In this document: positions 1 through 64,000 of the stretch, in pieces
How positions within the stretch are numbered: the first letter of the stretch is position 1
Layout of the letters: each line of letters opens with the position of its first letter
Virus record (IMG/VR): IMGVR_UViG_3300047476_001812
Span: 15,925 to 79,924 of that record
From: a virus
DNA length: 64,000 bases
Strand: one strand, 5' to 3'
The notes under the pieces: generated by a model
Told to the model about the DNA's origin: nothing
The model's database searches: none
Seen by the model: only the letters and a program-made list of their open reading frames with translations
Program-made: the position numbers and the translations under genes

Positions 1-1
1 C

Positions 2-244
2 GCTAGAGCGTTGAAGGAAATAGATAATCTTCCTTCATGGGTCAAAACCTCTTGGGCTTGGGTAAAAACTCAATACAAAGAATATTTGGAATGTAAATGC
101 GACTTATCTAAGTTCCATTACACCAAATCTCAAGCTGAGATAGACGTGTGGGAATTATGGATTAGTAAAACATTCCCTGACAATTTCCCCAATATGCTTG
201 CAGACAAAAACAAGATATTGAGTAATTTAAGGAATGTGGCATAA
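2..244 (+). CDS. hypothetical protein, probably 5'-truncated by the window edge
   Basis: Frame is open from base 2 to the stop at 244; no recognisable motif. Confidence 0.5.
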   Translation, partial: ARALKEIDNLPSWVKTSWAWVKTQYKEYLECKCDLSKFHYTKSQAEIDVWELWISKTFPDNFPNMLADKNKILSNLRNVA

Positions 245-333
245 TCTCACCGCCCCCAAAGCGTTAGCTTCCTTAATACCTTTGCCCTGTGCTATCTTTA
301 GATTAATGTAACAATTAGTCTGAAGATATCTTT

Positions 334-564
334 ATGGGATATAACTCAGGTCGTGGTGGTAAAAGAAATGGTGCTGGTAGACCTGCTACTGGTGTTGGGA
401 AAGTAATGAGAATAGCTACTAACTTATCCCGTGAGCAGTTAGAAGCTGCTCTTAATTTACTTGATGAGTATGAGGAGATATCTGAAAAGAGTTCTCCTAC
501 ATCCCCAAGGTTTGAACGGTTGAGAGAAATGTTGAATAAATATAAGGCGATTAAAAATGGATAA
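334..564 (+). CDS. small basic DNA-binding protein (RGGKRxGAGRP motif)
   Basis: N-terminal GRGGKRNGAGRP, common in small phage/plasmid DNA-binding proteins. Confidence 0.55.
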   Translation: MGYNSGRGGKRNGAGRPATGVGKVMRIATNLSREQLEAALNLLDEYEEISEKSSPTSPRFERLREMLNKYKAIKNG

Positions 565-904
565 CGATGTTAAAGGGCTTTATAAATTGTGTAGTGAAAT
601 TCTTTTAAAAGAAGGATTTTTCTTCTCACACTGCTACTGGAATCTTGATGGAAATAAACACCCTGTTGCTAAATCTGCTGATTGTGATTGCCCGGGAATC
701 CAAGTTTACCTTCCTGAAGAAAATGGGAATATTGGTATTCAGTCAGTTGTTGAAACAGATTATTTTTCCACTGATGCTATCACCATAGAGAATGAATCTC
801 AACTTAGGGCTGTGTTATCAGCGTTGATTTTGTTAATAAAGAATTGGCATGAGCGTTTAATTAGATTAGAAGAAATTTACAAAGACCAATTAATGTCTGA
901 ATAG
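557..904 (+). CDS. hypothetical protein
   Basis: 115-aa ORF overlapping the previous stop; followed by a stem-loop at ~914-942. Confidence 0.6.
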   Translation: MDNDVKGLYKLCSEILLKEGFFFSHCYWNLDGNKHPVAKSADCDCPGIQVYLPEENGNIGIQSVVETDYFSTDAITIENESQLRAVLSALILLIKNWHERLIRLEEIYKDQLMSE

Positions 905-991
905 TATTTATAGTAGCCTATGGTGTTTAATTCATAGGCTATTGCCTTATTTGTAGTGAAGATTAATAGCAAAATAAACAGGTTAACAGTT

Positions 992-2341
992 ATGTTAGAA
1001 CTAAACTTTAGTGGTAATCCGTCTTTACCCCCACAAAACATGGAAGCAGAAGAAGCGATTCTAGGTGGTATTTTATTAGACCCAGATGCAATTTCTAGGG
1101 TAATAGATAAACTACGTCCTGAAATGTTTTACCTTAGTGACCACGGCATTATTTACGATGCTGCTGTAGTTTTACATTCTCAAGGTAAACCAACGGATTT
1201 ATTATCAATAACAAGTTGGTTAACTGACCACGATAAATTAATGAGAGTTGGTGGTAGGAACAAACTGGCAACATTGACAGACAGAGTAGTTTGTGCCGTT
1301 AATATTGATGCCTTGGCAGAATTAGTAATAGAAAAATATGATAGACGGCAAATAATTAAAACTGGAAATGAGTTAGTTCAATTAGGGCATCAAACCAATT
1401 TATCTATTGATGAGGTAAAAAATATAGCAGAACAGAAGGTTTATGCTGTTACTCAATCAGGTAGAAAAGCCATTTTTACCAATGCTAACACCATTGCTGC
1501 GGTGAATTTTAACCACACAATTAATGTTGCTAATGGTTTAATTCCTCCTGGTATTCCCTGTGGTTTCTATGATTTAGATGCCATGACTGCGGGATTCCAA
1601 AGAAGTGATTTAATCATAGTTGCTGGTAGACCAAGTATGGGAAAAACAGCAATTGCGGTAAACATTTCTAAGTATATTGCCACCCAACACAATTTACCTG
1701 TTGCTATCTTTTCTCTGGAAATGAGTAAAGAACAATTAGTAAATAGAATGCAAAGTGCTGATGCAAAAGTTCCATCTATTGCATTGAAGACGGGAAAATT
1801 AACTAAAGAACAATGGGATAATTTACAACTTGCTACCAGGAATATAAGTCCCAACATTCACATCTGTGATACTGGTAATGTTAGTGTTGGAGTTATTAAC
1901 AGCCAATGCCGTAGTTTAGCCAGTGAACAAGGGCAACTTGGTTTGGTAATGATAGATTACCTACAACTAATGTCTGACCCTAGATTTGATGGGAAAGACA
2001 ACAGAGTAGCTGAATTATCATACATCACTAGAATGTTAAAACAAATGGCTAGAGAACTCCATTGTCCTGTGATAGCTCTATCTCAATTAAGTCGTGCTGT
2101 AGAAGCAAGAACAAATAAACGTCCTATGCTAAGTGACTTACGTGAAAGCGGAAGTATTGAGCAAGAAGCAGATATAGCAATGTTTTTGTATAGGGATGAG
2201 TATTACAATTCCGAAACCATGGACAAGGGTTTAGCAGAAATCATAATTGCTAAACACAGAAATGGACCAACGGGAACTGTGAAGTTGTTGTTCGATGCTG
2301 AATATACTCAGTTTAAAAATATGGTTCAGCAGACCTGGTAA
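992..2341 (+). CDS. dnaB: replicative DNA helicase DnaB (no intein)
   Basis: LPPQNMEAEEAILGGILLDP N-terminus of cyanobacterial type, Walker A AGRPSMGKT, FSLEMS, IDYLQL, LSQLSR, DLRESGSIEQEAD, KHRNGPTG; ATG 992 preferred over GTG 956. Confidence 0.97.
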   Translation: MLELNFSGNPSLPPQNMEAEEAILGGILLDPDAISRVIDKLRPEMFYLSDHGIIYDAAVVLHSQGKPTDLLSITSWLTDHDKLMRVGGRNKLATLTDRVVCAVNIDALAELVIEKYDRRQIIKTGNELVQLGHQTNLSIDEVKNIAEQKVYAVTQSGRKAIFTNANTIAAVNFNHTINVANGLIPPGIPCGFYDLDAMTAGFQRSDLIIVAGRPSMGKTAIAVNISKYIATQHNLPVAIFSLEMSKEQLVNRMQSADAKVPSIALKTGKLTKEQWDNLQLATRNISPNIHICDTGNVSVGVINSQCRSLASEQGQLGLVMIDYLQLMSDPRFDGKDNRVAELSYITRMLKQMARELHCPVIALSQLSRAVEARTNKRPMLSDLRESGSIEQEADIAMFLYRDEYYNSETMDKGLAEIIIAKHRNGPTGTVKLLFDAEYTQFKNMVQQTW

Positions 2342-2369
2342 TGTAATTTCTCGCCTGTTTGCAGCAAAA

Positions 2370-2413
2370 TTTCCTGAGCAGCATCATAGATGCTTTTGTA
2401 ATTGCTCAGGAAA
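2370..2413. terminator. bidirectional intrinsic terminator-like hairpin between convergent genes
   Basis: TTTCCTGAGCA...TGCTCAGGAAA inverted repeat. Confidence 0.7.
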
Positions 2414-2428
2414 GGACTTAAGAGAGGG

Positions 2429-2989
2429 TCATTCAATCCACCAACCAGTCTCGTTCTCAAAGTAGGTTATGTTCACTTCTGCTTGCGACATCAGCTTTTC
2501 GCAAGCAGGTATAAATTCTTTTAAAATCCAATCATCCATACTTTCACCGTCCTCATCTTTGTAGGTAAAGCCATAAACGGGAACATTCTTATCCCATCTT
2601 CGGCTGTTAACTGCCCTCAAATCGCAGTTTTCTCCGTCACGGTTGTTCCATTCGTGACTTTGCGTTGTCACCATAGCTCCGTAGCTTTTGACGACCTTTT
2701 CTTTTTTTAAACCTATTCCCTCCAAGATATGATCCATCCATTTTAGTGGATCTTCGAGGAAACAATGCTTAAAGACGAAGCTAAAACGCTTCGTCTGACA
2801 GGATAAGCTCCTATCTTTTTCGACAACGAACCTACCGTCACCCAGCTCTAAAATATCGCCAGGGCAAACGGACGCGTAAATGGCGTCTTTCACCAACTCA
2901 TCCGAGTCGGCCAACCTAAAACCTTCGTTGGTGAAAGACATCCCTTCCATCGCGTGCCAAATTTTGATAGCTTCTGTAATATTTGTCAT
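2429..2989 (-). CDS. hypothetical protein, probably recently acquired
   Basis: 186-aa ORF, visibly more GC-rich, contains two of the few GATC sites seen; hairpin motif upstream at 3027-3048. Confidence 0.7.
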   Translation of the reverse strand: MTNITEAIKIWHAMEGMSFTNEGFRLADSDELVKDAIYASVCPGDILELGDGRFVVEKDRSLSCQTKRFSFVFKHCFLEDPLKWMDHILEGIGLKKEKVVKSYGAMVTTQSHEWNNRDGENCDLRAVNSRRWDKNVPVYGFTYKDEDGESMDDWILKEFIPACEKLMSQAEVNITYFENETGWWIE

Positions 2990-3043
2990 TTCCCTAACTC
3001 CTTTATTGAGATTTTCACCTTTTTTTTCACAAACATTCAGGCG

Positions 3044-3187
3044 TTAGCCTTGTTCTATTGCTTTCATTAGTCCTGAAATATTGGGATTTTCACCCCATAA
3101 ACAGCCAAACTCTAGGGAGAGCTTTTCGAGTTCGGCTTTGTAATCCGGGGAGACAGAGAGCATAACGCTCTCTGACTTTCTAGACAT
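3044..3187 (-). CDS. 47-aa ribbon-helix-helix-like protein resembling the N-terminus of cyanobacterial WYL regulators
   Basis: Manual translation MSRKSESVMLSVSPDYKAELEKLSLEFGCLWGENPNISGLMKAIEQG; start overlaps the stop of 3187..3492. Confidence 0.65.
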   Translation of the reverse strand: MSRKSESVMLSVSPDYKAELEKLSLEFGCLWGENPNISGLMKAIEQG

Positions 3188-3492
3188 TATGCCAATAAAT
3201 GACTTATGGTGTTGCTGTAGCCTACTGTTTTTTCTTGTGCAATTCTGGCTGCATCAGCAGAAAATCTTGTTGCCTCTTCTTTATTGGGGGTTTTTGTCCA
3301 TTCAATTTCCTGTCTTTTCCCACCAACTGAATCAGTCTCTACCTTAGTCCCTAGTATTCGAATATATTTTTTATCCTTGTTATCAAATAGGACTGTAGTT
3401 GCATTTTTCATGGCATCATCCTCGATGATTTCTATTGCTGGCAGTTCTTTCTGCAAAGAGCCATTGAATTTATAGTCAAATGAGTTAGACAT
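3187..3492 (-). CDS. hypothetical protein
   Basis: 101-aa ORF with AAGGAG RBS. Confidence 0.65.
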   Translation of the reverse strand: MSNSFDYKFNGSLQKELPAIEIIEDDAMKNATTVLFDNKDKKYIRILGTKVETDSVGGKRQEIEWTKTPNKEEATRFSADAARIAQEKTVGYSNTISHLLA

Positions 3493-3581
3493 GATAATGC
3501 TCCTTGATACTTTGCTTGGGTTGTTGATATGTCATAGACTTGGTAATTAGTTAGGGGGTGTTGAATCCCCCAATTAATTAC

Positions 3582-3950
3582 TTATTCAATTTCTTCTATG
3601 ATTTGCCTAGCAGCTTCCTTGCAAGTGCAAACACAATCGCTCAGGGAGATGCTACTATTACCGTTAGCTTCTTTCATCGCTTTAGTAAATTCAGAGAAAT
3701 CATGGGGTATGAAAGGCTTAGTTTTCCAACTCTTACCTATAGAACTATCATTAAAAGTTCCACCCATAATCATTCTATCCCACTTGTGTAAAGGCAGAGT
3801 ATTAAAACTCTCGTCATTTTGAAAAGCATGAACTAATTTCTCCTTGGAAAACACCCTTAACACCGCTTGTTTAATCTCATCAGACACAAATTGACCATAA
3901 TACTCGCGGTGAGTACATTCATTTGTCATGTATTGTTTTCTTGTAAACAT
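3582..3950 (-). CDS. hypothetical phage protein
   Basis: ATG 3950 follows an AGGAG RBS; hairpin motif at 4022-4043. Confidence 0.7.
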   Translation of the reverse strand: MFTRKQYMTNECTHREYYGQFVSDEIKQAVLRVFSKEKLVHAFQNDESFNTLPLHKWDRMIMGGTFNDSSIGKSWKTKPFIPHDFSEFTKAMKEANGNSSISLSDCVCTCKEAARQIIEEIE

Positions 3951-4058
3951 TTTCTCAACTACTCCTAATTTATTTAGTACCGATTCAAACCATTTTCTCG
4001 ACATCAAGAAAATGGTTATCTCCAAAACTACTAAGGCGTTAGCCGTTGTTTCCTAAGA

Positions 4059-4352
4059 CTACTCAAAAGATACAGCAAACAATGTACCGTCTTCACTGTT
4101 TTCAATAATTACTGCATTAGGAGGTAATTCGTAAACTTCTCCAGGAACAACATTTTGAGCCAACTCATAATTTGAAAAATCCCAATCCTGTATGTCTTGG
4201 TAGTCCTCAAATACTTTTTGTTCTGAATCCGCAACAAGATTGGTGCAAAGGTTGTCCACATAGTTGACACCCCCGCGCACCCGCGCCCAATGCGTAACCT
4301 TATTTGCCTTGTTGGTGATTTCCTTTAATGTTTTTGATTTTGTAAAATCCAT
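4059..4352 (-). CDS. hypothetical protein
   Basis: ATG 4352 follows an AGGAG RBS. Confidence 0.6.
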   Translation of the reverse strand: MDFTKSKTLKEITNKANKVTHWARVRGGVNYVDNLCTNLVADSEQKVFEDYQDIQDWDFSNYELAQNVVPGEVYELPPNAVIIENSEDGTLFAVSFE

Positions 4353-4450
4353 AACTACTCCTATTCCCAAAGGAAAACTAGTTTAATGGGTGAACGCCTG
4401 CTTCGTTCAGTGTGAGTGAGTTATTTAATCGAACTCACTCTTAGCCTTAA

Positions 4451-4858
4451 CTATTTAAACCAAAATACCATCCTTACGTCCTCAATCTCTTGAGGATAGT
4501 CAGAGCGGTATTCATAAAACCTTTCGACTGAATTGTCAAACAGGTATCCTAACTCATTACCTTGCATAATATTGAATGAGTCTAATTGTGGAAATTTGCT
4601 AGAGACTATCTTTAACTCATCAGGAGTAACCCAAGAAGGATTAAATAAATTAGCAACGTCTCTATTGTAGGCAATACGAGTAACTACAGAAATGTCTTCA
4701 GGTAAGCCTTTAGCTTTAAACCGATTATTACCAGTTAATGAATTTTCCGCACCTAGAAAATCCATTAAGTCGTAATTCCTGAGAATTGACGGACAAGAGT
4801 AGTGATGCCATTGTTTGTCAATCTTAACCTCAATGTGAGCTTTAATATCAAATCCCAT
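4451..4858 (-). CDS. conserved-looking hypothetical phage protein
   Basis: MGFDIKAHIEVK...RNYDL...KGLPED...DVRMVFWF pattern typical of a small phage protein family; GAGG RBS. Confidence 0.75.
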   Translation of the reverse strand: MGFDIKAHIEVKIDKQWHHYSCPSILRNYDLMDFLGAENSLTGNNRFKAKGLPEDISVVTRIAYNRDVANLFNPSWVTPDELKIVSSKFPQLDSFNIMQGNELGYLFDNSVERFYEYRSDYPQEIEDVRMVFWFK

Positions 4859-4883
4859 TCCGTTTACCTCTAAAACTATATCA

Positions 4884-5225
4884 CTACCAGTTGGGCGTTA
4901 GCCCATTAACACTCACCTCAAACAGACTATTCCCTATTTGAAAGAACAAGGGAACACCTTTAACATCTACATTATCACCTAAACAAAACAGCAATGTCTG
5001 TAGAGTTTTAATCTCATACTTTCTATCACCTATTGCAAACTCGCAATAATATTGTGGAATATGTTTTGTACACAACTTAAAGGAAGCTGTGTACTCAGGA
5101 TGAAAGAATAAGTATTCAGGAGCTTGATGTGTAGCTATAAACTTATCTAAGTCAATGAGGTCATTCACCGTTTGTTGATATGAATTACCTTTGATTGTGC
5201 AGTCAATTACCAGTTTAGTTTTCAT
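4884..5225 (-). CDS. hypothetical protein
   Basis: 113-aa ORF; hairpin motif at 5271-5292. Confidence 0.65.
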   Translation of the reverse strand: MKTKLVIDCTIKGNSYQQTVNDLIDLDKFIATHQAPEYLFFHPEYTASFKLCTKHIPQYYCEFAIGDRKYEIKTLQTLLFCLGDNVDVKGVPLFFQIGNSLFEVSVNGLTPNW

Positions 5226-5300
5226 GGTTGATACAATATTTACCCTGAGTCATAATTACCTTTAGTTACTTCACCACCACTAAGGCGTTAGCCTTTTTGG

Positions 5301-5918
5301 TCATTTAAACCCACAAACATTTTTTAGCCTACGGGATTTAAACTTAACAGGGTCAGGATTGAGGTTGCCTCTACGGGTTTTCTTCATAGACTCAATAGCT
5401 TTGTCGTGAGAGTATCTGAGAATTGCTAACTCCCAACGAATGTGTTTAAGAATCTCATTTAACTCACTGAGATGTTTTTCATAACTTTGTTTTTCAAAGT
5501 CGTAAAAGATTTCCTTTTTTCGGAGCAAGGACATCATCTCTAATACTAACTTCTCCCTCTCTTTGGCAGGCATTTTAGTTCCTTTTTTGCCAGTAATCGT
5601 GAAAGAAATAGTAGGAATACTTTGTATTCCATAATCTTCAGTTCCATTCCTTCTAGTATACTTAATAACTCTACCAACAAACCCTACTTTCTCATTTAGT
5701 CTGGGAATTTTTTTAGGGTGAGTTTTCTTCAAGTCATCATAAACTTCCATTTCACGTTCAGTAAAGAAAGTATTAATGTGGTGTATTTCTCTAATTTCAG
5801 GATTAAGAGAATATTCCTTAACTTTGACGTTGATAATACAGTAGCTGTTTGATTCTATCTTATTAACAACTCCCAGGACTAATACTTTATGTCCTAACCA
5901 ATCTTTTAAGTTTCTCAT
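5301..5918 (-). CDS. hypothetical basic protein (possible OB-like fold)
   Basis: 205-aa ORF; KVGFVGRVIKYTRRNGTEDYGI. Confidence 0.7.
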   Translation of the reverse strand: MRNLKDWLGHKVLVLGVVNKIESNSYCIINVKVKEYSLNPEIREIHHINTFFTEREMEVYDDLKKTHPKKIPRLNEKVGFVGRVIKYTRRNGTEDYGIQSIPTISFTITGKKGTKMPAKEREKLVLEMMSLLRKKEIFYDFEKQSYEKHLSELNEILKHIRWELAILRYSHDKAIESMKKTRRGNLNPDPVKFKSRRLKNVCGFK

Positions 5919-6025
5919 AACTATTGATTCTGTTTATCTTGCTAGTAAACATTGTACATCAAAATCAAAGGGGCGATTGCCCCAATAATTATGAAAGGTG
6001 TTAACAAATTAACTTATATTCTTTG

Positions 6026-7657
6026 CTAACTATCTAATTCCTCTTCTTTAGACTTCTGGCAATCTTTTGGACAATCATCAGTCTTCTTGGATTGAGTTTT
6101 TTTAACTCCACCACTACAAGCTAAAATCAAAGTGCGTTTACTTCTAGTGAGAGCCACATACTGAAGATTCTTTTCTTGCTGTAAACTTTCTTTGTTTTGC
6201 CCCTTAAATGTATGAGGACATAATTCAGGATGCAAGAATACAACACGCTCTGCTTCTAATCCTTTGGCAGTGTGGATGGTAGAAAGGGTAACACTATCTT
6301 GCCTTTCGAGAAATAGATTGCTAAGTGATTTTTTCAATGACTTGATGTTAACCAGATTATCAAATCCCTCAAAGCAAGCTAACAAAGCATCACACCTATC
6401 ACGCAGATTTGCAATTATTTTAAATGCGCCTTGCTCAATTAGCCTGGACTGTCTGCTCTGAAATAAGATTTCTACAAACTCTGGGAATCTTTCAAATCTA
6501 AATCCAGATACCTTAGAAATGTCGTCTATAAGACTTGATAGAGACTGTTCAAGGTTAGAGTCACCAGCTATGATTCTTGCAGGAATACGGGCAATTATGA
6601 GTTTAATGCAAAGACTAATTAACGGTGCGGTTTTTCTACAAACAATTAACTCACCACCTGTTAAATGTGGGAGTAATTCTTCATAGTCGTAATGCCCTGC
6701 CATGTTAGCTTTTAAATCAACATCAATTATTACACCCTCAATGGCAGTAGGTGAAGCTTCTATTGATGGTACTAATTTCTGTGCTAATTTCAAGTGAGAC
6801 TTAGGGCATCTATAGCAGATTGACAATGGCAAAGATATTGCATTGGTGCGATACTTCAACCTATCCAAAGCATCTGTATTTGCACCAGCAAAGCCCATAA
6901 TAGACTGCCATCTGTCCCCTACTCCAAGAATACGAGTATTTTCATCAGTAAACTTCAGGAAAAGTTCTAGTGCAGCACTAGAAACGTCCTGCATTTCATC
7001 ACCAAATACCCAAGCGTACTTATAGGTAGAGTTTAGCTTCCATAGGTAGGGAAGAAATAGTTGGTCTTCAAACGAGAGAAAGCCTTCTTTAGCTAACCTA
7101 TCCCCTTCTCTGACCACGTACCCTAACCAATTTCCTACAGTATTAAGATGACAGATATCCAGGTTGTAATCCTGAATCATCTTTTCTAAAGCTTCTCTGG
7201 ATTTAGTGCCAGTTAAGGTCTTCATTGAGAATGTAGTTAGAACCCACAACTCATTAGACAACTTTTCATTTACTTCCCAGTCTGTAGTTCCATTCTGGTC
7301 TTTAACTACTTTTCTGGCTATTTGAAGGTACTTTTTCCTATCAACATCTAAATCTCTATAATTTAGGGCTTTACGGACTAATCCATGCCCAAGGGAGTTA
7401 AGAGTTTGAACTTGAGCTATATTCCCAATCTTTAACTCAAGCTCTTTCTGAATACGTTTACCAAACGCAATAGCTAAAGGTTTAACACCCTGCTTGTTAT
7501 AGATAATTTCACAACTTCTTTTAATTAGAGTTGTTTTCCCACTTCCAGCTAGAGCCTCAACGATGATGTTGTGACTACCGTATTCTATGGCATTATAAAC
7601 CGCTTTCTGGTAGTCGGAGTCTATTAAAGTATTTATTGTTTGAACCATTGTTTTCAC
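6026..7657 (-). CDS. UvrD/Rep-like superfamily 1 helicase
   Basis: VEALAGSGKTT, DEMQD, GVGDRWQSIMGFAGA, LSICYRCP, STIHTAKGLEA, YVALTRSK. Confidence 0.93.
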   Translation of the reverse strand: MKTMVQTINTLIDSDYQKAVYNAIEYGSHNIIVEALAGSGKTTLIKRSCEIIYNKQGVKPLAIAFGKRIQKELELKIGNIAQVQTLNSLGHGLVRKALNYRDLDVDRKKYLQIARKVVKDQNGTTDWEVNEKLSNELWVLTTFSMKTLTGTKSREALEKMIQDYNLDICHLNTVGNWLGYVVREGDRLAKEGFLSFEDQLFLPYLWKLNSTYKYAWVFGDEMQDVSSAALELFLKFTDENTRILGVGDRWQSIMGFAGANTDALDRLKYRTNAISLPLSICYRCPKSHLKLAQKLVPSIEASPTAIEGVIIDVDLKANMAGHYDYEELLPHLTGGELIVCRKTAPLISLCIKLIIARIPARIIAGDSNLEQSLSSLIDDISKVSGFRFERFPEFVEILFQSRQSRLIEQGAFKIIANLRDRCDALLACFEGFDNLVNIKSLKKSLSNLFLERQDSVTLSTIHTAKGLEAERVVFLHPELCPHTFKGQNKESLQQEKNLQYVALTRSKRTLILACSGGVKKTQSKKTDDCPKDCQKSKEEELDS

Positions 7658-7742
7658 TCGTTTATTTTGCTAGTTAAAAGTCCTGTTATAATTTAATTAT
7701 AACAGGACTTATTTTGTTCATCACAGTTAGTAAAGCGTTAGC

Positions 7743-8402
7743 TTAGAACTCATCATCTTTAGCGTCTTTGCTTCCCATTAAGATTACTTTGTTGGCATTA
7801 ATCTTGATACCATTTCTGGGTTCACCAGTGGTCTTGTCTGCCCAAGTTTCAAAGACTAAAGTGCCTTCAATCCCAAGGTTCTCGCCTTTACGGCAATACC
7901 TTTCTATGGCTTCACCCTGCTTATTCCAAGCAGTAATGTTATAGAAATACCCCTTCCTTCTTTCACTAATTAAAAGCGAAGTCTGAATAAAAGATTTGCC
8001 ACTTTCATAGATTCTCTTTTCAGGCATTTTCATCATCTTACCTGCAAGATAAATGGTATTGTAATTGACTTCTGCTTTGACTGGACAGACTGAGTGAGCC
8101 AGGATGTAGGGCTGTTCAATAACTTGTTTAGTTTCTTTATCTTTTTGCTCAGTAAACAATTGACCTGTAACAAGCATTTTCATTCCTGGCTTAAATAAAC
8201 TTAACCTGTCGGAGGTAATGCCAGAAAAGGTTTTGTCGTAGGAGTTATTAAATCCTTTGACGGATATTAAATGCTCTACAGGATTACCGTCTTTGTCAGC
8301 TTGAAGATAACTACACTGGGCAATGGAAAATGGTTGTTGCCCAGGAATGTCAGCAAAGGTTTCTACAAAGTTAACTGTGAGCGTAATGTTGATAATGTTC
8401 AT
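7743..8402 (-). CDS. ssb: single-stranded DNA-binding protein, tandem OB folds
   Basis: C-terminal NTIYLAG...YNITAWNKQGEAIERYCRKG...IEGTL...W and acidic tail DDEF; ATG 8402 lies downstream of hairpin motif 8447-8468. Confidence 0.8.
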   Translation of the reverse strand: MNIINITLTVNFVETFADIPGQQPFSIAQCSYLQADKDGNPVEHLISVKGFNNSYDKTFSGITSDRLSLFKPGMKMLVTGQLFTEQKDKETKQVIEQPYILAHSVCPVKAEVNYNTIYLAGKMMKMPEKRIYESGKSFIQTSLLISERRKGYFYNITAWNKQGEAIERYCRKGENLGIEGTLVFETWADKTTGEPRNGIKINANKVILMGSKDAKDDEF

Positions 8403-8516
8403 GGATTTAATTGGTAAGTGAGTAAAGAGGAAATGCAATAATTTCCTCACAAACATTTAGGCGTTAGCCTGTTGAAATTGTTTTTCAATTTCTTGAATAA
8501 TTGAACTATCAGGAGT

Positions 8517-9029
8517 CTATAAGCCTTGCTTCCCTTTAATAGGAATAGGTTTAGGTAATGTCATGACATCACCTAACTCCCATGCGTATCTACCTGCTTG
8601 CCATTCACCACAAAGAAGCTCTAATTCTGACACTTCTGTGAGTTTATCATTAAGATAAAAACTATCTTTATCATTACGGAAAACATTAGTTCCTATCTTT
8701 AAGCAGTCAACTAAATCAACTACGCAAAGAACCTTACCTAATGGCAGGTCATTAGAGCATTGAAGCCTTTTTTTGATAAAAGGTTTTATTCCTGCTAAAT
8801 CACAAATTTTTTCCGTTCTATCTAAATACGTTTCCAGTCTAGTTACGTCGTATTCATTGAAAATAAATACAGAAGAAATTTGCTTTTGAGGTTTGTATTC
8901 CTTCTTTGCAGAACAAATTAAAAGCTTTCCTCTAAACTTTGTACTCCAACTTCTAGTCTCATACCTCTTAATTCCCAAGGCAACAAGAGAAGCCCAGGGT
9001 TGATGTAATGATATTGCTCTGTATTCCAC
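8517..9029 (-). CDS. ASCH-domain protein
   Basis: AISLHQPWASLVALGIKRYETRSW...RGKLLI, GRYAWEL, PIPIKGKQGL. Confidence 0.9.
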   Translation of the reverse strand: MEYRAISLHQPWASLVALGIKRYETRSWSTKFRGKLLICSAKKEYKPQKQISSVFIFNEYDVTRLETYLDRTEKICDLAGIKPFIKKRLQCSNDLPLGKVLCVVDLVDCLKIGTNVFRNDKDSFYLNDKLTEVSELELLCGEWQAGRYAWELGDVMTLPKPIPIKGKQGL

Positions 9030-9041
9030 CTATCCTACTCC

Positions 9042-9758
9042 TTAAAATGCTATTTCAACCTTGTCATTTTCTAAAACCACAAAACCAAGCTTCTCTATAG
9101 TTTTAACAACATGAGTTCTCATTTGTCCTACAGTACCATTTAGTTGCGCTTCAAGTTGTGCAACTTTCTCCTCATAAGTTTTTTCAGAGAATGGCTTAGT
9201 CTCTTCTTTGTACTTTGCTTCTCGGTTTCGTAACTCTTTGGAAACTATTAAATCAAAGATTCTATTACTAATACCCCATACTTTTACCTCAAACTCAAAT
9301 CCAAATTTAGACAATCTATTGGACTTTCTGATAGCTGCTAAACGACAATGCCCATTTTTCAACAGCCATTGTCTAAACCTTTCTGCATTTTGTTCAGCAT
9401 TTCCTTCTGAGGACTTACTAAAACCGAAGTAGGTAATCCAATGGTCACAGCCGGGCGCGCCACTACAATAATTAAATTCATAAATCCGGTCACAAACAGC
9501 AACTAACTCTGAATCGTACATTGCAGTTTGATTTTGACAAGTTTTAACACTCCAAATAGCATGAATAATCTCGGCTTTTGTCATGTTAGACATGACTTTC
9601 CCAAACTTGGCTTTGACAATTACTTGTCCTAGCTGCTTATTGATTTTAGAGGCTAACGCCTTTAATTGTCTGATGTTTAAAACTTGTAAATGTTCAATTC
9701 TTTTGATGTCACTAAATAGAATAACAGCCTTTTCTCTTGCAGATAATTTTGTTTTCAT
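9042..9758 (-). CDS. hypothetical protein with Rho-N/HeH-like motif
   Basis: LNIRQLKALAS...SNMTKAEIIHAI. Confidence 0.6.
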   Translation of the reverse strand: MKTKLSAREKAVILFSDIKRIEHLQVLNIRQLKALASKINKQLGQVIVKAKFGKVMSNMTKAEIIHAIWSVKTCQNQTAMYDSELVAVCDRIYEFNYCSGAPGCDHWITYFGFSKSSEGNAEQNAERFRQWLLKNGHCRLAAIRKSNRLSKFGFEFEVKVWGISNRIFDLIVSKELRNREAKYKEETKPFSEKTYEEKVAQLEAQLNGTVGQMRTHVVKTIEKLGFVVLENDKVEIAF

Positions 9759-9841
9759 GATATAATCTCCTACGATTACCAAACATCAAGAACCCCTCCT
9801 AGGAGATTCCTGAGAGGGGCTTTACTTTTACTTCATAACTA

Positions 9842-10153
9842 TTAATGCGTTAGCATTGCATTCTCTTTGTCTTCTAAGCTTTGAACTTTCCAAGACCGTT
9901 GTTCTAGAAAGCCCCGTGGTTCTTTAATAAACTCTTCCCTATCTTTAGTTATTTCAGCAGCTAATGGAATTAGGTGTTGATAATGTTCAAGAGTTGCATA
10001 CCTATTGTCATGAATCCTGGTAGTTAAATTCTGATGAAAAAAGTGAATTGTTAAAACAACATTTTTGTCCATCAATGAAAATTCTATTACAACATTTTCA
10101 TCTTCACCATGTTTTTTAAGTGTAAGCTGAGTGTTCTCTTTTCTTATTAACAT
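9842..10153 (-). CDS. hypothetical protein
   Basis: 103-aa ORF; hairpin motif at 10172-10193. Confidence 0.65.
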   Translation of the reverse strand: MLIRKENTQLTLKKHGEDENVVIEFSLMDKNVVLTIHFFHQNLTTRIHDNRYATLEHYQHLIPLAAEITKDREEFIKEPRGFLEQRSWKVQSLEDKENAMLTH

Positions 10154-10204
10154 TGTTACTTTTAAGATGCCTCACCACTAAAGGGGCGTTAGCCCCATGT
10201 ATTC

Positions 10205-13200
10205 TTAGTATTTGTTTACCACGCCTTGCTGCTGCCTCCTGTCTTCATCCTGTTGTCTACGGGCGTTAGCAGCTAACCCTAACCACACAGCACCCAGTGT
10301 AGCAGGAATAGCCCATTTAGGAATCTTCATACCACCTGTTATTTTAACTTCAGGGTCTATGGGATTATTGAAAGATTGAGTTCCAGGGGTTCTAGGGGTT
10401 CTAACTTGTTGAGGTTCTGACTGAACCCCTTGCTGTACGTTGGTTTTAGCTTGAGGGGGTATGTAATCCCCAGGAATAGAACCACCATCAAATCCCATAC
10501 CTCCTGAGTCATTAGTAATAGGCATATCCCATATTCCATAGTCAGCATTGCCACCACTTCCGTATTGATAGTTCTCGGAACTGCTGGGAACTATATTAAT
10601 TACCTGATTGCCTGCGGGTACAAATTGTTGAATCACTTTTGACGGATTTGGAATATAATCCCCAGGAATAGAACCACCATCAAACCCCATGCCTCCCAAC
10701 ATACTTTCAGGGTTTCCCATGTAGTCTTCAACAAACTTTACTCTACCTAATTTAGCAACATTAGAAGTGGGAACTGTAGGTAGTTCAACTTTTTGTCGTG
10801 TGCGGTAAGCAGGTAGTAGTCTAGCATTTTGCATAGACCTAATTTGCCGTTCACTAAAATCACCACTTTCTATGGCATCCTGAATATCTTGTGGATGATA
10901 AAGCCTGGATTCATTTAACTCCTGTGCTTGTTCATAGGGTAAATATGTATTAGGTAAACTACCAGTAACGGAAGCAGTTAACTTTTCATCAGGATTATTT
11001 TTATACCTAAAAGAATCGTCTTCAGTCTGCATTCCCAAAGTATTTGCGGCAGAAATAAATGCGTTTAATTGTTGTGGATTCCCTTGTCTTTTGATTACAA
11101 CTTCAGGGGAGTCTTCAATGTTAACTATTGCGTTATGTGCTGCACTAGCACGGTTAATTTCTTCTGCTAAATAGTCAGAGTATTCTTGTAAATCTCTAGG
11201 ACGAGTAGACTGAACAGGAGCTATATCTTTTGTGTTCAATAAAACATCAGAAGCGTTAGGCTGATAATTTCTTATAAACTCAACCCTTTTCGCATCAGAT
11301 AGTGGCAAGATTTCTGGGTTAATACTAAAAGACCTGTCTTGACCAAGGGTTGTATAGTTCCCATCAATAAATGAACTTATTTTTCCATCTAGATTATTAG
11401 CAACTCTCTGTTGTGGAGAGTCTATCAATAAATCTATTTGTGCTTTTTGCTGTAAAGCCCTAAGCCTGTCAATATCAGTCCTTGCCTCTTGTGCTTCTTT
11501 ACCTAGTACATAGGACTTGTATTTTAGAACTTCAATATCACTTTGAGGTTTAGCTACTTGACGTTGTTTTCTGTTACTGATTACTGCATCAATCTGATTT
11601 TTCTTCTGTTGAGTTCTATTAATAGCTCCAAGGATGTCTGTTGGCTCTTCATAACCAGCATTGTAAACTTCTTTCTGATTTAAAATTGCCTTATCATCAG
11701 GACTAATGTAATCATCAGGATTAAAGCTTAGATTGCCACTGATAGCTTGTTCTACTATCCATTCAGGAGTAGGTTCAGATATTCTTGCACCTGCTTTAAA
11801 TGGTAAGTCTATCCTTGCTGCTCTACCTTGACTCCTAGTCTCAGCCATTGCATAATTCCCACCAGCAACAGGATTAAATTCGGCTACAGTAGCTTGTGGG
11901 GTTACATCATAATATTTCCCATCAATTAATATTTTGGCGTTAGCCAAAGCATTATCTCTAGCAAGATTAGGGTTAACATTTGCCCAAGCTTGTATAGCGT
12001 CATCGCTAAAACCTTTTAATTCTAATTCCTCACGTTTGCTTTTAGGTAAATAATTAGTAGTGGCATTATCTAAGTTAAGTGGAACGTAAGCGAATGTGTT
12101 AGCATCCTTCCCTTGAACCTTTCTACCAGATTCTGTAGTGTAGATTTTATCGTCTTTCAGAAAGCCTTGTTCTCCTCCAGCCAATATAGTTCTAGGGGTA
12201 ATAGTTACCGGAAGGTAAGCCCCATCAATTACACCTTGGGGAATTACGCCAGGAATATTTTCTTTCCAGAATGTTAAGTCAGGGCTATCATCATAAGTTG
12301 CTAAGTCTAAATATTGAGTATATTGTGGACTCTCAACACCTGCTGTTCTACTAGGAGTAATAGTGTACTTTCTATCAAATGCAGGTTTAGATTCTCCCTT
12401 CTTTGCTATCTTAATTAAGGCATCAACCTCATCACCACCAAGAACTGCTAATGGTTGTGCAAATAATTCATCAACTTTAGCCCTCTTTTCTTCGGGTGTA
12501 AAAGAACTATCTGCAAGTATAGACTGTCTTTGTTGAACCAAGAAAGGGATTTGCCGCCTCGCCACTTGTGCGGCAATTGCCGCTTGAGTTCTGGGGTTAG
12601 ACTCATCAAGAACCCTAGCTAAACCCACACCTTTGGGTAAAGGGATTTGGTAACTGCTATTTAACCCCACTGTTCTGCTATTAAAGATGGGATTTAATAA
12701 TCCTTTCCTGTCTGCCTCCTCATAACTCATACCATCGGGAATAGGCTGATAGTCAGGAGTTGTACCTTTAAAGTCCCGTACCATTAAGCGAGGTCGAGAT
12801 ACAGATGACTCTATAAATAAAGGGTCGTCATTCTCGTCTAAAACAAGAAATGGATGTGCTTCTCCTCCCCGCATATAGCCTAGTTCATTTATATCTCTTT
12901 CTCGCTGAAAGTTTGCTATTTGTGCTGACCTTGGGAGGGTTAATGGGTTTCCGTATAACGGCGTTAACACTTCTTGAGGAAATCCATACTCATTGGGAAT
13001 TGGTGTTCCGTACTCATTTACCTTATAAGCACCCAAAGGAGTTTCAGGATTGGTTTTAAATCTGTAGAATTTAGTGTTGGTAAAATCTCCAAGGTAGTTA
13101 GCATTGACACCAAATACATCTACAGTTCCAGGCTCATAACCTTCAATTGTTTGTTGCCGTGAAACTTGTAAATTTGCAGGAGTATAAACTGTAGGAGGAT

Positions 13201-16060
13201 TGGGGTTACCAGACTCAGGAACATCAGCTACACTTCTTGACCTTTGATTTAATGATAGGTTTTGCTTTTCCCCATAAATAGGTCTGTTTACTTGGTAAGT
13301 TCCGGTTTTCTGATACCTATCTTCTTTATAAGGAACTACTGCAAAGTTACCATTATCAAGTCCTGTGTTACCCGTTCTAATGTAAACAGTTCTGTTAGGG
13401 TCATAGATAACTTTTCCAGTTCGTGTATCCCTAACAGTTTGTGGGGAATTAGAATAAAACTCACTTGCTGGAGTAAAGTTATTTATACCTTTTGCGGCTG
13501 GAGCATTGCTAGGAACATCAACAACAATTCCATCAGTATTAAAAGCTAATCTGCCACCAAGATAATCTGTTTCTTGAAGTGATGGATATGCAGATGTGGC
13601 ATTGGTATCTTGATATCCTGTAGGTGCAGAAACTGTTATAGAATTCCCAGAATTAAATATTGTAGTTTCTCCTCTTTCTGGAACAAAATTTCTTCTGAGT
13701 TGCAAGTTTCCAGCAGCATCATAATCCAGATAAGGTGAAATATTCATATTAGCAGGTGCTTTTCTAACTTCAGCAGTTCTTCTGCCACCTCTAGCTAAAT
13801 CAAGAGCATCCATTGATTGTCCACTACTTTCGGCATTAGCGTTAAAGTAGTTGAATAAATCTTGTGGGTTATTATCGTCTACCCACTTTCTAGCAACAGG
13901 CTTAAAAGCATTCCTGCTTGCTTCCCCAAGCAATTGAACATTAGGAGGTTTGGGAGTTCCCATTCTTTTATCCCAAATCTCAATAAAATTGTCAGTAGGA
14001 ATTGGATTTCCTTCTTTGTCTAAAACAGCGTATTGACTGTAATCAACCCTAGGTTCAATAGCTTCAGGTTGTAAAGTTTCTGGATTAACTAAATTCCCGG
14101 TGTGAACATATTTATTAATTGTCTCACCTGTAATTGGATTAATAGCAGGAACAGGTCTAGTAAATGCTTCTAACCCTGGATTAGTAGGGTCTTCCCTGAT
14201 AATGTCAACTAAGTTATCTCTACCACCTTCTCTCATCGCTCGGTTAATGTCAGTTATTTCCTGAGCAAGATTAGTAGTTTGTTTTCTAATAGGTAGCCCA
14301 CCAGACTCCTCACTTACTGCGGGTCTTACTAAATAAAACCCACCATTTTGAGTAACATTAAAAACCTCTTTTGTTAGAGGATTCATGTAAGTAGCACGGT
14401 AGTTTTTTCCTTGATTATCTGTAGTCTCATAGAGTTTTATATTATCTCTATTAAAACTATCCATGTTACTAGCAGGAATGAACTTAGTTTGAGCAGCTTG
14501 ATTAATATAATTATTGTATTGCTCAGGACTAATTAGTTGACGTTTAACTGCATCCTCAAAGGTAACTAATTCATTACCAAGACCATCAACTCTAGGAATA
14601 GAAATACTTGGGATTGCATTGCCTTCTTTGTCACCTGTATAAACAATAGTAGTTGGAGTTCCCCTGCCTTTACTAAACACCCTCTGATTAGTTTCTTTAT
14701 CTATCCAAGTATTAGGTAGTTTAATAGAACCAGCATTATTTAAGAACCCACCTTGTCCTATCCTGGACATTACTTCTGGAGAGTATTCTTGTCCTACCCC
14801 TGCTATTGTTGGTGCTATGCCAATAGTTCTAGGATAGGGAACTGAATTGTCTCTATTAGCAATGTAACTAGCAGTACCAAAAAACCTACCTTCACCATCA
14901 GTTATTTGATTACCTACTTCTTGCTGTTGTTGAATATAGGCTCTTTCTTTGTCTCTATTCCATTGTCTATCAATTAAATATTGTCTAGCTTGTGGAGAGA
15001 GATTAGTGTACTCAGCTAAAGTGGAATTATTTTTAATAGCTAAAGGTGCGTGCCATTTATATTGGCTATTATTATTGCTCGACAATGGTGTTGATTGGTA
15101 AGACACTCCTGGAGTAGTAGGAGTAAATTGATTACCTTGTTGAATAAAAAAGTTGCTATCACCTGCAAATTCAGGGTTTTGATTGACTTCAAATCCTATA
15201 CTTGATTGTATTGATGGTACAGGAATAAAATTACTTTGTTCACCTTGAATTAAATTAGGAATTTCTAATTTAGTAGGAATAGTTCTACCACCGCTAATCA
15301 ACTTTTGAGTAACGCCAGTGGCAGGGTTAAAAACTAACCCTCTGTTATAGTCATAAACTAAACCAGTTAGCAAATCTGTTTTAATACCAACTGGTTTAGG
15401 TATAGGAATATTCGGAATATTTGCAGTTCTATTTTCTCTATCTTCTAATACATTGAACTGATATTTCTCACCTTGTGCTTTAGGCGTTTGAATCCCAGCA
15501 GTTCTATTAGTATTTACAGGAACAACGGTAGGATTAACACCTGAATCCTCACCCCTTATAAACGCTAACGCCCATCTCTCATAATCATTTCTTGGTTGCC
15601 AATTAGAGTCTTGTGCAATAGCATTCTGGACACCTGCTATATCTAACGGTGCTTGTGAAGCTCCAGTGCTTTTTTGACTAACCGCTGATGGGATATAAGC
15701 TGAATCATCTAATAAATCGTAATTAAAATCGTCATAACTTCCAGGAGCAGCATCGTAGATTCCATCATCAAAGTTAGTATAGTTGCCAACGTTAGCTGTT
15801 CTGGGTTCTTGAGATTGTTGAACTTCTGGACTAACGTACCTACCTAAACTACTAAGTACGGCTTCTTGAGTAGCATTCATAGCAGGGCTAGTTACAGCTT
15901 TGGCTAATCTATCTGCTACAATTCTTTTTTTATCTTGTTCAGTTTGCCCCTGTCTAAACATAAAGTTTCCACCAACTAAATCAGGGAATGATTGGTTGAT
16001 GAAAGCATTTAATTGTCCAGGAGTCATCTGAGATACTAAATACTCAATTTCATTATTCAT
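10205..16060 (-). CDS. 1951-aa protein, probable internal virion/ejection protein with C-terminal hydrophobic segment
   Basis: Long uninterrupted N/Q/P-rich ORF; C-terminal WAIPATLGAVWLGLAA; duplicated GGMGFDGGSIPGDYIP; function inferred only. Confidence 0.6.
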   Translation of the reverse strand: MNNEIEYLVSQMTPGQLNAFINQSFPDLVGGNFMFRQGQTEQDKKRIVADRLAKAVTSPAMNATQEAVLSSLGRYVSPEVQQSQEPRTANVGNYTNFDDGIYDAAPGSYDDFNYDLLDDSAYIPSAVSQKSTGASQAPLDIAGVQNAIAQDSNWQPRNDYERWALAFIRGEDSGVNPTVVPVNTNRTAGIQTPKAQGEKYQFNVLEDRENRTANIPNIPIPKPVGIKTDLLTGLVYDYNRGLVFNPATGVTQKLISGGRTIPTKLEIPNLIQGEQSNFIPVPSIQSSIGFEVNQNPEFAGDSNFFIQQGNQFTPTTPGVSYQSTPLSSNNNSQYKWHAPLAIKNNSTLAEYTNLSPQARQYLIDRQWNRDKERAYIQQQQEVGNQITDGEGRFFGTASYIANRDNSVPYPRTIGIAPTIAGVGQEYSPEVMSRIGQGGFLNNAGSIKLPNTWIDKETNQRVFSKGRGTPTTIVYTGDKEGNAIPSISIPRVDGLGNELVTFEDAVKRQLISPEQYNNYINQAAQTKFIPASNMDSFNRDNIKLYETTDNQGKNYRATYMNPLTKEVFNVTQNGGFYLVRPAVSEESGGLPIRKQTTNLAQEITDINRAMREGGRDNLVDIIREDPTNPGLEAFTRPVPAINPITGETINKYVHTGNLVNPETLQPEAIEPRVDYSQYAVLDKEGNPIPTDNFIEIWDKRMGTPKPPNVQLLGEASRNAFKPVARKWVDDNNPQDLFNYFNANAESSGQSMDALDLARGGRRTAEVRKAPANMNISPYLDYDAAGNLQLRRNFVPERGETTIFNSGNSITVSAPTGYQDTNATSAYPSLQETDYLGGRLAFNTDGIVVDVPSNAPAAKGINNFTPASEFYSNSPQTVRDTRTGKVIYDPNRTVYIRTGNTGLDNGNFAVVPYKEDRYQKTGTYQVNRPIYGEKQNLSLNQRSRSVADVPESGNPNPPTVYTPANLQVSRQQTIEGYEPGTVDVFGVNANYLGDFTNTKFYRFKTNPETPLGAYKVNEYGTPIPNEYGFPQEVLTPLYGNPLTLPRSAQIANFQRERDINELGYMRGGEAHPFLVLDENDDPLFIESSVSRPRLMVRDFKGTTPDYQPIPDGMSYEEADRKGLLNPIFNSRTVGLNSSYQIPLPKGVGLARVLDESNPRTQAAIAAQVARRQIPFLVQQRQSILADSSFTPEEKRAKVDELFAQPLAVLGGDEVDALIKIAKKGESKPAFDRKYTITPSRTAGVESPQYTQYLDLATYDDSPDLTFWKENIPGVIPQGVIDGAYLPVTITPRTILAGGEQGFLKDDKIYTTESGRKVQGKDANTFAYVPLNLDNATTNYLPKSKREELELKGFSDDAIQAWANVNPNLARDNALANAKILIDGKYYDVTPQATVAEFNPVAGGNYAMAETRSQGRAARIDLPFKAGARISEPTPEWIVEQAISGNLSFNPDDYISPDDKAILNQKEVYNAGYEEPTDILGAINRTQQKKNQIDAVISNRKQRQVAKPQSDIEVLKYKSYVLGKEAQEARTDIDRLRALQQKAQIDLLIDSPQQRVANNLDGKISSFIDGNYTTLGQDRSFSINPEILPLSDAKRVEFIRNYQPNASDVLLNTKDIAPVQSTRPRDLQEYSDYLAEEINRASAAHNAIVNIEDSPEVVIKRQGNPQQLNAFISAANTLGMQTEDDSFRYKNNPDEKLTASVTGSLPNTYLPYEQAQELNESRLYHPQDIQDAIESGDFSERQIRSMQNARLLPAYRTRQKVELPTVPTSNVAKLGRVKFVEDYMGNPESMLGGMGFDGGSIPGDYIPNPSKVIQQFVPAGNQVINIVPSSSENYQYGSGGNADYGIWDMPITNDSGGMGFDGGSIPGDYIPPQAKTNVQQGVQSEPQQVRTPRTPGTQSFNNPIDPEVKITGGMKIPKWAIPATLGAVWLGLAANARRQQDEDRRQQQGVVNKY
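10464..10696. repeat. two ~41-bp imperfect direct repeats in the giant ORF (10464-10504, 10656-10696)
   Basis: TAATCCCCAGGAATAGAACCACCATCAAA.CCCAT.CCTCC twice. Confidence 0.85.
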
Positions 16061-16302
16061 AGAAACTCTAAATTAATTTGTTGCTAGAGTTCCTATGAAG
16101 TTCACTACATTTCAGATGGCAAAGGAATTACTTGACCATGTTCATAAAAACCTTGAGTTTCTTCATATAAAGTAATAGGATATTTGAGAGATAAGTAATA
16201 CTCAATCGGTTATTGGTTTGATTGTTGGTTCAGTTGTTGGTTCATGTTAAAAAAAAAATAAAGTAGGCATCCCCAGCAATTAAGCCAGGGAACAATCCTA
16301 TC

Positions 16303-18729
16303 CTACTTCACAACGTAAGCTTCGTTGTAACTTGGATGTCCTACGTTATTAAATCTTGTGTGAAGATGAACCGTAATTTCATCTCCTAATTTAATAGGTG
16401 GCGTGTCCTTAACTGGGACTACACCAATGCTATAGCCATTGGACTTAGCAATGAAGTAATGCTTGCCGTCATTACCAATGCCTGACTCAATCTTCATGAC
16501 AATAGCCTCACCTTTGAAGACTATTTCACGAAAATCTGAATATAGCCGTCCTACTATATTCAGTTTGTCAATTTTGAGAGTCTTAAGTTGTTCACATATC
16601 TGTTCTATACCTAATAGAAAACAGATATTAGTTGAGATGCCTACCCTGTCCTCATGCTCCTTTGCTTGAGGATTGGGAATCCCCGTTTTGTTGTTCCGGT
16701 GTTTGACATCCCAAAAGGCAGCCACAGCCATCATCCTCTGTGTAGGGGGTAAATGATTAAGTATTCCCTCATAGTATCTGCAGATATCTTTTTGAGAAGA
16801 TAACCTACGCTCTTTAATAATTCTGGGAACTCTCTTACCTGGATTATCTTCTTCCCACTTGCGCTGCTCTAATCCAGCAGCATACATGGCAGATGAGTAT
16901 TCGGAAGACACGACTTCTGCCCTCTCAATCCATTTCTTACTAGGATTGAGATGTGAGAAAAGAATGTTAAAAGGTCTGAGATTGGTAGCCTTAAGTTCTG
17001 GGTAAACCCAAAACTTATTTATTTCAGCTACAAGCAGTCCTACGGTATCATTAGGACGTGATGACATCTGGGATGACATATAGCAGTCGTCATTTTTGAC
17101 CTGCTTCAACCAATCAACTCTTTCAGACTTGAGAGCATTACCGATATCATCTAGCAACTTCCTGTTAGGTGGTGTAGCACCTTTGAGGGAGTCTACTGCC
17201 GCTTGCAGCTGCGGCACTAACTGAAATACAAAGTCCTCACGTTTACAAGCCCAGGATTTGGCTATGTAGTATGTGATAAGACCAGTCAAGTTTTCCATTG
17301 ACTTAACCAGGATTTGCCCTAGAGTCCCTTCAATGGGAATCTTCTTAGGTTTTAACCCTGCTTGGTCTAAGTCAGGTTCACCGAAGTTCTTGACTGCCTG
17401 AGCTACGTTAGGTAGAGTTGATGCAGGTAGCCACATAAGGAAATCCCCATCTGTGTCACGCCCCAGTTTCATTAAGGTATTGCAGTTACCTACAATAATC
17501 CCCTCCATCTGCTCCCATTTAGGCAAGACTTTATTTGTCCATACCTTAATATCATATTTCCATCTACAAGGATAGGGGAATACGATTACCTCTTCACCGT
17601 CAGGAAGTCCTGGGATATAACAGCAGTCATCTGGCAACTCCTCGTCTGGCATTACCATAGAGGAGTTAAATTTCATCCCACCAGATGTAGCTATCTCGCG
17701 CCACCGTCGGGATAGCATTCCCATAGTTGCCTTGATAACCCAAGGGTGGGTAGACAACTGACCGTGTACGTCAGACTTTAAAATCTGACTTAACCGAGAT
17801 TCACTAACCTCACTAAACTCCTCGCTTTCATCCCCTTTCCGCAGGAGATACGCTAACAATTTCTGAGGATTGTTGACTAAGATATTTAACTCCTGTGCTC
17901 TCATTTGCGCTACGGGAACTATATCTTTCTGTACACAATCCCAAGGAAGGAACTGTACTACTGAGTATGAAAGATTGGACTTACGGAAGTCCCACCCCAT
18001 TGCATACCGTTCAATAATCTCGGTATCAGTCTCTTCGACCTCAATAAGTCTGGACTTTCTAGACGGAGATTTAAACACCACACCAAAAGCCAATTTAGGA
18101 AGTGTATACTCCCCAGGTTTAACTTTATTGCCTTTGAAACAGGACGTAGGTAAAACAAGGTCATACTTACCTTTCTTAAACCCCACTGCAATTGTACCCT
18201 TTGCACACCAATCAGGGTACATATTGAAAGCCCTAAACTGGAATGGATTGAATATGGAATCCACAAACTCCATAGCAAACTTCTCAGAGCATTTCCCGTG
18301 GCAATCCCCAGTCCTATATTTCTTGGACTTGGCATCACCGTCATTAACAACTAAGAGTTTGATGGCAATATCCTTAATCAACTTACATTCAGTAGTCAGG
18401 TTAGAACCGTAGTTGGCAGCATTCATATTGCTACCAAAGAATCGAGTAAAGCAATTAAGTTCTGAGGTAGAATAGATTGCTTTACCTTCTTTCCTAGAGC
18501 CTGAACCACCAACTAATACATAGTCTTCAAAGCCTTTGTCAAGAACTTCAGAGATGTATTCTAAGTCAGGATTTTCATCAGCTAATAAACTACCCACATC
18601 ACCGATAGCAAACTTAACGTCAGGGAATAGATGCCCCAACATCGTATTGTGATATGTGCTTTGGCAATGCTCTGGTAGCCACTGTTGACTAACTAGGTCG
18701 TATTGCCTTAGAATAAGCTTAGATGGCAT
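16303..18729 (-). CDS. single-subunit two-barrel RNA polymerase, YonO / cellular RdRP (QDE-1)-like
   Basis: Ordered motifs GDCHGKCS, PFQFR...AKGT, LVLPTSCFKG, VIVFPYPC, catalytic GRDTDGDF, LTGLIT, QAAVDSLKG parallel the cellular RdRP motifs DGxGxIS, FQIR..KG, RNP, DxDGD, AVDxxKxG. Confidence 0.85.
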   Translation of the reverse strand: MPSKLILRQYDLVSQQWLPEHCQSTYHNTMLGHLFPDVKFAIGDVGSLLADENPDLEYISEVLDKGFEDYVLVGGSGSRKEGKAIYSTSELNCFTRFFGSNMNAANYGSNLTTECKLIKDIAIKLLVVNDGDAKSKKYRTGDCHGKCSEKFAMEFVDSIFNPFQFRAFNMYPDWCAKGTIAVGFKKGKYDLVLPTSCFKGNKVKPGEYTLPKLAFGVVFKSPSRKSRLIEVEETDTEIIERYAMGWDFRKSNLSYSVVQFLPWDCVQKDIVPVAQMRAQELNILVNNPQKLLAYLLRKGDESEEFSEVSESRLSQILKSDVHGQLSTHPWVIKATMGMLSRRWREIATSGGMKFNSSMVMPDEELPDDCCYIPGLPDGEEVIVFPYPCRWKYDIKVWTNKVLPKWEQMEGIIVGNCNTLMKLGRDTDGDFLMWLPASTLPNVAQAVKNFGEPDLDQAGLKPKKIPIEGTLGQILVKSMENLTGLITYYIAKSWACKREDFVFQLVPQLQAAVDSLKGATPPNRKLLDDIGNALKSERVDWLKQVKNDDCYMSSQMSSRPNDTVGLLVAEINKFWVYPELKATNLRPFNILFSHLNPSKKWIERAEVVSSEYSSAMYAAGLEQRKWEEDNPGKRVPRIIKERRLSSQKDICRYYEGILNHLPPTQRMMAVAAFWDVKHRNNKTGIPNPQAKEHEDRVGISTNICFLLGIEQICEQLKTLKIDKLNIVGRLYSDFREIVFKGEAIVMKIESGIGNDGKHYFIAKSNGYSIGVVPVKDTPPIKLGDEITVHLHTRFNNVGHPSYNEAYVVK

Positions 18730-18756
18730 TGAGTAGACTCCAATGTTATTGAATAG

Positions 18757-18874
18757 AAAACCCCCTAGTAGACAGCGACCAAACTAACTACTAAGGGGTT
18801 TTTGTTTAAATCTGCACGAAGTGAACATAAAAATAACTCACTTCAATTCAACCTAAGTCAAATCAAAGTGAGTT
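18757..18874 (-). promoter_or_regulatory. two stem-loops in the leader of the RNA polymerase gene
   Basis: AAAACCCCCTAGTAG...CTACTAAGGGGTTTT (~18757-18803) and AACTCACTT...AAGTGAGTT (~18835-18874). Confidence 0.55.
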
Positions 18875-18913
18875 AGTTCAATCCTATTTAGGCGTTAGCC
18901 TATTGATTCTGCA

Positions 18914-19096
18914 TCATCTGCATAAATAATAATCTATTCCCAGTGATAAACTCACAGCATTCCAAAATTCGCCCCATGCAAGAGCCTCACTGTGATGGAA
19001 ATTTGTTAGTCGGAACTTCCCTTCCCTCGTTCCTCTCCAATACACGGCAATACCTTCTTCTGTTTTTTCGACAAAAGGTTTTTGTTCTGCTTTCAT
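18914..19096 (-). CDS. hypothetical protein
   Basis: 60-aa ORF directly downstream of hairpin motif 19115-19136. Confidence 0.6.
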   Translation of the reverse strand: MKAEQKPFVEKTEEGIAVYWRGTREGKFRLTNFHHSEALAWGEFWNAVSLSLGIDYYLCR

Positions 19097-19131
19097 AACT
19101 TAACTCAAATTAACTCAAAACTGATTAGGCG

Positions 19132-19305
19132 TTAGCCTTGTTCAGTTTGAGGGCGCAAGGTGCATTGAAATTTCAATGCAAAAGCCCTTGCAGCCTTATA
19201 ATTTTTACATTCTGCTACCCTGCCATCAGGGTAGACAATATGCCATTCTGTCGCATTTAAGATAACATCCGGAGGAATGTTATCTTGTGGACTATAATAA
19301 ATCAT
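19132..19305 (-). CDS. 57-aa hypothetical protein
   Basis: Manual translation MIYYSPQDNIPPDVILNATEWHIVYPDGRVAECKNYKAARAFALKFQCTLRPQTEQG; GGGAG RBS; stop codon lies in the hairpin loop. Confidence 0.55.
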   Translation of the reverse strand: MIYYSPQDNIPPDVILNATEWHIVYPDGRVAECKNYKAARAFALKFQCTLRPQTEQG

Positions 19306-19607
19306 TAACAAGAAACTCCCTTTCTGTGTACAAAAAGCTTCTCATTAATTTTAAACTACAGTCGTTTAAATGGAAACATTTCGCGAGATATTTTCTGTCA
19401 ATTCCCTCGTCGCTATCATTAACTACAAGTACAAAAATAGGTGCGTAGCACCCCATAAAAAAACTCTTCACTCCTAATCCCAAAAGAATACTAACTCCGA
19501 AGGAACTAAAACTACGACTAGGGAGCGTAGCGACCCATAAAAACTTTCTTTAGTTTAAACCTGAGTTATGTTATTATTTAAAGCAAGCAAAATAAACTAA
19601 GTTTACC

Positions 19608-20096
19608 ATGACAGTATTAGTTGACCATCAAATCAAATCTTTTTGTGAGAAAGGACTTGTTAAGCCCTATGATGAATCCTTGGTTAATCCATCTTCCTTA
19701 GATATTAGGTTAGGAAATAATCTAATTATTGACAATGAGATTGCAAATATTTCTCATCACACAAAAGAAAATCCCTACATCTTAGATGCTAATGAATTTG
19801 TGCTGGCAGAAACTCTAGAATATTTAACAGTTCCAAGTAATGTTGCTATAGAGTTAAAGTTAAAATCTTCTAGGGCTAGAGAAGGATTGTCTCACGCATT
19901 AGCAGGTTGGGTAGATAACGGATTTCATGGAGTATTGACTTTGGAATTAAAGAATTACTCTACAAAAAAACCAGTGTTTATCTACCCAGGATTGAGAATA
20001 GGTCAGCTAATTATTCACTCTACAGAAAAACCCACTACTCCCTATCAAGGAAAATATAGCGGGTTCACTACTGTTATGAGTAGTTTGGATAAATAA
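19608..20096 (+). CDS. dcd: dCTP deaminase
   Basis: VNPSSLDIRLG, FVLAETLE, KSSRAREGL, AGWVDNGFHGVLTLELKN, GLRIGQL, YQGKY. Confidence 0.93.
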   Translation: MTVLVDHQIKSFCEKGLVKPYDESLVNPSSLDIRLGNNLIIDNEIANISHHTKENPYILDANEFVLAETLEYLTVPSNVAIELKLKSSRAREGLSHALAGWVDNGFHGVLTLELKNYSTKKPVFIYPGLRIGQLIIHSTEKPTTPYQGKYSGFTTVMSSLDK

Positions 20097-20097
20097 A

Positions 20098-20448
20098 CTA
20101 AGCCTTGAGATAATCAAGATTAAAAGCCTCTCTACTTCTAATGGTGTCGGCTATTATATTTAACCACTCTTCAGTTATCATTTTATTTGATAACTGAAAT
20201 GTGACATAACCATAGTAAAGGCAAAGGTTATTTTTTATATAATCTCTTTCTATCCCACCTCCGCTACTATGCCCACCTTTACCCCAAGTACCACCATTGA
20301 TTTCTATGAGAACCTTAGATTTAATATGAGCATAGTCTGCCCTAAATCTGCGTTTAGGAACAGGCTTAAACTCATTTATTAAATCAATGCTAGGATAAAG
20401 AGTAAGCCATAGTTCTTCAAACTTTAATTCAAGAGTTGACTTTGGCAT
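20098..20448 (-). CDS. PD-(D/E)XK endonuclease (Vsr/DUF559-like)
   Basis: STLELKF...EFKP..RRFRADYA...VLIEINGGTW..GGH...IERDYIKNN. Confidence 0.8.
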   Translation of the reverse strand: MPKSTLELKFEELWLTLYPSIDLINEFKPVPKRRFRADYAHIKSKVLIEINGGTWGKGGHSSGGGIERDYIKNNLCLYYGYVTFQLSNKMITEEWLNIIADTIRSREAFNLDYLKA

Positions 20449-20754
20449 CTTCTTTTGCTAAATACCCTAAGTTTATTTTTCTCAATCATAATTACTTCAC
20501 AAATTACTTCACTATTAATGGGGCAATCGCCCCTATACTTTTGATGGTTTAACTACCGAATCCAAGCAACGCATTTACTGGAAAATCTATTTTCTTTTTT
20601 ATATTGTTGTTATTAGCTTGTGTGTCTAATCTAATTGCACTAGGGGCAACTAAATATCTATTATCAAGTTGTTGTTTTTTCATAACTCACCTGTTTATTT
20701 TGCCGAATATATTATACCATAGAGCAAGCAAAATAAACAGTGGTTGGTTAAATA

Positions 20755-21744
20755 ATGGAACTAAATAAATCTACGGAACTGAGCAACAGCTTGGGAATAG
20801 CTATTGTTAATAGGAATACAGACTTAGCTAAATCAGTTATAACGGAACTGTCAGATTTGGAAGAAACTCATTTAGCTAAGATAACTTCTAGGGTTAGAGA
20901 GAATATATCTAATGAAGAATGGTCTTGGTTTCAATCACTTCTTAATGATGGGAACGAGAGTAAACCTGTAGCTCCGTTGGCTGATGAAGATAAGGAATTA
21001 AAACAAAAATTAGAAACAAGAATTATAGAGAACACAAAAAGGTTTTTTATAGACACAGGCAGGGATTTATATATTCTCAAGCAGAGAAAACTTTATCGTG
21101 AACAATACAATAGTTGGCAGTCTTATTGTCAACTAAGTTTAGGCATTAATCCTACTACCGCAAGTAGAGCTATTAAGGCATATCAAGATTGTGAAAGTAT
21201 TCGCATTTACTTTAATGATGATACCTTGCTTCCTAAAACAGATTATGTTCTTAGATTATTAGGACAAATAAAAGATGTAGAGTTAAGAGCTAATGTGTGG
21301 CGTAAAGCTTTAGAAGATTGTGGTAATTCACCCACTACCTCAGACATTAGAAGGGTATATGCTGAGATAATTAACCCTGAAGTTAAACCACCTAAGCCTA
21401 ATAACTTAGAATTTAAAGTTGGTGATTTTGTATCTATAAAAGAATCCTGCATTAAGTGGGGTAAAGTAATTGAGATTACATCAGGATTAAGATACAAAAT
21501 TAAGTCAGGAGATATCACTTCAACATACCAGACTTATCAAGTAACTGAATTAGAAATACCTCTGTTTATTGCTGAGGCAGTAGAACAACTTTATCAATCT
21601 CATTCACCTAAATTAAATACAAATACTCTACTGAGTGACAATCACCCTCATACAAAATCTATTGCCACTACATTTTATGGGTATAACGAATTTGCTGATT
21701 GGCAAATATCTTTGTTAGGGAGTCTAAGAAGCTTATGTCAATAG
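20755..21744 (+). CDS. DUF3102-like DNA-binding protein with C-terminal KOW-like motif
   Basis: FIDTGRDLYILKQRKLYREQYNSWQSYC...ASRAIKA; FKVGDFVSI. Confidence 0.6.
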   Translation: MELNKSTELSNSLGIAIVNRNTDLAKSVITELSDLEETHLAKITSRVRENISNEEWSWFQSLLNDGNESKPVAPLADEDKELKQKLETRIIENTKRFFIDTGRDLYILKQRKLYREQYNSWQSYCQLSLGINPTTASRAIKAYQDCESIRIYFNDDTLLPKTDYVLRLLGQIKDVELRANVWRKALEDCGNSPTTSDIRRVYAEIINPEVKPPKPNNLEFKVGDFVSIKESCIKWGKVIEITSGLRYKIKSGDITSTYQTYQVTELEIPLFIAEAVEQLYQSHSPKLNTNTLLSDNHPHTKSIATTFYGYNEFADWQISLLGSLRSLCQ

Positions 21745-22361
21745 AACTCTTCAGGAAGTATCAACAAACAAAGTCTATTGCTATTAGAAATAAATTGGTA
21801 ATGCTCAATGAAGGATTAGCTTATAAAGCTGCACATACAGCTAAGTTATACTGCAATGAAAGTTTTGATGACTTATCACAAGAAGCGTTTATAGGATTGA
21901 TTAGAGCGGTGGAAGACTATGACCCCTATAAAGGAACTATGTTTTCTTCCTACGCAGTCCCTAGAATATCAGGAAAGATATTGCAATATCTTAGAGATAG
22001 GTCTAAGTTAATTAGGCTTAGTCAGTCAATGCAAAAGTTAATAGCAGACATTAAAAGGATAAGCAAACAATCAATTACTGTAGAGGAAATATGTAGACAA
22101 TTAAATATTACTCAGGAAGAATATCAACTAGCTATTGGTGCTTATGCTGCATCTACTCATCTTCATTCTATTGATGATGATAGTGATGATAGAAAACCAC
22201 TAGAGTTACCATCACATGATAATCAAATAGAGGAAAGTAAAGTATTCAAAGTTGATTACAGCAATGCTACTAATGAGGAACTGAAATCTCTTACTAGTGG
22301 TGATTTAAATGTTAGAAGTATTTGGTTAATGGCAAGTAATTGGATTAAAGAAGAAGGATAA
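21735..22361 (+). CDS. phage RNA polymerase sigma factor, group 3 (SigF/SigB-like), apparently without region 4
   Basis: IRNKLVMLNEGL, DDLSQEAFIGLIRAVEDYDPYKGTMFSSYAVPRISGKILQYLRD (region 2), ITVEEICRQLNI (region 3). Confidence 0.88.
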   Translation: MSIELFRKYQQTKSIAIRNKLVMLNEGLAYKAAHTAKLYCNESFDDLSQEAFIGLIRAVEDYDPYKGTMFSSYAVPRISGKILQYLRDRSKLIRLSQSMQKLIADIKRISKQSITVEEICRQLNITQEEYQLAIGAYAASTHLHSIDDDSDDRKPLELPSHDNQIEESKVFKVDYSNATNEELKSLTSGDLNVRSIWLMASNWIKEEG

Positions 22362-22362
22362 T

Positions 22363-24324
22363 ATGACATTTAGGATACCAACACTTACATCTGCTGATGA
22401 CGTTGCTGTATGGTTGAGTGGGGCAAAACAACAGCTTGATGATTACTTTGTTCAGCTACCCGCTTCTCATTATGATGAGTTTTTCTCGCATCTTCCTGCC
22501 GCTGAACAATTAGTAGAAGCACAGGCAATGAGAAATGCAGAACAAAAAAACTATTTGCTAGAAATAGAAAGACAAGCTAAAAGATTTGGGTACAAACCAG
22601 AAAGAAGAAGAGTTGAAGAAGCAGTATCAGGTGGTGACATAGATACGGAATTTGTTCCTGAAAATGCTCCAGTTAATTCTCAAGCACGTTCTGCTAAAGC
22701 TCCTCAAGGTGCAATCCGAATTGAAGGTGATATTTTTATGCCTTTAGAAGAAGAGCAAGCAATGAGAGAGCAGTTCAGAGGAAAAGGAAATGCTTTCTTT
22801 GATGAATTAAAAAAGAGAGGGTTAATTCAAGTATTAACTCCTGAAGGAAATAGGGTAGTTCCAAAGAAGTATGCAATTTTTGATGAAACACTAGGAGAAA
22901 GAGGTAGGTATACTCTCAAGCCTGAAGTCCAATCGTATTTAGAATCCAGGAAAGTCAATACTCCTCAAGGTGTAGTAAGTCAACCCATTGCTGAAACCCC
23001 TCTTGTACAATCGTCTCCTCTTCCCAATAATGCTGAATCCGAAGCAACCTTAAATGATTTAGATAATCTCTTTTTAAACTCACAAACTCAACCTACCCCC
23101 CAAGAAGTTCCGGGAACTGTAACAACTATCTCTACAGATAATGGGGCAATTGCCCCAGACGTTGTGAGCGTATTATCAACACAGCCGGGGTTTAGTGTAG
23201 TTCCAGAACCCGTATCTTATAGCCCACTACCCATACCAGAAGGAACTCCTGAGAGTGGTATTAATCGTAGTGTTTACCCTGGAAGTAAAGCTGTATCTAC
23301 TTCTTCCGGTATTCCTATGAGTGGAGGTGGTGGGAGTATTCCCCCTAAACCCCCCACAGGTGGTGGTAACTATGACTTTGATGGGGAAGAGTTTAACCGT
23401 CAGAATAACTACACTCCTTACGGTGGCACACCCAACCATCCAGAAATACCAGGATTAAATGACCCTGTAGATGCTGACGCAAATCTTAAATGGTTATGGG
23501 AAAGAAATCAACGAGAAACGCAAGCCCGTCAACAATATCTAAACGACAAGGCAAGACAAGTGGCTGATACTGGTAGTTGGTGGGGGAATGTATGGGATGG
23601 AGTTGGTAGAGGTTTTAATTATTCTGTTGAAGCTGGCAGAATGCCTGGTAGAACGGCATCTGTAATATGGAATCGCGCACCTAAAAAAGAATATGAACAT
23701 CTTACTCCTGAAGGTAAAGCAGCTTTTTTTGGTGGCAGGGTTGCTGGAGAAATAGGTAATGGAACTAAACAAGTATTATGGGAACTACATCCTGATGACT
23801 TTACCGCTACCCATTCTGTAAGAGCAGTTAGAGAGTCCGGTGGTAATCGTATAGCTCAAGTTTTGATACCTTATATGACAACAACCGCATTGCAGCTAGG
23901 GTCACAAACCTATAACCCATTTAACCTGGGTGAAGGCGGTAGGGTTGCAGGATATCAAGCTATTAATCCTGATGAGGATGACCCACGTATTTCTACATCA
24001 CCAGTGAGTGAGTTATTAATTGACAGAGGATTGTTAGGTAGAAGAGGTAAGCTACTTCCTTGGGAGCAATTTAGACAAGAAAGAACTGATATCCCCTATG
24101 AACAGTATCAGAAGTATCAAGACTATTTACGTAATAAAGATGATAACTTCCTAAGAGATGCTACCGGGGGACTAATTAAGGGGACTATGGATGGAATTAA
24201 TGGACCAGAGTTGTCAGTGATGGGTTATTCTGTCACACCTACTGGGGCGTTAGCCGCCGGGGCTGCACTGTTAGCGGGTAGGGAATTAGTTAGAACAGGA
24301 AGAATAGCAGGGTTAAGGAAGTAA
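22363..24324 (+). CDS. probable virion (internal) protein
   Basis: 653 aa, Pro/Gly-rich linker, C-terminal hydrophobic helix; first of a coupled gene run. Confidence 0.55.
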   Translation: MTFRIPTLTSADDVAVWLSGAKQQLDDYFVQLPASHYDEFFSHLPAAEQLVEAQAMRNAEQKNYLLEIERQAKRFGYKPERRRVEEAVSGGDIDTEFVPENAPVNSQARSAKAPQGAIRIEGDIFMPLEEEQAMREQFRGKGNAFFDELKKRGLIQVLTPEGNRVVPKKYAIFDETLGERGRYTLKPEVQSYLESRKVNTPQGVVSQPIAETPLVQSSPLPNNAESEATLNDLDNLFLNSQTQPTPQEVPGTVTTISTDNGAIAPDVVSVLSTQPGFSVVPEPVSYSPLPIPEGTPESGINRSVYPGSKAVSTSSGIPMSGGGGSIPPKPPTGGGNYDFDGEEFNRQNNYTPYGGTPNHPEIPGLNDPVDADANLKWLWERNQRETQARQQYLNDKARQVADTGSWWGNVWDGVGRGFNYSVEAGRMPGRTASVIWNRAPKKEYEHLTPEGKAAFFGGRVAGEIGNGTKQVLWELHPDDFTATHSVRAVRESGGNRIAQVLIPYMTTTALQLGSQTYNPFNLGEGGRVAGYQAINPDEDDPRISTSPVSELLIDRGLLGRRGKLLPWEQFRQERTDIPYEQYQKYQDYLRNKDDNFLRDATGGLIKGTMDGINGPELSVMGYSVTPTGALAAGAALLAGRELVRTGRIAGLRK

Positions 24325-24329
24325 TAATC

Positions 24330-24950
24330 ATGCAAATATTTGGTAGAGAAATAAACCCACAAGTTGCTTTTAAAAGGTATGGAAATGCCATTAGAGACGG
24401 AAGAATGTATGCTACCCGTCCTCACATCCCTCAAGAGTATTATGGTAATGCTGACAAAGCATCTTTTTGGTTAGGGCAACAACCTGGTATTGGTAATGCC
24501 TTAGAGTTTGCCGTTGATAATCCCTATGGTGCTGCTGCTGCATTGGCTGGCGGTACTGTAGTAAATAATTTAATTGGTAATCCAGTAGGAGGGGCTATTG
24601 ATTTCCTCTCAATGGGATTAACTAATTTAAAACCTGATGAGTATGAACCGACAGACAAACAAAGAGTTATGTTTGTTGACTTACCAAGTCAGGAAATTGT
24701 TTACACAAATAGATATGGAGTTTCTGCCAAAATTCCATCTTCCAATGCTGCCTCTGTGGTGGCTGCTGATACTTTAGCTACACAACCTGGAATGCAGCAG
24801 CCCAACCAAGTTCAAATACCAGAACTTAATGAGGAAGAGCGGGATAAATTTATGAAGTACACTACTAACCGCACTGCTCAACAGATATTAACTTATCAGG
24901 CGTTGCAAGACTTTCTTAATCAACAACCTGGAATGGAGGGCTATCAATGA
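24330..24950 (+). CDS. probable virion protein
   Basis: Gly/Ala hydrophobic segment, Gln-rich tail. Confidence 0.5.
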   Translation: MQIFGREINPQVAFKRYGNAIRDGRMYATRPHIPQEYYGNADKASFWLGQQPGIGNALEFAVDNPYGAAAALAGGTVVNNLIGNPVGGAIDFLSMGLTNLKPDEYEPTDKQRVMFVDLPSQEIVYTNRYGVSAKIPSSNAASVVAADTLATQPGMQQPNQVQIPELNEEERDKFMKYTTNRTAQQILTYQALQDFLNQQPGMEGYQ

Positions 24951-25354
24951 ACTGGGGAAGTGTAGGAAGAGGATTTGCTTCTGTAGCTGATGACATTGCC
25001 CGTAGTCAAATGGGTAGAAGAATTGGTGAGGAGTATGTTGACAATGCTGCCAAAGCAGTTGCTAGAGAATTGAATGTTAATGATTTATTCACTGCTGATG
25101 ACGCTGCTAAATATATGGCAGAAGCACAAGAAGATGCTGCTAAATGGTACGCAACTTTTGTTGCGCCTAATGGTCAAATACCTGTGGATGAAAATGAAAT
25201 CCTTTATCGGATAGGCAGGGGTGCAGCACAAACAGGGCAATTTGCTAGGAACAATGTTGGTAATGCTTTAAATGTAGGAGTAAATGCCATGTTTTTAGCA
25301 CCAATGGCTATGCAAATGTTACCACGCTCTGAAGAGGAACAATATTATGGGTAA
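24947..25354 (+). CDS. probable virion protein
   Basis: Ala-rich, overlaps both neighbours. Confidence 0.5.
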   Translation: MNWGSVGRGFASVADDIARSQMGRRIGEEYVDNAAKAVARELNVNDLFTADDAAKYMAEAQEDAAKWYATFVAPNGQIPVDENEILYRIGRGAAQTGQFARNNVGNALNVGVNAMFLAPMAMQMLPRSEEEQYYG

Positions 25355-26519
25355 CTTTGGCAGGATAGCAGGTAGAGCATTCAATTATGGTATGCCTGTA
25401 GTTGGTGGTTTTGTAGACTACCAAAGCGGGAAAGAAGAGGGAGAAGATGACATTCGGGCTGGTGTTGGTGCTGTAGGTTCTACCCTTGGTGGTTTAGCCG
25501 CCACTGGTGCTGCCACTGCTGCTGGTGCTAAGGTTGGGGCTGCCCTTGGTACTGCCTTAGCACCAGGAGTAGGAACACTTGCTGGTGGTGCTATTGGTGG
25601 ACTTGCAGGATTGGGTACTTCATTAGCAACACAAGGTTTAGGTAGCTTTGCCGGGGGATGGACTGCTGACAGATTAGATGAAGCTGTTAGGGGTAAAAAT
25701 ACAGGAGTTAAAAATAAGATGTCTCAATATGTACAAGACCAAAGAACAGGCGATATTGCAGAGGTTGATGATAACGGGAATATAGTTGGTTGGATTGTTA
25801 AAGGTGGTGTGGTTGTTGCTGGTGGTAACACCATGCTTAATATTGGCAATGAATTAAAAGACATTCCTTACGATTACGCTAGGAATAAGGCTATATTTCA
25901 AGCTGACCCATTATTAAATGCAACACCTGAAGAGGCTGCTCGCTGGGCTGCAAGAGAAGTTCCAAGTGACATAGGAAGAGCCATAGGTAGAGGCTTTCGT
26001 ACCACCGGAAATAATATTGGTAGGGTCTGGAATGCTATTCCTGGCAATAATGTAGTAAAAGCTGGTGCTGCATTAGCTTTTGTTGGCGACCAGCTAACTG
26101 GTGCTAACTTCTCAAAGGGTGTTGGTAGAGTTCTTGCTGGTGGTGCTGACGCTGTTGCTAACACTGTAGGTTTTAACACAGATTTTGATGGACGAAACAG
26201 GATGAGTCAACAACAAATAAAGCAAAACAATGAGACTGCTAGGGTTGAAGATAATCTAAAAATCTACAACCCTTATGATGAAGCAATCTATCAGAAAGGC
26301 TTTCGTAGTCGGCAGGAAATGGAAAACTACGAAAACAGAATATGGCAGCGCAACGAAGACAAAGCTGCTGAGGTCTTCAAAAAGCGTGATGACATTGCTC
26401 GTCGTAACTTTATGACTGAGTTTACAGCACAGCAAGCATCTGATTTGTTATCAAGGTATGCTGAGATGCCTCAATCTGTAGCTAATAGCATTGCACAAAT
26501 CTATCAAGCAGCAAGGTAA
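25347..26519 (+). CDS. glycine-zipper protein, probable ejection/internal virion protein
   Basis: Long GxxxG-type run AGVGAVGSTLGGLAATGAATAAGAKVGAALG... Confidence 0.6.
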   Translation: MGNFGRIAGRAFNYGMPVVGGFVDYQSGKEEGEDDIRAGVGAVGSTLGGLAATGAATAAGAKVGAALGTALAPGVGTLAGGAIGGLAGLGTSLATQGLGSFAGGWTADRLDEAVRGKNTGVKNKMSQYVQDQRTGDIAEVDDNGNIVGWIVKGGVVVAGGNTMLNIGNELKDIPYDYARNKAIFQADPLLNATPEEAARWAAREVPSDIGRAIGRGFRTTGNNIGRVWNAIPGNNVVKAGAALAFVGDQLTGANFSKGVGRVLAGGADAVANTVGFNTDFDGRNRMSQQQIKQNNETARVEDNLKIYNPYDEAIYQKGFRSRQEMENYENRIWQRNEDKAAEVFKKRDDIARRNFMTEFTAQQASDLLSRYAEMPQSVANSIAQIYQAAR

Positions 26520-26522
26520 GAG

Positions 26523-26678
26523 ATGGAAATCAAAGAGCAAGCTTTAAACAAATCTAAAATGTGGCAAGCCAAAAAAGCTAAATCTTCTTCTTATGATGCG
26601 CCAACTAGCACAGGTTTAGACACAAGTTATTCTACTCAGAAAAGTGTAGATAGAATAGGGGGAGTAAAATATGAATAA
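26523..26678 (+). CDS. 51-aa protein whose N-terminus resembles that of the next gene
   Basis: Manual translation MEIKEQALNKSKMWQAKKAKSSSYDAPTSTGLDTSYSTQKSVDRIGGVKYE; fills the gap between coupled genes. Confidence 0.55.
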   Translation: MEIKEQALNKSKMWQAKKAKSSSYDAPTSTGLDTSYSTQKSVDRIGGVKYE

Positions 26679-27519
26679 ACAACTGCAAGCTTTAGAGAAA
26701 GCTACGTTGTGGAAAGAAAGAAGAACTTCGGACGGTAATTACATAGAAAGGCTTGACAAAAACGGTAACGTTTATGAAAGAGTTTATTCTCCTATTCCAA
26801 AACAAACCACAATTAAAAAACCTACTCAAGCTAGACCTCAACCACCCAAAGTAAAACCACCGTCTAAGACAAGATACACACCAACTCCAGAGCAAGAATA
26901 CATAAGACAGCAAGGGGATCTAGCATTAGAGAAACAACTACGAAATCAAAAATATTGGTTTAACCTATTCAATGAAAATGCTAAGGAGGCTCAACAAAGT
27001 AATCAGAAGTATGGTCGTGAATTGCAAGACTCAATAAACAATACCAATTTACGGATGCAAGAAAAAAGAACATGGGGTGATGTAGAAGAAGCAAAGATTA
27101 CTAGTGGGAGTAATCAGAATATTGCAAAAACACAAGCTGAAAGTGCTGGCAATGTTGCAAACATTAATGCCACAAGTGCTGAAACTGTTGCAAACATTAA
27201 TGCCACAAGTGCTTTCAAAGTAACTGAGCTTGAAACTAAGTCTAAAAATTATGGTTATGATAAACAATATGAGTGGACTAAGTATCAAGCTGACAGAGAT
27301 GCTGAAGCAAGGAATAGACAAACCGATGCAAACTACTTTGTAGAAAGAGAGAAAAATGCAAACCAGAAAGAAAAGAACAAACAGGATTTTTATCTTAACG
27401 CTGGTCTAGGTATATTAGACTCAATGAACAAACAAAGAGCTTCTAGTAGTCAAGCAGCAGCACAAATATACAGTTCTTTTTTGTCAAGTAATCCGTATAA
27501 CTTTAAGTATTGGAATTAA
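26671..27519 (+). CDS. coiled-coil Gln/Asn-rich protein, DNA pilot/ejection-like
   Basis: VANINATSA duplicated; Q/N/A-rich helical composition. Confidence 0.5.
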   Translation: MNKQLQALEKATLWKERRTSDGNYIERLDKNGNVYERVYSPIPKQTTIKKPTQARPQPPKVKPPSKTRYTPTPEQEYIRQQGDLALEKQLRNQKYWFNLFNENAKEAQQSNQKYGRELQDSINNTNLRMQEKRTWGDVEEAKITSGSNQNIAKTQAESAGNVANINATSAETVANINATSAFKVTELETKSKNYGYDKQYEWTKYQADRDAEARNRQTDANYFVEREKNANQKEKNKQDFYLNAGLGILDSMNKQRASSSQAAAQIYSSFLSSNPYNFKYWN

Positions 27520-27533
27520 AGAAAGGGTAGAGT

Positions 27534-28052
27534 ATGATTGGTTTTTTTGGAGCTTTATTAGGTGGGCTTGCAAGCGGTGTTGTTGGTGGATTATTTGGAA
27601 ACAGTCAACAAAAAAGGCAACACCAGCAAGCAAAGGATTTAGCACAGCAACAATTGGAAAATAGTATGAGACTAGGTCAACAGGCATTTGACTTTAGAAG
27701 GCAAGAAGCTGACCAAGATTTTGGCTTTAGAAAGACCTTAGCTGATGATGGCTATGCGTTTCAAATTAGAAAAGCTAATGTTGATGATGAAATAACCCGT
27801 CGTCAGAATCAACAGCGATTTGGTTTTGAAAAACAATTAGCTGATGATAACTACGCTTTTCGTAACAAAGATAGGGCAGAAAGAGAGCGTGCTGCTGACG
27901 AGACCACGGAAAGAGATTACCAAATGAGAAATGAAACTACTAATGCTGCTAGACAAGCTGCTAATAGTGCTTTCTTTGGTGGTGGTGGTAATAGATTTAA
28001 TAGGTTTAACAGTGGCAGTAATAGATTTAATAGGTTTAACGCTAGAAGTTAA
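27534..28052 (+). CDS. DNA pilot/ejection-like protein
   Basis: N-terminal GFFGALLGGLASGVVGGLFG followed by a Q/R/E-rich coiled coil; NRFNRFN duplicated. Confidence 0.55.
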   Translation: MIGFFGALLGGLASGVVGGLFGNSQQKRQHQQAKDLAQQQLENSMRLGQQAFDFRRQEADQDFGFRKTLADDGYAFQIRKANVDDEITRRQNQQRFGFEKQLADDNYAFRNKDRAERERAADETTERDYQMRNETTNAARQAANSAFFGGGGNRFNRFNSGSNRFNRFNARS

Positions 28053-28087
28053 TGTAAAAGGGAGGTAATAACCTCCCTCAATTAAAT

Positions 28088-28414
28088 CTAGTAATCTTGA
28101 AAATCTATTAACTCCCTCATTTCTTCATTTTTGATTATTGAATCGGCATTATTAATCGCCTTATTCCAGTATTCCCAATTTCTAACAATCCAACCTTTAG
28201 GTGAAAATGGATATTTTGTTTCAGCTACAACTATCCAGTCGCCTGAAGGTTGAAAATATATCAACAGTCCGCCACTGTAAACAAATTTACTTGATACATC
28301 AATGGTAAGAAGTTCTGTGGCTAGAGGGTCATTATTGTTTTGCTCCCTAGCCTGCAACCAGGGGAAAGGGTATACTGTTTGGGTTTTGTTGAGTGGGATT
28401 TCTCTTAACAACAC
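28088..28414 (-). CDS. hypothetical protein (antisense cassette)
   Basis: AAGGA RBS; hairpin motif at 28437-28458. Confidence 0.6.
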   Translation of the reverse strand: MLLREIPLNKTQTVYPFPWLQAREQNNNDPLATELLTIDVSSKFVYSGGLLIYFQPSGDWIVVAETKYPFSPKGWIVRNWEYWNKAINNADSIIKNEEMRELIDFQDY

Positions 28415-28496
28415 AATTTCTAATTCCTTGATTACATCACCATCATTAAGGCGTTAGCCTTACAAATATAATACTTTATAAAACTAAAACTAAACT

Positions 28497-29090
28497 ATGA
28501 CAAATCAAAAAGTAGAATCAGTACAAGAATATGTGGACAATCTCCCTAATGAAATCTTTTCAATGATAATGGAGATTGTGTATTCCCCTACTCCCAGCGA
28601 GAAAGAAATTTACCAAACTTTAATTGATTGGGGAAAGGAAAACGACACTCCTTTTGTGTTTGGTTTTACCTATGTAAAAACCTGGGTAAGGTCTAAACAA
28701 AAAGTAGGAACGTTAGCACAAGATTACAATAAAGACCTAGAGAAATATCAAGGTGCTGACTTGTCTCTAGGTTTAGCTCGCAAGGTAGGAGCTACTATGG
28801 GCAAACTTCTGGATAAAGGAGTAGCGCAATTAGAGGAAACTGATTGGTCTAAAATTCCCCCATCTGAAATCTTAAAGTTTATACCTGCTGCTGCCAGAGA
28901 ACAAAATAACACTTTAAAAATTGTTTCTGAGTTTCAACAAATTAAAGATAAAAAAGACCTAGTATTTGCAGGTGCATACAGGATGCAACAGGAAATACTA
29001 GAAACTTTTAAAGATAATCCATTAATTTATGAAGCAGTTCAGGAGGCAGCAAGGGCTGCTATGTTAGTTATTGAAGAGGCAGAATATTGA
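28497..29090 (+). CDS. hypothetical helical protein, candidate terminase small subunit
   Basis: Size, helical character and position upstream of terL; function by context only. Confidence 0.4.
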   Translation: MTNQKVESVQEYVDNLPNEIFSMIMEIVYSPTPSEKEIYQTLIDWGKENDTPFVFGFTYVKTWVRSKQKVGTLAQDYNKDLEKYQGADLSLGLARKVGATMGKLLDKGVAQLEETDWSKIPPSEILKFIPAAAREQNNTLKIVSEFQQIKDKKDLVFAGAYRMQQEILETFKDNPLIYEAVQEAARAAMLVIEEAEY

Positions 29091-29679
29091 CCATACTTAT
29101 CGCCTCTTCAATCCAGTAGAACTGAATCTCAACATTTTCCGCCGCTTGTTTATCTTCTTCTCTGTCACCAATCATGATTACTTTTTCTAGTTTGTTTTTG
29201 TCCACCGAGTTTCTCGAGTAATACCATATTGCTTGTTCTAACATCCCAGAGCAAGGCTTTCTGAATTTACCTTTTGTCCCTAATTTCTGAGCAGATGAAG
29301 TATTGGATAAATCCCAAGGCTTCCCACCAATCCATGACTGACTATGAGTTGAATATCCGGATATTTCTCCAACATAGCAGGTATTTCCTTGAAAATCTGG
29401 ACAAAAGTAAATTCTTTCAAATACAGGCATATCTAATTCTTTAACAAAAAGATTATTGCAATACATCATTTCATCAAACACTGTATCCAAAGATTTAAAA
29501 CGTTTTTCTACACCACCTTGATTAGAGACAATTGCTAAAGTAAAATCTTGTGACAGCAATCTTTTTACTAAATCCAAAGAACCAGGTTTAATGATTTGTT
29601 GTTCTGGCTTGTTAATAAAACCATTTTCTTCTGTTGAAATGACAAGAGTTCCGTCTTTATCCAATAAAGCTAACTTCAT
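29068..29679 (-). CDS. HAD-IIIA phosphatase (polynucleotide 3'-phosphatase/GmhB-like)
   Basis: LLDKDGTL, IVSNQGG, FRKPCSGML, MIGDREED. Confidence 0.9.
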   Translation of the reverse strand: MKLALLDKDGTLVISTEENGFINKPEQQIIKPGSLDLVKRLLSQDFTLAIVSNQGGVEKRFKSLDTVFDEMMYCNNLFVKELDMPVFERIYFCPDFQGNTCYVGEISGYSTHSQSWIGGKPWDLSNTSSAQKLGTKGKFRKPCSGMLEQAIWYYSRNSVDKNKLEKVIMIGDREEDKQAAENVEIQFYWIEEAISMVNILPLQ

Positions 29680-29745
29680 TTTAACCTTTTAACTACATCA
29701 CTGCTCCTGGGGTGTTAACCCCTTTATTTATGATACTACTAACCA

Positions 29746-31257
29746 ATGGCCAATCAACTACTAAGAACACAACGGGATGCTGCTAGAGAACGAGCCAAAG
29801 ATAAAGCTCGTGAGGCTATGATTACAGCACCATCAGAAGAGATGGTAAAAGCACAGAATGAATTTCCATTCTTCTGTGAATATGTTACCCGTAACTCTGA
29901 GCGTCCTATTGTTCTAGCCAAACATCATTTGGGGTGGGTAAAACATTGGATTACAGGAAAAGATAGTGAGAATCTTGTAGGTATAGCAGGTGTGGACATA
30001 GATTTACTCGCCCCACGCGGAAGTGCTAAGTCTACAGTATTGGGTTTATTTCTTGCGTGGTCTATAGGTAAACACGCATTAGCTAAAAGAGTATTACAAA
30101 TACTATATGTAAGTAACAGTATTGAATTAGCCCGTGCTAAATCTGCTGCTATAAAAGATATTATAAGTAGTCCAGAATACCAAGAAGTATTTCCTACAGT
30201 TATCCCAGCAAAACACAGATGGGCTGACAGTTATTGGGCTATAGATTTTAGTTACGCTGGTATTAAATCTAGTGGTACTGAGAGATTTACCATGATTGCT
30301 GCTGGCGTAAAGGGTGGTATTGTCAGTAAACGCTTTAACTTGGTTATTTTTGATGACTTAATTAAATCTGTAGATGAAATGGCTACAGGAGAAGCCAGGG
30401 TTAAGCTAGAAAAGTTGGTATCATCTTCTATTAACCCTACGTTACTACCAGGAGGGCGTAAACTTTCTTTGGGTACTAGATTCCGTCCTGATGACATTCA
30501 CTGCACTGCTTTTACCCCTGACAAGGGATGGTATCAAATTCAGGAAAGCGCAATACTCATAGATGAAGAAGGAAATGAGTATAGCTTTTGGGAAGAATGG
30601 TTAAAGCTAGAAGATTTGCAAAGACGTAGACAAGAAGACCCCTTGGCGTTTGCCTACCAATACCAGAATACAATTGTTCCCCTGGAAGATATTGGTTTAG
30701 AACCAGGATGGATTTACTTTGAAAACATTCCCACTGAATTTGATAATTATGTTGTCGGTGTAGACTTAGCTGCTAGTTTAAAGCAGAAAGCAGACTACAC
30801 AGTGATGATGTTGCTAGGAGTATTGGACGGTAAGTTTTATTTCCTTGATTACCGTAGGGGTAAATGGCAAGGTAACTTACAGATACTAGATGCCTTATTG
30901 GAAATGTATGAAGAATGGTATGAAGATGGTGTACCATTCAACATTTACGTTGAGTCAGTAGCTTATCAGTCATCTTTGCAGGGAGACTTTCAACGTTATG
31001 TTGTCAACGAAAAAGGTTTATACGACATCAACTGTTACCCCTACAGACTGAAAGGAGATAAGTTAGCCCATCTCCTGTCAATCAGTGGGGCTTACGCCTC
31101 TGGGGTGGTGAGGTATAATAAATATAAGTTCAAGCTCAAAGATGAAGTTATAGATGAGCTTGTAAACTTTGGAAGTAAATCGCATGATGACTGCTTAGAT
31201 GCCTCTGCAATAGCGTTACAAGCTGCTGGGGTCAGAAAGAGGATAGAGGCAAGGTAA
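29746..31257 (+). CDS. terL: terminase large subunit
   Basis: LAPRGSAKST (Walker A), LVIFDDLIK (Walker B), LGTRFRPDD, VGVDLA nuclease motif, SHDDCLDA. Confidence 0.92.
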   Translation: MANQLLRTQRDAARERAKDKAREAMITAPSEEMVKAQNEFPFFCEYVTRNSERPIVLAKHHLGWVKHWITGKDSENLVGIAGVDIDLLAPRGSAKSTVLGLFLAWSIGKHALAKRVLQILYVSNSIELARAKSAAIKDIISSPEYQEVFPTVIPAKHRWADSYWAIDFSYAGIKSSGTERFTMIAAGVKGGIVSKRFNLVIFDDLIKSVDEMATGEARVKLEKLVSSSINPTLLPGGRKLSLGTRFRPDDIHCTAFTPDKGWYQIQESAILIDEEGNEYSFWEEWLKLEDLQRRRQEDPLAFAYQYQNTIVPLEDIGLEPGWIYFENIPTEFDNYVVGVDLAASLKQKADYTVMMLLGVLDGKFYFLDYRRGKWQGNLQILDALLEMYEEWYEDGVPFNIYVESVAYQSSLQGDFQRYVVNEKGLYDINCYPYRLKGDKLAHLLSISGAYASGVVRYNKYKFKLKDEVIDELVNFGSKSHDDCLDASAIALQAAGVRKRIEAR

Positions 31258-32382
31258 ACGGAAACGGTAAGTTTTAACTCCATTTAGTTCAGATATTTCA
31301 CACTTCCATTCTTTTAAAAGCCTCCGAACATATCTTCTAGTCCCACCACTACCAGATTTGCAGCCAACAACAGAATAACACTGGTCTAATGTTACCGCAT
31401 TACCTTCTTCCATAAATCTTCTTAATATATTTTCTGTTGAGTCGTAAGTTACAAATTCAAATTGTTCAAGTAGATGTTCATTATTGATTGGCACAATAAC
31501 CAAAGCGGCATTGTGTCTTCTACCCTTCGCGCATTTAACTAACCCTAATTCTATGAGTTCATGAACCGCCCTTAAAGATGTACTTTTATCCGCCCTTAAT
31601 ACATTAGTTAAATCTTTTATATAAGTAACTCCATTATTTGAATTAATAAAATCTAAGGCTTTTTTTCTGTTTCCACCTAAAACATCTATCTTTTTATATT
31701 GGTTAAAATCATCAAGTAAATGTTTTCTATCAATGTCAATATAAATTTTTTTAACTCTATTGAGCTTGAGAAAAACAACTTTTTCAGTTTTGACTAATTT
31801 AACTAGTGCAGTATAAACGGACTTTTTGACCCAAGTTTTCTCCTCATTAATCTGAGATGCAGTAGATGGACGTGATAAACTTTTTAATCTTTTTAAGATT
31901 TCATCGGGTAAAGTTGTCTTTTTCTTTGGTTTAAGACTTTCTATATAATCATCAAGTAAATCTTTTCTATCAGCATCTATGTAATAGGTTCTAGCTGTAG
32001 ACCTCATACTTACTATTTCACCACTTGCCAGTAAGACTTTCAACCATCTTTCCAGGGTAACTTTACTTGATACTCTATCTGCATACATCTCTCTGACAGA
32101 CAAAGGTTTATCAGTGTTTTTTAGGTGGTTTAATACTGTCTGTTTGTAGTTGGTTATTTCTCTTTTAGGCTTATCTTCTTTAACTTTTTTGCCTGTTTTA
32201 GTTGTATCTACTTCAACCTTCTCAACTCGTTTAACTACTTCATCTATTAACTTTTGGTTTTTGAGCATTTTAAAGCAGTCAATACAAACTACTCTACTTT
32301 CTACTTGCCACTCCATGTTATTACGAAATTTATGGCACGACTCACACCGCCCAACCTTGGTTTCTATTTGAATAGCTATCAT
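31216..32382 (-). CDS. multi winged-helix DNA-binding protein with N-terminal Cys4 finger
   Basis: CESC...CIDC; repeated wHTH-like units (LERWLKVLLASGEI, VYTALVKLVKTEKV, TSLRAVHELIELGLV). Confidence 0.7.
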   Translation of the reverse strand: MIAIQIETKVGRCESCHKFRNNMEWQVESRVVCIDCFKMLKNQKLIDEVVKRVEKVEVDTTKTGKKVKEDKPKREITNYKQTVLNHLKNTDKPLSVREMYADRVSSKVTLERWLKVLLASGEIVSMRSTARTYYIDADRKDLLDDYIESLKPKKKTTLPDEILKRLKSLSRPSTASQINEEKTWVKKSVYTALVKLVKTEKVVFLKLNRVKKIYIDIDRKHLLDDFNQYKKIDVLGGNRKKALDFINSNNGVTYIKDLTNVLRADKSTSLRAVHELIELGLVKCAKGRRHNAALVIVPINNEHLLEQFEFVTYDSTENILRRFMEEGNAVTLDQCYSVVGCKSGSGGTRRYVRRLLKEWKCEISELNGVKTYRFRLPCLYPLSDPSSL

Positions 32383-32745
32383 AACTTTAACTTCTGTTTA
32401 TTTTGCTATTGGTTATTATAACCTGCAAGGTAACAAAAGAAAAGGGGCATGGTAGCCCCTAAATTTTATTTAATACACTTAAACTACATCAAACTAAATA
32501 GGGGCGTAGCCCCCATGTTTCAAACTTCACAAATAATTAGGCGTTAGCCTTGCCCCCTATTCTTAGTATAAAAACACTAGGAATAGGGGGCTTCCAGTCA
32601 ATTACCTGCCTGAACCGCGTTCCATAAGAAACTCCATTTATTGCTAATACTTCAATTCTAATGGGGCAATCGCCCCTGTACCACTGGGAAAAGTGGGGAG
32701 GATAATCCCCAGTGGTAGTCATCAGGTCAGGCTAGGGAACACCAC

Positions 32746-33636
32746 CTAACTTGCTGCAATGATATCACGTAATTGTGATACTGACAACCCTGCAAGTAGA
32801 ATATTTTCAATTACTTGCTGCATTATTTTTTCAGCATTGCGCTTGTCAGTCGCCTTGACAATTACTTGAAAATCAGGGATGGATTTACCAACACCAATAA
32901 TCCACTGTTTGCAGCGTCTAGCATTGGATTTATAGCCATCAGCCATCATTTGTCTAACTTGAGAGTCCGTAGCTGGGATATGTTCAATGAGTTCTGGCGG
33001 CTGCTCAAGCTCAACTAAGGGAGGAGCAACGTCGTCCAAGGTTAAGCCATATTGGGGAACAGGAACGGCTAACTGAGGCGTTAGCCGTTCACAAGTTGCC
33101 AAATAATTGTCAATAAACTTCTGAGTACGTTGAGACTCAGGGCAACGGTCGAATAAATACTTGGCTTGGTCAATAGTTTCACACTTAGCAAAAGACTGGG
33201 GTTGGCGTGGGTCAAATCTGCGGAAAACAGATTTAGCTACTTTGGAAACGGTTTCTTTAGCTTGAGTTACTGCTGCTTTAATGGGCTTGACAAATTCGTA
33301 AGCAGTTTTAGCAAAGCCACGAAACTTCATCAAGGCATAGGCCGTTTGATTCTGAAACCACTTGGCTTTGATGCCACTGGCAGGATTACAGTTAGCAACT
33401 AAATACTCAAGACTAGAGAGTGACGTGATAGCAAATTCACACACCCGATGGTATGTGTTCTTGGTATCCTTAAGCAAATACACCCCATCTAACTTTCGGT
33501 CAGAAGGAACATACTTAGAGTAATCCGCCCAATATAATCGAGCAATGAAAGTGCCGATAGGGCATTCGGCAAACTGGTAACGACGTGATTCTTTGAGGCA
33601 GGTTAATGTTAATTCGGGCTTAATAGATACTGACAT
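32746..33636 (-). CDS. hypothetical protein
   Basis: 296-aa ORF, GAGG RBS, motif C at 33650. Confidence 0.7.
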   Translation of the reverse strand: MSVSIKPELTLTCLKESRRYQFAECPIGTFIARLYWADYSKYVPSDRKLDGVYLLKDTKNTYHRVCEFAITSLSSLEYLVANCNPASGIKAKWFQNQTAYALMKFRGFAKTAYEFVKPIKAAVTQAKETVSKVAKSVFRRFDPRQPQSFAKCETIDQAKYLFDRCPESQRTQKFIDNYLATCERLTPQLAVPVPQYGLTLDDVAPPLVELEQPPELIEHIPATDSQVRQMMADGYKSNARRCKQWIIGVGKSIPDFQVIVKATDKRNAEKIMQQVIENILLAGLSVSQLRDIIAAS

Positions 33637-33820
33637 GAGATTTTCCTCTGTTTATTTTGCTAATAAATTGAACTGAACATTGAACTGAACACGGTCGTTG
33701 TAGGGGCTATCTAGAATTACCTAAAGTGCGTCCACTTAAACTACAACTACAAAAAAAATAGAACGCGTAGCGCACATAAAAAATACCCAATGGATTAAAC
33801 CAATGGGTAAAAATTGAGCA

Positions 33821-34294
33821 TTAAGCTGCTGCTAAAAGATTACGACGACGAACTCCAATTCCTTCACATTCAATGTAATCAAGGGGAACGATATAACAAA
33901 CTTCACCGCGCCGGACAAAGAAGTTAAAATCGTCGGAGTTTGTTCGGTTTTTCAAAAGGTTGTTTAGACCTGCCAGGGGAATGAGTACGCTATCGAAAGT
34001 TTTTATGTCAATCCACAAGATATGGGTTACTTCCTTGTGGAATGGCATTTCGAGATATAATCCACGAGTGGATTTATACTTTTGAAAGTACAAATTCTCA
34101 ATGCCTTTAGTGGAAGCCTTAATCAAAATCGTTACACTTTTAATCTCACTATTTTTCCAGAAAACCCATCGGAAGACATTAGCTTCAAGCTGGGTTAGGT
34201 TCAGGGTATCAACAGACTTAAAAGCCCATTGAGAAAAGATATTGCAAGCTAATTTGCTGATTTCAACTGTTGTGTAAGCCATGATAAGCTCCAA
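33821..34294 (-). CDS. hypothetical protein (class A cassette)
   Basis: ORF between a class A motif and a terminator hairpin; ATG at 34282 may be the true start. Confidence 0.65.
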   Translation of the reverse strand: MELIMAYTTVEISKLACNIFSQWAFKSVDTLNLTQLEANVFRWVFWKNSEIKSVTILIKASTKGIENLYFQKYKSTRGLYLEMPFHKEVTHILWIDIKTFDSVLIPLAGLNNLLKNRTNSDDFNFFVRRGEVCYIVPLDYIECEGIGVRRRNLLAAA

Positions 34295-34360
34295 TCAAAT
34301 AAAACTACAAACAAAAAAAAGGGAGCGTAGCTCCCCATAAAAACCTTCTTTCGATTAAGC

Positions 34361-34645
34361 CTAGATAAAGAAATTCCCTTCACGCTTTAATTTTTCTATC
34401 AAGTTTTCATCTTTTAAAGGATGAACTTCAATTTCAAAGCCCAAAGCCGAGGATATTTTCTCATATTCTAATTTTCCATTTACGGAAAATTTTTTTGTCT
34501 TAAACCTACCAAAACACGGATTACCGGAATGGAAATCCGTAAAGTAATAAGTCATTTCTTCTGGTAACGACTCTTCATTCAGTAAATTCATTACATTCCG
34601 GTAAACTTCGGATGTTTGAAGCAAGTCTTTATTTAAGTTGGTCAT
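34361..34645 (-). CDS. hypothetical protein
   Basis: 94-aa ORF; hairpin motif at 34675-34696. Confidence 0.65.
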   Translation of the reverse strand: MTNLNKDLLQTSEVYRNVMNLLNEESLPEEMTYYFTDFHSGNPCFGRFKTKKFSVNGKLEYEKISSALGFEIEVHPLKDENLIEKLKREGNFFI

Positions 34646-34720
34646 TTTCTTTTTCTCCGATTAGTTAATTTCCACCAAAAGTAATTAGGCGTTAGCCTTG
34701 TACTTGCTAACGCCAACCAA

Positions 34721-35440
34721 TTAAACCTTGCTTTCTGCAATAAGCCAATTAATGGCTTTTACAATGCTGTTTCCGTGACAGTCTAAGGGTTCACAGAAAC
34801 AGATTAATCTGACATTGACACCTGACTTAACAAGCAAAGCAATACGTTTTAACTCATTCCAAACTGAGTTTTGGGCGTCAGGTTCACGCCATGCAATTTG
34901 CATCTGCTTCCAAAGCCATCTGTGATACAAGTCACAAACAGTTTTTCTGGTATGTTCACCACCCATAGGGTATGGATTCCCTAAAACACTAGGTCTACCA
35001 ATGTAAATATCGGTATAACCAAGCTCAGGAGAAAGTGTTTTCTTATTGACAACTTTGATGTTGCCAACCTTGAAAGTTTGAATCACTTTTGTTTTGGGAA
35101 CACGCTTGATATTTTCAGCAGTCCCTTTGCTAAATCCGTCCCAAATAGCTAAACCAAAGTCAGCTTGAGAACACATAAACTTATCTCTGTCAGTATAACT
35201 GCCATCAACTTTAACTGTACAAAAGCCAGCATTATTTCTTGGCTTTTGATAAGCATGAAAAACAGTTACCGCTTTATAATCTTTGGACTTCAGATATTGC
35301 TGAACTAAGAGGTCAATTCCGGGAGCATCTCCAACAAGAATCTCAAATCTTTGCTCCATGATTTTATCTAAAGACTTAATAACGTCTTTAGGTAAAACAG
35401 GTATTGAACGGCTGCCAGAAATTACTACTTTCATAGCCAA
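34721..35440 (-). CDS. SLOG/YspA-like domain fused to DUF4326
   Basis: KVVISGSRSI...LVGDAPGID...AIWDGFSKGT; IYIGRPSVLGNPY...LICFCEPLDCHG. Confidence 0.8.
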   Translation of the reverse strand: MAMKVVISGSRSIPVLPKDVIKSLDKIMEQRFEILVGDAPGIDLLVQQYLKSKDYKAVTVFHAYQKPRNNAGFCTVKVDGSYTDRDKFMCSQADFGLAIWDGFSKGTAENIKRVPKTKVIQTFKVGNIKVVNKKTLSPELGYTDIYIGRPSVLGNPYPMGGEHTRKTVCDLYHRWLWKQMQIAWREPDAQNSVWNELKRIALLVKSGVNVRLICFCEPLDCHGNSIVKAINWLIAESKV

Positions 35441-35515
35441 GTAAATAAACTACAACTAAATAATTTAGGAGCGTAGCGACCATAAAAAAAGGTGGCTTTT
35501 ACACCACCTAATAAT

Positions 35516-35710
35516 TTATAAATCGTCTATCGTTTCTGCCATTACAGGCTCGTTTAAGCCTGCGGGTTCGTCAAAACGAGGTTCATTTTCCCACTCCTCG
35601 TCTATGGACTTTACTGATAGTCTATACTCCAAGAATATAGACAGTAAATCTTGAGAATCCTTGAGGAATTTCTCTTCAAGAAATTCGTTAAAATTAAAGT
35701 TAAGGTTCAT
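35516..35710 (-). CDS. small acidic protein
   Basis: Cassette between class A motifs. Confidence 0.55.
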   Translation of the reverse strand: MNLNFNFNEFLEEKFLKDSQDLLSIFLEYRLSVKSIDEEWENEPRFDEPAGLNEPVMAETIDDL

Positions 35711-35796
35711 AATAGACCCCAAATTAAACTACAACTAACTAATAGGAGCGTAGCGACCATAAAAAAACCGTCAGCATTTAAGCCAACGGATAAACT

Positions 35797-36228
35797 CTAA
35801 ATTTGAACTATTACTGCATTTGGGCAGTGAGTTCGTATCAAGTTGCCGACTACATTCCAACCCCCACCAGCTAAACCACATCCCATTTTATAGGGAAGAT
35901 ATGGGGTTAACCCTAACTCAATGGATTTAGTGTGAAGTTTATTGAGGCAAACCGTCAAAGCATCATAATCAGTTTGACGTTTACCAATCCCATAGCCATT
36001 TTGACCTGCCATGTTGCAAATATATAAACCAGGATTGACCTTTACAAACTGCACCATTCCAAGGAGGAATTTACCCTCCTTGCAATACTTGGAATAGGAG
36101 GTAAAGCAAACTGGGTATTTTTCTCGCAGGGATTTAGCTAACCCCGCACCCATCACGCCCTTGCAATTAACTTGATGGCAAATAATGCCAGATTCAATTG
36201 TTAACAAATTACCTTTGATTAATTCCAT
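35797..36228 (-). CDS. macro domain protein (ADP-ribose binding/hydrolase)
   Basis: IKGNLL, ICHQVNCKGVMGAGLA, PYKMGCGLAGGGW. Confidence 0.92.
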   Translation of the reverse strand: MELIKGNLLTIESGIICHQVNCKGVMGAGLAKSLREKYPVCFTSYSKYCKEGKFLLGMVQFVKVNPGLYICNMAGQNGYGIGKRQTDYDALTVCLNKLHTKSIELGLTPYLPYKMGCGLAGGGWNVVGNLIRTHCPNAVIVQI

Positions 36229-36288
36229 GCCAATAAACCACCATAAACTACACCTATTTTGCAGGAGCGTAGCGACTCATAAAAATCT

Positions 36289-36510
36289 TTATTGTTTTAA
36301 ATTTTTGTTCAAAGCTTCTGCCAATTTAATGGCTTTGGCTTTAGTTAAACCAACTTTAATGTTAGTTAATTTACCATTAAGTTTCCAGATAACAGACCAG
36401 TATGTGTCATTGTTTATCAGCATTTGGACAGCATGAAAACTGTTTTCAGATAACAATTTTCTAGCGTTGTTAAATTCAACTACAGCAGCCTGAGTTATTT
36501 CTTTAGACAT
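36289..36510 (-). CDS. hypothetical protein
   Basis: 73-aa ORF; hairpin motif at 36523-36544. Confidence 0.6.
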   Translation of the reverse strand: MSKEITQAAVVEFNNARKLLSENSFHAVQMLINNDTYWSVIWKLNGKLTNIKVGLTKAKAIKLAEALNKNLKQ

Positions 36511-36560
36511 ATACTTAACACTTCACTACTTATAAGGCGTTAGCCCTGTACTTTGTATGC

Positions 36561-36803
36561 TTACCAATCAGGATAATCTGTGTTGTCAAGATTAATCCGT
36601 TCTTCTTCTAATTTTTGCTTGAGATAATTAGCCAAGTCTAACACTTCTTCATAAGCGTCTTGTAAAGCACTTCTGTTGTTGAAAGGTTGTAGTGGAGTAC
36701 CGTATTTTTGAATGCCTATCTGTTTCCGGTACAAGATGTCTGCGGCAACCAGATTGGCTATGTGGGGAAGGTTGTTAGGGACTGGATTAGGCAATGGTTG
36801 CAT
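36561..36803 (-). CDS. small all-alpha NTP pyrophosphatase-like (MazG-like) phage protein
   Basis: RKQIGIQKYGTPL...ALQDAYEEVLDLANYL. Confidence 0.6.
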   Translation of the reverse strand: MQPLPNPVPNNLPHIANLVAADILYRKQIGIQKYGTPLQPFNNRSALQDAYEEVLDLANYLKQKLEEERINLDNTDYPDW

Positions 36804-37827
36804 AAAATTTTGTAGTGGTTTTAGATTATCCCTTTAATTTTCCTTGTTAAAGCCTCTTGGATTTGGATTAATAACCAAATACCCCAGAAAGATATTAAAG
36901 GCATTTAAAACACAAAAATAGAGGCAAATCAGAGGACGTGCGGCGGAAAGCTTATCCCCAGGAAAAGGCAAAGGCGTAGACCAAAGAAGGAAATTCTGTG
37001 GTGGGAAAGCAAGGGTAAACCCAGTACAGAAGGTTTTCTAGCATTGTGTACCCTCTAGCCCTCTAACCTCTGGTTTTCTAACAGCCTGTTTTTCTAATAG
37101 CTTACATACCCTAACAGCCTGTTTTAACAAAGCTAATTTAAACTTTCTTGCTGGTTTAAAATTCTTTTGGTTTTTAGGTGAAAGCTTTCCGTGCGCGCAC
37201 CAGGCGATAGCCTGTCCATATTCGGAGGTGTGTTGTAAATAGGACACCTGTTCAAATAAAGTAGTCTTCTTATATCGTGTGTAATTTAATTAATATAATA
37301 TATTAACTAATATATATATAATATAAGAGCAGCGTTTATTTGCTTGATGGTAGCAATAGAGACGTTGGGTAAAAAGGTATTTTGATAGGGTTGAAATAGG
37401 CATTTAAAAGTTATTTTGTATTAATTGAAAGCATTGTTGTTAAAGGGTTTTGGTTTATTTTAATTGTTAACAAATAGTAGGAAATAAGTATATCTTTGTA
37501 CGGATTACTGAGAAGGTATGTAGAATGACTGAGTTCACTATGATATTGTACGATTGAGCATATACTATAAGTGGTTAATGTGATTATAGTATTGAGTGAT
37601 AACCGTACTACTGATGACTAAAGCTTGATTATTGCGCCATTTGCTATAAGTGACAGAGTATCCGCTGAGTCTGTACGTTTGAGCATATACGGACTAGCCT
37701 TTCAAAGAGCTTATTGTCTGTAGTTTGTGGTATAATTGAATAGTCAATAAAAAAAAATCCCCTCGCAAACCTGGTACTGGTAATACCGAAGATTTCAGGG
37801 GAAGTAACCTATAGGGCAGGTCACAAT

Positions 37828-38202
37828 ATGATTATTCTAAATGGTTTTAACCACCGCGTCTATCCTGAGCGGAAATGTATTCCTGGACTTATTTATTTAG
37901 TCAAATGCCATGAATACTACAAAATTGGACAAACAGGTGGACATATCAACGCAAGAATTTCGCAAATACAAACTGGAAACCCATACGCTGTAGAGCTTAT
38001 TGACCAGTTCTCTTCATACAAGCCAAGAAAAGATGAGGACTTTCTGCACCGTTTATTTGATAACGTCAGGGTAAGGGGTGAGTGGTTTGAAATTCCTTCT
38101 ATTTATATTGAAAGCAGAGAAATTTGGTTTAAACCATTTGAAAATATGTCGGTTAAGCAGATTCAAGATGAGATAGAATCCAAGATTCTAGCTGGCAAGT
38201 AA
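37828..38202 (+). CDS. T5orf172/GIY-YIG family protein
   Basis: GLIYLVK...YYKIGQT...RISQIQTGNP...LHRLF..RVRGEWF; TGGTATAAT extended -10 at ~37728-37736. Confidence 0.88.
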   Translation: MIILNGFNHRVYPERKCIPGLIYLVKCHEYYKIGQTGGHINARISQIQTGNPYAVELIDQFSSYKPRKDEDFLHRLFDNVRVRGEWFEIPSIYIESREIWFKPFENMSVKQIQDEIESKILAGK

Positions 38203-38482
38203 TCCTGTCTACGTAAAACACAAACCAATTACCCACTAGCTAATCACCTTGGTTTAGAGTTAGTGGATATTACCTTATCTAAAGCTCTCTTATAGATTAC
38301 ACTGTCGTATTACTCCGTACAAATTGAAGTATCCAGCAATTAGTCTATTGTAATTCCCCTTAATTTAATGTCATCTGAAAGACTAAGTGTATTAATATTG
38401 CAAACGTAGTTGTAGTCTTGGTTTCAGGGGTTTTGCAAAGCTAACAAAAGAAAAGGAGGGACAATGCCCTCCGAGTGAAAAT

Positions 38483-38644
38483 TTATTTTGAGATAACTAT
38501 TGAAACAGTCAAACTTGCCTGCGATATCGCAAGCAGATTTACCCCACTTAGCTTGTTGAACTCCCTTGTCACCAAGGAACTCAAGAATCTTGCTTTGCCG
38601 TTGCTGTAAACAACAGCTTTAGTCCTGACTTTTCTGAGTTTCAT
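38483..38644 (-). CDS. small basic protein
   Basis: ATG 38644 just downstream of a class A motif; terminator hairpin at ~38455-38472. Confidence 0.55.
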   Translation of the reverse strand: MKLRKVRTKAVVYSNGKARFLSSLVTREFNKLSGVNLLAISQASLTVSIVISK

Positions 38645-38724
38645 GATAAAATCCCATTGATTACGCCACAAACAGGAAGCGTAGCGACCATAAAAAAAGG
38701 AGGGACTAAGCCCTCCCAAAATAG

Positions 38725-38916
38725 TTAATATTCAATAAAGTCGTCCTCAATGGGCTCATCGAATGAGGACTTTACCTCCTCAAGGGCTTCTCTCAACATT
38801 TCCATATTCATATCTTCGTACCCCTCCACATCATAAAATTCAGCAAGAAGGAGTAACCCCTCCTTACCAGAGGAGTGGATTCTGTCCAGAGCGGACAGTC
38901 TAAATGTGATTCTCAT
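38725..38916 (-). CDS. small acidic protein
   Basis: ATG 38916 just downstream of the class A motif at 38932. Confidence 0.6.
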   Translation of the reverse strand: MRITFRLSALDRIHSSGKEGLLLLAEFYDVEGYEDMNMEMLREALEEVKSSFDEPIEDDFIEY

Positions 38917-39000
38917 AACCAAACCTGAATTAACTACAACTATATATAGGGAGCGTAGCGACCATAAAAACAACTCTGCCAGAGCAGCAAGCTGCAAGAC

Positions 39001-39030
39001 TTGTCACTTAACCACAAAGTCTGCTATATT
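39001..39030 (+). promoter_or_regulatory. sigma70-type promoter for the putative ncRNA
   Basis: TTGTCA (39001-39006), 18-nt spacer, TGC-TATATT (39025-39030). Confidence 0.65.
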
Positions 39031-39036
39031 GTATTT

Positions 39037-39480
39037 ACTTGGTTGAACTAACTACGAGTGAGTAGACGCAAACCACCACGATGTAAGGCTCTTGAGGCTT
39101 TGAAGTGTAGAGCTAGTGAGGAACTGAGCTTGGTTAGCAGACGAAATGCCGGATAGAGTTCAGACTTGGTAAAACAGTCCTCTAAGCAATCGTGAGGACA
39201 CCGGGCTAAAGTTCTGCCTTACCTGGGAAACCGGGACTTGGTTGAGAGACCCTCAATTAAAGTAAAGAATTAGTTGGCAACTCTAAAGTTGTGATTGCAA
39301 GTTGGTTGTAAAACCTGATTACCTGTAATGTAAATCCCACCTGACTGTAAAACCAAATAATCCCCATTGTTAAAGGATTCTATCTTTTAACCAAGTCTTC
39401 TCTAATCCTGTTTGGTTTACTGCGTAGAGCCAAAGCTAAAGAGGTTAAGAAAACTTACTTGGTTTATAAAAGATGGAAGT
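39037..39480 (+). ncRNA. unidentified structured non-coding RNA (~440 nt)
   Basis: No ORF of 60 aa or more; many stems (GTAAGGC/GCCTTAC, GTCCTC/GAGGAC, CCTGG-GAAA-CCGGG, long 39378-39478 hairpin); upstream promoter. Confidence 0.6.
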
Positions 39481-39548
39481 TTTGTCGTGTTTACCTATAA
39501 CCCGAAGGCAATAAAAGAAAAAGAGAGCCGAAGCCCTCCTAATCAAAA

Positions 39549-39794
39549 TTAGTAACTGTAAGTACCTACGCACTCACCGTCCAGGTAGACATCTACTACA
39601 TAGCTTTTGTCCCCTATGCGGGTTTTTCTAGTTTTGATATCAATGTTGGCGTTGTCAGGTATTTCCCCAACAATACCTTTAATCTTGTCTATCTGCTCCC
39701 AATTCTGGGAATACCCCTGTAGCTGTTTCGCCCACATGGGACGATTGTCCTGACGACCTTCGCTTTCAAACACACCGTTATCTAAATCAAACAT
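39549..39794 (-). CDS. hypothetical protein (class A cassette)
   Basis: GAGG RBS; followed by the GGAGGGC-TTCG-GCTCTC-T-run terminator (~39512-39539). Confidence 0.65.
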   Translation of the reverse strand: MFDLDNGVFESEGRQDNRPMWAKQLQGYSQNWEQIDKIKGIVGEIPDNANIDIKTRKTRIGDKSYVVDVYLDGECVGTYSY

Positions 39795-39943
39795 AACCAA
39801 ATCCTCAATACGTTAACTACAACAAAACTAAAGGGGCGTAGCCCCCATAAAAAACCAACATTAGACAAAGCTAACATCAAAACCTATCAGGCGTTAGCCT
39901 TGTCCATGCGAAGGACAAACGGGGGAATTTAACCCCCAGGAAG

Positions 39944-40366
39944 CTATAACTGCAAGGCTGCAATCAGCTCAGACTTTCGCATACTACCGTATTTGGGTAT
40001 AGCCCTTTCCTTGGCTATAATTTTGAGTTCTTTGACAGTTAAAGAGTTGTAATCTAAGTCCTTGCACTTAGATTGCTCAAATTGAGCATCTAAGGTCTCC
40101 CAAAGCTTGTCACCAGGGTTTGGAAGCTTAGGAGTCATTTGTTCTTTAGCCAATTCAATTACATTTATTTCAGGTTCAGACTCTTGGGAGTCTAAAGTAA
40201 CTTGAACCCAAGAAATGTCGGCAACTTTTAAAGTCTGTTGCTGAGTTCCAATTAATTGGTGTCCAGCGTTATTCCAGATTGTTTCCATATCCAAAATAAA
40301 GTCTGCGGTCATGCAAGCAAACAATGCAACTATTAAAACCAAGCAGAAAAAGACTGAGTAATCCAT
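39944..40366 (-). CDS. membrane-anchored protein with C-terminal Rho-N (HeH) domain
   Basis: N-terminal hydrophobic helix; LTVKELKIIAKERAIPKYGSMRKSELIAAL. Confidence 0.75.
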   Translation of the reverse strand: MDYSVFFCLVLIVALFACMTADFILDMETIWNNAGHQLIGTQQQTLKVADISWVQVTLDSQESEPEINVIELAKEQMTPKLPNPGDKLWETLDAQFEQSKCKDLDYNSLTVKELKIIAKERAIPKYGSMRKSELIAALQL

Positions 40367-40405
40367 ATCTTTTATAAACCGTTATTTTGCTAACTACAAT
40401 TACTA

Positions 40406-41567
40406 TAGGAATCCTAGTTGATTTTTGAAAAAGATTCAGAGAAAATACGTATGAGAATATAAGTGTAAAAGTAGACAATGATAAACCAGCATCTATCAAA
40501 TGTATCATACCCACCAAAAGTGGCAACTGCAATTGCCGAACTACAAGACTTCATAGCAGGTTGTCGTGATGCTCGTGAAGCCAGAAAAGCCTTGGCGGTG
40601 AAATTGGTTTACCAAGATTACTTATACGAAGAGATCCAGACAATTTTAGATGTGTCTTTAGGTTCGATAACTGGTTGGAAGCAAGCTTACGAGCAAAACG
40701 GACTTAATGGCTTAAAGTTAAACCATAAAGGGCGAAAAAGCTATTTGAGTAGCGAACAACGAGAACAAGTGTTAAGTTGGTTGCAAACCAAGAACTGCTG
40801 GGAACTGGGGGAATTGGAGTACAAATTAGCCTTTGAATATGATGTGGTTTATGAGTCAAAGCAAAGTTACTATGATTTATTCGATGCTGCTGACATAGCT
40901 TGGAAGAAGACCACAAAGTTAAATCCCAAAGCCAACCCAGAGGCTGTGGCAGAAAAAAAAAAGAGATTGAAACACTACTGGCAAGCAAGCGTTCCGAAAT
41001 AGAAACCGGAAAATTGAGGGTATTATTAATTGATGAGTGTCATTTAATGTGGGGAGACTTAAGTGGCTATGTCTGGGGGAGAACTGATACAGAAATCACA
41101 GTTCCAGTGGTGAATGAGCGCAATAAACAAACATATTATGGGGCAGTTGATTATCTTGAAGGAAAATTGCTGCTTAGAGCTTACGATAAGGGGAACTCAG
41201 AAAATACAATTGATTATCTGCGATATTTACTAAATGAGTCTGGCGAGCAACAATTGTTACTTTTTTGGGATGGTGCGACCTATCATCGTTCCAAAGAAAT
41301 TCAAGAGTTTTTGGATGAAGTTAATCAAGGTTTGACAATTGACCAATGGAAAATACGCTGCGTCCGTTTTGCACCCAATTGTCCAGAACAAAATCCTATT
41401 GAGGATATTTGGTTACAAGCCAAAACATGGGTGCGGCGTTTTTGTGCCTTAATTCCAACATTCTCACATTTGAAATGGATGTTTGAATGGTTTATTCGAC
41501 ACACTACCTTTGATTTTGCCACTCTTCAGATGTACGGATTTTTTTCAAAAATCAAATAGGAGTCCTA
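40406..41567 (+). mobile_element. IS630-family insertion sequence
   Basis: Terminal inverted repeats TAGGA.TCCTA.TTGATTTTTGAAAAA; TA duplication at 40404-40405 and 41568-41569 (CTAG target). Confidence 0.93.
40478..41559 (+). CDS. IS630 transposase, two ORFs joined by a -1 frameshift at the A10 run (40953-40962)
   Basis: HTH ORF 40478..41002; DDE ORF with LIDECH, WDGATYH, PEQNPIEDIW. Confidence 0.9.
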
Positions 41568-41614
41568 TAGACAGGGCGTAGCCCACATAAAAAAAGGGGC
41601 AATTGCCCCTGTAC

Positions 41615-42178
41615 TTATGACTTAGAAAGTCTCATAGCCTCCTCGTTAGGAGAATACTTGAAACCGCAAGATTCAAGTAACTCACGTAGGTTCAGATTAA
41701 TGCGAGTGTCGTAATAGAAGGCGATATTGCCTTCTATAGAGTTGATTGCCATTTCAATGAAGGTCTTTAGCTTGAGGTCTAAGTTATCTTGAGCTAACCA
41801 CCATTTATGGTCATTGAGGTCGTCCCCACTAGCAGGGACTTCCTGTCCATTCACTTTAATAGAGAGCAGTTGCTCTCCTGTTAGTGGGCAAACCTCAAGA
41901 TGGACTTTGATGGATTCACCCAGATTAACCTTGCCTTGGTTGGCAAGGGTTCTTTCGCAAATTGCATCCAAGACCTTTGGAGGAATTTCCTCCACAAAGA
42001 ATTCACATCTATTTAGCCGATTGATACTCCAGCGCTGCTGGAATTTGCAGCGGTGGTGTTGTAAATAGGCACACAATTTGTCCCCTAAATAGCTGGGGAC
42101 GCATACCATGTAAGCAGGTATGCGAGATGAACATTTCCACTCAGGGATATACAAAACCTCAAATCTTGGGTCAGACAT
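41615..42178 (-). CDS. hypothetical protein (class A cassette)
   Basis: 187-aa ORF flanked by a class A motif and a GGGGCAATTGCCCC-T-run terminator. Confidence 0.7.
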   Translation of the reverse strand: MSDPRFEVLYIPEWKCSSRIPAYMVCVPSYLGDKLCAYLQHHRCKFQQRWSINRLNRCEFFVEEIPPKVLDAICERTLANQGKVNLGESIKVHLEVCPLTGEQLLSIKVNGQEVPASGDDLNDHKWWLAQDNLDLKLKTFIEMAINSIEGNIAFYYDTRINLNLRELLESCGFKYSPNEEAMRLSKS

Positions 42179-42262
42179 AACAAAACCTGGTTAACTACGC
42201 CAATTGGTTGGGAGCGTAGCGAACATAAAAAAAAGGGAATGGATAAACCACTCCCTAATAAG

Positions 42263-42541
42263 TTAGAACCCAACCAATGGGTCATACGACCCAATCATAA
42301 GTTCATTCCATAAGTCGTACTCAGCCTGAGTTAGTTTGAACGTCCTGCGAAGTTCAAGATATTGAAGAATATCTTGAAGAGTTACCCATCTACTCTCAAG
42401 AATCTCTGAACATTGTTGAATGGAAAAAGGAACGTGATATTCAGGATGTTCTTGGTCTGGAAGAATATCCAGGTCAACGAGTGACTGCATAACGGCGGCT
42501 AAGTCACTTTCTGATAGTGTAGAAAGAAATTCCGTAAACAT
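42263..42541 (-). CDS. small acidic protein (class A cassette)
   Basis: ATG 42541 follows AAGGTG; class A motif at 42557. Confidence 0.6.
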   Translation of the reverse strand: MFTEFLSTLSESDLAAVMQSLVDLDILPDQEHPEYHVPFSIQQCSEILESRWVTLQDILQYLELRRTFKLTQAEYDLWNELMIGSYDPLVGF

Positions 42542-42671
42542 ATTAAGCACCTTGTCAACTACACCAATTGGTTGGGAGCGTAGCGACCCATAAAAACATT
42601 TATTGGTTAAAAATTGAGGGCATCACCCCCTTTTTTCTTTTGGTTAAAATAATATATATAGATTAGGTTTG

Positions 42672-42754
42672 CCCCCTCAAATATATATAAATAATATAGT
42701 GACGTTATTGAAACTTCCCCCTCAAATATATATAAATAATATAGTGACGTTATT
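42672..42754. repeat. two perfect 38-bp AT-rich direct repeats (period 45) at the strand-switch point
   Basis: CCCCCTCAAATATATATAAATAATATAGTGACGTTATT at 42672-42709 and 42717-42754. Confidence 0.9.
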
Positions 42755-42872
42755 CAAATTTATAAGGTCAAAAAAATATATATAAAACTGTACACATACG
42801 CAAAAGAAAATATCCACCCTAACTCGCATAGGATGGATAAAGTGAAGTAGTTAAAGTGTATTCTTATAGTTC

Positions 42873-43016
42873 CTAAAAACCATAATGTAAATAACGGTTT
42901 TCAACTGAGTTGAGATATTCGTTTTCATAGTATTCGTCTTCTTCTATTTCCAGTTGTAGGGACGTAATAACATCAGCAAATAGATTGAGAGTTTTGTCAA
43001 GAAGTAGCGTAGTCAT
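42873..43016 (-). CDS. 47-aa acidic protein
   Basis: Manual translation MTTLLLDKTLNLFADVITSLQLEIEEDEYYENEYLNSVENRYLHYGF; hairpin motif 43036-43057 directly upstream. Confidence 0.55.
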   Translation of the reverse strand: MTTLLLDKTLNLFADVITSLQLEIEEDEYYENEYLNSVENRYLHYGF

Positions 43017-43105
43017 AAATCACAAATTACAAACATCACCACTTCTAAGGCGTTAGCCTTTGTAATAGGAAAACTACTGCAAGCAAAACAAATACAGGAT
43101 TTAAA

Positions 43106-43669
43106 ATGGAATCAATAATCGAAAAACAAGAAGAGATAATTACTCAATTGCAATTAGCAATAGAGCATTATTTAGAAAAAGGTGACTTAGAGACAGCACT
43201 TGTTTATTCTGAGTTATTTAAACTTAATTGCGAAGCTTATAAGTCTTTAGTTTGTAATAAAGAGGCTAAAGAAGAAAAGCCTGTATTTAGATTTGGGAAA
43301 GGAAATCCTCAAGCTATTTCTCAAAAACAGACACCAGTAATAACAAGTGAAAAAGCTAGACAGAATTATGAAGCTAAAATGCTCAACGAATATTTACAAC
43401 AACTACCTCAAGTTGCTGTTGTAAACAAGGTTCAATCTTATCAAGAACCAAAGACTATAGTTTCACAATACAGCTACGGTGATGGACAGGACAACCCCAA
43501 GATTAGAGCTAATGATATTAATGGTAATTGGGGTAAAAATGGAGAACCTAATCAAATTATTACACCACCACAACAGTTAATTAACAATCCCAGGATTGCC
43601 AACACAGAAATGAGTGAAGAAGACAATTTATGGGGAGAAGACCCACGTAGAAGTTTAAATAAGAGATAA
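43106..43669 (+). CDS. hypothetical protein
   Basis: 187-aa ORF opening the head-gene block. Confidence 0.7.
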   Translation: MESIIEKQEEIITQLQLAIEHYLEKGDLETALVYSELFKLNCEAYKSLVCNKEAKEEKPVFRFGKGNPQAISQKQTPVITSEKARQNYEAKMLNEYLQQLPQVAVVNKVQSYQEPKTIVSQYSYGDGQDNPKIRANDINGNWGKNGEPNQIITPPQQLINNPRIANTEMSEEDNLWGEDPRRSLNKR

Positions 43670-43677
43670 AGGAAGAA

Positions 43678-43923
43678 ATGCAAATAAAAGATATTGAGTT
43701 AAATATGGAAACCATAGGCATTATTTGTTCAGTAATTGGTTTTATCTATCAGATTGCTAGAATGGAAGCAAAAATAGAAGATTCAATTGAAGCTGTAAAT
43801 AAAAAGTTAGAACTTCACATTGAAGAGGTAGCTGGAGACAGAAAAATGATTGAGTACAAAATGACTACAATTACAGAACAAGTAAAAGAAATTGTAAGTT
43901 GTCTTCACAGTGGAGATAAATAA
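43678..43923 (+). CDS. small membrane + coiled-coil protein (holin-like?)
   Basis: Single hydrophobic helix IGIICSVIGFIYQI followed by a coiled coil. Confidence 0.45.
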   Translation: MQIKDIELNMETIGIICSVIGFIYQIARMEAKIEDSIEAVNKKLELHIEEVAGDRKMIEYKMTTITEQVKEIVSCLHSGDK

Positions 43924-43949
43924 AACGTAAAACTATTACAATTTAAATT

Positions 43950-46130
43950 ATGGCAACAATTAATCAAATATTAGAAGCTGTATACGCCAGAGAATACAAA
44001 CAGAATGTAGGTGGTTCTACTCTTGTTATTCACAACCACCTAGCTCAAATGATAATGTTTGGGGTTAGACAAGGAATAGAAATATACCCAGACCAAGATG
44101 ATGATTTTGATAGTAGAAAAAAGTTTTTAGATAACATCTGGAAGCAAAATAAGGTTGGCATTTACCTAGATGAAATTTGGAAAAGACATCTAGGTAAAGG
44201 TCAAGTTCTTTTCTATCTTAGACCAACCAAAGAAGGTAGTTATAAATTCTATTTCTTTGATAAAGATGAGTTTAGAGACTACTACAATCTTGATGGTGAA
44301 TTGAATGAAGTTGTAATCCGTTATTCTTATAAAGAGCGTGGAAATTATCAGAATCAAACTAAGTGGATTAAGTTAACAATTAATTCTGAAACAATCACAC
44401 AGACTTATTCTGAATCTCCTCCTAACTTTGAACAAGACCAGCAGGCAATTTTTTCAACTAATGTTAAAACCACAAAAAACACTTTAGGCTTCATCCCTTG
44501 TGTTGTTGCTAAAAATAATCCGTCTAAACCAGGAGAACCCGGAGTAGGTGAGTTTGTTCAACTAGCATCTCAAATAGAAAAACATGATAGGCAACATCTA
44601 GCTATTGATGAAAACCTAGACTTTTTTGGTAATCCGAGTTTAGTTACTACACGGTCTATTAAGGAAGTTGTTACAGAGGCCTATGAAGACAGACGTAAAT
44701 CCAGAACAATGTCCAGTGCCTCTGGTTTTTATGGCTCTACTCCTAGTACAGTAAATCAAGACCCCACAAGCTATGGAAAGAGTGTAAACGGCAAAGTTAA
44801 AAAAGTCATTGGTAATGTTCAGGGAGATGAAAGATTTGGATATATAGCACCCGACCCTATATCTCCTGACCATGTGCGCCATGTACAAGATAATAGAGAA
44901 GCAATTCATTACGCTCTAGGAGGAATAGATGAAAGAGGAATTAGTTCTAACGCCACAGCTTACGCAAATAAATCGGTTTACGGTAGAGTTAATGCAACAG
45001 CATCCAAAAAATGCGAAGCTATATACACCTACGGCATCTGCAAATTGTTCGAGATGGCAATTGCAGCAGAAGAGGACTTATTTAGACTCTCACTTGCAGC
45101 AGCTTTAAATAAGTTTGATAAAGAAACTGGACAACCAGATATTTCACAAATAACTAATGAATTTATTGCAGGATTGCTTGATAAGAATAAAATCCCACCT
45201 AATGTATTTGGCTTATCTCCAGTAGGAAGAGTAAAAGGACAGTTACAACCTATTGGGAGTAGAGAAATTAAATGGCGACATAAAGGGGAAGTATTTGAAC
45301 CCGACGCAAATGACATTCAACGAGCTACTATTGCAGCTAGAAACTATCAGGAGTTAGGAGTAAGGAGTCTTGAAGCTTTAAGAACTGTGTTCCCTAATAA
45401 AACTGAAAAAGAATTAGAAGCAATGTTGCAAGGTGGATACCCATTTAGATATATGAGTGCAGTTGCATCTTCTACAGGGCAAATGCTTCAGCTTTACGGA
45501 CAAATGGGACAACTACCTAACAGTCAAAATAATGCTCCTTTAGCATCTGAAATACCTCTCATCCCATTAATCAATAGGTCAATTCAAACCCTTTACCAGG
45601 AATTAGATTACAACCCTGAATTAACTCCAGTACAACCTGGAGACATCCCTAACTATTCAACAGGATATTCAAATTATGACCAATACAGCAATCAACTTCC
45701 CATCTCAGGGGTCAGCAGCAATGCAACCGGAGTACCAACCTCAACAAAGTCCAGGTCAAGTAGTTCAATTTCCCCAACAGTCCCAACCTACCCAACCCCC
45801 TTACAGTCATCAGGAGTCCTACCCCTCAACGGAATCAATCAACAGAGCCAACAACCCGGACTCATGGAAGGACAACTTAATCAACAACTTGCTATCCCGC
45901 CTGAGTACACCGTTGGGATTCCCTCAGCAGGGGCAACAGTCACGGATGCTACCAGGAACTCACAACCCCAACAATCCTTACTCGGTAGTCAACCAGGTTA
46001 CGGAAGCACGCCAGCAGGCATACCCCCAGACCTCGCAGTATCAGCAAGCGAACCCGGTAGTATCTGGCAACAGTTATTCCCAACATTCTCAAAAGCTTTC
46101 ACCAAACGTAAACCCAGGCCAAAGAACTGA
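43950..46130 (+). CDS. portal protein with low-complexity C-terminal extension
   Basis: Position before scaffold and capsid; NTLGFIPCV...N...PGVGEF motif typical of portals. Confidence 0.75.
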   Translation: MATINQILEAVYAREYKQNVGGSTLVIHNHLAQMIMFGVRQGIEIYPDQDDDFDSRKKFLDNIWKQNKVGIYLDEIWKRHLGKGQVLFYLRPTKEGSYKFYFFDKDEFRDYYNLDGELNEVVIRYSYKERGNYQNQTKWIKLTINSETITQTYSESPPNFEQDQQAIFSTNVKTTKNTLGFIPCVVAKNNPSKPGEPGVGEFVQLASQIEKHDRQHLAIDENLDFFGNPSLVTTRSIKEVVTEAYEDRRKSRTMSSASGFYGSTPSTVNQDPTSYGKSVNGKVKKVIGNVQGDERFGYIAPDPISPDHVRHVQDNREAIHYALGGIDERGISSNATAYANKSVYGRVNATASKKCEAIYTYGICKLFEMAIAAEEDLFRLSLAAALNKFDKETGQPDISQITNEFIAGLLDKNKIPPNVFGLSPVGRVKGQLQPIGSREIKWRHKGEVFEPDANDIQRATIAARNYQELGVRSLEALRTVFPNKTEKELEAMLQGGYPFRYMSAVASSTGQMLQLYGQMGQLPNSQNNAPLASEIPLIPLINRSIQTLYQELDYNPELTPVQPGDIPNYSTGYSNYDQYSNQLPISGVSSNATGVPTSTKSRSSSSISPTVPTYPTPLQSSGVLPLNGINQQSQQPGLMEGQLNQQLAIPPEYTVGIPSAGATVTDATRNSQPQQSLLGSQPGYGSTPAGIPPDLAVSASEPGSIWQQLFPTFSKAFTKRKPRPKN

Positions 46131-46596
46131 TAACTTTCCCGGTAGAAGAAATTACTCTAACAGTTCAACTGAAGAACTAATTCAGCAATTTGGACCACGT
46201 GCTGCGGAAATTCTAAACGAGTACGCTTGTCAGCTTGAAGATAAGATGGAAGCACTGACTCAAGCCTATCAAGAGTCAATGGCTTATAACGTCCGCTCTT
46301 TCGAGACTATTCAGGCGTTAGCCCCACACATTCAACGCTATCAAGCGATGGAAAACCTGATGACTAACCCTGATAGTTTAGCTGCTTACACAGTAGATTT
46401 CTTTACTTACGTTCAACCATTACCAGAACGTCCCAACGCAGCACCACTAGTTAGACCTGACTTCCCAGCGGTTCTTAGCAGTCCTCAACCTGGAGTTCCT
46501 GACTTATCTCAAATCCACCCTTCAGAGCGATGGAAAGTAGCTGATGTTATGGAACGTCAAGGTATGTGGGAAGGTAAGGTCTTGATTCAGATATAG
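45676..46596 (+). CDS. capsid scaffolding protein (probable)
   Basis: Q/P-rich N-terminus, coiled-coil core, position between portal and capsid. Confidence 0.6.
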   Translation: MTNTAINFPSQGSAAMQPEYQPQQSPGQVVQFPQQSQPTQPPYSHQESYPSTESINRANNPDSWKDNLINNLLSRLSTPLGFPQQGQQSRMLPGTHNPNNPYSVVNQVTEARQQAYPQTSQYQQANPVVSGNSYSQHSQKLSPNVNPGQRTDNFPGRRNYSNSSTEELIQQFGPRAAEILNEYACQLEDKMEALTQAYQESMAYNVRSFETIQALAPHIQRYQAMENLMTNPDSLAAYTVDFFTYVQPLPERPNAAPLVRPDFPAVLSSPQPGVPDLSQIHPSERWKVADVMERQGMWEGKVLIQI

Positions 46597-46647
46597 ATTT
46601 TTTGGGAGTTCAAATACTCCCTAATTAAATTATTCAGAGAAAAAAAT

Positions 46648-47079
46648 ATGGCAACTGCAATAGAATTAGCCGCAATGGGTTTAATACCCGCAGGAGTTTA
46701 TGGGGCTAACGCCTTAGCTAGTAATGGGGATGAAAGATGGGATAGAACCGCAGTTAACACAGTTGGTAACTTAGCTGGTGGTTTATCTGGATATAGGGCT
46801 TTTGGAGGTGGTATTCCTGGAGTTCTTGCCGGAACTATTGGTGCATTAGGTGGTGGCTACATTTCTGACCGACTAGCAGATTTAATTGACCCTACTAACG
46901 GTAAAGTTTCCGCTACAGCTTTACTAAATTCCCACCTCGAGAATGACCCCATGGCTCAAGAAGCTATGTACCAAGAAAAAATTCGGCAAGTAAGATTGAT
47001 GCAACAAGAACAAGAACGTCAAAAGATTTTAAATTACAAAGCTCAAATGGCTCAAATGGCTCAACAAGAAGGAGCGTAA
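46648..47079 (+). CDS. glycine-zipper virion protein (probable)
   Basis: GGGIPGVLAGTIGALGGG; Q-rich tail. Confidence 0.5.
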   Translation: MATAIELAAMGLIPAGVYGANALASNGDERWDRTAVNTVGNLAGGLSGYRAFGGGIPGVLAGTIGALGGGYISDRLADLIDPTNGKVSATALLNSHLENDPMAQEAMYQEKIRQVRLMQQEQERQKILNYKAQMAQMAQQEGA

Positions 47080-47082
47080 GCA

Positions 47083-47994
47083 ATGCAAGCTAATGATGCA
47101 ATGAGAATACTTGGTAGTGCAGCCGCCATGGGATTACTTGGAAGTGGTAGTGCATTAGCCTATAATGCTATCTCTAAACCAACACTAGATGAATATGGCA
47201 ATACAATTGAGTCTAATGATATCAACCCTTTTGTTGCTGCTTTGGGTGGTGCAGCAATAGGGGCGGCAAGTAATTATGGGTTTAACAAATGGGTAAAGAA
47301 TAGAGTTCACAATAATTTGGATGCTTACGGAATAAAAGCAGACGTATCACCACAATCCCGGCAGTCGCCGGATATTGATATTGATGTTGATGTTGATGAA
47401 ACCGTAAAACCTCCGTACCCTGATTTTCGCAACATGAACGATGACCAGTTTAAAGAGTTCTATACCACCAGGCATGATTACAGTGGGTCAACAAACGACA
47501 GAAAAGCAATTCATACTAGAATGGCAGACATTGTAGACAAGGAAGTAGAAAAATATGAACAAACAGCACAAGCAGGGCAAAAGTTAGAGCAGCAACCTCA
47601 ATTGGTTGTTCAAGTAGTCCCAGCAAGTCCAATGGAACTACAAAACCCAATGTCTCCACCTGGAATGAAAACTGTGGTAACAAAACAACCACCTAAAGAA
47701 CCAGGACAGGAAGTGATGGAAGAAGCTTTGAGGTTACGGGAGTTAGCTGAACAGCAAAGACATCAAAGACAACAAGCCGCAACGCGCGATATGCGAGCTA
47801 TGGGTTGGAATAATACTACGGCTAGTTATAATACTCAATATCCAGAAGACAATGTTTACAATATTGCTGGCTGGGACTTGGTATCCCAGCCAGGTAAAAC
47901 TCGCAAAGCATTAAATCAAGCATCTGATGAAGAAAAATATCAAGATTGGTTGCTTTCAAGGGCTACACAAGAGGCTCAAAAAAAAAGAGGCTAG
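47083..47994 (+). CDS. probable virion protein, possibly extended by -1 frameshift to 48317
   Basis: Two N-terminal Gly/Ala helices; A9 run at 47978-47986 just before the stop. Confidence 0.55.
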   Translation: MQANDAMRILGSAAAMGLLGSGSALAYNAISKPTLDEYGNTIESNDINPFVAALGGAAIGAASNYGFNKWVKNRVHNNLDAYGIKADVSPQSRQSPDIDIDVDVDETVKPPYPDFRNMNDDQFKEFYTTRHDYSGSTNDRKAIHTRMADIVDKEVEKYEQTAQAGQKLEQQPQLVVQVVPASPMELQNPMSPPGMKTVVTKQPPKEPGQEVMEEALRLRELAEQQRHQRQQAATRDMRAMGWNNTTASYNTQYPEDNVYNIAGWDLVSQPGKTRKALNQASDEEKYQDWLLSRATQEAQKKRG

Positions 47995-48332
47995 AGCAAA
48001 TAGCTAACTTTGTTCCTTTAACTCCACAACAGCAATCTGCAATGGGGTGGGGTTCAGTGCAAGGTAGCTACAGTAGAAGTAAATCTAACAAAGCTAACTG
48101 GGAATCCTACATTCTAGACAAAGAGATTATTAACTCAAGAAATTACGATTCCCGATTTGGTGATGATGTCCAAGAATACGGCATTACTCCTACTGTAGAT
48201 TATGATAGTCTTTTACAAATCATAGAAGAAACAGGAGGATTGGGTAATTTAAGTCGAGCTAGGAGTGACGCTAGAGACAAAATGGATATTATTCACAATC
48301 GTGTCCACAGAAGATAAATAAACAAAAATAAA

Positions 48333-48361
48333 TCCCTTAATCGCAAGGAACGATTAAGGGA
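48333..48361. terminator. stem-loop upstream of the capsid gene
   Basis: TCCCTTAATCG-CAAGGAA-CGATTAAGGGA. Confidence 0.55.
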
Positions 48362-48420
48362 CTAAGCCTGTAAACAACTATATCTAAATCTTATATTTCC
48401 TATGAGGTTATTAAAAACAA

Positions 48421-51400
48421 ATGGCTTTTATTGATGCAGATTTTCCCATTCTTTTAGGACAAGAACTGTATCGCCCTGATGCTAAATACATTATGAAATA
48501 CATTACTCGACCACGGGTAAAACATGATTTCATGAAGCAGCCGGGTGAATAGTCGCCCCGTAGAGTTGTGAAACTCTAATGAAAATTCCGTGAACTGCTG
48601 GAAACCTCTCACTCTTTTTTATCTGTCAAAAGAGAAGGCTTAAAACACTACAACGCAACTGGTAACAGTAATCGTGATAGTTTGAAAAGTTTTAAGTATC
48701 GGGCAATCAGCATCCAAGGGACTCCGGAAGGAGTTCAAGGTTCAACGACTAGGGTACGGAGTCTAGAACAGACGGTAAAACCCCAAGAGCGCGGAACTAC
48801 TGAACCTTGAAAACTAAATACTAAGCAATTAAGTGGAAGCTAAAAGTTTTCTGACTGTATATCTAGCGAGTTTTCTTTGCAAAACAATTGAAGGGTTACA
48901 ACCGTACATCCAGTCAAGACCTTTGATGCCATGAAAAGAAAGCCTGTAAATGCTTTTGTTAGGACGGACTGAACCGGTGGTTATACCATTTCTGTGTAGA
49001 CAATCAGCAACACTTTCCAGTAATTCTTTATTCCCTGAAAGCGTACTGCTGGTGTCATTCTTGGAAATAGTGCCGTCACCATCCCACATCCCCCTAAGCA
49101 GATGACATTCTAATTCAGAATCTATTTTTGGTAGAGAGACAATATTGATTTTAGGTGTTGACAATCCTAAATTTAAAAGGTCTTGGCAGAGAACAGTGGA
49201 GTTTAGATTTAAGTTAACGACATCATGCACTTGACAGCTGTTTTCTTGGGGTTTACTGATTAGCAATTCACCCTCAAAATCCATAGCTTCTGCTATTTCT
49301 CGAAGTATGTAAGAATCAGATTCAGTTAAGCTTATTCTTGCTCTGTGCAACTCTTTGGTAATGTGTCCATCTGTAATCATCAAACCAAGAGCATAGGCTT
49401 TAACCTCTGAATCTATGTTTTGAAAAAACCTTTCATTGAAAAAGATTTTACGGTTGCTGACATTAGGAACACCTTTTACCCCAACGGTTATTCCATGTTT
49501 TTCCGCAAAACTTTTAACACCCAGCTTTCTGCGATAATAACCGGCGTTGTTTTTACCAATTCCAAATTGTTCCCCTATTTGTAAATCGGTAAATTCATTT
49601 GTAAGGTTGTCAAAATCGGCAAAAGAAAGTTCTGTGATTTCCATGCTTAGTATTTGTGATTATTCAGTAGAAGATATAGTCTGTAAGTGCCAATGACAAA
49701 GGCATCACCGCTATCCAGGCGTTAGCCGTAATCTAATTATAAACCTAATTGGATTATATAGCAACCTATAGGACAACATTCAGTTAGACAGATACGCATT
49801 CTGGCAAACCCCTGAAGCTGGCTTCAATAAAGCTGCACGTCAACGGGGTGCTACTCAGGTAATTGGTGTAAACAACTCTCGGAATATCACCAAAGATAAA
49901 GTGATATTAACTCTCGAAGAGTATACTGGACCAGCCGACCCAACCAATCCTGAAAGTCCATCTACTTTCCAGATTCCTATCAAAGACATCATGACTGCCC
50001 AGCGCCAACTATGGCAATACGGGCAACGTGCGTTTCACGATAGTATTGGTAGTTCTAACCTTCTCCAGGACTTCCGTAAATGGGAAGACCGTCTATATAC
50101 CAACGAGTTATTGAAGACAACTTTTATTTACAATCCACGGGGTATTGCCGATGGTGCAACGGTCAACCTAACTCAAGCTGACTTTGGATTTAACGGACAG
50201 CCACCTCAATTTAATGTCAATGACTTAGAGACCGTAGTAGCAGATTTGTTTACCCGTAACTGCCCACAGTTTGAAGATGGTAACTATGTTTGCGCTTGTT
50301 CTGCTATCTTTATCAAACACTTGAGAAGTGATAGCAAGTTCCTAGAGATTACCCGATACTACGCTAGTAACCCCAGCTTAGTTCCGGCATCTGCCATGAC
50401 TAACGGTGCTGCTGGTAGTTTTGCTCCTCCCCAAATAAACTTCAATGCCGCTCCTTGGCAATCTGGTTTAACTGGTGGACAAGCAAACGATGTAATGGGT
50501 CAAGTAATGATGCCTAAAAATAATGTAGTTAGACTCACAAGAATTTCTTGCAAATCTAACTAAGCCTAGTGGGCATCTAAAACGGGATGAATTGCTGGAA
50601 ACCCGCCAAGCCAAGGGCAATCAGCAGCCAAGCCAAGAGAAATCCGTAGAAGTATCTTGGAAGGTTCAACGACTAATGGGTGAACAGGATAAGTAATAAG
50701 CCCAACACGAGCGTCCCGGCATCAGAACCTTGACAACCAAATACTTGCTTCATTTAACTTCCTGGGAATTGCTATTGTGCAGTTGGAGTAAAGCCACTCA
50801 ATTACGGGTTTAGCTTTATCAACGCCGTAACACCCAAAAGTGTAGAGAGGTTTTCCGTTATTGACCGACTCTTTTACTTTTGACGGATAGCCTAGACGAG
50901 ACTCCACAAGTTCTGCAAAACCATAGATTAAATCTTTAGTCGCTGACTGCAAGATAAAACGGTTTTTATCAAAACTTATATGCCCGTCTCCATCAAAAAA
51001 TCCTCTCAAGTAATGTCGGGTTAATTCAGTAGACAAGTTACGAACAAGTAAACGCTCTGATTTTCTCCCAAAACCCAAAGCCACCATTTGTTCAATTAAA
51101 TCTCTGCTGTATATTTCAAGTCTTTCAGTTGGAGATTTGCCTTCCCTGTGGATTTGTTTTATGTAACGGTCACATTCTGAAGCACCAGCAACAGACTTAC
51201 AGATTGTGTGCAAAACAATTGAGTCTGGGTGTTTTAGTTCAATCGTAAACTTTCTATGTTTTATGGTGTTACATATAGAACCATCTGCCGTCAAAAGTCC
51301 TAATGCGTAAGCCTTAATCTCGGAGTCAATACTTTGAAAATAAGTTCTATCAATCTGAAGCTTATCAAAGTATTCACCTTCACCTTGATTAAGAACCCTG

Positions 51401-51984
51401 CCAGATTTACGAGATATGCGCTTGCCAGTCTTTTCACTAAAAGACTTAATGCCAAGCTCTTTACGGGCTATGTGGACAGTAGAAACGGCACAGCCATACT
51501 GCTTGGCAATAGCAATATCCGACAACTCAGAAGTTAAATTATCGAGTGTTTGTTGGTCAAATAAAACGGTTCTTTGGAACTGCATAGGTTTTGATGTGTG
51601 ATATAGTCTGACCTCAATCAATGGAAAAGATTGAGAACTAGAAGGTAAACTACTTCTAGGATAACATAAGTGATGGGTTTTGTTTTTGACGGCGTAAGGT
51701 TCTTTGCCTCTAACAACTTACCTAAAGCACAGGTTACACTTAATTACACCAACTCTGTTAACACTACTAATGCACCTAATGGTAATGCAGTTAGAACTGG
51801 AGAACTGGGAATCTTCTATGGGGCTGAAGCTATTGGGGTTGGATTAGGTGGTAATGGACCAGAAATTCTACTTAATAACAACGACGATTTTCAACGTTTT
51901 GTGATAGCGATTTGGAGATTATATGGAAGCTGGGAATTACTAGACGCTAGATTTGTAACTACTTGCCGTTCTTTCACAAACTAA
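48421..51984 (+). CDS. major capsid protein, spliced: 48421-48546 + 49772-50515 + 51673-51984 (393 aa)
   Basis: Exons join in frame as ...HDFMKQPG|DNIQLDRY... and ...GQVMMP|MGFVFDGVRF...; HK97-fold-like motifs (YVCACS..FIKHLRSD, DGVRFF, DDFQR); follows portal and scaffold. Confidence 0.85.
48547..49771 (+). ncRNA. group I intron 1 in the capsid gene
   Basis: 5' splice after U with P1 GGGU/GCCC; P GAACTGCTGGAAA, Q AATCAGCA, R GTTCAACGACTA, S AAGATATAGTC; P3 TTCCGTG/CGCGGAA; P8 CTACTGAA/TTCAGTAG; terminal G at 49771. Confidence 0.92.
48829..49644 (-). CDS. LAGLIDADG homing endonuclease, antisense in the P8 loop of intron 1
   Basis: KAYALGLMITDGHI and HLLRGMWDGDGTI. Confidence 0.9.
   Translation of the reverse strand: MEITELSFADFDNLTNEFTDLQIGEQFGIGKNNAGYYRRKLGVKSFAEKHGITVGVKGVPNVSNRKIFFNERFFQNIDSEVKAYALGLMITDGHITKELHRARISLTESDSYILREIAEAMDFEGELLISKPQENSCQVHDVVNLNLNSTVLCQDLLNLGLSTPKINIVSLPKIDSELECHLLRGMWDGDGTISKNDTSSTLSGNKELLESVADCLHRNGITTGSVRPNKSIYRLSFHGIKGLDWMYGCNPSIVLQRKLARYTVRKLLAST
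50516..51672 (+). ncRNA. group I intron 2 in the capsid gene
   Basis: P1 AUGCCU/GGGCAU; P AATTGCTGGAAA, Q AATCAGCAG, R GTTCAACGACTA, S TGATATAGTC; P3 CGGGATG/CGTCCCG; terminal G at 51672. Confidence 0.92.
50722..51585 (-). CDS. LAGLIDADG homing endonuclease, antisense in the P8 loop of intron 2
   Basis: KAYALGLLTADGSI and HYLRGFFDGDGHI; ATG 51585 preferred over TTG 51621; related to the intron 1 enzyme. Confidence 0.9.
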   Translation of the reverse strand: MQFQRTVLFDQQTLDNLTSELSDIAIAKQYGCAVSTVHIARKELGIKSFSEKTGKRISRKSGRVLNQGEGEYFDKLQIDRTYFQSIDSEIKAYALGLLTADGSICNTIKHRKFTIELKHPDSIVLHTICKSVAGASECDRYIKQIHREGKSPTERLEIYSRDLIEQMVALGFGRKSERLLVRNLSTELTRHYLRGFFDGDGHISFDKNRFILQSATKDLIYGFAELVESRLGYPSKVKESVNNGKPLYTFGCYGVDKAKPVIEWLYSNCTIAIPRKLNEASIWLSRF

Positions 51985-52119
51985 TTTGGTAGGGGGATTG
52001 TCTTCCCCCATTAAATTGTTAAATATGACTCCAGACTTTTCCGTTTCTAATCAATATGATTAATTGATTAGAAACCCCAAAACCTTTCGGCTGGTGGTTT
52101 ACTGCTTTTAACCATTGAT

Positions 52120-52548
52120 TTATTCCTCAATAATTTCTTCTACAACAGGTGCTATGCCAAGGTTTAAATCTTCTTGTTCTGACTGAATATGAGACCCTGC
52201 CATAACAGTTACTCCCTCTACATGGCCAAAGACTTCCTCAAATGAGCAAATCCTACCTTTAGGAGCATTGGATAATTTAAGAACTTCACTTTCCTTTCTT
52301 CTAACAGGTCTACCTTTTTGACCCTTTTTAACTACTAACAATTCCCTATAACGGGGCTTTTTAGTAGAAGGTAATGTAATTGGCATATACCCTTTACATA
52401 AGCTGTGTTCTTTTTCGGGATTAAAAACTTCGTAACCACCCACAAAATAAGTTTTACCATCTCGGTTCATTAGAAGAATTACAGCTTCCCCAGGTTTCCA
52501 CCTTGGAGGAATGTAGTCTAAATCCAGTTCAGATTTTTTCTTAACCAT
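52120..52548 (-). CDS. hypothetical protein (antisense cassette)
   Basis: Motif C at 52577 and hairpin motif 52651-52672 upstream. Confidence 0.65.
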   Translation of the reverse strand: MVKKKSELDLDYIPPRWKPGEAVILLMNRDGKTYFVGGYEVFNPEKEHSLCKGYMPITLPSTKKPRYRELLVVKKGQKGRPVRRKESEVLKLSNAPKGRICSFEEVFGHVEGVTVMAGSHIQSEQEDLNLGIAPVVEEIIEE

Positions 52549-52696
52549 ATTTTGCAGACGCTTTGCTTACTGCTCCGTTTATTTTGCTAGGAAAACTAAG
52601 TTCCAACTATTAGTTTACCAGAGCAGTTTTGCTGTTATAGCTTTTAGCTTTCACCAACACCGGGGCAATCGCCCCTTTATTTGAGAGGATAGTTGA

Positions 52697-53281
52697 ATGG
52701 CTTTAAATATAATCAACACTTGTGACCGACAAAGTTCAGAGTCTTCTTTTACCGAAACTGTAGTAAGTAGAGGGATGTATTCTTATGGTTTCTGGAGAGG
52801 TTTTGCAACTCTTAAAGCTGGTGTAAGTTATGCCAGTGTTGATATTGTCCGCCCTTCCCAGCACCGTGGAACTCCCAATAACAACTCAATGTTGGTTTAT
52901 GCTAACTCTCGGATTACCGGAGTTCGTTTAATCAATCGTGGTGCTATTACTTTAGGTGCTGCTACCGGAAAAATTAAGTGCGCTCCTACCTTAACTAATG
53001 CAACTGCGGCATTGTATGTAGAATCTGCTGCTGCGGCTTCTAATATTCTTGCTGTACCTGCTGGTGCTGTAGAACAATTAAACTTTGATGCTGCTACAAC
53101 TGTTGGTTCTAGTAACGTTACTTATCGCCTATTTGCTACAGATGGTGGTGCTGGTGCTGCTGCTGCTGCATCTACAATGACAGTTTCTACAGACACCATT
53201 ATTGATGTAGAAATTGGTTTTATGATTGTCAACCCATTTGGTAGTCGTGAAGATTTTGGTTTCTTAGCACCTACAAACTAA
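52697..53281 (+). CDS. capsid decoration/minor structural protein (probable)
   Basis: Ala/Thr/Gly-rich beta-type protein right after the capsid gene; GAGG RBS; terminator at ~53290-53306. Confidence 0.6.
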   Translation: MALNIINTCDRQSSESSFTETVVSRGMYSYGFWRGFATLKAGVSYASVDIVRPSQHRGTPNNNSMLVYANSRITGVRLINRGAITLGAATGKIKCAPTLTNATAALYVESAAAASNILAVPAGAVEQLNFDAATTVGSSNVTYRLFATDGGAGAAAAASTMTVSTDTIIDVEIGFMIVNPFGSREDFGFLAPTN

Positions 53282-53438
53282 AAGTAAATGCCCCTATTAT
53301 TGGGGCTTAAATAAATTGGATTACGAGAAAAAGAAAATAGCGGAAGAGAGTATACAAGAAATAGTTAATAATATGAAGGTTTGATATGAAATATATCTAC
53401 AAAGGACAAGGTTAAATTATTTATCCACAAAATACTAT

Positions 53439-54035
53439 ATGCAAGCTATTGAATTATTGAATCAACATTTAGATGAAATCATCACTCTTGGGGGTAAGCA
53501 GTTTCCTAAAGAGAAAGTTGTGAGGGTGTGGAATAAACTTCATCCGCCAATTCCTGAAGGATACTTTTATGAAGGGCAAAGAGTAAAAGGCAAAATTTCG
53601 CCTTACGGAGAGGTTGATTTTCAGGTGTACTATCCCGAAGCCGGGTGGACTTTTGACTCTCCACCTGAACTCAGAATAAGTTCATCTTCTCCTCCGCCCA
53701 TACAAGAACTAATAAAAATGCAAAAAAGCTTTAAAAACTTGCTGGATAGTCCAGAAGGAAGGGTTGTTTATACAAACAATCCTACATCTTCTCACAGAGC
53801 CAGAGCTTACGAAAAAATAGGCTTTAGCCCTGTTCCTTACTCTTCAGAAGAAGAAGCTATGGAAATGGCAGAAAGGGGATTTTCAACCGCACAAATACTC
53901 GACAATAGAAGATTCCAGAATTTTCCTATTGTTAAAGAGATGTACGAAGTTATTCACCCTGCTGACGCTCATTTTAAACATCCTAGTTTGTTGTTTGGGG
54001 ATACTCAAATGATAGATGATGAGCCGCTTTGGTAG
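53439..54035 (+). CDS. hypothetical protein with GNAT-like C-terminal motif
   Basis: HRARAYEKIGF resembles GNAT motif B; weak. Confidence 0.45.
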   Translation: MQAIELLNQHLDEIITLGGKQFPKEKVVRVWNKLHPPIPEGYFYEGQRVKGKISPYGEVDFQVYYPEAGWTFDSPPELRISSSSPPPIQELIKMQKSFKNLLDSPEGRVVYTNNPTSSHRARAYEKIGFSPVPYSSEEEAMEMAERGFSTAQILDNRRFQNFPIVKEMYEVIHPADAHFKHPSLLFGDTQMIDDEPLW

Positions 54036-54297
54036 TGCTTATATTAAGGGTTTCTTTGTTACTTAGCTTGTTTTCATTTATCAGCTTACTTCCAGTAACA
54101 TCTAAATCTAAATAGTAAAGCTGATATTCCCAGCCATTTCCATCAAAACTTAATCCAATAATAAAACATTCCTCTCCCTGTTCAGTCCATACGGTTTGAC
54201 CTATGTTGAATAAAGGAATAGGAAATATAAAATCTAAGTCTGGTCTTTGTTGAATAGCTACGCAGTCGCTACAAACTCTCTTTATAGAATCTTTCAT
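53983..54297 (-). CDS. hypothetical SH3/KOW-like protein
   Basis: PLFNIGQTVW...IIGL...WEY; AGGAG RBS. Confidence 0.55.
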   Translation of the reverse strand: MKDSIKRVCSDCVAIQQRPDLDFIFPIPLFNIGQTVWTEQGEECFIIGLSFDGNGWEYQLYYLDLDVTGSKLINENKLSNKETLNISTTKAAHHLSFEYPQTTN

Positions 54298-54308
54298 GAA
54301 AAACTCCT

Positions 54309-54731
54309 ATGGCTAAATATATCTACAAAGGACAAGAAGTGCAATTAGTTCCTGGGCAACAATTCTCCCATGGTTGGTACATTTATTATAACCAACCCAC
54401 AGAAGATGGTGGCAATAAAAAAGTCCAGGTGTTAGCCACTCCACCGGGAGAACCGGGAGCTAACTTACGGATAGTTGATGACGATACTGTAATCACTTCA
54501 CTAGAAGGAGGTAAAAAAGATGAGGAAATACCTAACCCTGAAAGTGTGAATATCAACCAGGTTTCTTTTACGGAAATGCACAAGTCACTACCTGGGATTG
54601 GTAGAGCGGGAGCTAAGAAGATACTAGCTAACAAACCTTCATCTGGTTATCAAGACATAGAAGAACTTAAAGAACTAAACAGTGATTTGGCTATTAACTG
54701 GGATGAATTGAAAGAGGTGTTGGTATTTTAA
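54309..54731 (+). CDS. helix-hairpin-helix DNA-binding protein (ComEA-like)
   Basis: VNINQVS..EM..LPGIGRAGAKKIL..KP..GYQDIEEL. Confidence 0.85.
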   Translation: MAKYIYKGQEVQLVPGQQFSHGWYIYYNQPTEDGGNKKVQVLATPPGEPGANLRIVDDDTVITSLEGGKKDEEIPNPESVNINQVSFTEMHKSLPGIGRAGAKKILANKPSSGYQDIEELKELNSDLAINWDELKEVLVF

Positions 54732-54733
54732 TT

Positions 54734-55279
54734 ATGGAACAATCAGCTAATTACAAAACCAGTCCTCAAGTAGTCTTACCACAACCTCAAGAGGTAGATA
54801 AAGTTAGTATTACAATTCAAATCTATCACCAACTAATTGCTGACTCTACATTCCTTCAAGGTTGTTTTCTTTTGGCTCATTTAAATAATAGAGGAAGTGT
54901 TTTTTATCAAGACCACTTACTATTTGAAAGATGTGGCAATGCACTAGCAGAAATACTTTCAGTTGATGCTATAGCAGAATCAATAGGTGGTTTAGATTGT
55001 GATTGTCCTATTCAGGTTGGTTGCGTGTTTGCTGCCAACAACAGCCAATTCTCAAAGAAATATAAGCCATTCCCATTAGCATCTATGGAGGGTGCTGAGT
55101 TTGCTACTTGGTTATTGGAAGCTACCTTGGTGTTAAAAGATTACTGCTGTAAAGCTGGTAACTACTTATCTGAAATTGGTTGTGCTTGTGATGCTAATCA
55201 ACTACAAGAATATGAGAAACAGCTTAGAGATAAAATAATTTATTTATTGTCTAGCACTTTGCATAAGATGGGGATGTAA
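54734..55279 (+). CDS. Dps/ferritin-like protein (divergent)
   Basis: AHLNNRGSVFYQDHLLFE resembles Dps HWNxxGxxFxxxHxxFE. Confidence 0.55.
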   Translation: MEQSANYKTSPQVVLPQPQEVDKVSITIQIYHQLIADSTFLQGCFLLAHLNNRGSVFYQDHLLFERCGNALAEILSVDAIAESIGGLDCDCPIQVGCVFAANNSQFSKKYKPFPLASMEGAEFATWLLEATLVLKDYCCKAGNYLSEIGCACDANQLQEYEKQLRDKIIYLLSSTLHKMGM

Positions 55280-55282
55280 TAT

Positions 55283-55828
55283 ATGGTAGGTAGAGCAGCT
55301 AGAGTTATGATGCAAGACCCTGAAGGGTACGCAAGAAAGAATGTAGAGTTTTTTAACAAATTGCAAGATGCTGAATGGCAGGTTAAAAATCCTTTTCAAT
55401 ATAGAATGATTCAAGGGTCAGTCCCTTTAACAATTGGTTCTTTTGGACTGTCCACAGCAGCGCAATTTATGCCTGAAAATGAAACAATCCAAAATTTAAA
55501 TAATCTAAATACTTGGGTTGTTAATCCTATAATTGACTCAGGGGTTGAATACATTGTTAATAGAAATATATCTGGTATGAGTCCTATCAAAGCAGGTGCT
55601 TTAGCTGTAGGAAGCGGTGCTGGTATGTTGACGGGGCAATTAATTGGCAGTCAGCTATTCAAAGACGAAGAAGGCAATTCTAATCCTTTAGTCACTAGCA
55701 TTAGTGGGATGATTGGTGATGTAGCAGGAGATTTTGTTTCAGAAAAATTGTGGGAAAATAAAGCTTCAAGAGATTTTATTAAAAGAGCATCTATTAATTT
55801 AGCAAGGCATTTGGGGAGAATAATGTAG
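55283..55828 (+). CDS. glycine-rich probable virion protein
   Basis: GALAVGSGAGMLTG, GMIGDVAGD segments. Confidence 0.5.
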   Translation: MVGRAARVMMQDPEGYARKNVEFFNKLQDAEWQVKNPFQYRMIQGSVPLTIGSFGLSTAAQFMPENETIQNLNNLNTWVVNPIIDSGVEYIVNRNISGMSPIKAGALAVGSGAGMLTGQLIGSQLFKDEEGNSNPLVTSISGMIGDVAGDFVSEKLWENKASRDFIKRASINLARHLGRIM

Positions 55829-55831
55829 GTT

Positions 55832-56320
55832 ATGGTAGCTTTATCTTTTAATGACAAAGAAAGAGTCTATTTTCACCTTGGTATGGGTGCAAGAGTTGGT
55901 ATTGACGCAGGTGACTTAGCACAGGTAGAAGAAGCCTGTAATACTATTTTCTCCGAGTATATGAAAACAGAGGTGTTGTATCAGTTAGATATCTGTGATG
56001 ATGCCTATGATGCTATGAAAGCAACAAAGACTACGACAGTTAGATTTGGTACTAAAGAGTTCTATGCAGGAGACGTTAATAGAACAATTCTTAGAGAACA
56101 GATTAAAGACTTGAGATTATGGAAAGAGAACTACAGGGAAGAAACTAGAAATTTAGCTCAGATGCTTCACGTTCCTAACTACAACGAAGAAGGTTGGCAA
56201 CAACAAATGTTTAGCAGAACTGGAAGTGTTTACATTAATGCGTTGCCAGGTGTGGCTGACACTTCGGTGGCTAGTAGAAAAGTTGAATTTACTCAGTTAG
56301 CTGGTAGCTTTGGGTTTTAA
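55832..56320 (+). CDS. head-tail connector/adaptor-like protein (probable)
   Basis: Helical protein beginning ALSFNDKERVYFHLG, in the structural block. Confidence 0.5.
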   Translation: MVALSFNDKERVYFHLGMGARVGIDAGDLAQVEEACNTIFSEYMKTEVLYQLDICDDAYDAMKATKTTTVRFGTKEFYAGDVNRTILREQIKDLRLWKENYREETRNLAQMLHVPNYNEEGWQQQMFSRTGSVYINALPGVADTSVASRKVEFTQLAGSFGF

Positions 56321-56401
56321 TTCCAATCTAAACCACCATCACTAAGACGTTAGCCCTTCCTAGGAATTGTATCTACTAAGAACTTAAATAAAATAATATT
56401 T

Positions 56402-56833
56402 ATGGCCAACCCCAATGTACAGCCTATTTATCCAAAGAGCATTATTTACTGGAAAGCCAGACTATTAGCACAAGTAACTCCTAGAGCTATTACCACAGAA
56501 ACACCCGTCCTTTTAGGAACTGTAGGAGACAATGGATGTCTTATTCATGCAATTGATGTAAGACATCAAGGAGATAATGTAGCTACAGTAGCTAGGCTTT
56601 ACAGTAAGTTTGCAGATAATACCCAGTATTACCTTGAGAATGAACTTAGCCTGAGTGCTACAAGTAGTTCCAATAACACTACAGCAATTGCACCAGCTTC
56701 ATTTACTTTACCTGCAATTCTTCCTTCAGGCAATACAGGTATGCACTTAGAAGGTGGGGTAAGTTTGTATTGTAGTTTGGGAACAGCCGTAACTAGTGGA
56801 ATTATATTAACAGTGCGTGGAGGGGACTATTAA
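56402..56833 (+). CDS. structural beta-sandwich protein (tail-associated, probable)
   Basis: NPNVQPIYP...G.NG..I..I...GGDY pattern of small tail proteins. Confidence 0.55.
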   Translation: MANPNVQPIYPKSIIYWKARLLAQVTPRAITTETPVLLGTVGDNGCLIHAIDVRHQGDNVATVARLYSKFADNTQYYLENELSLSATSSSNNTTAIAPASFTLPAILPSGNTGMHLEGGVSLYCSLGTAVTSGIILTVRGGDY

Positions 56834-57633
56834 TGCCACCATCCATAAAAGCTTTGAGGTTAATCTCTCAACACATTGATGATATGTGGCGAGTAGCTAA
56901 AAACGTAGATGAAATAGCTTCATTTGCACCTTATGTTGTTGCTGCCGATAATGTTGTGCCATCAATATTGAAAGAGGGATTTAAACCAAAACTAGGGAAT
57001 AATACTCCAAATATTTGGATAAGAAATCGTAATGAGAAACTTGTAACTCCAGAATGGTCAAATACAAATACTCCTGTTTATGGTGCAGTTCTACCAGAAG
57101 AAAACCCAATGGCTTATGCCAGTAGCAATCTTTTGTTTTATGGTAAGAACTCCCGTTCTAAGTGGGGTGAAAACTCAAGCAATCCCGTATTGCTAAAACT
57201 TTATGATAGTGCGCTAGAAAGGTCTACTATATTTCCTGGGGATTTAATGGCTCACTATAGAACCCCAAATGAAAGAATAAGAGGATTTTCTTATGACGAC
57301 GTTTTGCCAGCAACACCAGAAAATATAAGACAACAATTCTCTAGGGTTTATCCATACCAGAAAGATGCAACCAACGTCAACAATCTCAAGCCTTACCTGG
57401 AAATGCAATACTGGGGGGACAAAGCACCAGATATTATTAAAGAAGTTCAATGGACTCAAGGTGGTAAACCGCCAGAGCAATTAATGGAAGCTGCCACAAA
57501 TAATTACAAGCCTTTGTCATGGCAAGAGTTAGACACTGAAAGATATAACAGAACAGGAGAAAGGTATTTTTATGAACAAAACAATTCTCAAGATATAAGC
57601 AATTTGGCAAGAAAACAATTTAGGAACTATTGA
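56833..57633 (+). CDS. DUF3626-like / ADP-ribosyltransferase-fold protein (tentative)
   Basis: SILKEGFK, PVYGAV, YG, RSTIFPGD, YLEMQYWG in the order recalled for DUF3626 (PxYGAL, RxT...DS, YIEAQxHG). Confidence 0.5.
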   Translation: MPPSIKALRLISQHIDDMWRVAKNVDEIASFAPYVVAADNVVPSILKEGFKPKLGNNTPNIWIRNRNEKLVTPEWSNTNTPVYGAVLPEENPMAYASSNLLFYGKNSRSKWGENSSNPVLLKLYDSALERSTIFPGDLMAHYRTPNERIRGFSYDDVLPATPENIRQQFSRVYPYQKDATNVNNLKPYLEMQYWGDKAPDIIKEVQWTQGGKPPEQLMEAATNNYKPLSWQELDTERYNRTGERYFYEQNNSQDISNLARKQFRNY

Positions 57634-57688
57634 TTATTACAAAACAAAATCATATAGACAACAAACAATTATTTGGAGGATTTTAATT

Positions 57689-58216
57689 ATGATACCACTT
57701 TGGGCTATTGGCACAGGACTAGCATCGGTTGCCGCAGGGTTGGGGTATGGACTTTCTGAAGGTAAAAAAAATACTGCCAGCAATCCATATAATGTGCCTA
57801 ATAACGTGCCTAACAATCCTCAACCTAAAATTGCTCCAATGGATTTGCTTGATGGACACATTCAGCGTGAGCAAGAGAGGATTAAAGCAGATATATCAAA
57901 GGGTTTAACACCTCCACAAACTGAATGGGTTGATAGAGTTGCTAAAAACAGGGCTGATGATAAATACCAACAATGGCTTGAGAACTCCAGAGAGTTTCAG
58001 CTTGGTGGTGCTAAATATGCGTGGTTGACTGAAGATGAGCTACGTTCGCTCGATAATGGATGGAAATTTGAAGGACTAAGTAATGATGATATTGCCAAAC
58101 GCTATGCAAGAGAAAATCATAGAGATGGTGGGCAATACCAAGGTTCTTATAGAAACCTAATGAATGACAAATATAGACTGACAGGTAAACGTTATGTTCC
58201 TGTAAGAATTGGTTAA
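57689..58216 (+). CDS. hypothetical protein with N-terminal hydrophobic helix
   Basis: MIPLWAIGTGLASVAAGLGYG; GGAGG RBS. Confidence 0.6.
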   Translation: MIPLWAIGTGLASVAAGLGYGLSEGKKNTASNPYNVPNNVPNNPQPKIAPMDLLDGHIQREQERIKADISKGLTPPQTEWVDRVAKNRADDKYQQWLENSREFQLGGAKYAWLTEDELRSLDNGWKFEGLSNDDIAKRYARENHRDGGQYQGSYRNLMNDKYRLTGKRYVPVRIG

Positions 58217-58611
58217 CCTCTTATCATAGGGGCTTCTTCTCCTGGGGTTTTATCATCTCTTTGAAAGATAGCTCCTAATTGATATCCTAATCCCACAGTA
58301 TTGATTGTCCAATTAAGAACGTTTGCTTTTATTGCCCGTTCTTTATCAGAAACACTATCAGCTTTTAGGTAGGCAATAGCTTCCTGTAAAGCCTTAGAAT
58401 CTCCTTTAATGATGGAGTCAAAGATTTCATCAGGCATACCTAATTCACGCCACACAGAAAACATAGCGGTTGCCATAGAGTTCATCATCTTCTGAAGATA
58501 AGCCTCACTTATAAGCCCTTCCTCTAGGCATCTGGCAAATAACTCCTGGGGTGTTATCCGGTCTTGAAGATAATCTAATTTTAATTCATTTGAAATTATT
58601 AATTTAGGCAT
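58213..58611 (-). CDS. hypothetical protein (antisense cassette)
   Basis: AAGGA RBS; hairpin motif at 58641-58662. Confidence 0.65.
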   Translation of the reverse strand: MPKLIISNELKLDYLQDRITPQELFARCLEEGLISEAYLQKMMNSMATAMFSVWRELGMPDEIFDSIIKGDSKALQEAIAYLKADSVSDKERAIKANVLNWTINTVGLGYQLGAIFQRDDKTPGEEAPMIRG

Positions 58612-58707
58612 TGTTTATTTCCTTTCGGTAATCAATTACATCACCATTAATGGGGCAATTGCCCCTATTTCTTTGAAGAATTATATCACAAACCAATAAC
58701 TAAAATC

Positions 58708-59988
58708 ATGGCATCAAGATGGAATGGTAAAATAAACAAGTTAAAACCCTGGGCTGCCAAAGGGCAGTCTAACAAGACCTCGTTTATTGCTCCTAAGTCT
58801 ACAGAGCCTAATCCTGATGCCTTTGATTTTGAAGAAGGTAGAAGTGAAAACCCAAATATAGATAATATTATTACTGGGCGGAAGAGGGAATTTAACCCTC
58901 AAGAAGAGTATAACTTCAAGTCTGCCTATAAAAGATATTTAAAAGCGTTAGAATTACAACCTTCTAAGATTAAAGAAGAACCGAATAAAACCACTTATTT
59001 TTATTATAGCTCCAGTTCTAATACCGGGTTTTGGGAGGTAACTGTAGCTGAGGACGATAGTGGTACATTTATTAACTTGTTGATTCCATCATTTGTTATT
59101 GTGTGTCCACCTGCTACTGGATTCAAGCTAACTGGAGCTATAGAAAGTGATGGTAAAAATTTTAAGTGGGAACAAAGAGCAGGAAATAAAACCGTATTAT
59201 TTGATAATGACTCTATAGCAGAACCAACTATATTTATTCAATCAACTTGTTACACTTCTGGATGCGATAGCGGGACTGGACTACCAATCATTCTTAGGGT
59301 AAAACTAGAAAATAACCCAGTTATTTTCCAAGATTTAGTTGTTTACAACACCCCAACTTCTACGCATTATGGAATTTCGGTAAGCAAAGGGATTGTTTCT
59401 GATAGAGAATGCCAAAAAGTATCTATAACCCCTTACATTTCCCCTCCAGGTTATTTACAAAAAGCTTATTGTGAAGATATAAACAACATTTTCGTCACCT
59501 GGAATCCCCCTAGCTGTGAGAGTCAATTCATTATTGGTTATAGTCTAACTGTTAACACAAATGGGAGTTATGTAGTAATTGATTATGCCGCTGTTAATGA
59601 AGAAAGATTATTTCAATTAGAGCTAAATAAACATTATAGAATTGTCTCTCACTTTAACTTCTATGGAAAGCTAGTTGATACTCCATCAAACATATTTTAT
59701 TTTACTTCTGGAGATATTACTCATCAGGTTTATGCCGATGATTCTTATAATGGAATATCTTTTAGCAAACAGAGCCAAAACATTGTAACTGTAGATTTAA
59801 AAGTTAGTAGTTATCAGTATGAAGATATTCATTCTGGGGTATCATCTAGTAAGCAAAACCAGTCAATAACTCAAATAGAATTAAGAACTTCCAGTTATAC
59901 TTATGTTGATGAATACCTTGGTATAGGAGCTAGTAAAATGACCAGCAGCTATACCAAAGTAGATTTAGGTGGGGTTGTTATTGGATAG
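58708..59988 (+). CDS. structural protein with PKD/Fn3-like domains
   Basis: FKWEQRAG, VTWNPP...IIGYSL; C-terminal Y.D.Y.G.S.SK repeats. Confidence 0.6.
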   Translation: MASRWNGKINKLKPWAAKGQSNKTSFIAPKSTEPNPDAFDFEEGRSENPNIDNIITGRKREFNPQEEYNFKSAYKRYLKALELQPSKIKEEPNKTTYFYYSSSSNTGFWEVTVAEDDSGTFINLLIPSFVIVCPPATGFKLTGAIESDGKNFKWEQRAGNKTVLFDNDSIAEPTIFIQSTCYTSGCDSGTGLPIILRVKLENNPVIFQDLVVYNTPTSTHYGISVSKGIVSDRECQKVSITPYISPPGYLQKAYCEDINNIFVTWNPPSCESQFIIGYSLTVNTNGSYVVIDYAAVNEERLFQLELNKHYRIVSHFNFYGKLVDTPSNIFYFTSGDITHQVYADDSYNGISFSKQSQNIVTVDLKVSSYQYEDIHSGVSSSKQNQSITQIELRTSSYTYVDEYLGIGASKMTSSYTKVDLGGVVIG

Positions 59989-60261
59989 ACTCATACCGCA
60001 ATTAACAAACAAACAAGTTTTTAAACAAGTCTGATATTCTTCTTCAGACTCAAATTCATAAAGATGAATTTCGTAGCCGCAAGAGGTCGTTTCTTTGTAA
60101 AACTTTCCGTTAGTTGCTTTGTAAAAGATAGAAATCCAATCATCTTTGTCAATTCGTAAAGTAGCATGGTTGCTATCTTTTTGTATCTTATTCCTGTCAA
60201 TAAATTGATGCAAGCTTTCTGCATCGTCTCCGTGACCTTCTTTGTTAAATATTGTTTTCAT
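59965..60261 (-). CDS. hypothetical protein flanked by 25-bp direct repeats
   Basis: GGAG RBS; repeats at 59979-60003 and 60277-60301. Confidence 0.6.
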   Translation of the reverse strand: MKTIFNKEGHGDDAESLHQFIDRNKIQKDSNHATLRIDKDDWISIFYKATNGKFYKETTSCGYEIHLYEFESEEEYQTCLKTCLFVNCGMSLSNNNPT

Positions 60262-60310
60262 AAACTACTCCACTAATATTGGATATACTCATACCGCAAT
60301 TGCCCCTTAA

Positions 60311-60886
60311 CTAAAATTCAAGTTTTGCCTTTTCGCGCTTTTCTTTTGGCAAAAGCGCAATCAACTCTTGATGCAAAACAAGCAGCTTGCCTTCTGGTAG
60401 GTTGGCTGTTTTTTCTACGACTAGCTTGGCATATTCTGCTTGTTTCATAGATGCTGCTGGAAGAAATCTTCCGGCTCTGTTTGCTGTCCAAGTAATACCG
60501 TCTTGGATTTTAATGAAGCGTTTTGCAACGCCGTAATACCCCCCGGTATGAGGGTTTTCTATTTCCCAGTGGTGTGGTGTTAGCAATGCAGCTTTGATTG
60601 CTGCTATTTTTTCTGCTTCTGACACCACATATTTTTCATCGCAAACCCAGCCATGAGCAGCACAACTGTAGTTTGTCCAAATATGTTCCCACTTAGAGGT
60701 GAAGGACTGATTTGTCGGGTGAGGGAAATTAGGATGAATGATATCATCCTTGTTCACAAATGGATTATACCTGATTTCCCAGGCATCCCCTATTGTTTGT
60801 CCTCCACGTATGGGAACATGATCCATGCTCAATATCTTTTCAATGGTTTTTCTTTCAGCTTTTCTCAATAAGTTCAAAGATTCCAT
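60311..60886 (-). CDS. hypothetical protein (antisense cassette)
   Basis: 191-aa ORF; hairpin motif at 60916-60937. Confidence 0.7.
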   Translation of the reverse strand: MESLNLLRKAERKTIEKILSMDHVPIRGGQTIGDAWEIRYNPFVNKDDIIHPNFPHPTNQSFTSKWEHIWTNYSCAAHGWVCDEKYVVSEAEKIAAIKAALLTPHHWEIENPHTGGYYGVAKRFIKIQDGITWTANRAGRFLPAASMKQAEYAKLVVEKTANLPEGKLLVLHQELIALLPKEKREKAKLEF

Positions 60887-61061
60887 GTCAAACCCCTTAA
60901 GTTCTTAACTTAACTTCACCACTCTTGCGGCGTTAGCCGTGCTATTTACTGGGAAATCATGCTGTTCTATTTTCCCCGAATTCCCATGAGCATAACTTCA
61001 CTACTCCTGCGGCGTTAGCCGTTGTAGGAATTATACCACCAAACTAATTATTTAAAGTGGT

Positions 61062-63617
61062 ATGAAAATTGAAGGTGTTGTAGAGATTAGAAAAGTTGAT
61101 AGTGTTACTGGAGAAATAGTAGAGGTAATCACACAAAAGAATTTAATACCTGCTAATAGCTTATTGGGGGTGTTAGGTCAGTGGGCGGTAAGGGGTTATT
61201 TTGGGGATAAACGTATTTCTATTTCTACCTCTACAACAACACCAACAATACTAAACTCTACGTTAACTAATATTATTGCAACTGGTTATATTCCTTCAAA
61301 TGCTACTTCACCTACTTGGAATCCTGGTATTGACCCCCCTTATGGGCAAATACATAATAGAATAGATTTTACTGGGACAAGTAGAGTGTTTAATTCTGTT
61401 GGTTTGACAGCATTAGGTAGTGGTAATAACCAAGGTAATTTATCTACTACAACTTACGCTTACTTGAAATTAGATACCCCTTGTACTCAAGGTGCAACAG
61501 AATTTTTAGATATTTTTTATAGAATACAATTCACAAATAGCGGTGGTGGGCAAGGTTTTCTGGGTGATTCAGCCCGTTATCAATTTGGTAAAGCCGTCAC
61601 AATTCCATGGAATGGAATTTCCATTTTTAGAATTGGAATGTTGTTTGTTAGCTTTACAAATATCAACAACTTAGATTCCTACAAAAATCTTTATGTTGGC
61701 AACTCTCCAAATCTTGCAAATTCAGAGGGTTCTAATCCAGGTTGGTTAAGTAGTGGTACATTAGTCTCTTCTCATTACAAATGGAGATATAATTTATCAT
61801 GGGATAGAGATAGATATACTGGATATATTTGCAACTTAATGCCTCAAGGGGTTGGCGAACCCTTGAGTGGAGACAATGCTTTCTTTATATCTAAAATAAA
61901 TTATGCTAAAGAGCCGTTCCAAACAGGATTTTGGCATTCATCTACAGCACCTACTCCTTTCTTTGACCCTCTTTTTGCTGGTAGCTCTAATGGTATTCCT
62001 ACACTTGCAGGAACTTGGACTGGTAAGTTGCCTGAATTATTTAAACTTACTATCACTACCACAGGTGCAGTAGGGGTAGCGACTTATAAATTATCTATTA
62101 GAAAACATCTTGGTTTTAATGGAAGTAACTATACAGATTTAACTATAGGAAGCCCCTACAGGAATCCCAATATAGCAGCGCATCCCAGGCATCACGGATG
62201 GAGAAAACAAGACAATGATTTATTGCGCTGGTCAAACACTCAAATAGTCCAATACGATGATACTGGAGTAACTTTACTTGATATCTTTGACGGAACTTTT
62301 ACCACATGGGATAGCTTATCAACTCCGGTTCTAAGTGCAACTCAAATAAGACAAGTAGCTGTAGACCCTGCAAATAATCTAATTCATGTTGCCTGTAGGA
62401 ATACAGGGCTTTACATAATTAATGTCAACACAAACTCAATTACCTTACAGTTAAACAGCCCTTGTTACGGAGTTGATGTAGGAAGAAATGGTAGAACTTT
62501 TGCACTTGTTGATGGTGGTCTTTATAGCTCTAATAATTGGGCAGTTACTGAAACTTTTACGTTTACTGGAATCAGCGATGGAAATTGGTCAAGAGTCTAT
62601 TTTTTAAAAGCAGACCCCGAAAATACCAATGACAGAATAGCTATTATTGCAGAAAATGCAAGTGGCACTAATAGAAGAATGGTTTGGTGGCAAGTGGGTA
62701 CACCAGCAGCAGTGTTAGGATATGAAGGAAGTGAAATAAAAAGATATCCTGCAAGTTTAGATGTTAGTAATACAGGGAGTTTTTGGGCTGCACAAGCATC
62801 TAGATTTACCTATGGAACTACTACAAGAACTGCATTGACTTTTACTATCAACGGTGGTACTGTTGCTGTGAGTATTCCATCAGAAACCTTTACTCATACA
62901 GTATGGGGAAGTGATGCTTACTATAAGGTAGATTTTTATAATGGTAATTTAATTACTAATGATAGATTGCTTAGTTCTAATAACACATCAGTGGTTGTAT
63001 ACACAGCATTAGGAACTACACCAACACTTTTACATTTAGATAGCGGAATAACTCTCTACGCATCTATGAGGCAATTGTTTACTGATAATACCTATTGCTG
63101 GACTGACTATGGTTGGAATGGAAGTAGTTGGGTCGCTGGTAATCCTAACTCTAAGACTACTCATACTGGTGCAGAAACATTGATTAATGGGATTACAGTT
63201 GCATTTGCTAATGGTACTAATGCACCGCATTTTACATCTACCAACTATTTTACTCAGGGAATATGTTACGGATTCTGGAAAGATAATGCTAGTTCGCTAG
63301 ATTACTCCTCAGCTTGGTATTCAATCCCGGTAATTTTTAACCAACCCGTAAGTCTTACAATACCTGCTACTGCACCTTATACATTAACTTTAACTGATGC
63401 AACTACTTACCCTTCATTTATTAGGATAGAAACCGATACCCCACAATTGCATAAGTTTACAATCAACGGAACACCAGTAACTCAGATTTATGTAAATGGG
63501 GAAGCCCCAGCCCCAGGAGAAATTAGTATGCAATCTTCTGGGAATGGGGTGTTAACATTTAATGCGGCTGATGCAGGTAAAACGTTAGGTGGTACTTATA
63601 CGTGGTTGAGATTTTAA
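61062..63617 (+). CDS. tail/baseplate or receptor-binding protein with a beta-propeller-like region
   Basis: N-terminal G.V.I...D..TGEIV....KNLI typical of tail proteins; T/G/S/N-rich; IRQVAVDP...GLYIIN. Confidence 0.7.
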   Translation: MKIEGVVEIRKVDSVTGEIVEVITQKNLIPANSLLGVLGQWAVRGYFGDKRISISTSTTTPTILNSTLTNIIATGYIPSNATSPTWNPGIDPPYGQIHNRIDFTGTSRVFNSVGLTALGSGNNQGNLSTTTYAYLKLDTPCTQGATEFLDIFYRIQFTNSGGGQGFLGDSARYQFGKAVTIPWNGISIFRIGMLFVSFTNINNLDSYKNLYVGNSPNLANSEGSNPGWLSSGTLVSSHYKWRYNLSWDRDRYTGYICNLMPQGVGEPLSGDNAFFISKINYAKEPFQTGFWHSSTAPTPFFDPLFAGSSNGIPTLAGTWTGKLPELFKLTITTTGAVGVATYKLSIRKHLGFNGSNYTDLTIGSPYRNPNIAAHPRHHGWRKQDNDLLRWSNTQIVQYDDTGVTLLDIFDGTFTTWDSLSTPVLSATQIRQVAVDPANNLIHVACRNTGLYIINVNTNSITLQLNSPCYGVDVGRNGRTFALVDGGLYSSNNWAVTETFTFTGISDGNWSRVYFLKADPENTNDRIAIIAENASGTNRRMVWWQVGTPAAVLGYEGSEIKRYPASLDVSNTGSFWAAQASRFTYGTTTRTALTFTINGGTVAVSIPSETFTHTVWGSDAYYKVDFYNGNLITNDRLLSSNNTSVVVYTALGTTPTLLHLDSGITLYASMRQLFTDNTYCWTDYGWNGSSWVAGNPNSKTTHTGAETLINGITVAFANGTNAPHFTSTNYFTQGICYGFWKDNASSLDYSSAWYSIPVIFNQPVSLTIPATAPYTLTLTDATTYPSFIRIETDTPQLHKFTINGTPVTQIYVNGEAPAPGEISMQSSGNGVLTFNAADAGKTLGGTYTWLRF

Positions 63618-63934
63618 TTGATTTTAACTGAACCACCAGCATTGATTGATTTCCCGATGTGACCACTTGCTTCTAAGCTACCGCCGCAATTAACTGAGCC
63701 TTCAACGTTATTACATTGGACAGAGCCGCCAGCCTCCAAATTGCCTTGAATGTTTTTGCATTCAACACTTGCATCAGTTCTAAGTGAGGCTAAATCACCA
63801 TCCCATTGAATCTTTATATTACCAGAAAGTCCACTAATTACTGTATTGCCATTGACGGTAATAACGCCGTTGACAATACTAACATTGCCGCCGGAGACTT
63901 CAAAGGTTTGTCCGTTCACTTTTATTTTGTTCAC
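63614..63934 (-). CDS. small beta-helix-like protein (antisense cassette)
   Basis: Repeated G(N/S)V/GGSV units; GGAG RBS; hairpin motif at 63961-63982. Confidence 0.7.
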   Translation of the reverse strand: MNKIKVNGQTFEVSGGNVSIVNGVITVNGNTVISGLSGNIKIQWDGDLASLRTDASVECKNIQGNLEAGGSVQCNNVEGSVNCGGSLEASGHIGKSINAGGSVKIN

Positions 63935-64000
63935 TTGAATACTCCACTAATTTATTTACATCATCACTACTAGTGCGTTAGCCCTTACTAGGAATATTAT

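Follow-up and report, generated by a model that had tools for sequence, protein, structure and literature searches.

The first of two group I introns in the major capsid gene of a cyanophage carries, upstream of its antisense homing endonuclease gene (HE1), a copy of a motif (class B) that recurs in front of minus-strand genes throughout the phage genome. Whether this copy is the HE1 promoter, read by the phage's own two-barrel RNA polymerase, is in our judgement an even call. Somewhat more tentatively, we propose that the intron took up the template-strand hairpin promoter of this polymerase in a dispensable linker, which would place HE1 on together with the non-structural genes and off while the capsid gene is being read. 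The window, that is, the whole stretch of DNA analysed, comprised 64,000 nt, and the genome as a whole measured 79.9 kb.

The capsid gene lies on the plus strand. Exon 1 (48421–48546) corresponds to 42 codons by translation, exon 2 (49772–50515) matched the major head protein family PHROG 1357 (E = 4e-7) with 43% amino acid identity to S-EIV1, and exon 3 (51673–51984) was placed from RNA-contig joints and the spliced ORF. The spliced ORF encodes 393 aa, its frame being restored by exact excision. Intron 1 (48547–49771, plus strand) is 1225 nt long and is bordered by U48546, placed in the P1 U-G pair by the Rfam alignment, by the terminal G49771 and by the joint 48546>49772. Intron 2 (50516–51672, plus strand) is 1157 nt long, with the joint 50515>51673. 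The model RF00028 aligned to intron 1 at 48541–48797 (model positions 5–158) with 32.8 bits (E = 3.9e-6); the model is interrupted by the 816-nt ORF, and the score therefore stays under the gathering cut-off of 50. Intron 2 scored 39.9 bits (E = 2.9e-8), and an ORF-less sister intron in contig L005 reached 53.4 bits, above the gathering score. A search of the whole window against Rfam at the gathering threshold returned no match; both intron halves were picked up in E-value mode alone. Over 95 nt, the core of intron 1 is 87% identical to introns of Bacillus SPO1-like phages.

The RNA data consisted of assembled Logan contigs, in which neither strand nor transcript ends are recorded. In metatranscriptome contigs, both capsid introns were spliced out, and the joint 48546>49772, which skips exactly 1225 nt, appeared in RNA-library contigs from three studies (X1 to X3). 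The X1 contig, from a lake metatranscriptome, was 100% identical to the window, while intron-less relatives differ from it by 1.3–3.2%; splicing was counted from X1 only, because of this identity and because X1 also holds intron 2 sequence. The X2 and X3 joints, approximately 95% identical to the window, may reflect relatives that lack the intron rather than splicing. Contig depths in run X1 were 2.1, 12.8 and 22.4 for the HE1 region, intron 2 and the exons, respectively, values that were not taken as expression levels because contig depth cannot rank the parts of a gene. At the DNA level, phages 98–99% identical in the exons were found without intron 1 at the exact site; thus, intron-plus and intron-minus alleles occur at the same site among near-identical phages.

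HE1 (48829–49644, minus strand) is a double-motif LAGLIDADG homing endonuclease of 271 aa, and it lies antisense in the P8 loop of intron 1 and is bracketed by repeats, as the preliminary description had stated. The 12-nt inverted repeat AAATACTAAGCA/TGCTTAGTATTT flanks the ORF exactly, with the left arm stopping one base before the stop codon. These arms form the P8 5' arm (48816–48827) and 3' arm (49644–49655, overlapping the A of the HE1 ATG), both on the plus strand, and they pair when the intron is folded without its ORF. The protein matched Pfam LAGLIDADG_3 (PF14528; E = 9.7e-12) and the PHROG 4645 endonuclease (E = 5e-33), and it contains the motifs LGLMITDGHI and LRGMWDGDGTI, with D92, G93, D188, D190 and G191 invariant across 16 homologues. 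Four nucleotide differences, all synonymous, separate HE1 from its counterpart in contig L003. On the capsid strand, no open frame spans the nuclease gene, the plus-strand frames containing 10–21 stops each. Because the ORF is intact, the catalytic residues are kept, the L003 substitutions are synonymous and the intron is missing from near-identical phages, HE1 is probably active now or was until recently, and some minus-strand promoter would therefore be needed, now or recently. Since HE1 runs backwards in the P8 loop, its mRNA cannot be obtained from capsid transcription. Simple read-through from upstream is also argued against by a minus-strand terminator-like hairpin followed by a T run at 50562–50526, between HE1 and the antisense nuclease of intron 2 (HE2; 50722–51585, minus strand; 32% identical to HE1).

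The class B motif was defined by the fixed bases TCAC-N10-GCGTTAGC, 12 in all. As the preliminary description had reported, a complete copy lies about 60 nt upstream of the HE1 ATG (49644), with TCAC at 49705 and GCGTTAGC at 49719. On the plus strand, it reads TCAC (49705–49708), 10 nt and then GCGTTAGC (49719–49726); the candidate promoter as a whole (49705–49729, minus strand) keeps 12 of 12 fixed bases and the N10 spacing, and its sense strand reads 5'-cGGCTAACGCC-tggatagcg-GTGA. Counted from the first T of TCAC, the ATG is 61 nt away, and the distance scored for this copy in the family-wide comparison, 60 nt, is within the 18–63-nt range; the copy is in non-coding intron sequence, in a 127-nt stretch directly upstream of the antisense ORF. 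It is the sole exact copy within the 17-kb plus-strand structural block. Copies written as TCAC..GCGTTAGC on the plus strand are those upstream of minus-strand genes, and the orientation claimed earlier, fitting transcription of HE1, was thus borne out.

Across the genome, class B forms a hairpin motif family at the 5' ends of genes. In the window, 32 matches with up to two mismatches were found against 2.0 expected, and none of 100 shuffles had as many. Exact copies in the whole genome numbered 21 in the forward and 0 in the reverse direction. Among the 27 copies with at most one mismatch and a measurable distance, 18 had a minus-strand ORF start 18–63 nt downstream, a placement that approximately 5% of positions reach by chance, and the copies are mostly intergenic, though the genome is 88% coding. 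The family consensus spans roughly 30 nt (aaGGCTAACGCCTtA.TaGT.GTGA.GtAA). Its stem covaries (0.254 versus 0.099 in shuffles, with 0 of 500 shuffles as high), and the hairpins have a 4-nt loop (GTTA on the template strand) and stems of 3–6 bp. The virion polymerase of phage N4, a T7-like enzyme, uses template-strand hairpin promoters with a 3-nt loop and a 5–7-bp stem. Class B, with its 4-nt loop, 3–6-bp stem and a presumed reader of the QDE-1/YonO fold, falls outside the N4-type pattern, and its likeness to N4 hairpin promoters is one of analogy only. At several other copies, a strong hairpin separates the motif from its gene (18875–18834, 9813–9786 and 7678–7710), in some cases followed by a T run, and the motif may act at the RNA level. 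A general rule by which each class B copy is immediately preceded by an intrinsic terminator, forcing re-initiation, was considered and rejected, the only clear case being that at 39938–39920 before copy 39877.

The presumed reader of the motif is an 808-aa QDE-1/YonO-like two-barrel RNA polymerase (16303–18729, minus strand). This assignment was based on three results: the structural matches given below, an invariant DxDGD loop (D425, D427, G428 and D429) and matches to PF05183 in 4 of 26 homologues. When PDB chains and Pfam were searched by sequence alone, the protein itself had no match. Foldseek searches with its AlphaFold2 model (pLDDT 85.8) retrieved QDE-1 (2j7n; E = 1.5e-14), phage P74 gp62 (E = 6e-9), the P32 gp64 RNA polymerase (E = 1.1e-8) and the virion RNA polymerase of the crAss-like phage phi14:2 (E = 5e-5). 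In phages with two-barrel polymerases related to this enzyme, conserved motifs serve as promoters (PMC10770324). The motif and the polymerase occurred together in the close relatives G001 and G002, whereas S-EIV1 lacked both, in a comparison of four genomes of which three are close kin.

The structural context of the HE1 copy suggests how the intron could accommodate such a signal. P7/P7' and P8 of intron 1 were assigned by eye together with the fold. The P7 3' strand TAGTC (49677–49681) pairs with GACTA (48747–48751), and the GATATAGTCTG block of the P7 region recurs in intron 2 (51600–51610) and in the ORF-less L005 intron. It is followed by the P9 hairpin GTGCC-aatgacaaa-GGCAT (49688–49705) of the minimum-free-energy fold and the P9.1 hairpin AATCTAATT-ataaacc-TAATTGGATT (49731–49755) of the fold, all on the plus strand. 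The P9-equivalent hairpins of intron 2 and the L005 intron differ in sequence, and in both introns the P9.1-equivalent hairpin comes directly after P9. P9 and P9.1 lie 1–3 nt apart in these sister introns versus approximately 24 nt in intron 1, the extra length being the motif itself. The motif segment thus looks to have been acquired by intron 1, in agreement with the acquisition proposed by the preliminary description, and the motif is lineage-specific. The further claim that the same bases double as ribozyme structure was not supported: apart from the T of TCAC, which is shared with the 3' strand of P9, the motif is extra peripheral linker absent from the sister introns, and judged by this comparison the linker is not conserved ribozyme structure. 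It is accordingly very improbable that the segment is a P9 sub-domain of the ribozyme resembling class B by coincidence; although the minimum-free-energy fold pairs GCTAT (49711–15) with ATAGC (49759–63), closing a three-way junction with the GGC-GTTA-GCC mini-hairpin and P9.1, both sister introns lack the whole segment, and a 12/12 match at fixed spacing to a 21-copy motif is not expected by chance.

On the promoter reading, intron 1 would be a mobile group I intron bearing the phage's repeated gene-start signal in the linker between P9 and P9.1, the nearest spot upstream of the ORF that lies outside the catalytic core. The 808-aa polymerase would recognise the hairpin GGC-TAAC-GCC, the spacer and GTGA, as at approximately 25 other minus-strand genes, and an antisense transcript is predicted to start near 49700–49708 on the minus strand. 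Its leader of approximately 60 nt would be the antisense of P9, P7' and P8', followed by the HE1 ORF. HE1 would thereby join the expression class of the non-structural minus-strand genes, apart from the plus-strand capsid operon, and the antisense arrangement would keep ribosomes off the ribozyme strand. Because the motif is associated with non-structural minus-strand genes, HE1 may be made before the capsid mRNA. Against the promoter reading stand the weakness of the HE1 copy and the missing motif at HE2, both described below, as well as the missing Shine-Dalgarno sequence upstream of the HE1 ATG, whereas one is present at many other motif-led genes. The role of the motif as a promoter, the 808-aa enzyme as its reader, the start position and the timing are all what we infer from these patterns.

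A rather unlikely alternative is that a sigma70-like promoter starts the HE1 mRNA near 49729, with class B forming a transcribed leader element, for instance an RNA hairpin with a stabilising or regulatory role or a processing site. The candidate site, TTGCTA-17-TATAAT (49764–49736, minus strand), has 10 of 12 matches including a perfect TATAAT, its predicted start coincides with the 5' edge of the class B hairpin, and the stem covariation suits a hairpin in RNA and one in DNA equally well. A second sigma70-like site, TTGTCA-17-TATCTT, occurs just downstream of the motif. However, such sites are at shuffle level in this AT-rich region (7 versus 10.0 expected), and the other 26 copies show no conserved -10 before the hairpin, the information content there being 0.1–0.3 bits per position; sigma70-like promoters therefore do not serve the class B family at large.

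It is distinctly unlikely that the intron's copy is decaying or hitch-hiking, perhaps having been picked up through recombination within the phage lineage, with little or no function and with HE1 weakly expressed by other means or silent. The HE1 copy is a weak member of the class B family. With the leave-one-out matrix, it scored 22.9 bits, ranking 31st among 159,738 genome positions and 23rd of the 27 copies, and both this low score and its stem of 3 bp (G-G-C/G-C-C), short of the four or more pairs set for the family, are in line with decay. Pair 7-18 is C/T, making this copy one of three unpaired there among 22 copies; the same stem defect occurs in copy 4022, in which two of four TCAC bases are off, and in the intragenic copy 24233. 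The latter, an exact copy, is embedded in a plus-strand gene and has no minus-strand gene nearby, and non-functional class B copies therefore exist. Moreover, no class B match was found upstream of HE2, so the motif is not required for an antisense nuclease of this type. Against decay, the HE1 copy retains every one of the 12 high-information bases, is spaced by exactly 10 nt and points in the right direction, and its distance from the only minus-strand ORF nearby, which lies downstream, is typical of the family. By a rough estimate from the gene map, the chance that a single exact copy in the 17-kb block falls within 100 nt upstream of one of its approximately three minus-strand ORFs is about 2%. 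The copy was also identical in the one other intron-bearing contig, though that genome is 99.3% identical and thus only 0.7% diverged.

Intron nucleases with promoters of their own are already known from T4, as is an antisense nuclease in a capsid intron from mycobacteriophage LittleE. The T4 intron nucleases resemble the proposal for HE1 in having a phage-class promoter inside the intron, with timing uncoupled from that of the interrupted gene, and in T4, too, the arrangement reduces the conflict between expressing the ORF and folding the ribozyme. The T4 ORFs, however, are in the sense orientation, with promoters directly before the ORF in the looped-out region, whereas HE1 is antisense and its signal lies beyond P7' and P9. 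The T4 promoters are used by the host polymerase with phage factors and have been mapped experimentally, while HE1 has a hairpin motif and a presumed two-barrel reader.

In LittleE, the major capsid intron carries the LAGLIDADG-type gp14 on the bottom strand, and its splicing was shown in RNA (PMC3706429); the capsid group I intron with an oppositely transcribed LAGLIDADG-type gene is a feature shared with intron 1. LittleE gp14 is a 177-aa, I-CreI-like protein (PMC3706429), whereas HE1 is a 271-aa, double-motif protein with an extra N-terminal domain, and LittleE has one capsid intron in place of the two found here, with no promoter proposed for gp14, as judged from the absence of the word "promoter" from the report (Pope et al. 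2013, PMC3706429). In the Didymium nuclear rDNA group I introns Dir.S956-2 and Dsq.L2066, too, a peripheral helix houses an endonuclease gene in antisense orientation (PMC9548176), and a separate internal promoter, used by another polymerase than that of the host gene, is thought to drive these genes (PMC9548176). They differ from intron 1 in being eukaryotic, with Pol I versus Pol II transcription, polyadenylation, spliceosomal introns, His-Cys box nucleases and an undefined promoter sequence (PMC9548176). A parallel for class B itself is offered by P23-45 and its single-subunit two-barrel polymerases gp96 and gp64, where a non-canonical phage polymerase is paired with a conserved 20–30-nt motif in front of many phage genes (PMC10770324); no hairpin was reported for the P23-45 motifs, as judged from the absence of the word "hairpin" (PMC10770324), in contrast to class B.

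If the proposed reading is true, no promoter of a two-barrel phage polymerase would have been described in an intron before the HE1 copy. A selfish intron would then have adopted the private transcription signal of its host phage instead of a host-type one, and the antisense nuclease would be timed apart from the late structural gene with the ribozyme core left untouched. As one motif with one gene inside a plus-strand operon, the locus would also provide an isolated test case, a natural single-copy reporter, bearing on how QDE-1/YonO-like phage polymerases locate their promoters, that of the SPbeta YonO enzyme being undefined (PMC5467207).

T4-like autorepression was also considered, but on visual comparison the homing site (AAGCAGCCGGGT|GACAAT) resembles the motif region (AGC.GG.TGA) only if gaps are allowed, and the idea was dropped. 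A motif-pattern scan of viral contigs yielded mostly single chance matches and contigs of the same lineage, none with a further homing endonuclease. Scans of viral, metagenome and genome contigs with the HE alignment recovered the near-identical contig and, beyond it, nothing but distant relatives (26–34% identity). Homologues of HE1 at 50–95% identity occur in the Logan, ENA and JGI assemblies.

The major capsid gene is split by two group I introns into three exons (48421-48546, 49772-50515, and 51673-51984), which join into an uninterrupted ORF of 393 aa. Intron 1 (1225 nt) has its 3' splice site after G49771, and intron 2 (1157 nt) spans 50516-51672. Because of the long insert in each intron, Rfam found only their 5' halves (32.8 bits, E 3.9e-6 and 39.9 bits, E 2.9e-8, respectively), both under the gathering score. 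Across 95 nt, the intron 1 core shares 87% identity with introns of Bacillus SPO1-like phages. Each intron carries one antisense LAGLIDADG gene of PHROG 4645 (endonuclease), namely HE1 in intron 1 (48829..49644, minus strand) and HE2 in P8 of intron 2 (50722..51585, minus strand; the start is likely ATG 51585, whereas the ORF list had TTG 51621), and their proteins share 32% identity. HE1 contains two LAGLIDADG motifs with acidic residues that are invariant across 16 homologues. Its antisense orientation and the 12-nt inverted repeat exactly flanking it, which forms the outer P8 stem, were both confirmed as given in the preliminary description.

Exon joints 48546>49772 and 50515>51673 were seen in metatranscriptome contigs from three studies. 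Both introns are absent from the DNA of five IMG/VR contigs with 98-99% exon identity and of one with 86-90% (L008); since near-identical intron-less phages exist, the joints in two of the studies (~95% identity) possibly derive from such phages. The contig from the remaining study matched the window with 0 mismatches across 981 nt, where intron-less relatives differ by 1.3-3.2%, and also contains intron 2 sequence, which makes true splicing of the window genotype likely. Four intron-less relatives (L004-L007) carry another group I intron, ORF-less and 265 nt long, 247 nt into exon 3 (L005 4992-5256, Rfam 53.4 bits; window equivalent 51919/51920); L004, L006, and L007, with exon identity of 98-99%, have it at the same site as L005. 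In this lineage, one capsid gene therefore offers three or more intron sites, all of them polymorphic. Introns 1 and 2 were found in just one other contig, 99.3% identical, with four differences in HE1, all synonymous, and both ribozyme cores identical. Judged from these alleles, the presence/absence pattern is a signature of recent homing. At window position 49777, in exon 2 at +6 relative to the intron 1 site, GACAAC in the intron-bearing allele corresponds to GACAAT in the intron-less one; this single synonymous difference next to the insertion site could be a mark of co-conversion or cleavage immunity.

The class B motif, TCAC-N10-GCGTTAGC, is a repeated hairpin motif with 21 exact copies in the genome, all on the plus strand, and 32 matches with at most two mismatches in the window, against 2.0 expected. 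Read on its sense (minus) strand, the motif has the consensus aaGGCTAACGCCTtA.TaGT.GTGA.GtAA. The stem flanking its TAAC loop covaries, with GC, AU, UA, and CG pairs at the outer positions (score 0.254 vs 0.099 shuffled; 0/500 shuffles as high). The copies are mostly intergenic, though the genome is 88% coding, and among 27 copies with at most one mismatch and a measurable distance, a minus-strand ORF starts 18-63 nt downstream in 18, where simple arithmetic gives about 5% of positions. A loop variant of the same geometry (52650-52675, minus sense, GGGGC-GATT-GCCCC, N10, GTGA) lies in the structural block, ~100 nt ahead of the minus-strand gene 52120..52548. The close relatives G001 and G002 retain the motif, which also occurs in a 43.5-kb contig sharing a sample with L008.

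A candidate reader of the motif is the 808-aa polymerase (16303-18729), which has an invariant DxDGD loop and is found in G001 and G002 at 87% identity. Pfam RdRP PF05183 was matched by 4/26 homologues. Its confident AlphaFold2 model (pLDDT 85.8) matched in Foldseek QDE-1 (E 1.5e-14), plant RDR2 (E 6e-14), the Thermus phage polymerases P74 gp62 (E 6e-9) and P32 gp64 (E 1.1e-8), and the crAss-like phi14:2 virion polymerase (E 5e-5). Synechococcus phage S-EIV1, searched for both, has neither the polymerase nor the class B motif. Because conserved upstream motifs serve related phage polymerases as promoters (PMC10770324), a candidate phage-specific promoter is the most parsimonious explanation for these copies as a group; the YonO promoter is still undefined (PMC5467207). 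The polymerase gene may be attenuated by a 19-bp hairpin followed by TTTTTATGTT (18834-18875, minus strand), which comes after a class B copy (18878) and before the gene start at 18729.

The copy in intron 1 (49705-49729) lies between P9 (49688-49705, plus strand) and P9.1 (49731-55, plus strand). As initially described, it stands ~60 nt upstream of the HE1 ATG and is correctly oriented to transcribe it if it is a promoter. It has 12/12 fixed bases with exact spacing and is the sole exact copy within the 17-kb block of plus-strand structural genes. As a family member it is weak, with a stem of only three pairs and a leave-one-out score of 22.9 bits (rank 23/27 among copies, 31st among 159,738 genome positions). 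The gap from P9 to P9.1 is 1-3 nt in intron 2 and in the relatives' ORF-less intron and ~24 nt in intron 1; by this comparison, the motif is extra sequence. The location would be mechanically sensible, being the first site upstream of the HE1 ORF outside P8, J8/7, P7 (P7' at 49677-81, plus strand), and P9. The suggestion that these bases also serve as ribozyme structure was unsupported, because P9 shares just the T of TCAC; beyond that, folding gave a possible small extra hairpin within a predicted three-way junction.

Taken on sequence grounds, the interpretation of this copy as a candidate promoter for HE1 is partly supported. Against it, a scan upstream of HE2 found no class B motif, and no Shine-Dalgarno sequence was found before the HE1 start. 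Strong hairpins stand between several class B copies and their genes, and the motif may instead be a transcribed RNA element. Two sigma70-like sites near HE1 on the minus strand (49764-49736, TTGCTA-17-TATAAT; 49699-49671, TTGTCA-17-TATCTT) also weigh against the class B promoter, but such matches occur here at chance frequency in AT-rich DNA.

The candidate promoter of HE1 resembles the arrangement in T4, where intron endonucleases have their own intron-internal promoters (PMC2988022). A LAGLIDADG gene likewise lies on the bottom strand in a capsid-gene intron of mycobacteriophage LittleE (PMC3706429), and in nuclear rDNA introns, endonuclease genes lie antisense and are presumed to have an internal promoter (PMC9548176). 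New here is that the signal is a hairpin motif specific to the lineage, linked to a phage polymerase of the two-barrel type and inserted in a peripheral ribozyme linker; the chief value of the case is as a natural isolated test of this phage's putative hairpin-motif transcription system.

An unrelated JGI metagenome contig (L015) holds a group I intron at 320-1403 (full-model Rfam score 33.3 bits) whose opposite strand encodes a distant HE1/HE2 relative (27-29% identity); thus, the backwards layout recurs in this nuclease family. In intron 2, the P2 position is occupied by a 17-bp hairpin that on the minus strand is followed by CATTATTTTT (50526-50562, tail to 50516). This terminator-like structure lies ~160 nt past the HE2 stop, and the ribozyme helix may also serve as a terminator for the HE2 antisense mRNA. 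The gap separating two plus-strand structural genes, 58 nt before the capsid ATG, contains a 14-bp hairpin (48331-48363) whose T run is on the minus strand alone; it would stop antisense transcripts arriving from HE1. Since intron-less relatives have this hairpin too, it is not intron-specific. A second hairpin family on the plus strand, AACTACA-N11-(stem)GC-GTA-GC(stem)-CATAAAAA, has 14 copies (19443-42578), all of them within the small-gene block or in the region preceding the polymerase gene and none near the introns.

The 64-kb window was taken from a 79.9-kb IMG/VR record, and the freshwater phage S-EIV1 is its sole relative among deposited phages (amino acid identity of 38% for the portal and 43% for the capsid). 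The 1951-aa ORF at 10205-16060 (minus strand) gave no match in Pfam or PHROG. The record, labelled linear and 57% complete, duplicates at its start (genome ~150-270) the window end (63955-64000), class B copy included, with one mismatch; the genome is probably complete, circularly closed or terminally redundant, at ~79.7 kb, the size of S-EIV1.

Follow-up and report, generated by a model that had tools for sequence, protein, structure and literature searches.

Endonuclease ORFs in peripheral loops of phage group I introns are known from T4 (td with I-TevI, nrdB and sunY), SPO1 and Twort (PMC2988022, PMC3984707), and from the cyanophage Pf-WMP3, whose DNA polymerase intron carries I-PfoP3I (PMC3428280). 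In Twort, one gene is interrupted by three introns. The introns described here appear to share several features with these systems: a self-splicing ribozyme, an ORF looped out of the core, an early stop past the 5′ splice site, highly conserved codons as insertion sites, and gene conversion initiated by the endonuclease. They differ in that the known introns bear sense-strand GIY-YIG or HNH ORFs and lie mostly in DNA-metabolism genes, whereas here antisense LAGLIDADG enzymes are encoded within a virion gene. An earlier note on this DNA had drawn the same contrast with the best-studied phage introns and their sense GIY-YIG or HNH ORFs; this framing is incomplete for capsid genes, where introns have been published for the lactococcal phage Tuc2009 and the mycobacteriophage LittleE (PMC3706429).

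The overall layout has one published precedent, the LittleE capsid intron, whose bottom strand encodes a LAGLIDADG-like ORF and whose splicing was shown by RT-PCR (Pope et al. 2013, PMC3706429). As here, a probable group I intron lies in the major capsid gene of this Cluster J phage, the exon ends in U and the intron in G, the nuclease ORF runs opposite to the capsid gene, and splicing is seen at the RNA level (PMC3706429). LittleE, a temperate siphovirus of an actinobacterial host, has one such intron rather than two, and a related ORF-less intron of 265 bp in another structural gene (PMC3706429). No nuclease promoter has been described for it, whereas one of the nuclease genes analysed here has a phage-specific motif in P9; compared with LittleE as described, we also find a double-motif nuclease family with an N-terminal HTH and at least 8 capsid insertion sites. 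In nuclear rDNA, group I introns also occur with antisense homing endonuclease genes (HEGs), there of the His-Cys box type, and an opposite-strand HEG likewise needs its own transcription; these introns are, however, eukaryotic nucleolar elements of rRNA genes with another nuclease family, and their HEG expression involves spliceosomal introns and polyadenylation (PMC9548176, PMC3679873). New here are the motif copy of the first HEG, a third intron site in relatives, and up to five introns in distant capsid relatives.

The capsid gene and its two inserts

We analysed a stretch of 64,000 nucleotides (the window) from an uncultured freshwater phage of ~80 kb. Its capsid protein shares 43% identity with the one of Synechococcus phage S-EIVl, which makes it probably a cyanophage. 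The capsid gene is divided as follows.

48421-48546, plus strand: capsid exon 1, 42 codons; its last base, U, pairs with G in P1; joined to exon 2 in the relatives L004-L009
48547-49771, plus strand: group I intron 1, 1225 nt; RF00028 32.8 bits, E 8.6e-6; P1 48543-48548/48553-48558, P7 48747-48751/49677-49681, P8 48797-48804/49663-49670
49772-50515, plus strand: capsid exon 2, 248 codons; phrog_1357 major head protein, profile positions 90-238
50516-51672, plus strand: group I intron 2, 1157 nt; RF00028 39.9 bits, E 6.4e-8; P1 50510-50515/50571-50576, P7 50671-50675/51604-51608, P8 50720-50729/51587-51596
51673-51984, plus strand: capsid exon 3, 103 codons and stop; phrog_1357 profile positions 249-343

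Joining the exons gives a frame-exact ORF of 393 codons plus stop, with the junctions CCGGGT|GACAAC (intron 1) and ATGCCT|ATGGGT (intron 2), and QPG|DN and MMP|MG as the peptides that the spliced frame predicts across the joints. Residues 3-391 of the spliced product align to S-EIVl, whose 383-aa capsid ORF is unbroken (43% identity, E 2e-101; exon 2 by itself is 42.6% identical in tblastn), with no gap at residues 42/43 or 290/291, and the phrog_1357 matches are collinear across exons 2 and 3. Both insertion points, after codons 42 and 290, are in phase 0 and among the most conserved capsid residues. The seamless 393-aa reading frame proposed by the earlier note is thus upheld by the gap-free alignment at both joints. 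An intronless relative, L008, has an uninterrupted 393-aa ORF with 15 residues unlike those of the spliced product. The AlphaFold model of this ORF (pLDDT 77, pTM 0.74) gave 306 Foldseek matches in the PDB at E<=1e-3, among them 8i4l (3.8e-11); the top matches listed were almost all phage capsids with probability 1.00, and two were encapsulin shells, which are also HK97-fold. A portal gene lies ~2.3 kb upstream of the capsid gene, and in the homologue P0089 the capsid is fused to a prohead protease and scaffold. By its modelled structure, the gene product is an HK97-fold major capsid protein. Automatic annotation fragments capsid genes split by introns in this way. The S-EIVl reference record, for its part, has no annotated capsid ORF.

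Judged by sequence and predicted pairing, the two inserts are group I introns that are related to each other and of the kind common in phages. In intron 1 the P1 strand GGGU|GA pairs with UCGCCC, and in intron 2 AUGCCU pairs with GGGCAU, placing a U.G pair (U48546.G48555 and U50515.G50571) at each 5′ splice site; the terminal G is 49771 in intron 1 and 51672 in intron 2. We located the exact positions of P7 (GACUA/UAGUC) and of P8 (8 bp in intron 1, 10 bp in intron 2) and, past the 0.8-kb ORF insert, the J8/7-P7′ sequence GAUAUAGUCUG and the P9 hairpins. Intron 1 has a long P5 extension and intron 2 a P1 extension hairpin, while P10 is weak in both (3 and 2 bp, respectively). An in-frame stop follows the 5′ splice sites of the two introns after 2 and 15 codons.

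Scanning the whole window against Rfam at the gathering threshold returned nothing, and partial matches appeared only in E-value mode on 3.8 kb. Both introns lie below the RF00028 cutoff of 50 bits; the local matches cover model positions 5-158 (intron 1) and 50-157 (intron 2), probably because the ORF in P8 separates the 3′ half of the core. ORF-less relatives at other sites in the capsid family pass the cutoff (53.4 bits; 60-90 bits). In an alignment of nine introns, including both from the window, 97% of the cells of the P3-P6 core are paired, as against 31-51% in slid controls, and 18 of its 26 pairs show compensatory changes, a level reached in 0 of 500 shuffles. The core is 71-73% identical to intron cores of Proteus and Flavobacterium phages, and the same search also matched Bacillus and Staphylococcus phages. 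The earlier note had called these inserts group I introns; the partial RF00028 matches, the U.G pairs, the terminal Gs and the covarying P3-P6 core agree with that. We infer that the introns are self-splicing, with autonomous ribozymes.

Joined RNA and intron-free relatives

In a lake metatranscriptome run (X5) we found a contig of 1011 nt that contains both joints, 48546>49772 and 50515>51673. It has no mismatch to the window over the listed pieces of exons 2 and 3 (981 nt), whereas every intronless DNA allele seen differs from the window at 26-30 of 1182 exon positions, and the intron-bearing L003 at 14. The junction sequences given by the earlier note are found exactly in this contig and in the intronless alleles. 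The same run contains contigs across the unspliced boundaries of intron 1 and a contig inside intron 2; contig depth was 22 for the exons, 22 for the 5′ end of intron 1, ~4 for the interior of intron 1 and 12.8 for intron 2. These are assembled, unstranded contigs from an RNA library that could contain DNA. In the RNA runs X16-X18 only the intronless haplotype is present, so these runs are uninformative on the splicing of introns 1 and 2.

Relatives with and without the introns define the same boundaries. An independent metagenome contig (L003) has both introns at 99.3% identity to the window. Four relatives with 98% identical exons (L004-L007) lack both introns exactly at the predicted nucleotides, in keeping with the insert lengths and junctions that the earlier note had given; a further one with 98% identical exons (L009) lacks intron 1, and its record ends before the second site. 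Compared with L003, the introns differ at 0.25% of positions and the exons at 1.2%. Synonymous differences cluster beside the insertion sites, and intronless sites of the L005 type, which are candidate substrates for the nucleases, differ from the intron-plus flanks by 0-1 nt within +/-25 nt. An intron also occupies site 290 in L033, where the capsid is ~42% identical to that of the window, and the antisense HEG of this intron is the best match of the HEG in intron 2 (145 bits, versus about 100 for others). P0022, at 81% identity, shows the same read-through. Because of the presence/absence polymorphism, the reuse of a site in a distant capsid gene, and an intron divergence below that of the exons, the introns would appear to be mobile by homing.

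A third site, 51919|51920, is empty in exon 3 of the window and holds an ORF-less group I intron of 265 nt in L004-L007. More distant members of the capsid family have up to five introns, and the family as a whole has at least 8 insertion sites. S-EIVl-type capsid genes, which belong to widespread freshwater and marine phages, are hot spots for group I introns. The best 80 loci recovered with a narrow capsid alignment were all uninterrupted S-EIVl-like genes.

Two other explanations bear on these data. One, which is improbable, is that the joined X5 contig does not reflect splicing but derives from a variant, as DNA or RNA, that lacks the introns and was present in the same lake sample; the introns themselves would be as described. 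Intronless alleles do occur in other samples, their haplotype is present in X16-X18, RNA libraries can hold DNA and contigs cannot prove transcription; an intronless DNA variant with the exact exon haplotype of the window would give the same joined contig. The identity of the contig to the window, set against the differences of all intronless alleles and of L003, argues for splicing, and depth varies several-fold among exons and introns, which would not be expected of single-copy DNA, with the reservation that contig depth measures this poorly. That the locus is instead a dead, insertion-disrupted capsid pseudogene or an assembly chimera we regard as hardly credible. The only point for it is that the Rfam scores lie under the gathering threshold, and it conflicts with the independent occurrence of the same structure in L003, the presence of at least half of the region's sampled words in ten sequencing runs, exon differences that are synonymous only, and the combination of exact junctions, a covarying ribozyme core and a joined RNA contig. 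A search with the intron cores (nhmmer) also found no further intron of the same type in the 79.9-kb genome.

We conclude with high confidence that the capsid gene is split twice by group I introns, which would be self-splicing and which contain antisense LAGLIDADG homing genes that are probably expressed separately. The late capsid pre-mRNA would shed both introns by self-splicing and yield the 393-aa capsid protein. The case is well documented: in nature, the late gene that a phage expresses most heavily would need two ribozyme reactions, and the evidence includes matched intron-plus and intron-minus alleles and joined lake RNA contigs.

Two inverted LAGLIDADG genes

The P8 loop of each intron contains one HEG, which reads in the direction opposite to the capsid gene.

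48829-49644, minus strand: HEG1, 271 aa; PF14528 45.4 bits; phrog_4645 E 5e-33; P8 loop of intron 1
50722-51585, minus strand: HEG2, 287 aa from ATG; PF14528 46.4 bits; phrog_4645 E 8e-31; P8 loop of intron 2

For HEG2, an upstream TTG at 51621 would give 299 aa, and we judge this start less likely than the ATG at 51585. Both scores are well above the cutoff of PF14528 (Pfam LAGLIDADG_3; 22.5 bits), and the two proteins are 32% identical to each other (E 1e-29), in line with the description in the earlier note of related, inverted double-motif LAGLIDADG ORFs in P8; the peptides it quoted, FQNIDSEVKAYALGL and FQSIDSEIKAYALGL, are present in the ORFs. The motifs are LGLMITDG (D92) and LRGMWDGDG (D188/D190) in HEG1, and LGLLTADG and LRGFFDGDG in HEG2. 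The catalytic acidic positions of both motifs are invariant across 23 homologues, and both ORFs are full length with every invariant position. HEG1 differs from its L003 counterpart at four positions, all synonymous, and for the two genes together 5 of 6 differences are synonymous. The sense strand opposite the HEGs has no stop-free frame (10-21 stops per frame; longest open stretch 77 codons). Searched as a profile, the HEG family matches two monomeric LAGLIDADG endonucleases of known structure that also have a double motif, I-DmoI and 2dch, across both motifs (E 1e-7 to 6e-5); the similarity is remote, and the phage proteins differ in having an additional N-terminal HTH-like region of ~60 residues.

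From these sequence features, HEG1 and HEG2 are intact genes for monomeric double-motif LAGLIDADG homing endonucleases with predicted cleavage activity. When a relative without the intron infects the same cell, the enzymes would cut its capsid allele at the insertion site, and repair of the cut allele would copy the intron in. As two new predicted LAGLIDADG enzymes with natural target sites, they could be useful as rare-cutting nucleases. A metagenome scan with the HEG1 subfamily retrieved distant relatives only.

Probable transcription from the minus strand

The capsid transcript cannot serve as message for the HEGs, which are antisense to it; their expression needs transcription of the minus strand. 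Three elements on that strand are relevant.

49699-49732 (core 49705-49726), minus strand: promoter-like motif copy, GGCTAACGCC-N8-GTGA; P9 region of intron 1
50526-50562, minus strand: P1 extension hairpin of intron 2; in minus-strand RNA a 17-bp stem and then a T run, ~160 nt past the HEG2 stop
48331-48363, minus strand: hairpin and T run, directly upstream of the capsid start

The motif copy lies 60 nt upstream of the HEG1 ATG. The window contains 16 copies and the genome 23, none of them on the plus strand, against an expectation of 0.01 by chance, and they precede genes including those for a helicase and SSB; from its position and strand bias, we take the motif as a putative promoter. The copy at HEG1 has a PWM score of 32.3, a value that falls among those of the remaining copies, and intron 2 contains no copy for HEG2. 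Because this motif is shared with replication genes, the HEG1 nuclease is probably made on their schedule. Another copy, at 52645-52678, stands before the ORF at 52120-52548 and is conserved in intronless relatives. The P1 extension of intron 2 would resemble a terminator on the minus strand. At the 48331-48363 hairpin, the substitutions in L008 preserve pairing only in minus-strand RNA, and this hairpin is a possible end point for antisense transcripts. A scan for sigma-70-type promoters showed no excess over shuffles (8 found, 10.4 expected), for which reason we gave no weight to a TTGCTA-17-TATAAT site at 49764-49736.

The retention of the HEGs might have reasons other than mobility. One is that they are decaying passengers or trans-acting splicing helpers; LAGLIDADG maturases are known, such as those of the Thermotoga I-TnaI type (cited in PMC3984707), and the most abundant late message might need a helper to be spliced efficiently. 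We think this improbable, a shade more so than the other alternative considered here, as the full-length ORFs keep both catalytic acidic residues and all invariant family positions, nearly all of their differences from L003 are synonymous, and ongoing homing is suggested both by the presence/absence of the introns and by the fact that the most similar HEG uses one of the two sites in a distant capsid gene. Since the family also includes ORF-less introns, its members can probably splice without a resident protein. The other builds on the suggestion in the earlier note that antisense nuclease transcripts could block early capsid expression: the transcripts would base-pair with the capsid pre-mRNA and hold back early capsid synthesis, the orientation being kept for gene control. 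Minus-strand transcription over the capsid gene is plausible, given the motifs before HEG1 and before the ORF at 52120-52548 and the terminator-like hairpin directly upstream of the capsid start, where the L008 changes keep minus-strand pairing only. However, relatives with 98% identical exons and L008 manage without the introns, and HEG transcripts therefore cannot be required. The antisense orientation also recurs in another gene, a phrog_13692 gene of L015 and L021, and in LittleE, which fits a property of the mobile element better; a role in capsid control is, in our view, unlikely.

Our preferred reading remains that of homing genes with their own expression, and the position of the motif points to nuclease expression separate from the capsid message. 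The HEGs would be transcribed from the minus strand, HEG1 by way of its own motif copy, and the nuclease would be made with the replication genes, apart from the late capsid message. This offers a testable case of a selfish nuclease gene wired into the phage transcription programme from inside a ribozyme. A wider and more tentative proposal, which we consider less likely than not, is that the backwards orientation did not arise by chance at insertion but serves the expression of the HEG family. A minus-strand unit, running from the motif at 52645-52678 to the putative terminator at 48331-48363, would then enclose the capsid gene, and both of its ends are conserved in intronless relatives; both nucleases would ride on this unit, HEG1 with an extra copy, in P9, of the motif found before the replication genes. 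The nuclease might then be made during DNA replication, when homing is possible, with the ribozyme acting later in the capsid message, and with at least 8 sites and up to five introns per gene, the S-EIVl-type capsid gene might be an arena of competing mobile introns. Across the HEG family, an intron core was found beside 19 of 80 HEG loci with an nhmmer profile, which is less sensitive than a covariance model.

A capsid gene in three exons

The earlier note had claimed, from the sequence alone, that the capsid gene is split by two inserts whose removal restores a seamless 393-aa ORF. The window covers bases 15925-79924 of an IMG/VR virus contig of 79.9 kb. We found the ORF pieces at the predicted coordinates, with inserts of 1225 and 1157 nt between them (intron 1, 48547-49771; intron 2, 50516-51672), each of which carries one long minus-strand ORF:

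48421-48546, plus strand, capsid exon 1
48829-49644, minus strand, HEG1, LAGLIDADG homing endonuclease gene in intron 1 (271 aa; matches to Pfam LAGLIDADG_3 and phrog_4645)
49772-50515, plus strand, capsid exon 2
50722-51585, minus strand, HEG2, LAGLIDADG homing endonuclease gene in intron 2 (287 aa from ATG; matches to Pfam LAGLIDADG_3 and phrog_4645)
51673-51984, plus strand, capsid exon 3

Joined at the proposed junctions, the exons give 1182 nt, or 393 codons and a stop. Residues 3-391 of the spliced product align with an ORF of 383 aa that is unbroken in Synechococcus phage S-EIVl (L001, KJ410740; L001:2872-4023) at 43% identity (E 2e-101), without gaps at either junction (QPG/DNIQLDRY versus QPGQTVQLDRY, and VMMP/MGFVFDGVRFF versus PVMPTGVQFEGVKFF; the slash marks the joint). 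PHROG 1357 (major head protein) is matched collinearly, exon 2 covering profile positions 90-238 and exon 3 positions 249-343. The S-EIVl GenBank record does not annotate the 383-aa ORF, listing in its place a hypothetical CDS on the opposite strand and a short fragment from the C-terminal end.

The split gene is an HK97-fold major capsid gene. In the intronless relative L008 (86% nucleotide identity) the gene is uninterrupted, and its 393-aa product and the window's spliced product differ at 15 residues. An AlphaFold model of the L008 protein (20 homologues used; pLDDT 77, pTM 0.74) gave 306 Foldseek matches in the PDB at E<=1e-3; the top matches listed were almost all HK97-fold phage capsid proteins, such as those of cyanophage P-SCSP1u (8i4l, E 3.8e-11), Pan3, N4 and GP4, and two of them were encapsulin shells, which are HK97-fold as well. 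A portal gene lies upstream of the capsid gene, the large terminase gene is elsewhere in the window, and a distant homologue (P0089, 764 aa) is a prohead protease-scaffold-capsid fusion. We also noted several database proteins (P0037, P0039) that correspond to the N-terminal part of the capsid protein up to about residue 158 or 200, beyond which their sequence is unrelated; these tails are probably read-through into further introns.

Group I introns and their endonuclease genes

Both inserts are group I introns, as had been proposed. The 5' parts of introns 1 and 2 match the Rfam group I model RF00028 at 48541-48797 (32.8 bits, E 8.6e-6) and 50583-50718 (39.9 bits, E 6.4e-8), respectively. These scores are below the Rfam gathering score of 50 bits because the match stops at P3', the rest of the core lying beyond the minus-strand ORF. 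The remaining elements could be located on both sides of the ORFs:

Intron 1, P1, GGGU/GA with UCGCCC
Intron 1, P7, GACUA/UAGUC, 48747-48751 with 49677-49681
Intron 1, P8, CUACUGAA/UUCAGUAG, 48797-48804 with 49663-49670
Intron 2, P1, AUGCCU with GGGCAU
Intron 2, P7, GACUA/UAGUC, 50671-50675 with 51604-51608
Intron 2, P8, CAUCAGAACC/GGUUUUGAUG, 50720-50729 with 51587-51596

P1 of both introns contains the splice-site U.G wobble, and the terminal nucleotide of both is G. Downstream of P8, both have the J8/7-P7' sequence GAUAUAGUCUG, in agreement with the Rfam consensus, and after it P9 hairpins. The ORFs therefore sit in the P8 loop. In an alignment of the P3-P6 core from nine introns of this capsid gene family, both window introns included, 97% of cells were paired and 18 of 26 pairs showed compensatory changes; none of 500 shuffles reached the observed values, and slid controls were only 31-51% paired. 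In our reading of the alignment, P7 and P3' are set apart by a helical insert of 30-45 nt, which resembles the P7.1/P7.2 of subgroup IA and may correspond to it.

HEG1 and HEG2 were described in the earlier note as related double-motif enzymes; indeed, the proteins are 32% identical, and both retain the two LAGLIDADG motifs and acidic residues that are invariant in 23 homologues. A profile of the family picks up I-DmoI and 2dch. Phage contigs commonly contain relatives at about 30% identity (at least 405 loci), and cultured Staphylococcus and Bacillus phages have them too. A search for long sense-strand frames opposite HEG1 or HEG2 found none overlapping them, and neither gene is mirrored by a stop-free frame.

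Intron distribution and splicing

We compared the capsid gene with its relatives. Both introns are present in L003 (99.3% identity), which comes from a different metagenome; it differs from the window at 14 of 1182 exon positions, all synonymous, and at 6 of 2382 intron positions. The exons of L004-L007 and L009 are 98% identical to the window. L004-L007 lack both inserts at exactly the predicted nucleotides; in L009 intron 1 is absent, and site 2 (50515/51673) lies beyond the end of the record. L004-L007 have instead a third, ORF-less intron of 265 nt, which passes the Rfam threshold (RF00028, 53.4 bits, E 3e-12):

L005:4992-5256, third intron, at window site 51919/51920 (site 3, empty in the window), phase 1 of codon 373

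Synonymous differences crowd near the sites, with a C/T at +6 of site 1 (48546/49772), four at +6 to +15 of site 2 (L003) and three at -23 to -11 of site 3, as would be expected from co-conversion or target-site variation.

The capsid region was found in several freshwater metatranscriptomes. In one of these, X5, every contig is at least 99% identical to the window, and a single 1011-nt contig has both predicted joints (48546 to 49772 and 50515 to 51673), with 0 mismatches over the 981 nt of its listed pieces of exons 2 and 3. Other X5 contigs cross unspliced intron 1 boundaries, and one lies within intron 2. The contig is unstranded and the library could contain DNA, so that an intronless allele might give the same joints; every intronless DNA allele seen, though, differs from the window at 26-30 exon positions, which makes spliced mRNA of this phage the best reading of the joined contig. 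The earlier observation was right in every detail checked, including the junctions. Two further runs, X16 and X18, contain an L005-type haplotype joined across site 3, although intron 3 is present in all four DNA loci with that haplotype, which points to splicing of the third intron as well. At 48376/48377, 44 nt upstream of the capsid ATG, RNA-library contigs from two studies (X5, X16) start or stop, which hints weakly that the capsid mRNA may begin there.

Introns are numerous in this capsid family, with at least eight insertion sites when all loci are counted. L033 (1018-4015, minus) has two, after codon 31 and at the equivalent of site 2 (site 290), each with an antisense HEG of this family; the HEG at site 290 is the closest relative of HEG2. 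L050 (666-3884, minus) has five RF00028 matches (39-90 bits), four interrupting capsid codons 1-146 and the fifth lying just ahead of the point where mapped capsid residues begin, and its introns carry one antisense and one sense HEG. A more distant phrog_1357 gene (L019) has three cores and one antisense HEG, and in L015 and L021 an antisense HEG lies within a phrog_13692 gene. The three sites of the window lineage adjoin invariant or near-invariant residues (G42, P290/G292 and I370/W371). At eight loci, L017, L018, L031, L053, L069, L078 and L085 among them, the arrangement is a sense one, unlike that of the window: a HEG of this family lies upstream of P3, and a few to about 150 nt separate its end from a group I core that follows on the same strand.

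This kind of element is already known. Mycobacteriophage LittleE has a spliced intron in its capsid gene, with a LAGLIDADG-like bottom-strand ORF transcribed leftwards (Pope et al. 2013, PMC3706429, who also cite lactococcal phage Tuc2009 for an intron in its capsid gene). Group I introns of nuclear rDNA, too, are known to contain antisense endonuclease genes (PMC9548176), and a cyanophage DNA polymerase intron is associated with an HNH enzyme (PMC3428280); neither capsid genes nor antisense ORFs come up in a review of bacterial group I introns from 2014. The new features here are an S-EIVl-type phage whose capsid gene is split twice, with evidence of natural splicing, a capsid gene family rich in introns, and a phage motif inside a ribozyme ahead of an antisense nuclease gene.

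Minus-strand motif and hairpins

This motif, GCTAACGC-N10-GTGA (also written GGCTAACGCC-N8-GTGA), has 16 copies in the window and 23 in the genome, against 0.01 expected by chance. Every copy is on the minus strand, most of them 8-155 nt ahead of minus-strand ORFs, helicase and SSB included. Examples of the 16 are:

3027-3048, minus strand, motif copy
7721-7742, minus strand, motif copy
28437-28458, minus strand, motif copy
60916-60937, minus strand, motif copy

The first part of the motif is a small palindrome (GGC-TAAC-GCC). The motif resembles a phage-specific class of promoter. Intron 1 contains one copy (49705-49726) in its P9 region, 60 nt upstream of where HEG1 starts, with a matrix score (32.3) in the range of the other copies. 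No copy was found within intron 2 for HEG2, the nearest variant being at 52645-52678.

Hairpins with terminator-like features lie on the same strand. On the minus strand, the P1 extension hairpin of intron 2 follows HEG2 and is terminator-like. A second hairpin (48331-48363), with 14 pairs and a minus-strand T run, lies immediately upstream of the capsid start. One of its arms has three T>C changes in L008, which give C.A mismatches in the plus-strand RNA and G.U pairs in the minus-strand RNA; because pairing is kept in the minus-strand RNA only, this suggests that the hairpin may serve to end antisense transcripts. Together, the motif copies and hairpins suggest, but do not prove, that the capsid gene may be transcribed through on the minus strand.

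The motif variant at 52645-52678 precedes a minus-strand ORF (52120-52548, 142 aa, with no family match) located between the capsid gene and downstream virion genes. The intronless relatives L005 and L007 have kept both the variant and the ORF.
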